DNA from: a virus
Lineage: Duplodnaviria; Heunggongvirae; Uroviricota; Caudoviricetes
Reading direction: 5' to 3' (one strand)
DNA length: 4,835 nucleotides
IMG/VR virus record: IMGVR_UViG_2671180435_000006
Shown: one piece after another, positions 1 through 4,835 of the stretch
Position numbering within the stretch: the stretch's first letter is position 1
How the letters are laid out: each line of letters opens with the position of its first letter
The notes under the pieces: generated by a model
What the model was told of the DNA's origin: nothing
Seen by the model: the letters and a program-made list of their open reading frames with translations, nothing else
Databases searched by the model: none
Made by a program: the position numbers and the translations under genes

Positions 1-32
1 ATACACTAAATCAGTAAGTTGGCAGCATCACC
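1..32 (-). mobile_element. IS1 terminus (left end, IRL), element body lies beyond the window's left edge
   Basis: Reverse complement of 1..32 is GGTGATGCTGCCAACTTACTGATTTAGTGTAT, which I recognise as the first 32 nt of IS1 including the 23-bp left inverted repeat. The element is therefore on the minus strand with its outer boundary at position 32. Confidence 0.9.
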
Positions 33-160
33 GAAGTGGTAAAGAAGATAATAAAGAATAATATTTAGGGTTATAGGTCTTAGCCCATTTTAAATGGAAG
101 GCAGACATGCAGCCATGCATACTTCGCATGGCAACATAATTATTTAGACAAACTATCTAA

Positions 161-398
161 NNNNNNNNNNNNNNNNNNNNNNNNNNNNNNNNNNNNNNNN
201 NNNNNNNNNNNNNNNNNNNNNNNNNNNNNNNNNNNNNNNNNNNNNNNNNNNNNNNNNNNNNNNNNNNNNNNNNNNNNNNNNNNNNNNNNNNNNNNNNNNN
301 NNNNNNNNNNNNNNNNNNNNNNNNNNNNNNNNNNNNNNNNNNNNNNNNNNNNNNNNNNNNNNNNNNNNNNNNNNNNNNNNNNNNNNNNNNNNNNNNNN
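161..398. other. N-masked block (238 nt), content unknowable
   Basis: Run of n characters seen directly in the sequence. Confidence 1.
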
Positions 399-513
399 AT
401 GGGTGAGCAATAATGTATACAAGATTAAGTAGTATATAAATTGCTACCGGAATGAAAATCATGCTCCAGTGTGTATCTTTTTTGGGAGGGATTGGCTGCA
501 AATAATCAGACAC
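399..513 (-). CDS. 5' part of an ORF encoding a hydrophobic, transmembrane-like segment; 3' end hidden in the masked block
   Basis: Minus-strand frame opens after an in-frame stop at 580..582 with GTG at 511..513 (alternative ATG at 460..462). Visible translation is MSDYLQPIPPKKDTHWSMIFIPVAIYILLNLVYIIAHP, with a roughly 18-residue hydrophobic stretch. Same strand as, and 82 nt downstream of, the 596..973 ORF. No convincing Shine-Dalgarno for either start. Confidence 0.3.
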
Positions 514-595
514 CGTTTTTCCATCAGTTTCAAGAAGAATTACTAGATCTCTTACTTCACCACTGACTTGAGTGCATCCTTAGTAGTAATGTTAA

Positions 596-973
596 TCATT
601 TTTTCCCTCCAAATACGATGCCCTCTACGTCTTTGGAAGCTTTTTGTGATGACCACTCCTCTGAATCAGGTGATTTAATTAAAAATATTGTATCTCCATC
701 AAAAATCGTATTTGTTCCGTAAAAATTCACATTTGATAGATCACCACCAAAAACCCTCTGCCCACTCGAGGTAATTGCCTCACCTAATTTAGTAAAATTA
801 CCAGCAATAGATGATTTTCTTTTTCCACTTCTATTCAAAGTGGCTTTAATTACACCACCACCATCCTTAGAGTTAAATAATTGAATGTCCACTCCAGCAG
901 TTGGTTGTATATATTTTGAAAGCTCTTTCTTGAACTTGTTAATATATTTATCTTTGTTTTCTTTGTTGGTCAT
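596..973 (-). CDS. hypothetical protein, 125 aa, A+T-rich, no family recognised
   Basis: Uninterrupted 378-nt ORF in DNA visibly much more A+T-rich than the nin genes, where stop-free frames of this length are unlikely by chance. ATG at 971..973, TGA at 596..598. Lys-rich N-terminus, Gly/Ser/Asn-rich body, no signal peptide or TM segment. Shine-Dalgarno weak. Confidence 0.55.
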   Translation of the reverse strand: MTNKENKDKYINKFKKELSKYIQPTAGVDIQLFNSKDGGGVIKATLNRSGKRKSSIAGNFTKLGEAITSSGQRVFGGDLSNVNFYGTNTIFDGDTIFLIKSPDSEEWSSQKASKDVEGIVFGGKK

Positions 974-1126
974 TGGTTAGATCCATAGTTCTGGCTGTGA
1001 TTAGGTGAAAGTATACAAGGTTTTTAAAGCGAAGATCACTGTTTTGGCTTCAAGATAGTTTTGATTTATCGTAATCAATCCGCCATAATCCTCTCATCGG
1101 AGCCTGAACAACTCCGGTGACTTCTG

Positions 1127-1150
1127 CGCATTTAAGGGGACTTAAATGCG
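1127..1150. promoter_or_regulatory. perfect 10-bp-stem palindrome (CGCATTTAAG-GGGA-CTTAAATGCG) in the leader upstream of the nin-type operon
   Basis: Arms 1127..1136 and 1141..1150 are exact reverse complements around a 4-nt loop. Not followed by a T-run on either strand, so not a canonical intrinsic terminator. Candidate protein-binding site or RNA hairpin. Confidence 0.3.
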
Positions 1151-1181
1151 ACCACAATCTGAACTCATCACCTTGTCACAG

Positions 1182-1211
1182 ATGCAGAAATGCACCTGCG
1201 ATTTTCTGCAT
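1182..1211. promoter_or_regulatory. inverted repeat ATGCAGAAA ... TTTCTGCAT (9-bp arms, 12-nt spacer) just upstream of the ybcN-like start
   Basis: Arm 1182..1190 is the exact reverse complement of arm 1203..1211. Lies 27 nt upstream of the ATG at 1238. Confidence 0.25.
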
Positions 1212-1237
1212 TCTGCGGTTTCCGTTAGGGAGGCCGT

Positions 1238-1693
1238 ATGACTCTGCCAGTAGACGGCATCAAACTCCATCGCGGTAACTTCGCGGCCATCGGCCAGCAG
1301 ATTCAGCCATTGCTGGATGCCGGGCAATGCTTACGCCTGCAGGTTAAGCCGTGGCGCGAGAAGCGCAGCCTGTCGCAGAACGCGCTCAGCCACATGTGGT
1401 ACACGGAGATCAGCGAATATCTCATCGCCCGCGGCAAGACCTTCGCTACGCCTGAGTGGGTCAAAGACGCGATGAAGCACACCTATCTCGGCTACGAAAG
1501 CAAAGACCGTGTAGATGTCGTGTCCGGCGAGGTCACCACCGTCCAATCCCTCCGCCATACGTCAGAGCTGGAAACCGGCGAGATGTACATCTTCCTGTGC
1601 AAAGTCGAAGCCTGGGCGATGAATATCGGCTGCCACCTGACAATTCCGCAGAGCTGTGAATACCAGCAGCTGCGCGATAAGCAGGAGGCGTAA
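1238..1693 (+). CDS. ybcN: nin-region protein of lambdoid prophage, YbcN-like (151 aa)
   Basis: ATG at 1238 preceded by GGGAGG at 1228..1233; TAA at 1691..1693. The 151-aa length and position immediately upstream of ninE-ybcO-rusA match the DLP12 gene order. I assign it by synteny and size; I do not recall the reference protein sequence well enough to confirm residue by residue. Confidence 0.8.
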   Translation: MTLPVDGIKLHRGNFAAIGQQIQPLLDAGQCLRLQVKPWREKRSLSQNALSHMWYTEISEYLIARGKTFATPEWVKDAMKHTYLGYESKDRVDVVSGEVTTVQSLRHTSELETGEMYIFLCKVEAWAMNIGCHLTIPQSCEYQQLRDKQEA

Positions 1694-1863
1694 TGGCTAC
1701 ACCGCTTATTCGTGTCATGAACGGGCACATCTACAGAGTATCAAATCGTCGTAAGCGTAAGCCTGAGCTGAAGCCATCCGAAATACCAACACTGCTCGGA
1801 TATACCGCTAGCCTGGTTGATAAAAAATGGTTGCGACTGGCAGCAAGGAGGAATCATGGCTGA
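1693..1863 (+). CDS. ninE: NinE family protein (56 aa)
   Basis: Manual translation from the ATG at 1693..1695 (overlapping the preceding TAA as TAATG) gives [56 protein letters not shown], ending at TGA 1861..1863. This matches my recollection of NinE. Too short for the supplied ORF track. Confidence 0.8.
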   Translation: MATPLIRVMNGHIYRVSNRRKRKPELKPSEIPTLLGYTASLVDKKWLRLAARRNHG

Positions 1864-2146
1864 TTTGAGAAAAGCAGCGCGTGGTCGGGAATGCCAGGTA
1901 AGAATCCCTGGCGTATGTAATGGCAATCCTGAAACGTCAGTACTGGCACATATCCGGCTGGCTGGATTGTGCGGTACCGGTATCAAACCGCCAGACCTGA
2001 TTGCCACCATTGCATGTTCTGCCTGTCACGACGAAATCGACCGCCGCACATATTTTGTCGATGCTGAGTATGCAAAAGAATGCGCGCTGGAAGGTATGGC
2101 GAGAACGCAGGTTATCTGGCTGAAAGAGGGGGTTATTAAGGCGTGA
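1856..2146 (+). CDS. ybcO: DLP12-type prophage protein YbcO, Cys-rich putative nuclease (96 aa)
   Basis: The track ORF 1817..2146 begins at a TTG. The ATG at 1856..1858 has GGAGG 6 nt upstream and yields [33 protein letters not shown]...[11 protein letters not shown]..., the 96-aa YbcO form as I recall it. Start overlaps the ninE stop (ATGGCTGA). Confidence 0.85.
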
Positions 2147-2505
2147 ATACCTACAGCATCACATTACCCTGGCCTCCGAGCAATAACCGCTATTACCGCC
2201 ATAATCGCGGGCGCACACACATCAGCGCAGAAGGGCAGGCATACCGCGATAACGTCACCCGAATCATTAAAAACGCAATGCTGGATATCGGCCTGGCTAT
2301 GCCAGTGAAAATCCGTATTGAGTGCCACATGCCGGATCGCCGTCGCCGTGACCTGGATAATCTGCAAAAAGCCGCTTTTGACGCACTCACCAAAGCAGGT
2401 TTCTGGCTGGATGATGCTCAGGTCGTTGATTACCGCGTTGTGAAGATGCCTGTTACCAAAGGTGGGAGGCTGGAACTGACCATCACCGAAATGGGGAATG
2501 AATGA
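2143..2505 (+). CDS. rusA: Holliday junction resolvase RusA (120 aa)
   Basis: GTG start at 2143..2145 overlapping the ybcO stop (GTGA), with a purine-rich AGAGGGGG upstream. Translation [26 protein letters not shown]... matches RusA. Acidic residues at positions 70, 72 and 91 (D-L-D ... D-D) are present, the catalytic positions as I recall them. Confidence 0.93.
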
Positions 2506-2642
2506 TGTTTGAGTTTTATATGGCAGAACTTCTTCGCCACCGCTGGGGGCATCTGCGCTTATATCGTTTCCCCGGTTCTGTTTTGACCGATTACCGAATA
2601 CTGAAGAATTACGCCAAAACCCTGACAGGAGCAGGAGTATGA
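2502..2642 (+). CDS. ylcG: small prophage protein YlcG-like (46 aa)
   Basis: ATG at 2502 overlapping the rusA stop (ATGA). Manual translation is [46 protein letters not shown], ending at TGA 2640..2642. Position after rusA and before Q matches DLP12. Below the ORF track length cutoff. Confidence 0.65.
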
Positions 2643-2655
2643 AGTCAGAGATAAC

Positions 2656-2681
2656 AATCAACTAATACTGTTTTGTTGATT
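2656..2681 (+). other. A+T-rich hairpin (AATCAAC / GTTGATT, 12-nt loop) followed by TTTGC, between ylcG and Q
   Basis: 7-bp inverted repeat seen directly. The stem is weak (no G:C core), so at best a weak attenuator. Confidence 0.2.
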
Positions 2682-2727
2682 TTTGCTTGTAATTGGCGTT
2701 CTGGTCTGATTTTTGTGGAGTAAGTTG

Positions 2728-3111
2728 ATGCGTGATATTCAGATGGTTCTTGAGCGTTGGGGAGCGTGGGCGGCTAATAATCATGAAGATGTGACCTGGT
2801 CGTCCATTGCCGCCGGTTTTAAGGGATTAATTACTTCAAAAGTAAAATCTCGCCCGCAATGTTGTGACGATGACGCGATGATTATTTGCGGGTGCATGGC
2901 CCGTCTGAAAAAGAACAACAGCGATTTGCACGATTTATTAGTAGATTATTATGTAGTCGGTATGACATTCATGTCACTGGCAGGTAAGCATTGCTGCTCT
3001 GATGGTTATATCGGGAAAAGGTTACAGAAGGCTGAGGGCATAATTGAAGGGATGTTAATGGCATTAGATATCCGGTTAGAGATGGATATCGTTGTTAATA
3101 ACTCTAATTAA
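2728..3111 (+). CDS. quuD: late-gene antiterminator Q (QuuD-like, 127 aa)
   Basis: ATG at 2728 with GGAG at 2717..2720. Translation [26 protein letters not shown]... with Cys clusters ([18 protein letters not shown]) consistent with a Q-family zinc-binding protein. Follows the nin genes as in lambdoid phages. The track start at 2713 is an upstream TTG that I reject. Confidence 0.9.
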
Positions 3112-3144
3112 TATGCCAATTGTTTACTAAAAATTATTAAAAAT

Positions 3145-3162
3145 GGGGCGTTGCAACGCCCC
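3145..3162 (-). terminator. intrinsic terminator for minus-strand transcription, probably the porin mRNA 3' end
   Basis: GGGGCGTTGCAACGCCCC is a perfect palindrome with a GC-rich stem. On the minus strand it is followed by AUUUUUAAUAAUUUUUAG. On the plus strand it is followed by CAAAAAUAAA, so it is not a plus-strand terminator. Confidence 0.5.
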
Positions 3163-3228
3163 CAAAAATAAAGGGTAATATATAACAGAAGGTTTATATA
3201 GTTAGAAGCAAGGTTGTGCTCCTAAAGG

Positions 3229-3284
3229 AAGTGGCTTGAGGGAGCCACTTATATGTTGGGGAGGCAAAGCCTCCCGCAACATAT
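3229..3284. other. two tandem hairpins immediately downstream of the porin stop codon
   Basis: Hairpin 1 at 3229..3250 (AAGTGGCT / AGCCACTT, 6-nt loop). Hairpin 2 at 3251..3284 (ATATGTTG + GGGAGGC, loop AAA, GCCTCCC + bulged G + CAACATAT), followed on the plus strand by CTTTTA. Either 3'-UTR stabilising structures of the porin mRNA or a weak plus-strand terminator. Confidence 0.35.
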
Positions 3285-3299
3285 CTTTTAGTAATCAAA

Positions 3300-4382
3300 T
3301 TAGAACTGGTAAACCATACCTACAGCAACGATATCATCGGTAGCAACGCCAGATGCTTTCGTGAAATCGCTCTTATCAATCAGGTTGATTTTGTAATCAA
3401 CAAAAGTGGACATATTTTTGTTGAAGTAATAGGTTGCACCTACATCAATATATTCAACCAGGTCCTGATCACCCCACGCACCCAAGTCTTTTCCTTTAGA
3501 TTGCAGGTAAGCAACGGACGGACGCAGACCGAAGTCGAACTGATATTGTGCAACTACTTCGAAGTTTTGTGCTTTGTTGGCAATATGGTTATTACCAAAA
3601 ACAGTCATGTTCTGGGTTTCAGAATAGGTGGTAGCCAGATAGATGTTGTTCGCATCATATTTCAGACCAGCTGCCCATACTTCAGCATTTTGACCAGATG
3701 CATTCAGGCTGTTGTTACCGTAGATAACCTGATTATTAGTGCGGTCAGATTTAGCATAGGTTGCACCTACACCGAATCCTTCATACTCATAAGTAGTGGA
3801 GAAACCGAAACCATCACCATTAGCTTCAGTTACGTCAGTGCGGTCATTTTTACCCTGATACTGAGCAGCAAAGTTCAGACCATCAACCAGACCAAAGAAG
3901 TCGTTGTTACGATAAGTTGCAACACCAGTGGTGCGACCAGTCATGAACACATCTGTTTGAGTCCAAGTGTCACCACCGAATTCTGGCAGGACGTCAGTCC
4001 ACGCACCGATGTCGTATGCTACACCGTAGTTACGGCCGTAATCGATGGAGCCGTAGTCACCGAATTTCAGGCCAGCGAAGGCAAGACGGGTTTTATCTTT
4101 GGAGGAACCTTGAGATTCAGCGCGGTTGCCTTTGAATTCATATTCCCACTGACCGAAACCAGTCAGTTGATCGTTGATTTGGGTTTCACCTTTGAAGCCA
4201 AGACGGGCATAAGTAGTATCACCATCATCTGCATCATTAGAGGAGAAGTAGTGCTTAGCATTAACTTTCCCGTACAGATCCAGCTTGTTACTGTCTTTAT
4301 TATAAATTTCAGCTGCCTGAGCAGACATCGCCATCAGTACTGATGCAGCTACAGCAGAAATTGCCACTGTTAATTTTTTCAT
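3300..4382 (-). CDS. nmpC: outer-membrane general porin, NmpC/OmpC/OmpD family (360 aa precursor), apparently intact
   Basis: Translation from the ATG at 4380..4382 gives signal peptide [23 protein letters not shown] followed by [17 protein letters not shown]..., with the aromatic-rich beta-barrel pattern and C-terminal ...VGMVYQF typical of enterobacterial porins. The track's longer form starting at 4442 adds 20 residues before the signal peptide and is rejected. Position after Q and opposite orientation match DLP12 nmpC as I recall it. Confidence 0.92.
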
Positions 4383-4502
4383 CGTGAGCCCTTTTTTTGA
4401 ACTATTATTAAAAAATGATGTCATTGCGCGATAAATATTCATCTAATCAATGTGATTATTTCAAGATGTAAGTTTTGGTTTCTCGTTTGATTTGTGAAGT
4501 AG

Positions 4503-4784
4503 NNNNNNNNNNNNNNNNNNNNNNNNNNNNNNNNNNNNNNNNNNNNNNNNNNNNNNNNNNNNNNNNNNNNNNNNNNNNNNNNNNNNNNNNNNNNNNNNNN
4601 NNNNNNNNNNNNNNNNNNNNNNNNNNNNNNNNNNNNNNNNNNNNNNNNNNNNNNNNNNNNNNNNNNNNNNNNNNNNNNNNNNNNNNNNNNNNNNNNNNNN
4701 NNNNNNNNNNNNNNNNNNNNNNNNNNNNNNNNNNNNNNNNNNNNNNNNNNNNNNNNNNNNNNNNNNNNNNNNNNNNNNNNNNNN
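4503..4784. other. N-masked block (282 nt), content unknowable
   Basis: Run of n characters seen directly. It covers most of the region upstream of the porin gene, where its promoter would be expected. Confidence 1.
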
Positions 4785-4804
4785 TTACGTACGTAAAAAA
4801 TTGG

Positions 4805-4835
4805 GGTAATGACTCCAACTTATTGATAGTGTTTT
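4805..4835 (-). mobile_element. IS1 terminus (right end, IRR), element body lies beyond the window's right edge
   Basis: 4805..4835 reads GGTAATGACTCCAACTTATTGATAGTGTTTT, the IS1 right terminal inverted repeat read from outside inward. The element is on the minus strand, the same orientation as the copy at 1..32. Confidence 0.9.

Follow-up and report, generated by a model that had tools for sequence, protein, structure and literature searches.

Results

Gene content of the window

The window, by which we mean the whole 4,835-nucleotide stretch of DNA that was analyzed, carries part of a lambdoid prophage between two pieces of IS1 (Table 1). At its center is a nin-Q module (1238..3111, plus strand) in which every gene is intact and the gene order is that annotated in the prophage of Escherichia coli ETEC1747 (L001). 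The module is followed by a porin gene on the opposite strand, and although 16 synonymous differences separate the porin gene from its L001 counterpart, the encoded proteins are identical. On the other side of the module lies an A+T-rich island; the G+C content is 32-37% over the leftmost 1 kb of the window versus 50-60% in the nin genes. The sequence-only reading had listed the content as an intact porin gene, Q, rusA, and an A+T-rich island, and the annotation, the protein identities, and the G+C content all bear this out. Of the replication gene P, only the 3′ stump remains next to the left IS1, and the portion of the gene upstream of this stump is missing.

The A+T-rich island contains two phage ORFs. 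The first is frameshifted in the window by a 1-nt deletion near position 574 and is partly hidden by a run of Ns; a PADLOC scan of this ORF returned no match and its Pfam hits were below the cut-off. For the two ORFs together, nothing above the cut-off was found in the Pfam and PADLOC scans, and an Rfam scan of the window was without a match. The 125-aa protein encoded by the second ORF has exact matches in 12,488 blocks of the assembly collection.

Two runs of Ns interrupt the window (161..398 and 4503..4784). A comparison with genomes that match every unmasked base of the window revealed that each run is 32 nt longer than the real sequence. The interior was previously given as 33..4804 with a size of 4,772 bp; as the span between the IS1 ends this holds, whereas the true size after correction of the N runs is 4,708 bp.

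Table 1. Positions of IS1 termini, genes, and the target duplication in the window.
Feature	Coordinates	Strand	Remarks
IS1L left (insA-proximal) terminus, IS1 positions 32..1	1..32	-	exact reverse complement; body outside window, leftward
3′ end of lambdoid replication protein P gene, last 29 nt with stop	33..61	+	aligns to L001 4002..4030, annotated P
phage ORF phrog_16940	140..599	-	142 aa in relatives, membrane-like; L001 hypothetical protein 4109..4537; PHROG E=2e-96
phage ORF phrog_18061, 125 aa, intact	596..973	-	within A+T-rich island
ybcN	1238..1693	+	protein identical to E. coli ETEC1747 (L001)
ninE	1693..1863	+	protein identical to E. coli ETEC1747 (L001)
ybcO	1856..2146	+	protein identical to E. 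coli ETEC1747 (L001)
rusA	2143..2505	+	protein identical to E. coli ETEC1747 (L001)
ylcG	2502..2642	+	protein identical to E. coli ETEC1747 (L001)
quuD (Q)	2728..3111	+	protein identical to E. coli ETEC1747 (L001)
prophage porin, NmpC/OmpC type, 360 aa, intact	3300..4382	-	Pfam Porin_1/Porin_4
AAAATTGG, left copy of IS1R 8-bp target duplication	4797..4804		repeated past far IS1R end in L013, L015, L018, L022
IS1R right terminus, IS1 positions 768..738	4805..4835	-	exact reverse complement; body outside window, rightward

Both edges of the window are IS1 termini

The first 32 positions of the window (ATACACTAAATCAGTAAGTTGGCAGCATCACC) are the exact reverse complement of the left end of IS1, and the last 31 (GGTAATGACTCCAACTTATTGATAGTGTTTT) are the exact reverse complement of its right end. 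The assignment of left and right was checked against the annotated IS1A of E. coli CV839-06, where GGTGATGCTGCC is located 55 nt upstream of the transposase start. These 32-nt and 31-nt matches reproduce the canonical imperfect terminal inverted repeats of IS1 (left end GGTGATGCTGCCAACTTACTGAT..., right end ...ATCAATAAGTTGGAGTCATTACC) and cannot be ascribed to chance. Both copies, referred to here as IS1L and IS1R, have the minus-strand orientation and extend beyond the window, and they are thus direct repeats. The two termini and their strand had therefore been called correctly, and the proposed architecture, in which two directly repeated IS1 copies surround prophage DNA, stands. The window shows only 31-32 nt of each copy; their completeness was judged from matching complete genomes.

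The interior is collinear with uninterrupted prophages

Aligned with the uninterrupted prophage of E. coli ETEC1747, the interior shows 99.5% identity, collinearity, and a single 1-nt indel. At least 80% of the interior is present in 46 E. coli genomes. The gene order is that of DLP12-like lambdoid prophages, namely P, the nin genes (ybcN/ninE/ybcO/rusA), Q, a porin moron, and holin/lysozyme/Rz, based on the annotation of L001, L002, and L024 and on Pfam calls in L003-L022. Neither IS1 junction is present among 5,426 complete E. coli genomes, and a degenerate pattern for all four IS1 junctions gave 0 matches in the GTDB species representatives. The suggestion that the same segment might recur on other replicons or at other loci found no support: among 72,556 plasmids there was no near-identical copy, the best match being ordinary prophage DNA at 90.9% identity, and the 5,426 E. 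coli genomes are without the junctions.

Both junctions occur in Shigella sonnei

Both junctions were found base for base in four long assemblies: L013 (CP104423.1), L015 (CP049179.1, also L004), L018 (CP029794.1), and L022. The window has 4,305 unmasked bases, all of which are identical in L015, and L018 is the published genome of S. sonnei 4303. The guess of an IS1-rich host such as Shigella was thus right. The sequence beyond the window edges was inferred from the genomes identical at all unmasked bases, and approximately 20 kb around the locus was examined in each S. sonnei genome, so a second copy elsewhere in these genomes is formally conceivable. In S. sonnei 4303 the two IS1 copies measure 822 and 464 bp, which are probably assembly errors, and these lengths were left out of the structure.

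IS1R is a simple insertion

IS1R is 768 bp long in L015 and L022 and is identical to another local IS1. Its flanks read ...GTAAAAAATTGG/IS1/AAAATTGGTTATGC..., compared with GTAAAAAATTGGTTATGC in uninterrupted DNA. The octamer AAAATTGG is present on both sides of IS1R and only once in the uninterrupted prophage (L001 8703..8710), in keeping with the 8-9-bp target duplication expected of a simple IS1 insertion. Outside IS1R the prophage carries on into essD, rrrD, and rzpD. The insertion site lies upstream of both neighboring genes, at 390 nt from the porin ATG and 182 nt from the essD ATG in real coordinates. These data demonstrate that IS1R is a plain insertion in the porin-essD intergenic region with collinear prophage on both sides. 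IS1 is known to make 8- or 9-bp duplications and has been shown experimentally to cause deletions, inversions, and composite transposition (PMC12065110). The 8-bp duplication at IS1R could be a 9-bp duplication that has lost an A from an A-run.

IS1L is a rearrangement joint

The flanks of IS1L are unlike each other, with CTGCAAGCG outside and GAAGTGGTA (33..41) inside; the latter adjoins IS1L without a matching copy across the element, and no target duplication is present. On its right-end side IS1L adjoins the 3′ end of the chromosomal gene cscK, and on its left-end side it adjoins the 29-nt P stump. The outer flank maps to cscK/cscB/torI, genes that lie unbroken in more than 2,600 E. coli genomes. 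A third IS1, oppositely oriented and about 3.6 kb further left, carries at its left end CGCTTGCAG, the reverse complement of CTGCAAGCG. IS1L is without a duplication because the cscK 9-mer has been split and its second copy is located at the third IS1, and this split, inverted 9-mer argues for an IS1-mediated inversion. The 3,569-bp block bounded by the third IS1 and IS1L has the opposite orientation in E. coli CEA224S, where a prophage adjoins cscB, and all else is collinear with that prophage. The 20-kb locus lacks about 10 kb of early prophage genes. In three of the four matching assemblies IS1L is split by an IS21 that lies 231 nt outside the window edge; IS1L then spans 2,903 bp and consists of 768 bp of IS1 with a 2,131-bp IS21 in insA, and the IS21 is flanked by a 4-bp duplication. 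Taken together, these findings show that IS1L is a rearrangement joint and not a simple insertion. As read from the matching genomes, the right copy of the pair is 768 bp long and the left is split by IS21.

Alternative explanations

The window may be a whole short-read contig that ends in collapsed IS1 repeats, in which case the neighbors in the source strain could differ from those described above. The window stops 31-32 nt into IS1 at both sides and has an unrounded length, and the longest contig measures no more than 2-5 kb in 6,298 of the 12,488 blocks with the 125-aa protein, which fits IS1-bounded contigs in a heavily sequenced clone. An effect of this kind would leave the identity of the two IS1 ends unaffected, and the same outer flanks appear in each of the four independent long assemblies, one of which is identical at every unmasked base. 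We consider this explanation rather unlikely.

It was also proposed that the two IS1 copies are independent hits, which would here mean that each inserted simply, with a duplication of its own, and that the prophage is intact apart from them. For the right copy this is true, as the 8-bp duplication and the collinear outer flank attest, and the host is an IS1-rich Shigella. The left copy does not conform: its flanks do not match (CTGCAAGCG versus GAAGTGGTA), it joins the P stump to cscK, it has the cscK duplication in common with the third, inverted IS1, and the 20-kb locus lacks the early region of the prophage. A simple insertion further predicts a ...GGGATGGTGCGAAGTGGTA/GGTAATGACTCC junction, in which the P gene and the duplication stand by the right end of IS1; the four matching assemblies have cscK at this position instead, and a scan of the species representatives for the predicted junction gave no match. 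Two simple insertions are therefore highly improbable, the left copy being an inversion/deletion joint.

Homologous recombination between the IS1 direct repeats could in principle delete or amplify the interior; the four long assemblies showed neither outcome. That the block from IS1L to IS1R (8.4 kb with IS21, outer termini intact), in a host rich in active IS1, is a latent composite transposon or a deletion/amplification cassette that varies among S. sonnei isolates and alters the dosage of the prophage porin is a very remote prospect; if true, phage/colicin susceptibility or permeability might be affected.

A Tn9-type composite transposon, in which the 4.7-kb prophage segment moved into the locus together with its two direct IS1 copies or forms an active unit with them, has a close to negligible probability. 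As in Tn9 (IS1-cat-IS1), a stretch of a few kb lies between direct IS1 copies, whose outermost termini (the right end of IS1L and the left end of IS1R) are intact in L013, L015, and L022; moreover, IS1 pairs have mobilized intervening DNA in Tn9 and under laboratory evolution (PMC12065110). Outside the pair, however, the flanks differ (CTGCAAGCG versus AAAATTGGT), such that the identical 9-mers left by transposition as a unit were not found when the flanks were compared, and a composite transposon was rejected on this basis as the origin of the arrangement. Unlike Tn9, the locus is without a common outer duplication, its cargo is not foreign but native to the prophage and collinear with uninterrupted relatives, IS1R has its own duplication with the prophage running on across it, and insA of IS1L is split by IS21. 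Findings of this kind had been named in the sequence-only reading as ones that would refute a composite transposon. A second copy of the unit at another locus or replicon was not found, whether as a near-identical plasmid copy or through either junction in E. coli.

Discussion

Our preferred explanation, to which we assign a probability of about 90%, is that the window holds what survives, from nin through Q to the porin, of a defective DLP12-like prophage that adjoins the csc (sucrose) locus of S. sonnei, and that the two IS1 copies at its edges stem from separate events. The segment is native prophage DNA between two IS1 scars and was not brought in as a unit. IS1R inserted into the porin-essD intergenic region and made the 8-bp duplication. 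In the proposed course of events at IS1L, an IS1-mediated inversion would have flipped the hyp200-hyp114-torI-cscB-cscK′ block, through either intramolecular replicative transposition or recombination of IS1 copies in inverted orientation. A deletion next to IS1 probably took the approximately 10 kb of early genes, from the 5′ part of P to a TraR-like gene. Inversion and deletion may have occurred in either order, and the junction at 32/33 may be the original insertion site or a deletion endpoint, as no intermediate genome was found. The insertion of IS21 into insA of IS1L, seen in three of the four matching assemblies, came later.

Among known prophages, this one is of the defective lambdoid type of DLP12 in E. 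coli K-12 (ybcN-ninE-ybcO-rusA-ylcG-quuD-nmpC-essD-rrrD-rzpD). Gene order and orientation are shared, including a porin gene that lies in reverse between Q and the lysis genes. In K-12, nmpC is interrupted by IS5. Here, the porin is intact and an IS1 is located 390 nt upstream of it. Further differences from DLP12 are the position of the prophage beside csc and the loss of its early region, probably through IS1 events.

Among the IS that have expanded in Shigella, IS1 dominates, and in S. sonnei it accounts for most IS sites (Hawkey et al. 2020, PMC7373316), and rearrangements of Shigella chromosomes have been treated by Seferbekova et al. 2021 (PMC8072062). The locus resembles the IS1 insertions, inversions, and deletions of Shigella in its canonical termini, its one 8-bp duplication, its one joint with a duplication split between inverted copies, and its S. 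sonnei host, and nothing essential is different here. The arrangement is ordinary IS1-driven decay in S. sonnei. We did not find a paper that describes this particular locus, which is present in public complete genomes. Its importance beyond bookkeeping is small. The locus offers a worked example of how IS1 dismantles a prophage, combining a simple insertion, an inversion that splits the target duplication, a neighboring deletion, and an IS21 nested within IS1. It also illustrates that the outer flanks need to be checked before two IS ends at the edges of a short sequence are taken for a composite transposon. For S. sonnei, the outcome is the inactivation of the sucrose kinase gene cscK and of the early region of the prophage, which fits the known IS-driven gene loss in Shigella.

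Direct IS1 repeats at the window edges

The window opens with ATACACTAAATCAGTAAGTTGGCAGCATCACC (1..32) and closes with GGTAATGACTCCAACTTATTGATAGTGTTTT (4805..4835), each of which is the exact reverse complement of one IS1 terminus. The ends were assigned using the annotated IS1A of Escherichia coli CV839-06 (L002) as the reference. That copy has GGTGATGCTGCC 55 nt upstream of where its transposase gene starts, which makes this sequence the left end of IS1. Because the edge sequences are reverse complements of the assigned ends, both copies, IS1L on the left and IS1R on the right, lie on the minus strand as direct repeats with their bodies beyond the window edges, as had been read from the sequence alone.

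The interior aligns with native prophage

Over its whole length the interior aligned with the uninterrupted prophage of E. coli ETEC1747 (L001), with an identity of 99.5% and a single 1-nt indel; among complete E. coli genomes, 46 contain at least 80% of it. On L001 coordinates, the site of IS1L lies between 4001 and 4002, with 29 nt of the P gene still to come, and that of IS1R lies after 8710, at a distance of 390 nt upstream from the porin ATG and 182 nt upstream from essD, the holin gene. The interior is collinear with this IS1-free prophage, so the alignment indicates that it is native prophage DNA. The proteins of the ybcN to quuD genes and the porin are the same as in the E. coli relative, and the exact porin protein was found in 17,488 blocks of the assembly collection.

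Features of the window interior
Feature	Window position	Strand
Lambdoid P gene stump, 29 nt	33..61	
ORF in A+T-rich island, phrog_16940, 142-aa membrane-like phage ORF	140..599	-
ORF in A+T-rich island, phrog_18061, 125 aa	596..973	-
ybcN, ninE, ybcO, rusA, ylcG, quuD	1238..3111	
Porin gene, intact, 360 aa	3300..4382	-

The G+C content of the first kilobase is 32-37%, as compared to 50-60% in the nin genes. This A+T-rich island (33..1000) sits between P and ybcN and carries two opposite-strand ORFs, for which a Pfam scan gave no match above the cut-off and a PADLOC scan gave no match. It looks like a moron. The phrog_16940 ORF contains a 1-nt deletion at ∼574 (GAGTGC-ATCC versus GAGTGCCATCC) that shifts the frame at codon ∼10; CP049179.1 has the same deletion, and an unbroken reading frame is present in E. 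coli ETEC1747 and in the Shigella sonnei 4303 assembly. In E. coli CV839-06, an independent IS1A with a 9-bp duplication (L002 4776..5543; window 829..837) lies inside the 125-aa ORF. IS1 has thus landed in the island on at least two occasions, in different lineages.

Of the 19 substitutions that separate the window from E. coli ETEC1747, 16 are in the 5' third of the porin gene (3960..4275), 13 of these inside a 150-nt stretch. Every one of them is synonymous, so that the two porins do not differ, and the pattern is suggestive of a recombined patch kept under strong purifying selection. Two G+C-rich hairpins in the convergent quuD-porin gap, GGGGCGTTGCAACGCCCC (3141..3166) and GGGAGGCAAAGCCTCCC (3227..3290), are likely terminators.

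The two N runs were compared with L001 and with S. sonnei genomes that are identical at every unmasked base. The run at 161..398 spans 238 nt versus 206 nt of real sequence, and that at 4503..4784 spans 282 versus 250 nt. Each is exactly 32 nt too long; therefore the true interior is 4,708 bp and window coordinates rightward of each run are shifted. Masking or scaffolding may have introduced the excess.

Both junctions occur in Shigella sonnei

Neither IS1 junction was found in complete E. coli genomes (n = 5,426), and a four-way degenerate junction pattern had no match among GTDB species representatives. Looking up the exact protein of the 125-aa ORF led to four long assemblies that carry both junctions base for base: L013 (CP104423.1), L015 (the same place as L004; CP049179.1), L018 (CP029794.1), and L022 (JBEAAE010000002.1). 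L015 matches the window at 4,305 of 4,305 unmasked bases. L018 is part of assembly GCA_002073875.2, the published genome of Shigella sonnei 4303 (PMC6201595), which bears out the earlier guess of a Shigella host. The two IS1 copies in L018 are 822 and 464 bp long and, set against IS1, show an internal duplication and deletion; both sizes are probably assembly errors rather than biology.

Since the exact IS junctions are common to all four assemblies, we infer that they represent one clone-level lineage. For the 125-aa protein, the longest carrying contig is just 2-5 kb in 6,298 of 12,488 collection blocks, a pattern expected for a heavily sequenced clone in which this segment is usually assembled into a contig bounded by IS1. 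The window itself may be such a contig.

A simple insertion on the right and a rearrangement joint on the left

To match the window strand, L015 was reverse-complemented, and coordinates labelled L015w refer to that strand. IS1R occupies L015w 14178..14945 (768 bp) and is flanked as ...GTAAAAAATTGG-IS1-AAAATTGGTTATGCTG..., versus GTAAAAAATTGGTTATGCTG in the uninterrupted prophage. This is an 8-bp target duplication, IS1 duplications being 8-9 bp (PMC12065110); it is possible that 9 bp were originally duplicated and one A was lost afterwards. Outward of IS1R, the prophage runs on into essD, rrrD, and rzpD. Given the duplication and this continuity, IS1R is a simple insertion.

IS1L (L015w 6567..9469; L015 10910..13812) has unlike flanks, CTGCAAGCG outside and GAAGTGGTA inside, so there is no duplication. 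In three of the four assemblies (L013, L015, and L022), a 2,131-bp element splits IS1L; it shares 99.9% identity with IS21 and has a 4-bp duplication. The IS21 site is within insA (IS1 positions about 228-231), 231 nt from the IS1L end that the window includes. The outer flank of IS1L is not phage P: it holds the 3' end of cscK and then cscB and torI, and >2,600 E. coli genomes have this stretch unbroken.

A third IS1, on the plus strand, occupies L015w 2230..2997; its sequence is identical to IS1R, and IS1L differs from both by one base. Beside the left end of this third copy is the 9-mer CGCTTGCAG, the reverse complement of CTGCAAGCG, and further out comes the 5' portion of cscK, reversed. 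Thus, one 9-bp cscK duplication is split between inverted IS1 copies, which is the signature of an IS1-mediated inversion. Either intramolecular replicative transposition or recombination of the inverted copies with each other could have produced it. Across L015 13813..20378, cscK is broken by IS1 and its 5' part is additionally interrupted by an IS3-family element; the sucrose locus in L015 is wrecked.

In E. coli CEA224S, a like prophage (essD, porin, quuD, rusA ... P, O, cI, N ... exo ... torI) adjoins cscB-cscK-cscA. The S. sonnei locus is collinear with it apart from two differences: a 3,569-bp block, hyp200-hyp114-torI-cscB-cscK', is inverted in place, and ∼10 kb, starting in the 5' part of P and reaching a TraR-like gene, is absent. 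One inversion and one IS1-adjacent deletion, in either order, would account for the structure, and window junction 32/33 would be either the original insertion site or the deletion endpoint.

Alternative origins of the IS1 pair

The proposal of two independent IS1 hits holds for IS1R and needs amending for IS1L, which is a rearrangement joint. Because the outermost IS1 termini are intact, the segment could physically be mobilised in trans or the direct repeats could recombine, and IS1 pairs behave in these ways in the laboratory (PMC12065110); no sign of either was seen in the four assemblies. The Tn9-type composite transposon of the sequence-only reading is refuted by the unlike outer flanks of the pair (CTGCAAGCG versus AAAATTGGT) and the duplication belonging to IS1R itself, the cargo being collinear and continuous with the prophage, the junctions absent from the 5,426 complete E. 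coli genomes, and a search of 72,556 plasmid records having returned no near-identical copy of the interior (best 90.9% identity, ordinary prophage DNA).

In Shigella, IS1 accounts for more IS sites than any other element, and S. sonnei also has IS21 among its IS types (PMC7373316). The locus is a typical product of Shigella IS expansion.

What the first reader, a model, noticed from the sequence alone, without database searches (positions are those of the whole stretch)
399..1100. A+T-rich island with two minus-strand ORFs of unknown function between IS1 and the nin genes
Base composition drops sharply left of about position 1100 compared with the nin genes, suggesting separately acquired DNA. 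It encodes a 125-aa ORF (596..973) with no recognisable family, followed 82 nt downstream on the same strand by an ORF beginning with a transmembrane-like segment. In the DLP12 layout I recall, different genes (ybcL/ybcM/ylcH) sit upstream of ybcN, so this looks like a replaced or inserted module. Small soluble protein plus small membrane protein in a prophage accessory slot is the kind of layout seen for phage-exclusion or toxin-type modules, but I have no sequence-level support for any specific function.
Basis: partly seen in the sequence, partly recalled or inferred. Interest (0 to 1): 0.55.

Follow-up and report, generated by a model that had tools for sequence, protein, structure and literature searches.

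The report
Conserved two-gene prophage cassette, half-broken
The A+T-rich island holds a real, horizontally mobile two-gene cassette (a small soluble protein plus a small three-helix membrane protein) that recurs across several bacterial phyla in prophages and next to anti-phage systems. Its function has never been tested, and in this window the membrane-protein gene is inactivated by a one-base deletion.

Summary
The A+T-rich island is real: GC 0.35 against 0.53 for the nin genes. ORF1 (596..973, minus, 125 aa) is intact. The true gene starts at 599, overlaps the ORF1 stop (ATGA) and has a GGAGG ribosome site. It encodes 142 aa in intact relatives. Here one missing base (about 575) puts a stop at 552.

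An IMG/VR contig identical to the window shows both masks are padded by 32 nt and hide nothing unusual.

ORF1 and ORF2 have no Pfam, NCBIfam or PADLOC match. An exhaustive profile search found 111 ORF1 relatives. In all 19 lineages examined, ORF1 is followed by an ORF2-like protein: a cytoplasmic N-terminus plus 3 TM helices. No third gene is shared. Both genes are under purifying selection (dN/dS about 0.07).

The ORF1 model is confident (pLDDT 93.7) but has no relative among solved structures.

Contexts are the P–ninB slot of lambdoid prophages, another prophage, a position between Type III mod and res, a position just upstream of brxA-brxB, a toxin–antitoxin island, and transposase flanks.

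Best reading (about 0.45): an uncharacterised phage-exclusion or abortive-infection cassette with a membrane effector, dead in this IS1-bounded remnant. A toxin–antitoxin role is the main rival.

The parts
1..31 (.). Terminal inverted repeat of an IS1 copy that truncates the prophage. It is the boundary, not part of the cassette.
   Evidence: The first 31 nt match tens of thousands of places in E. coli genomes, whereas 32-160 match 46 genomes. The flank in L029 continues as IS1 sequence. This junction is absent from all 5,426 complete E. coli genomes.
32..61 (+). Last 30 nt of replication gene P, cut by IS1.
   Evidence: Window 32-160 aligns to L001 5666-5794, and P is annotated at L001 4982-5695.
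68..86 (+). Terminator-like hairpin just after the P stop codon, resembling a nin-region terminator.
   Evidence: Consensus scan: 4 terminator-like sites against 0.6 expected from shuffles. Its function is inferred only.
140..599 (-). ORF2 pseudogene. Intact homologues encode a 142-aa protein with an N-terminal cytoplasmic segment of about 44 aa followed by 3 TM helices. Coordinates include the padded mask; the real length is 428 nt here against 429 nt when intact.
   Evidence: L001/L002 annotation WP_000608370.1. Translation and hydropathy. Full reconstruction from L029. phrog_16940 at E = 2e-96.
574..576 (-). Site of the 1-nt deletion (Gly9 codon, GGC to G-C) that frameshifts ORF2. The premature stop is at 554-552.
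   Evidence: Alignment to L001. The same lesion occurs only in L029 among the 18 close IMG/VR loci.
596..973 (-). ORF1, intact. A 125-aa cytoplasmic alpha/beta protein, identical to WP_000182282.1, and the founding member here of a wide unnamed family.
   Evidence: phrog_18061 at E = 9e-85. 111 relatives. AF2 model with pLDDT 93.7. dN/dS 0.073.
600..612 (-). Ribosome-binding site for ORF2, lying inside the end of ORF1: GGAGGG, then AAAAA, then the ATG. With the ATGA overlap this indicates translational coupling.
   Evidence: Read directly from the sequence. 4- or 8-nt overlaps recur in most distant loci.
974..1058 (-). Module-specific upstream region of ORF1, presumed to hold the promoter. It contains a TATACT hexamer but no confident sigma-70 match.
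   Evidence: Homology to K-12 DLP12 starts only at 1059. The promoter scan is not above chance.
1059..1237 (+). Backbone DNA shared with DLP12, the right boundary of the module. It holds a conserved TTGATT-17-CATAAT promoter-like site, two terminator-like hairpins and a ylcH-like 31-aa ORF (1146-1241) ahead of ninB/ybcN.

Best explanation
The island is a self-contained, horizontally mobile two-gene operon carried as a 'moron' in the slot between replication gene P and ninB/ybcN of lambdoid prophages. It is transcribed antisense to the phage early-right operon. ORF1 is a cytoplasmic alpha/beta protein of about 125 aa with a basic N-terminal helix. ORF2 is translationally coupled to it and is a small inner-membrane protein: a conserved, acidic cytoplasmic N-terminal segment of about 35-45 aa, then three TM helices.

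Most likely mechanism (inferred, not shown): a phage-exclusion system of the abortive-infection type, expressed from the prophage in lysogens. ORF1 would act as the sensor or regulator and hold ORF2 in check, possibly by binding its N-terminal segment. On infection, ORF2 would be released to perturb the membrane and stop phage development.

In this window the system is dead. ORF2 carries a recent single-base frameshift, and the prophage is reduced to a 4.7-kb segment between two IS1 copies, probably in Shigella sonnei.
For: SHOWN.
- Both genes are real and constrained: dN/dS is 0.073 and 0.074 at dS of about 0.6.
- ORF1 belongs to a family of 111 representatives at 50% identity, with conserved Y10, G39, F-x-G-T-N 84-88, K100, W107 and D115.
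- The pair is obligate. An ORF2-like partner follows ORF1 in 19 of 19 lineages examined, across Enterobacteriaceae, Acidobacteriota, Bacteroidota, Myxococcota, and Delta- and Betaproteobacteria, mostly with a 4- or 8-nt overlap.
- The partners are homologous (hhalign 84.6%, E = 7e-6; BLASTP chain).
- No third gene is shared among 13 loci.
- Divergence of the two genes is correlated (r = 0.84).
- Contexts: the P|ninB slot in prophages with different backbones; another prophage next to lysozyme, holin and terminase genes; between Type III mod and res on the same strand, downstream of an HKD-Snf2 gene; 111 nt upstream of brxA-brxB; an island with BrnA, Gp49/HTH, GNAT genes and a transposase; transposase flanks plus PDC-S22.
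- One family member is fused to an HNH nuclease in place of the stand-alone form.
- Four independent inactivations were seen.

INFERRED.
- N-in topology, from the conserved basic loop (RFK/KHK) between TM2 and TM3.
- Charge complementarity: the first 25 residues of ORF1 carry +2 to +7, and the ORF2 N-terminus carries -6 to 0.
Against: There are no experimental data anywhere. The accessions appear in no paper and not in the DefensePredictor supplements held. No PADLOC model matches either protein.

Several loci lie between ordinary housekeeping genes: a response regulator and ValRS, a ClC channel, and ligA. The defence association therefore rests on 3-5 of 13 loci and is not a statistical enrichment.

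No family member was detected in 50,697 deposited phage genomes or 72,556 plasmids.

Confidence: 0.45

Rival explanations
1. A toxin-antitoxin or addiction module. ORF2 would be a small membrane toxin and ORF1 its cognate antitoxin, with the antitoxin-first gene order seen in GhoS/GhoT. Its role would be to stabilise the prophage or island rather than to sense phage.
For: The operon is two small, tightly coupled genes with the soluble gene first. It is an autonomous cassette with variable neighbours. It occurs in an island full of TA genes and beside an Xre-MbcA antitoxin. The membrane gene is lost while ORF1 stays intact, here and in L037, which is the expected decay path for a toxin.
Against: The pair was not found on any of 72,556 plasmids, where addiction modules abound. 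ORF1 is disrupted by IS1 while ORF2 stays intact in two genomes; this would be lethal for a classical TA pair unless the insertion is polar. There is no match to GhoS/GhoT or to any Pfam antitoxin or toxin family. TA and abortive-infection functions also overlap, so this rival is not fully separable from the best explanation.
Confidence: 0.2
2. Superinfection exclusion at the envelope. ORF2 would act in the inner membrane to block DNA entry by incoming phages, as with T4 Imm or P22 SieA, with ORF1 as an accessory factor and without killing the cell.
For: It is a prophage accessory gene, antisense to the lytic operon and so plausibly expressed in lysogens. It is a small polytopic inner-membrane protein.
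Against: The obligate cytoplasmic partner and the conserved cytoplasmic N-terminal domain of ORF2 are not needed for a simple injection block. Many copies are chromosomal, embedded in R-M or BREX loci or among housekeeping genes rather than in prophages. The HNH-fused variant points to an intracellular effector logic.
Confidence: 0.1
3. An accessory membrane function unrelated to phage conflict, for example a stress, transport or regulatory module that happens to ride on mobile elements.
For: Several loci lie between housekeeping genes. One IMG auto-annotation calls ORF2 a 'VIT1/CCC1 family transporter'. No defence model matches.
Against: The VIT1 match is noise: E = 1.2 and 9.3 bits against a 28.1-bit cut-off. 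A 3-TM protein of 125-142 aa is small for a transporter. The patchy cross-phylum distribution, A+T-rich moron placement, and insertion inside a Type III R-M operon fit conflict systems better.
Confidence: 0.2
4. The ORFs are chance reading frames in A+T-rich junk DNA left by prophage decay.
For: In this window the prophage is a decayed, IS1-bounded remnant and ORF2 is broken.
Against: Homologues are intact across phyla, dN/dS is about 0.07, the ORF1 model is confident (pLDDT 93.7) and synteny is conserved.
Confidence: 0.01

Closest known systems
RexA/RexB of phage lambda (prophage-encoded abortive infection: cytoplasmic sensor plus small polytopic membrane effector)
   Same: A two-gene prophage cassette presumably expressed in the lysogen. 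One partner is soluble and cytoplasmic. The other is a small membrane protein of about 140 aa (RexB is 144 aa, from my own knowledge). The location is an accessory position in a lambdoid prophage.
   Different: No sequence similarity: Pfam lists no RexA or RexB hit even at E up to 10. ORF2 has 3 predicted TM helices plus a cytoplasmic N-domain of about 40 aa, against 4 TM helices in RexB. ORF1 is 125 aa against 279 aa for RexA. The cassette lies in the nin region and not in the immunity region with cI. The family extends well beyond phages.
GhoS/GhoT type V toxin-antitoxin system of E. coli
   Same: The gene order is small soluble alpha/beta protein first, small membrane protein second, in one tightly packed operon. 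The membrane protein is a plausible membrane-damaging effector.
   Different: No Pfam match to either GhoS or GhoT. ORF2 is much larger than GhoT (57 aa, 2 TM, from my own knowledge) and has a conserved soluble domain. There is no evidence that ORF1 is an RNase, and its fold has no relative among solved structures.
Membrane-effector defence systems (TM effectors of CBASS, Pycsar and retrons; Kiwa KwaA/KwaB)
   Same: The logic is modular: a cytoplasmic sensing or regulatory component is coupled to a small TM effector. Here the sensor-like domain is once found fused to an HNH nuclease instead. Some copies lie next to R-M and BREX genes.
   Different: No cyclase, reverse transcriptase or other signal-generating enzyme is present. 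Neither protein matches any of the 5,027 PADLOC models. Both proteins are far smaller than KwaA and KwaB.
PHROG families phrog_18061 and phrog_16940 (unknown function)
   Same: ORF1 and intact ORF2 match these over their full length (E = 9e-85 and 2e-96).
   Different: These are narrow clusters of near-identical enterobacterial prophage proteins with no annotation. They do not capture the cross-phylum family found here.

Membership tests
RexAB (lambda) | Sequence or profile homology to RexA and RexB | tested here: not met
   Pfam scans at E up to 10 list no Rex family for either protein. No PADLOC hit.
RexAB (lambda) | Four-TM membrane partner, encoded in the immunity region and co-transcribed with cI | tested here: not met
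   Three hydrophobic segments are predicted. The cassette lies between P and ninB, about 3 kb from cI and on the opposite strand to O and P.
RexAB (lambda) | Exclusion of superinfecting phage through membrane depolarisation | not testable with these tools
   Needs plating and membrane-potential assays.
GhoST type V TA | Homology to GhoS (antitoxin RNase) and GhoT (membrane toxin) | tested here: not met
   No Pfam or NCBIfam hit. The ORF1 model has no significant structural neighbour.
GhoST type V TA | Membrane protein toxic when expressed alone and neutralised by the upstream gene | not testable with these tools
   Indirect and ambiguous only: ORF2 is lost with ORF1 intact in the window and L037, and ORF1 is disrupted with ORF2 intact in L042 and CV839-06.
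Any catalogued anti-phage defence system (PADLOC-DB v2.0) | A profile match to a component of a known or candidate system | tested here: not met
   0 families for both proteins at E up to 1.
Defence-island gene (guilt by association) | Statistically enriched proximity to known defence genes across many homologues | tested here: inconclusive
   Direct adjacency in L016 (BrxA/B) and L017 (Type III mod/res, HKD-Snf2). PDC-S22 lies 2.5 kb away in L021. Two further PADLOC hits were not placed. Other loci are housekeeping. The sample is 13 loci with no background model.
Phage holin or lysis-regulator | Holin family match and a position in the lysis cassette next to the endolysin | tested here: not met
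   No holin Pfam hit. In E. coli the cassette is about 4 kb upstream of essD/rrrD, on the other strand and separated from them by the nin genes, Q and the porin gene.
VIT1/CCC1 Fe/Mn transporter (label given by one IMG source) | Pfam PF01988 match above the gathering threshold | tested here: not met
   E = 1.2 and 9.3 bits against a cut-off of 28.1. The label is seen.
Lambdoid prophage 'moron' (accessory gene cassette) | An independent insert between conserved backbone genes, with deviant composition, its own orientation, and present or absent among related phages | tested here: met
   GC is 0.35 against 0.53. It is antisense between P and ninB. It is absent from K-12 DLP12, with the breakpoint at 1059. 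It is present in 46 of 5,426 complete genomes and on varied backbones. Its own promoter was not demonstrated.

The most novel reading that the evidence does not exclude
ORF1 and ORF2 define a previously undescribed anti-phage system that is widespread across phyla. It would be built from two protein families with no relatives among solved structures or catalogued defence proteins. A small cytoplasmic sensor of novel fold would gate a 3-TM membrane effector, and the same sensor domain would be re-used with an HNH nuclease effector. It would be compact enough (about 0.8 kb) to ride inside R-M operons, next to BREX loci and in prophage moron slots.
Probability: 0.35. Interest if true: 0.7.

Novelty: new variant of a known kind. 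Interest (0 to 1): 0.5.

Why it matters
If the cassette is an exclusion system, it would add a very compact defence module of about 800 bp. Its sensor fold and its effector are both uncharacterised, so it offers a fresh case of how a cytoplasmic protein gates a membrane effector. It also illustrates how prophage moron slots and R-M or BREX operons exchange small cargo.

The work turns two 'hypothetical proteins' into a defined, testable gene pair. Intact alleles are in hand (E. coli 536 and A7), and the window provides a natural loss-of-function allele. For this window specifically the biological consequence is nil, because the cassette is a pseudogenised relic in an IS1-bounded prophage fragment.

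Tried and rejected
- Named-family searches (Pfam, NCBIfam, PADLOC) on both proteins gave nothing significant. The 7TMR-DISM_7TM hit for ORF2 (21.4 bits against a 29-bit cut-off) and the VIT1 hit are below threshold and reflect hydrophobic composition.
- The first ORF1 structure prediction, from 9 close homologues, was poor (pLDDT 58.5) and I did not use it. The 86-sequence alignment gave pLDDT 93.7.
- tblastn of three family members against deposited phage genomes and plasmids found no match.
- Literature searches by accession and by topic found no description. The Nissle 1917 prophage paper concerns repressor-mediated immunity and is not relevant.
- The promoter scan was not above chance and there was no Rfam hit.
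- I considered whether the extra 32 nt under the first mask meant a second lesion in ORF2. I rejected this because both masks exceed the identical contig L029 by exactly 32 nt.
- P0130 (1,251 aa, repeat protein) is probably a spurious profile hit.

Full report
THE WINDOW

The window is a fragment of a DLP12-like lambdoid prophage. It contains the last 30 nt of replication gene P, the A+T-rich island, ninB/ybcN, ninE, ybcO, rusA, ylcG, quuD and an intact nmpC/ompC-type porin gene. An IS1 terminal repeat bounds it at each end.

IMG/VR contig L029 (UViG 2627853732_000001) matches all three unmasked segments exactly and continues into IS1 on both sides. No complete E. coli genome has this IS1 junction. 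Many partial copies of the exact ORF1 protein come from Shigella sonnei assemblies. S. sonnei is therefore the likely source, but this is an inference.

THE OBSERVATION

The compositional island is real. GC is 0.35 over 399-1100 and 0.34 over ORF1 and over 32-160, against 0.53 for the nin genes.

Sequence homology between K-12 and the window begins only at window 1059. The module-specific DNA therefore runs from the P stop (about 62) to about 1058.

ORF1 (596..973, minus strand, 125 aa) is as described and is identical in protein sequence to RefSeq WP_000182282.1.

The second ORF was mis-drawn:
- In intact relatives (E. coli A7 and 536) the downstream gene encodes 142 aa (WP_000608370.1).
- Its ATG (window 599-597) overlaps the ORF1 stop as ATGA, and GGAGGG lies 5 nt upstream.
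- The window lacks one C of a CC doublet at about 575 (Gly9 codon). The frame then stops after 15 codons at 554-552.
- L029 shows that the sequence under the first mask is 206 nt and the sequence under the second is 250 nt. Both masks are exactly 32 nt longer, so they are padded. Apart from the single deletion, ORF2 is identical to the intact gene, which makes the inactivation recent.

ARE THESE REAL GENES?

Yes.
- Between E. coli-type and Enterobacter-type copies, dN/dS is 0.073 for ORF1 and 0.074 for ORF2 at dS of about 0.6.
- Word-indexed searches found only Enterobacteriaceae homologues at 63% identity or above.
- An exhaustive HMM search of 1.84 billion cluster representatives found 111 ORF1 relatives, mostly 120-135 aa and matching full-length.
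- Their alignment shows a basic N-terminal helix (often Y-I-N-N-F-R-R) and a conserved F-x-G-T-N ... [LI]-I-K ... W ... D core.
- None of 86 members has a Pfam domain, except one that carries an HNH nuclease C-terminal to the ORF1-like domain (P0104, 447 aa).

THE PAIR IS THE UNIT

I examined 19 lineages of the ORF1 family: the E. coli type, four metagenomic lineages, nine GTDB genomes from Acidobacteriota, Bacteroidota, Myxococcota and Delta-/Betaproteobacteria, three further representatives, and distant IMG/VR contigs.
- In every one the next gene on the same strand encodes a protein of 125-155 aa, overlapping ORF1 by 4 or 8 nt in most loci.
- Each such protein has the same plan: a conserved N-terminal segment of about 30-45 aa (K-x-G ... 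E-G ... E-[IV]-x-[DN]-[LF] ... G-x-[DN]-L ... Y ... P ... W), then three hydrophobic helices with a conserved basic R-F-K or K-H-K loop between helices 2 and 3.
- Profile-profile comparison of the enterobacterial ORF2 family with four distant partners gives 84.6% probability and E = 7e-6 over 108 columns. BLASTP links the partners in a chain.
- An all-against-all comparison of the proteins encoded in 13 loci finds no other shared gene.
- Pairwise divergences of ORF1 and ORF2 are correlated (r = 0.84, descriptive only).
- The first 25 residues of ORF1 are always net positive (+2 to +7), and the N-terminal segment of ORF2 is acidic to neutral (-6 to 0). This fits, but does not show, a direct interaction.

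WHERE THE CASSETTE LIVES

In Enterobacteriaceae it always sits between P and ninB/ybcN, antisense to the early-right operon. The prophages differ in their cI, O and NinB alleles, which range from 27% to 100% identity. It is present in 46 of 5,426 complete E. coli genomes.

Elsewhere it is found in these settings:
- In another prophage, upstream of lysozyme, holin and terminase genes.
- On a contig with a phage O-type replication gene.
- In a Bacteroides genome, exactly between the Type III mod and res genes on the same strand, downstream of an HKD-Snf2 gene.
- 111 nt upstream of brxA-brxB in a deltaproteobacterial MAG.
- In an island with BrnA, Gp49/HTH, GNAT genes and a transposase.
- Flanked by transposases, 2.5 kb from a PDC-S22 candidate defence gene, in Mariniflexile.
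- Between housekeeping genes: a response regulator and ValRS, a ClC channel, and ligA.

No member was detected in deposited phage genomes or in plasmids.

Four independent inactivations were seen: -1 frameshifts in ORF2 (this window, and L037) and IS1 insertions in ORF1 (L042, and strain CV839-06).

MECHANISM

It is shown that this is a constrained, obligately paired, horizontally mobile two-gene operon encoding a cytoplasmic protein and a small polytopic membrane protein. The rest is inferred.

The best-supported reading (about 0.45) is a phage-exclusion module of the abortive-infection type. ORF1 would sense or regulate, and ORF2 would be the membrane effector. This reading rests on four things:
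- the moron placement in prophages;
- the insertion inside or next to R-M and BREX loci;
- the patchy cross-phylum distribution;
- the single HNH-fusion variant, which suggests that the ORF1 domain can be coupled to alternative effectors.

In a lambdoid prophage the antisense orientation within a terminator-rich nin region (terminator-like hairpins at 68-86 and 1183-1218) would allow expression in the lysogen and shut-off by pR read-through on induction. This is plausible but untested, and no promoter was identified above chance.

The rivals are:
- A toxin-antitoxin or addiction role (0.2). It is hard to separate from abortive infection. The absence from plasmids counts against it. The recurrent loss of ORF2 counts for it.
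- An envelope-level superinfection block (0.1).
- An unrelated membrane function (0.2).
- Chance ORFs, which are excluded.

COMPARISON WITH KNOWN SYSTEMS

The cassette resembles RexAB in outline: a prophage-borne pair of a cytoplasmic protein and a membrane protein of about 140 aa. It is not a member, because there is no homology, it has 3 rather than 4 TM helices, the partner size differs, and the locus differs.

It resembles GhoS/GhoT in gene order but shares no homology.

It matches none of the 5,027 PADLOC models, and no paper mentions the accessions.

The only families it formally belongs to are PHROGs 18061 and 16940, both of unknown function.

VERDICT

The island and ORF1 are right. The ORF2 gene model is corrected, and ORF2 is a pseudogene here.

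As a kind of system it is a new variant of a known kind, a small two-gene conflict-type cassette with a membrane effector, built from uncharacterised protein families.

Interest is moderate (0.5). The family-level finding is a clean, testable candidate system. But all functional claims are inferential, many such candidates already exist, and the copy in this window is dead.

Noticed in passing
window 161-398 and 4503-4784: Both masked runs are exactly 32 nt longer than the sequence they replace in the otherwise identical contig L029 (238 vs 206 nt and 282 vs 250 nt). Window coordinates to the right of each mask are therefore shifted relative to the real DNA. Nothing unusual lies under either mask: the first hides the middle of ORF2, and the second hides A+T-rich DNA upstream of the porin gene.
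   Followed up: yes
window 1-31 and 4805-4835 (flanks seen in L029): The 4.7-kb prophage segment lies between two IS1 copies in the same orientation. The IRL of the left copy and the IRR of the right copy abut the segment. This is a composite-transposon-like arrangement or the residue of IS1-mediated deletions. The left copy cuts gene P 30 nt before its stop.
   Followed up: partly
window 3300-4382 (minus strand): The nmpC/ompC-type porin gene is intact here (360 aa) and in relatives. In K-12 DLP12 it is split by IS5.
   Followed up: partly
L017:3966-9916: In an uncultured Bacteroides genome the two-gene cassette is inserted between the Type III methyltransferase (mod) and restriction (res) genes on the same strand, with 37-nt and 93-nt spacers. 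This is an unusual place for cargo, inside an R-M operon.
   Followed up: partly
P0104 (L013:246-1589): A 447-aa protein joins an ORF1-like N-terminal domain to an HNH nuclease and an uncharacterised C-terminal region of about 200 aa. It is seen only on contigs of about 1.6 kb from two or three sequencing runs, so its neighbours are unknown.
   Followed up: partly
L037:6375-6805; L042:4735-4878; L047 (E. coli CV839-06):1996-2853: Other genomes carry independent lesions of the cassette: a second -1 frameshift in ORF2 (near codon 54) and two IS1 insertions in ORF1 near codon 48. Either gene can be lost while the other stays intact.
   Followed up: partly
window 1061-1241 (plus strand): The backbone DNA ahead of ninB/ybcN holds a TTGATT-17-CATAAT promoter-like site conserved with K-12, two terminator-like hairpins (1183-1218), a perfect 10-nt inverted repeat (1127-1150) and a 31-aa ylcH-like ORF (1146-1241) that overlaps the ninB start.
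   Followed up: no
L003:6875-9879; L006:7122-7571: In the metagenomic loci several further genes without any Pfam match follow the cassette on the same strand. They are not shared between loci, so I did not count them as part of the system.
   Followed up: partly
L001:591-2239 and L002:872-2288: The otherwise near-identical prophages of E. coli A7 and 536 differ in another accessory slot upstream of cI. A7 has DUF4411 plus an ImmA/IrrE metallopeptidase, and 536 has an ASCH domain protein plus a hypothetical protein. This is a second variable cargo site on the same backbone.
   Followed up: no

Follow-up and report, generated by a model that had tools for sequence, protein, structure and literature searches.

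Porins of the NmpC/Lc type that are borne by lambdoid phages, and the slot between the gene Q and the lysis genes in which they are found, are already known, and this layout is an ordinary one. That nmpC is located in the qsr' prophage, and how the genes lc and nmpC are built, has been on record since references of 1985-86, as far as can be told from their citation in PMC3333887 and PMC11677980. The Lc porin of phage PA-2 and NmpC of the cryptic K-12 prophage DLP12 are 365 amino acids long each, when IS5 is removed from the latter, and share 98.9% identity with each other. The annotation of MG1655 gives nmpC as a pseudogene whose two fragments are separated by IS5B, and in the record of the 434B phage the IS5 insertion follows codon 346 of nmpC. 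This phage is viable with Q, the late promoter and the lysis region of DLP12 including nmpC::IS5 (PMC9119081). With regard to regulation, removal of the stretch from -199 to -1 upstream of nmpC abolished the promoter effect in K-12 (PMC11677980), and the PA-2 record contains a CRP site at -129 to -109 upstream of lc.

Here we describe an intact member of this porin family which is located on a stretch of 4835 bases (in the following the window, meaning this whole stretch at its full length), in which the region under the mask at 4503-4784 was judged only from near-identical relatives. An earlier reading of the letters (the first-pass annotation) had proposed that late transcription runs antisense through the porin gene and that prophage induction might thereby repress the porin. 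By comparing the locus with complete phages, with K-12 DLP12 and with the Stx phages we arrive at a different conclusion concerning the late transcript.

Organization of the locus

The window contains the following features, given with position, strand and description.

1..32, minus strand: left IS1 end, in the same orientation as the right-hand IS1; the first 160 nt of the window match L009, L014 and L017 exactly
161-398, no strand: masked stretch (N) of 238 positions
596-973, minus strand: ORF of 125 aa, function unknown (ORF list)
1238-1693, plus strand: ybcN (family match)
1693-1863, plus strand: ninE (family match)
1856-2146, plus strand: ybcO (family match)
2143-2505, plus strand: rusA (family match)
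2502-2642, plus strand: ylcG (family match)
2728..3111, plus strand: Q of the QuuD type, 127 aa (PF06530, E 3.5e-53; quuD in RefSeq)
3112-3299, no strand: gap between Q and the porin gene, 188 bp
3145..3162, minus strand: intrinsic terminator of the porin transcript, GGGGCGTTGCAACGCCCC followed by a T-run (terminator scans)
3229-3250 and 3251-3284, no strand: two adjacent strong hairpins just past the porin stop codon (folding)
3300..4382, minus strand: porin gene (NmpC/Lc/OmpD-type general porin), 360 aa, intact (Porin_1 and OmpC-subfamily matches)
4314..4382, minus strand: part coding for the signal peptide, 23 aa, mature start AEIYNK (read from the sequence)
4383..4502, minus strand: visible 5' region of the porin gene, 120 bases, with the ribosome-binding site and the proximal promoter region
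4503-4784, no strand: masked stretch (N) of 282 positions, part of the porin upstream region
4785..4804, plus strand: upstream half of pR', with the -35 TTTACG within TTTACGTACGTAAA and part of the spacer (alignments, pattern match)
4805..4835, minus strand: right IS1 end within the pR' spacer; the junction is common to L009, L014 and L017

The order ybcN, Q, nmpC in the window is the order found in K-12 DLP12, and the context is therefore DLP12-like. Q on the plus strand and the porin gene on the minus strand are convergent and 188 bp apart. Q itself is a distant relative of the solved Q21. Over its first approximately 333 nt Q (2728-3111) shares roughly 77% identity with the Stx-phage Q gene, which codes for 144 aa, and the 3' end diverges; this homology break coincides with the start of the porin cassette. 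As judged from the break, the comparison suggests that a 933W-like ancestor took up the porin cassette at its Q/pR' junction.

When the stretch from Q to the porin (2643-4502) was searched for at a match coverage of at least 80%, 2467 of 5426 complete E. coli genomes and 35 phage records turned out to contain it. In complete phages and prophages a spacer of 573-589 bp separates the porin gene from the genes of holin, endolysin and spanin (S, R and Rz). The placement of the porin gene, on the opposite strand and with Q and the lysis genes at its two sides, which had been proposed from the window, is thus borne out, as S, R and Rz come after the IS1 in the near-identical loci L009, L014 and L017 and directly after the porin gene and its spacer in the phage records: a QuuD-type Q stands on one side, the S21-type holin, endolysin and spanin genes stand on the other side and the porin is encoded on the opposite strand.

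At the left side of the window the ORF at 596-973 and a partly masked ORF at about 157-599, both on the minus strand, make up an AT-rich cassette of two genes for proteins of 125 aa and 142 aa (phrog_18061 and phrog_16940, function unknown). This reverse-strand cassette is located between the replication genes and ybcN in intact relatives. Neither of the two ORFs gave a Pfam, NCBIfam or PADLOC match, and a scan of the whole window against Rfam with E values up to 1 gave no match.

The porin gene

According to the ORF list the porin ORF extends over 3300-4382 on the minus strand with an ATG at 4382, codes for 360 aa and contains neither a frameshift nor an internal stop. An in-frame ATG further upstream at 4442 gives a version of 380 aa; a cluster member of this length is named 'outer membrane porin protein LC', and some sources call the longer porin ORF. 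For the CDS of identical length RefSeq and the phage records also use the start at 4382, and we prefer it to 4442 because the signal-peptide annotation of PA-2 supports the version of 360 aa. Residues 1-98 of the porin, signal peptide included, do not differ from those of PA-2 Lc, for which a signal peptide of 23 aa is given in the record.

The protein matches the Pfam family PF00267 (Porin_1) over its full length, with residues 29-360 aligned to positions 1-337 of the 337 profile positions (E 3.1e-153). It passes the cut-off of the NCBIfam OmpC-subfamily model (518 bits, cut-off 484) and scores below the NCBIfam equivalog cut-offs for PhoE and OmpF. The alignments to the solved chains of OmpC, OmpK36, OmpK37, PhoE and OmpF are untruncated and reach from residue 24 to the C-terminal Phe (E 1e-120 to 1e-137). 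Read from the translation, the protein carries PEFGGD, the motif of the constriction loop, and ends with YQF; a C-terminal Phe is typical of outer-membrane proteins. Thus, the first-pass annotation was right in describing a full-length ORF with signal peptide and C-terminal Phe, with Porin_1 covered end to end and the solved porins aligned up to this last residue. The gap-poor, full-length alignment to solved OmpC and OmpK37 suggests that the protein forms trimers of a 16-stranded beta-barrel which would conduct small solutes.

The alignment to NmpC and Lc, which had been named as a check of integrity, revealed neither truncation nor frameshift: the porin of the window shares 90.1% protein identity over 365 aligned columns with PA-2 Lc and likewise with K-12 NmpC without IS5. 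Residues 1-180 are almost identical to Lc and NmpC, and the differences after residue 180 are confined to three short segments and two small deletions. These variable segments are probably surface loops.

PhiR34_1 and PhiR68_2, two phage records in which the porin is annotated as OmpD, encode the very same protein (100% identity), and on the DNA level the region from Q to the porin is 99.0% identical to both records. The LF82 prophage Perceval shows 92.5% DNA identity in this region. The exact porin protein is found on at least 1000 contigs, with source names such as 'porin OmpD [Shigella sonnei]' and 'outer membrane porin protein LC', and contigs of Shigella sonnei also carry partial copies of the porin. 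At 3300-4382 the window holds an intact allele of the porin gene of lambdoid phages that is known as nmpC in DLP12, as lc in PA-2 and as 'ompD/ompC' in automatic annotation. That DLP12 nmpC of K-12 is inactivated by IS5, as the earlier reading had stated, agrees with the MG1655 annotation of two pseudogene fragments split by IS5B. The contrast drawn there between the intact gene and the K-12 copy is hence factually correct, but as something unusual it does not hold, given the at least 1000 contigs with the exact protein.

Transcription of the porin gene

The gap between Q and the porin gene contains three hairpins in total. One of them is the minus-strand terminator at 3145..3162 and the other two are the adjacent hairpins at 3229-3284, whose folding gave -50.6 kcal/mol (z -7.2) for the minus strand and -47.4 kcal/mol (z -4.5) for the plus strand. 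The second hairpin (3251-3284) is followed on the plus strand by CTTTTA and could stop read-through from Q.

On the minus strand of the porin 5' region TTGAAA, a spacer of 18 nt and GAATAT can be made out by eye as a candidate promoter. A consensus promoter scan left the porin promoter unflagged both in the window and in PhiR34_1, and in PhiR34_1 the scan left pR' unflagged as well. Because the scan misses both pR' and the porin promoter of PhiR34_1, we regard the two as non-consensus promoters. The porin gene would behave as a moron, an autonomous passenger gene: a minus-strand terminator of its own was found in the gap, and experiments on the homologous 199-bp region of K-12 speak for a putative promoter of its own (PMC11677980). 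In an uninduced culture of LF82, NmpC of prophage Perceval is listed at 10-fold above the local background, among the prophage genes expressed by the lysogen (PMC9928086).

Position and direction of the late promoter

When the porin-to-S spacer of PhiR34_1 was used as query, hundreds of records of Stx phages were matched at the extreme end of their Q gene, and the matches fall on the features 'putative pR'' and 'tR'' annotated in 933W. Seen from Q, the pR' homologue is located on the other side of the porin gene: the segment is found some 370-450 bp upstream of the porin ATG, and in the DLP12-type phages the promoter is ~380 bp upstream of this ATG and ~185 bp upstream of S. It is directed toward S, the holin gene; this position rests on homology to the promoter of the Stx phages, whose Q differs from Q of the window in the C-terminal part. 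In the alignments of PhiR34_1, K-12 DLP12 and 933W the -35 TTTACG is found within a palindrome and is separated by a 16-nt spacer from the -10 TATGCT (TATCAT in 933W), and across the aligned phages the -10 follows the pattern TAT(G/C)(C/A)T. The initial transcribed sequence TAAGAGTGGTTAC is nearly invariant over the first 25-30 nt and is followed by a hairpin with a T-run; in PhiR34_1 this hairpin terminator of the pR' transcript is at L001 6169-6190.

For the Stx phages of strain Sakai the PR' start was mapped by dRNA-seq, together with an RNase E cut GU/AUU at +173 and a 3' end at +258 (PMC7547250). In the current record of Sakai Sp5 the start corresponds to L019 1846, which is 7 nt past TATCAT, the cut GU/AUU is found at 2018/2019 (GTATT at 2017-2021) and the terminator at ~2098-2103. 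This match between the coordinates of the paper and of the record assumes an offset of 142 nt between the genome versions, with which three independent landmarks fit. Since the start, the +173 and the +258 landmarks all fit, the mapped Sakai PR' is the pR'-homologous promoter just past the Q stop codon. A position of pR' inside the Q gene, derived from the 258-nt distance between PR' and tR' (PMC7547250), was also considered and was rejected, as the Sakai landmarks fit the promoter just past the Q stop.

In the 188 bp between Q and the porin gene neither a promoter-like match on the plus strand nor a copy of the pR' palindrome or of the pR' start region was found. A weak promoter-like match on the plus strand lies inside Q at 2925-2952, and three such sites were found compared to 5.2 in shuffles. 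[quoted passage not shown]

Thus, the claim that Q-dependent late transcription proceeds antisense through the porin gene is not supported: the sole pR' homologue is located beyond the porin gene and fires away from it, and none was found between Q and the porin gene. As pR' lies beyond the porin gene and is directed at the holin, the late transcript would start past the porin cassette and the antisense reading falls. The distance between Q and pR' is no obstacle, since Q acts in trans. Judged from this arrangement, Q-dependent transcription should not cross the porin gene. Cargo of the late operon would be expected downstream of pR' and tR'; here the pR' homologue lies past the porin gene and points toward S.

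The -35 of pR' is embedded in a perfect palindrome, which reads TTTACGTACGTAAA in the window (4784-4797) as well as in DLP12; 933W and Sakai have TTTACGATCGTAAA. The palindrome is found at L001 6112-6125, at L019 1812-1825 and near 1200-1220 in L021 and L022, and pR' of mEp460_4F5 and SfII has a different palindromic core, GCGTACGC. Because the symmetry is retained while the sequence of the palindrome changes, this suggests a candidate binding site for a dimer, possibly for the QuuD-type Q family.

In PA-2 (J02580, L004) the distal 'CRP site' upstream of lc, at 1067-1087, corresponds to the first ~25 transcribed bases of pR'. The conservation of this site may reflect the function of the late promoter and not a regulation of the porin, because phages that lack a porin also have this stretch in nearly invariant form. 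A literature search on lysogenic conversion by PA-2 returned nothing relevant.

IS1 elements and the state of the prophage

The terminal bases at 4805..4835 we take to be the IS1 inverted repeat. The relatives L009, L014 and L017 show that the right IS1 is a simple insertion: it is inserted after ...TTACGTACGTAAAAAATTGG and is followed by the 8-bp repeat AAAATTGG, by TATGCT, by the hairpin and by S-R-Rz. Hence, pR' is split by IS1 between its -35 and its -10. Beyond the right junction a called gene with IS1 transposase domains is present in L009 and L017. The agreement with L009 is close, with one mismatch in 4104 nt and with both end segments identical. The 32 nt of the left IS1 end also match the far end of the IS1 next to pR' in L009, L014 and L017. 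Among the complete E. coli genomes no match to the junction of IS1 and pR' was found. Exact-pattern scans of the collection of species-representative genomes gave no match.

The early region of the intact relatives L010-L013 (repressor, O and P) is replaced in L009, L014 and L017 by DNA with IS1 or IS21-type elements and with genes carrying domains of LacY-type permeases and of glycoside-hydrolase family 32. Read from its ends and its relatives, the window is a decayed prophage remnant bounded by IS1 ends, probably in Shigella sonnei. For this copy the proposed coupling of prophage induction to porin repression loses its basis, as IS1 splits pR' and the early region is gone in the near-identical genomes.

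The IS1 termini at 1-32 and 4805-4835 have the same orientation, so that the window looks like a contig bounded by repeats. Both N-runs are 32 nt longer than their counterparts in L009 (238 versus 206 nt and 282 versus 250 nt). In the relatives (L009 reversed, ~12100-13000) the far end of IS1 places TTGGCA exactly 17 nt from the -10 TATGCT; this -35 matches in 5 of 6 positions, the native TTTACG in 4 of 6. With such an IS1 hybrid promoter the short pR' transcript may be made independently of the native upstream sequences.

Reverse-strand cargo in other phages

Unrelated ORFs on the minus strand are found in PhiR55_1 (148 aa, L020 690-1136), mEp460_4F5 (308 aa, L021 210-1136) and SfII (340 aa, L022 121-1143). 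All three are located directly upstream of the same pR' module, that of PhiR55_1 between Q and pR', and none of them gave a Pfam match. From these layouts the slot before pR' seems to be reused for reverse-strand cargo. The more general statement that cargo of the reverse strand is always found between Q and pR' was tried and fails for Lambda_2E9, which carries a lipocalin gene and has another promoter-terminator-like segment right after Q.

Discussion

Both the first-pass annotation and our comparison place an intact NmpC-type porin gene between Q and the lysis genes, and they differ concerning the course of late transcription. We suggest that the porin gene is a self-contained transcription unit which would have been inserted between Q and pR' and which would comprise its own upstream promoter region, a Sec signal peptide and its own terminators in the gap that is common to Q. 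In this arrangement the porin would be made from the repressed prophage and would provide the outer membrane of the host with a general diffusion channel and with a new surface structure. Taken together, we assign a probability of about 0.82 to the reading that the porin cassette is self-contained, is located between Q and pR' and outside the late transcript, is not subject to late antisense transcription and is effectively a host gene here.

A layout that fits the original proposal, with pR' directly after Q and with a Q-modified polymerase that runs antisense through the porin gene and represses the porin upon induction, would follow the example of lambda and the Stx phages, in which pR' immediately follows Q (PMC7547250). 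The porin gene is indeed located between Q and S on the opposite strand, and Lambda_2E9, whose Q has a different C-terminus, has a short promoter-terminator-like segment right after Q and then the lipocalin gene on the reverse strand. Nevertheless, we consider this layout highly improbable for the locus described here, as the pR' homologue is found beyond the porin gene and is directed away from it, as the gap between Q and the porin contains no plus-strand promoter match and no pR' motif and as in the window IS1 additionally splits pR'. Antisense transcription upon induction could also originate from the early rightward operon, if polymerases antiterminated by an N-type protein pass Q and the hairpins and proceed into the porin gene. 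In intact phages only such early read-through past Q could run antisense, and it would meet the hairpins at 3229-3284 first. The convergent orientation of Q and the porin gene over a distance of 188 bp favours early read-through, the hairpin zone at 3229-3284 has the look of a barrier to ordinary read-through from either side, and in lambda the N-modified polymerase ignores intrinsic terminators. If true, early read-through would provide intact phages with a milder and earlier coupling of induction to porin repression. However, it is inapplicable to the remnant in the window, since the early region is absent in the closest genomes, and overall we hold this possibility to be unlikely, though it deserves to be kept in mind.

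It might also be that the porin ORF is intact and nevertheless silent in its host, either as a quiescent gene or by a regulation that is disturbed by IS1 or within the masked stretch. The title of a reference cited in PMC3333887 calls nmpC a quiescent porin gene in E. coli B, and in the window IS1 is located 422 bp upstream of the porin ATG, with 282 of the upstream positions masked. On the other hand, nothing out of the ordinary is found in the closest genomes at the positions of the mask, IS1 is well removed from the 199 bp that were defined as the promoter region in K-12, the nmpC promoter of K-12 is active and LF82 expresses the Perceval copy, so that we regard a silent porin gene as rather doubtful.

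A more far-reaching idea is that IS1 removed the native -35 together with the palindrome TTTACGTACGTAAA as a candidate Q site and might thereby have freed the lysis cassette from Q, that the porin has been domesticated and that the gap between Q and pR' is a recurrent, shielded site for reverse-strand cargo. At present we look upon this combination as speculation with little likelihood.

The layout of Q and porin is present in about half of the complete E. coli genomes and has been described since the 1980s, and beyond correct annotation it matters little. The useful correction concerns the porin gene, which precedes the late promoter and is best regarded as a gene for the host surface that is expressed in the lysogen, not as one that is silenced by late transcription. 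Possible effects of the porin concern the permeability of the outer membrane and receptors for phages or colicins. In the context fragmented by IS1 any phenotype of this porin copy would be a trait of the host and not a trait of phage induction. More generally, lambda-like prophages of E. coli and Shigella carry the NmpC/Lc porin as an independent passenger gene.

Comparison with known systems

The closest described systems are Lc of PA-2 (GenBank J02580) and NmpC of DLP12 (qsr'). Their signal peptide is identical to that of the window porin, their N-terminal half is nearly identical, and they occupy the same slot in the same orientation between Q and the S21-type lysis genes, with the same neighbours from the nin region (ybcN, ninE, ybcO, rusA, ylcG and quuD). 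On the contrary, the window porin has 360 aa compared to 365 aa, the prophage in the window is cut down by IS1 and, unlike K-12 NmpC, the porin gene of the window is free of an IS5 insertion. PhiR34_1, PhiR68_2 and Perceval are complete phage genomes with an uninterrupted pR' and with the lysis genes, whereas pR' of the window is split by IS1 and the locus is bounded by IS1.

With the chromosomal porins OmpC, OmpF, PhoE, OmpK36, OmpK37 and Salmonella OmpD the window porin shares the Pfam family, the motif PEFGGD and the C-terminal Phe; in contrast to these general porins it is borne by a prophage, away from the ompC and ompF loci. The stx genes of the Stx phages are likewise non-essential cargo between Q and the lysis genes, in phages with related Q genes and related pR' sequences. 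However, stx follows pR' and tR' on the late strand, where the Q-modified polymerase transcribes it, whereas the porin gene precedes pR', is encoded on the other strand and is not part of the late transcript.
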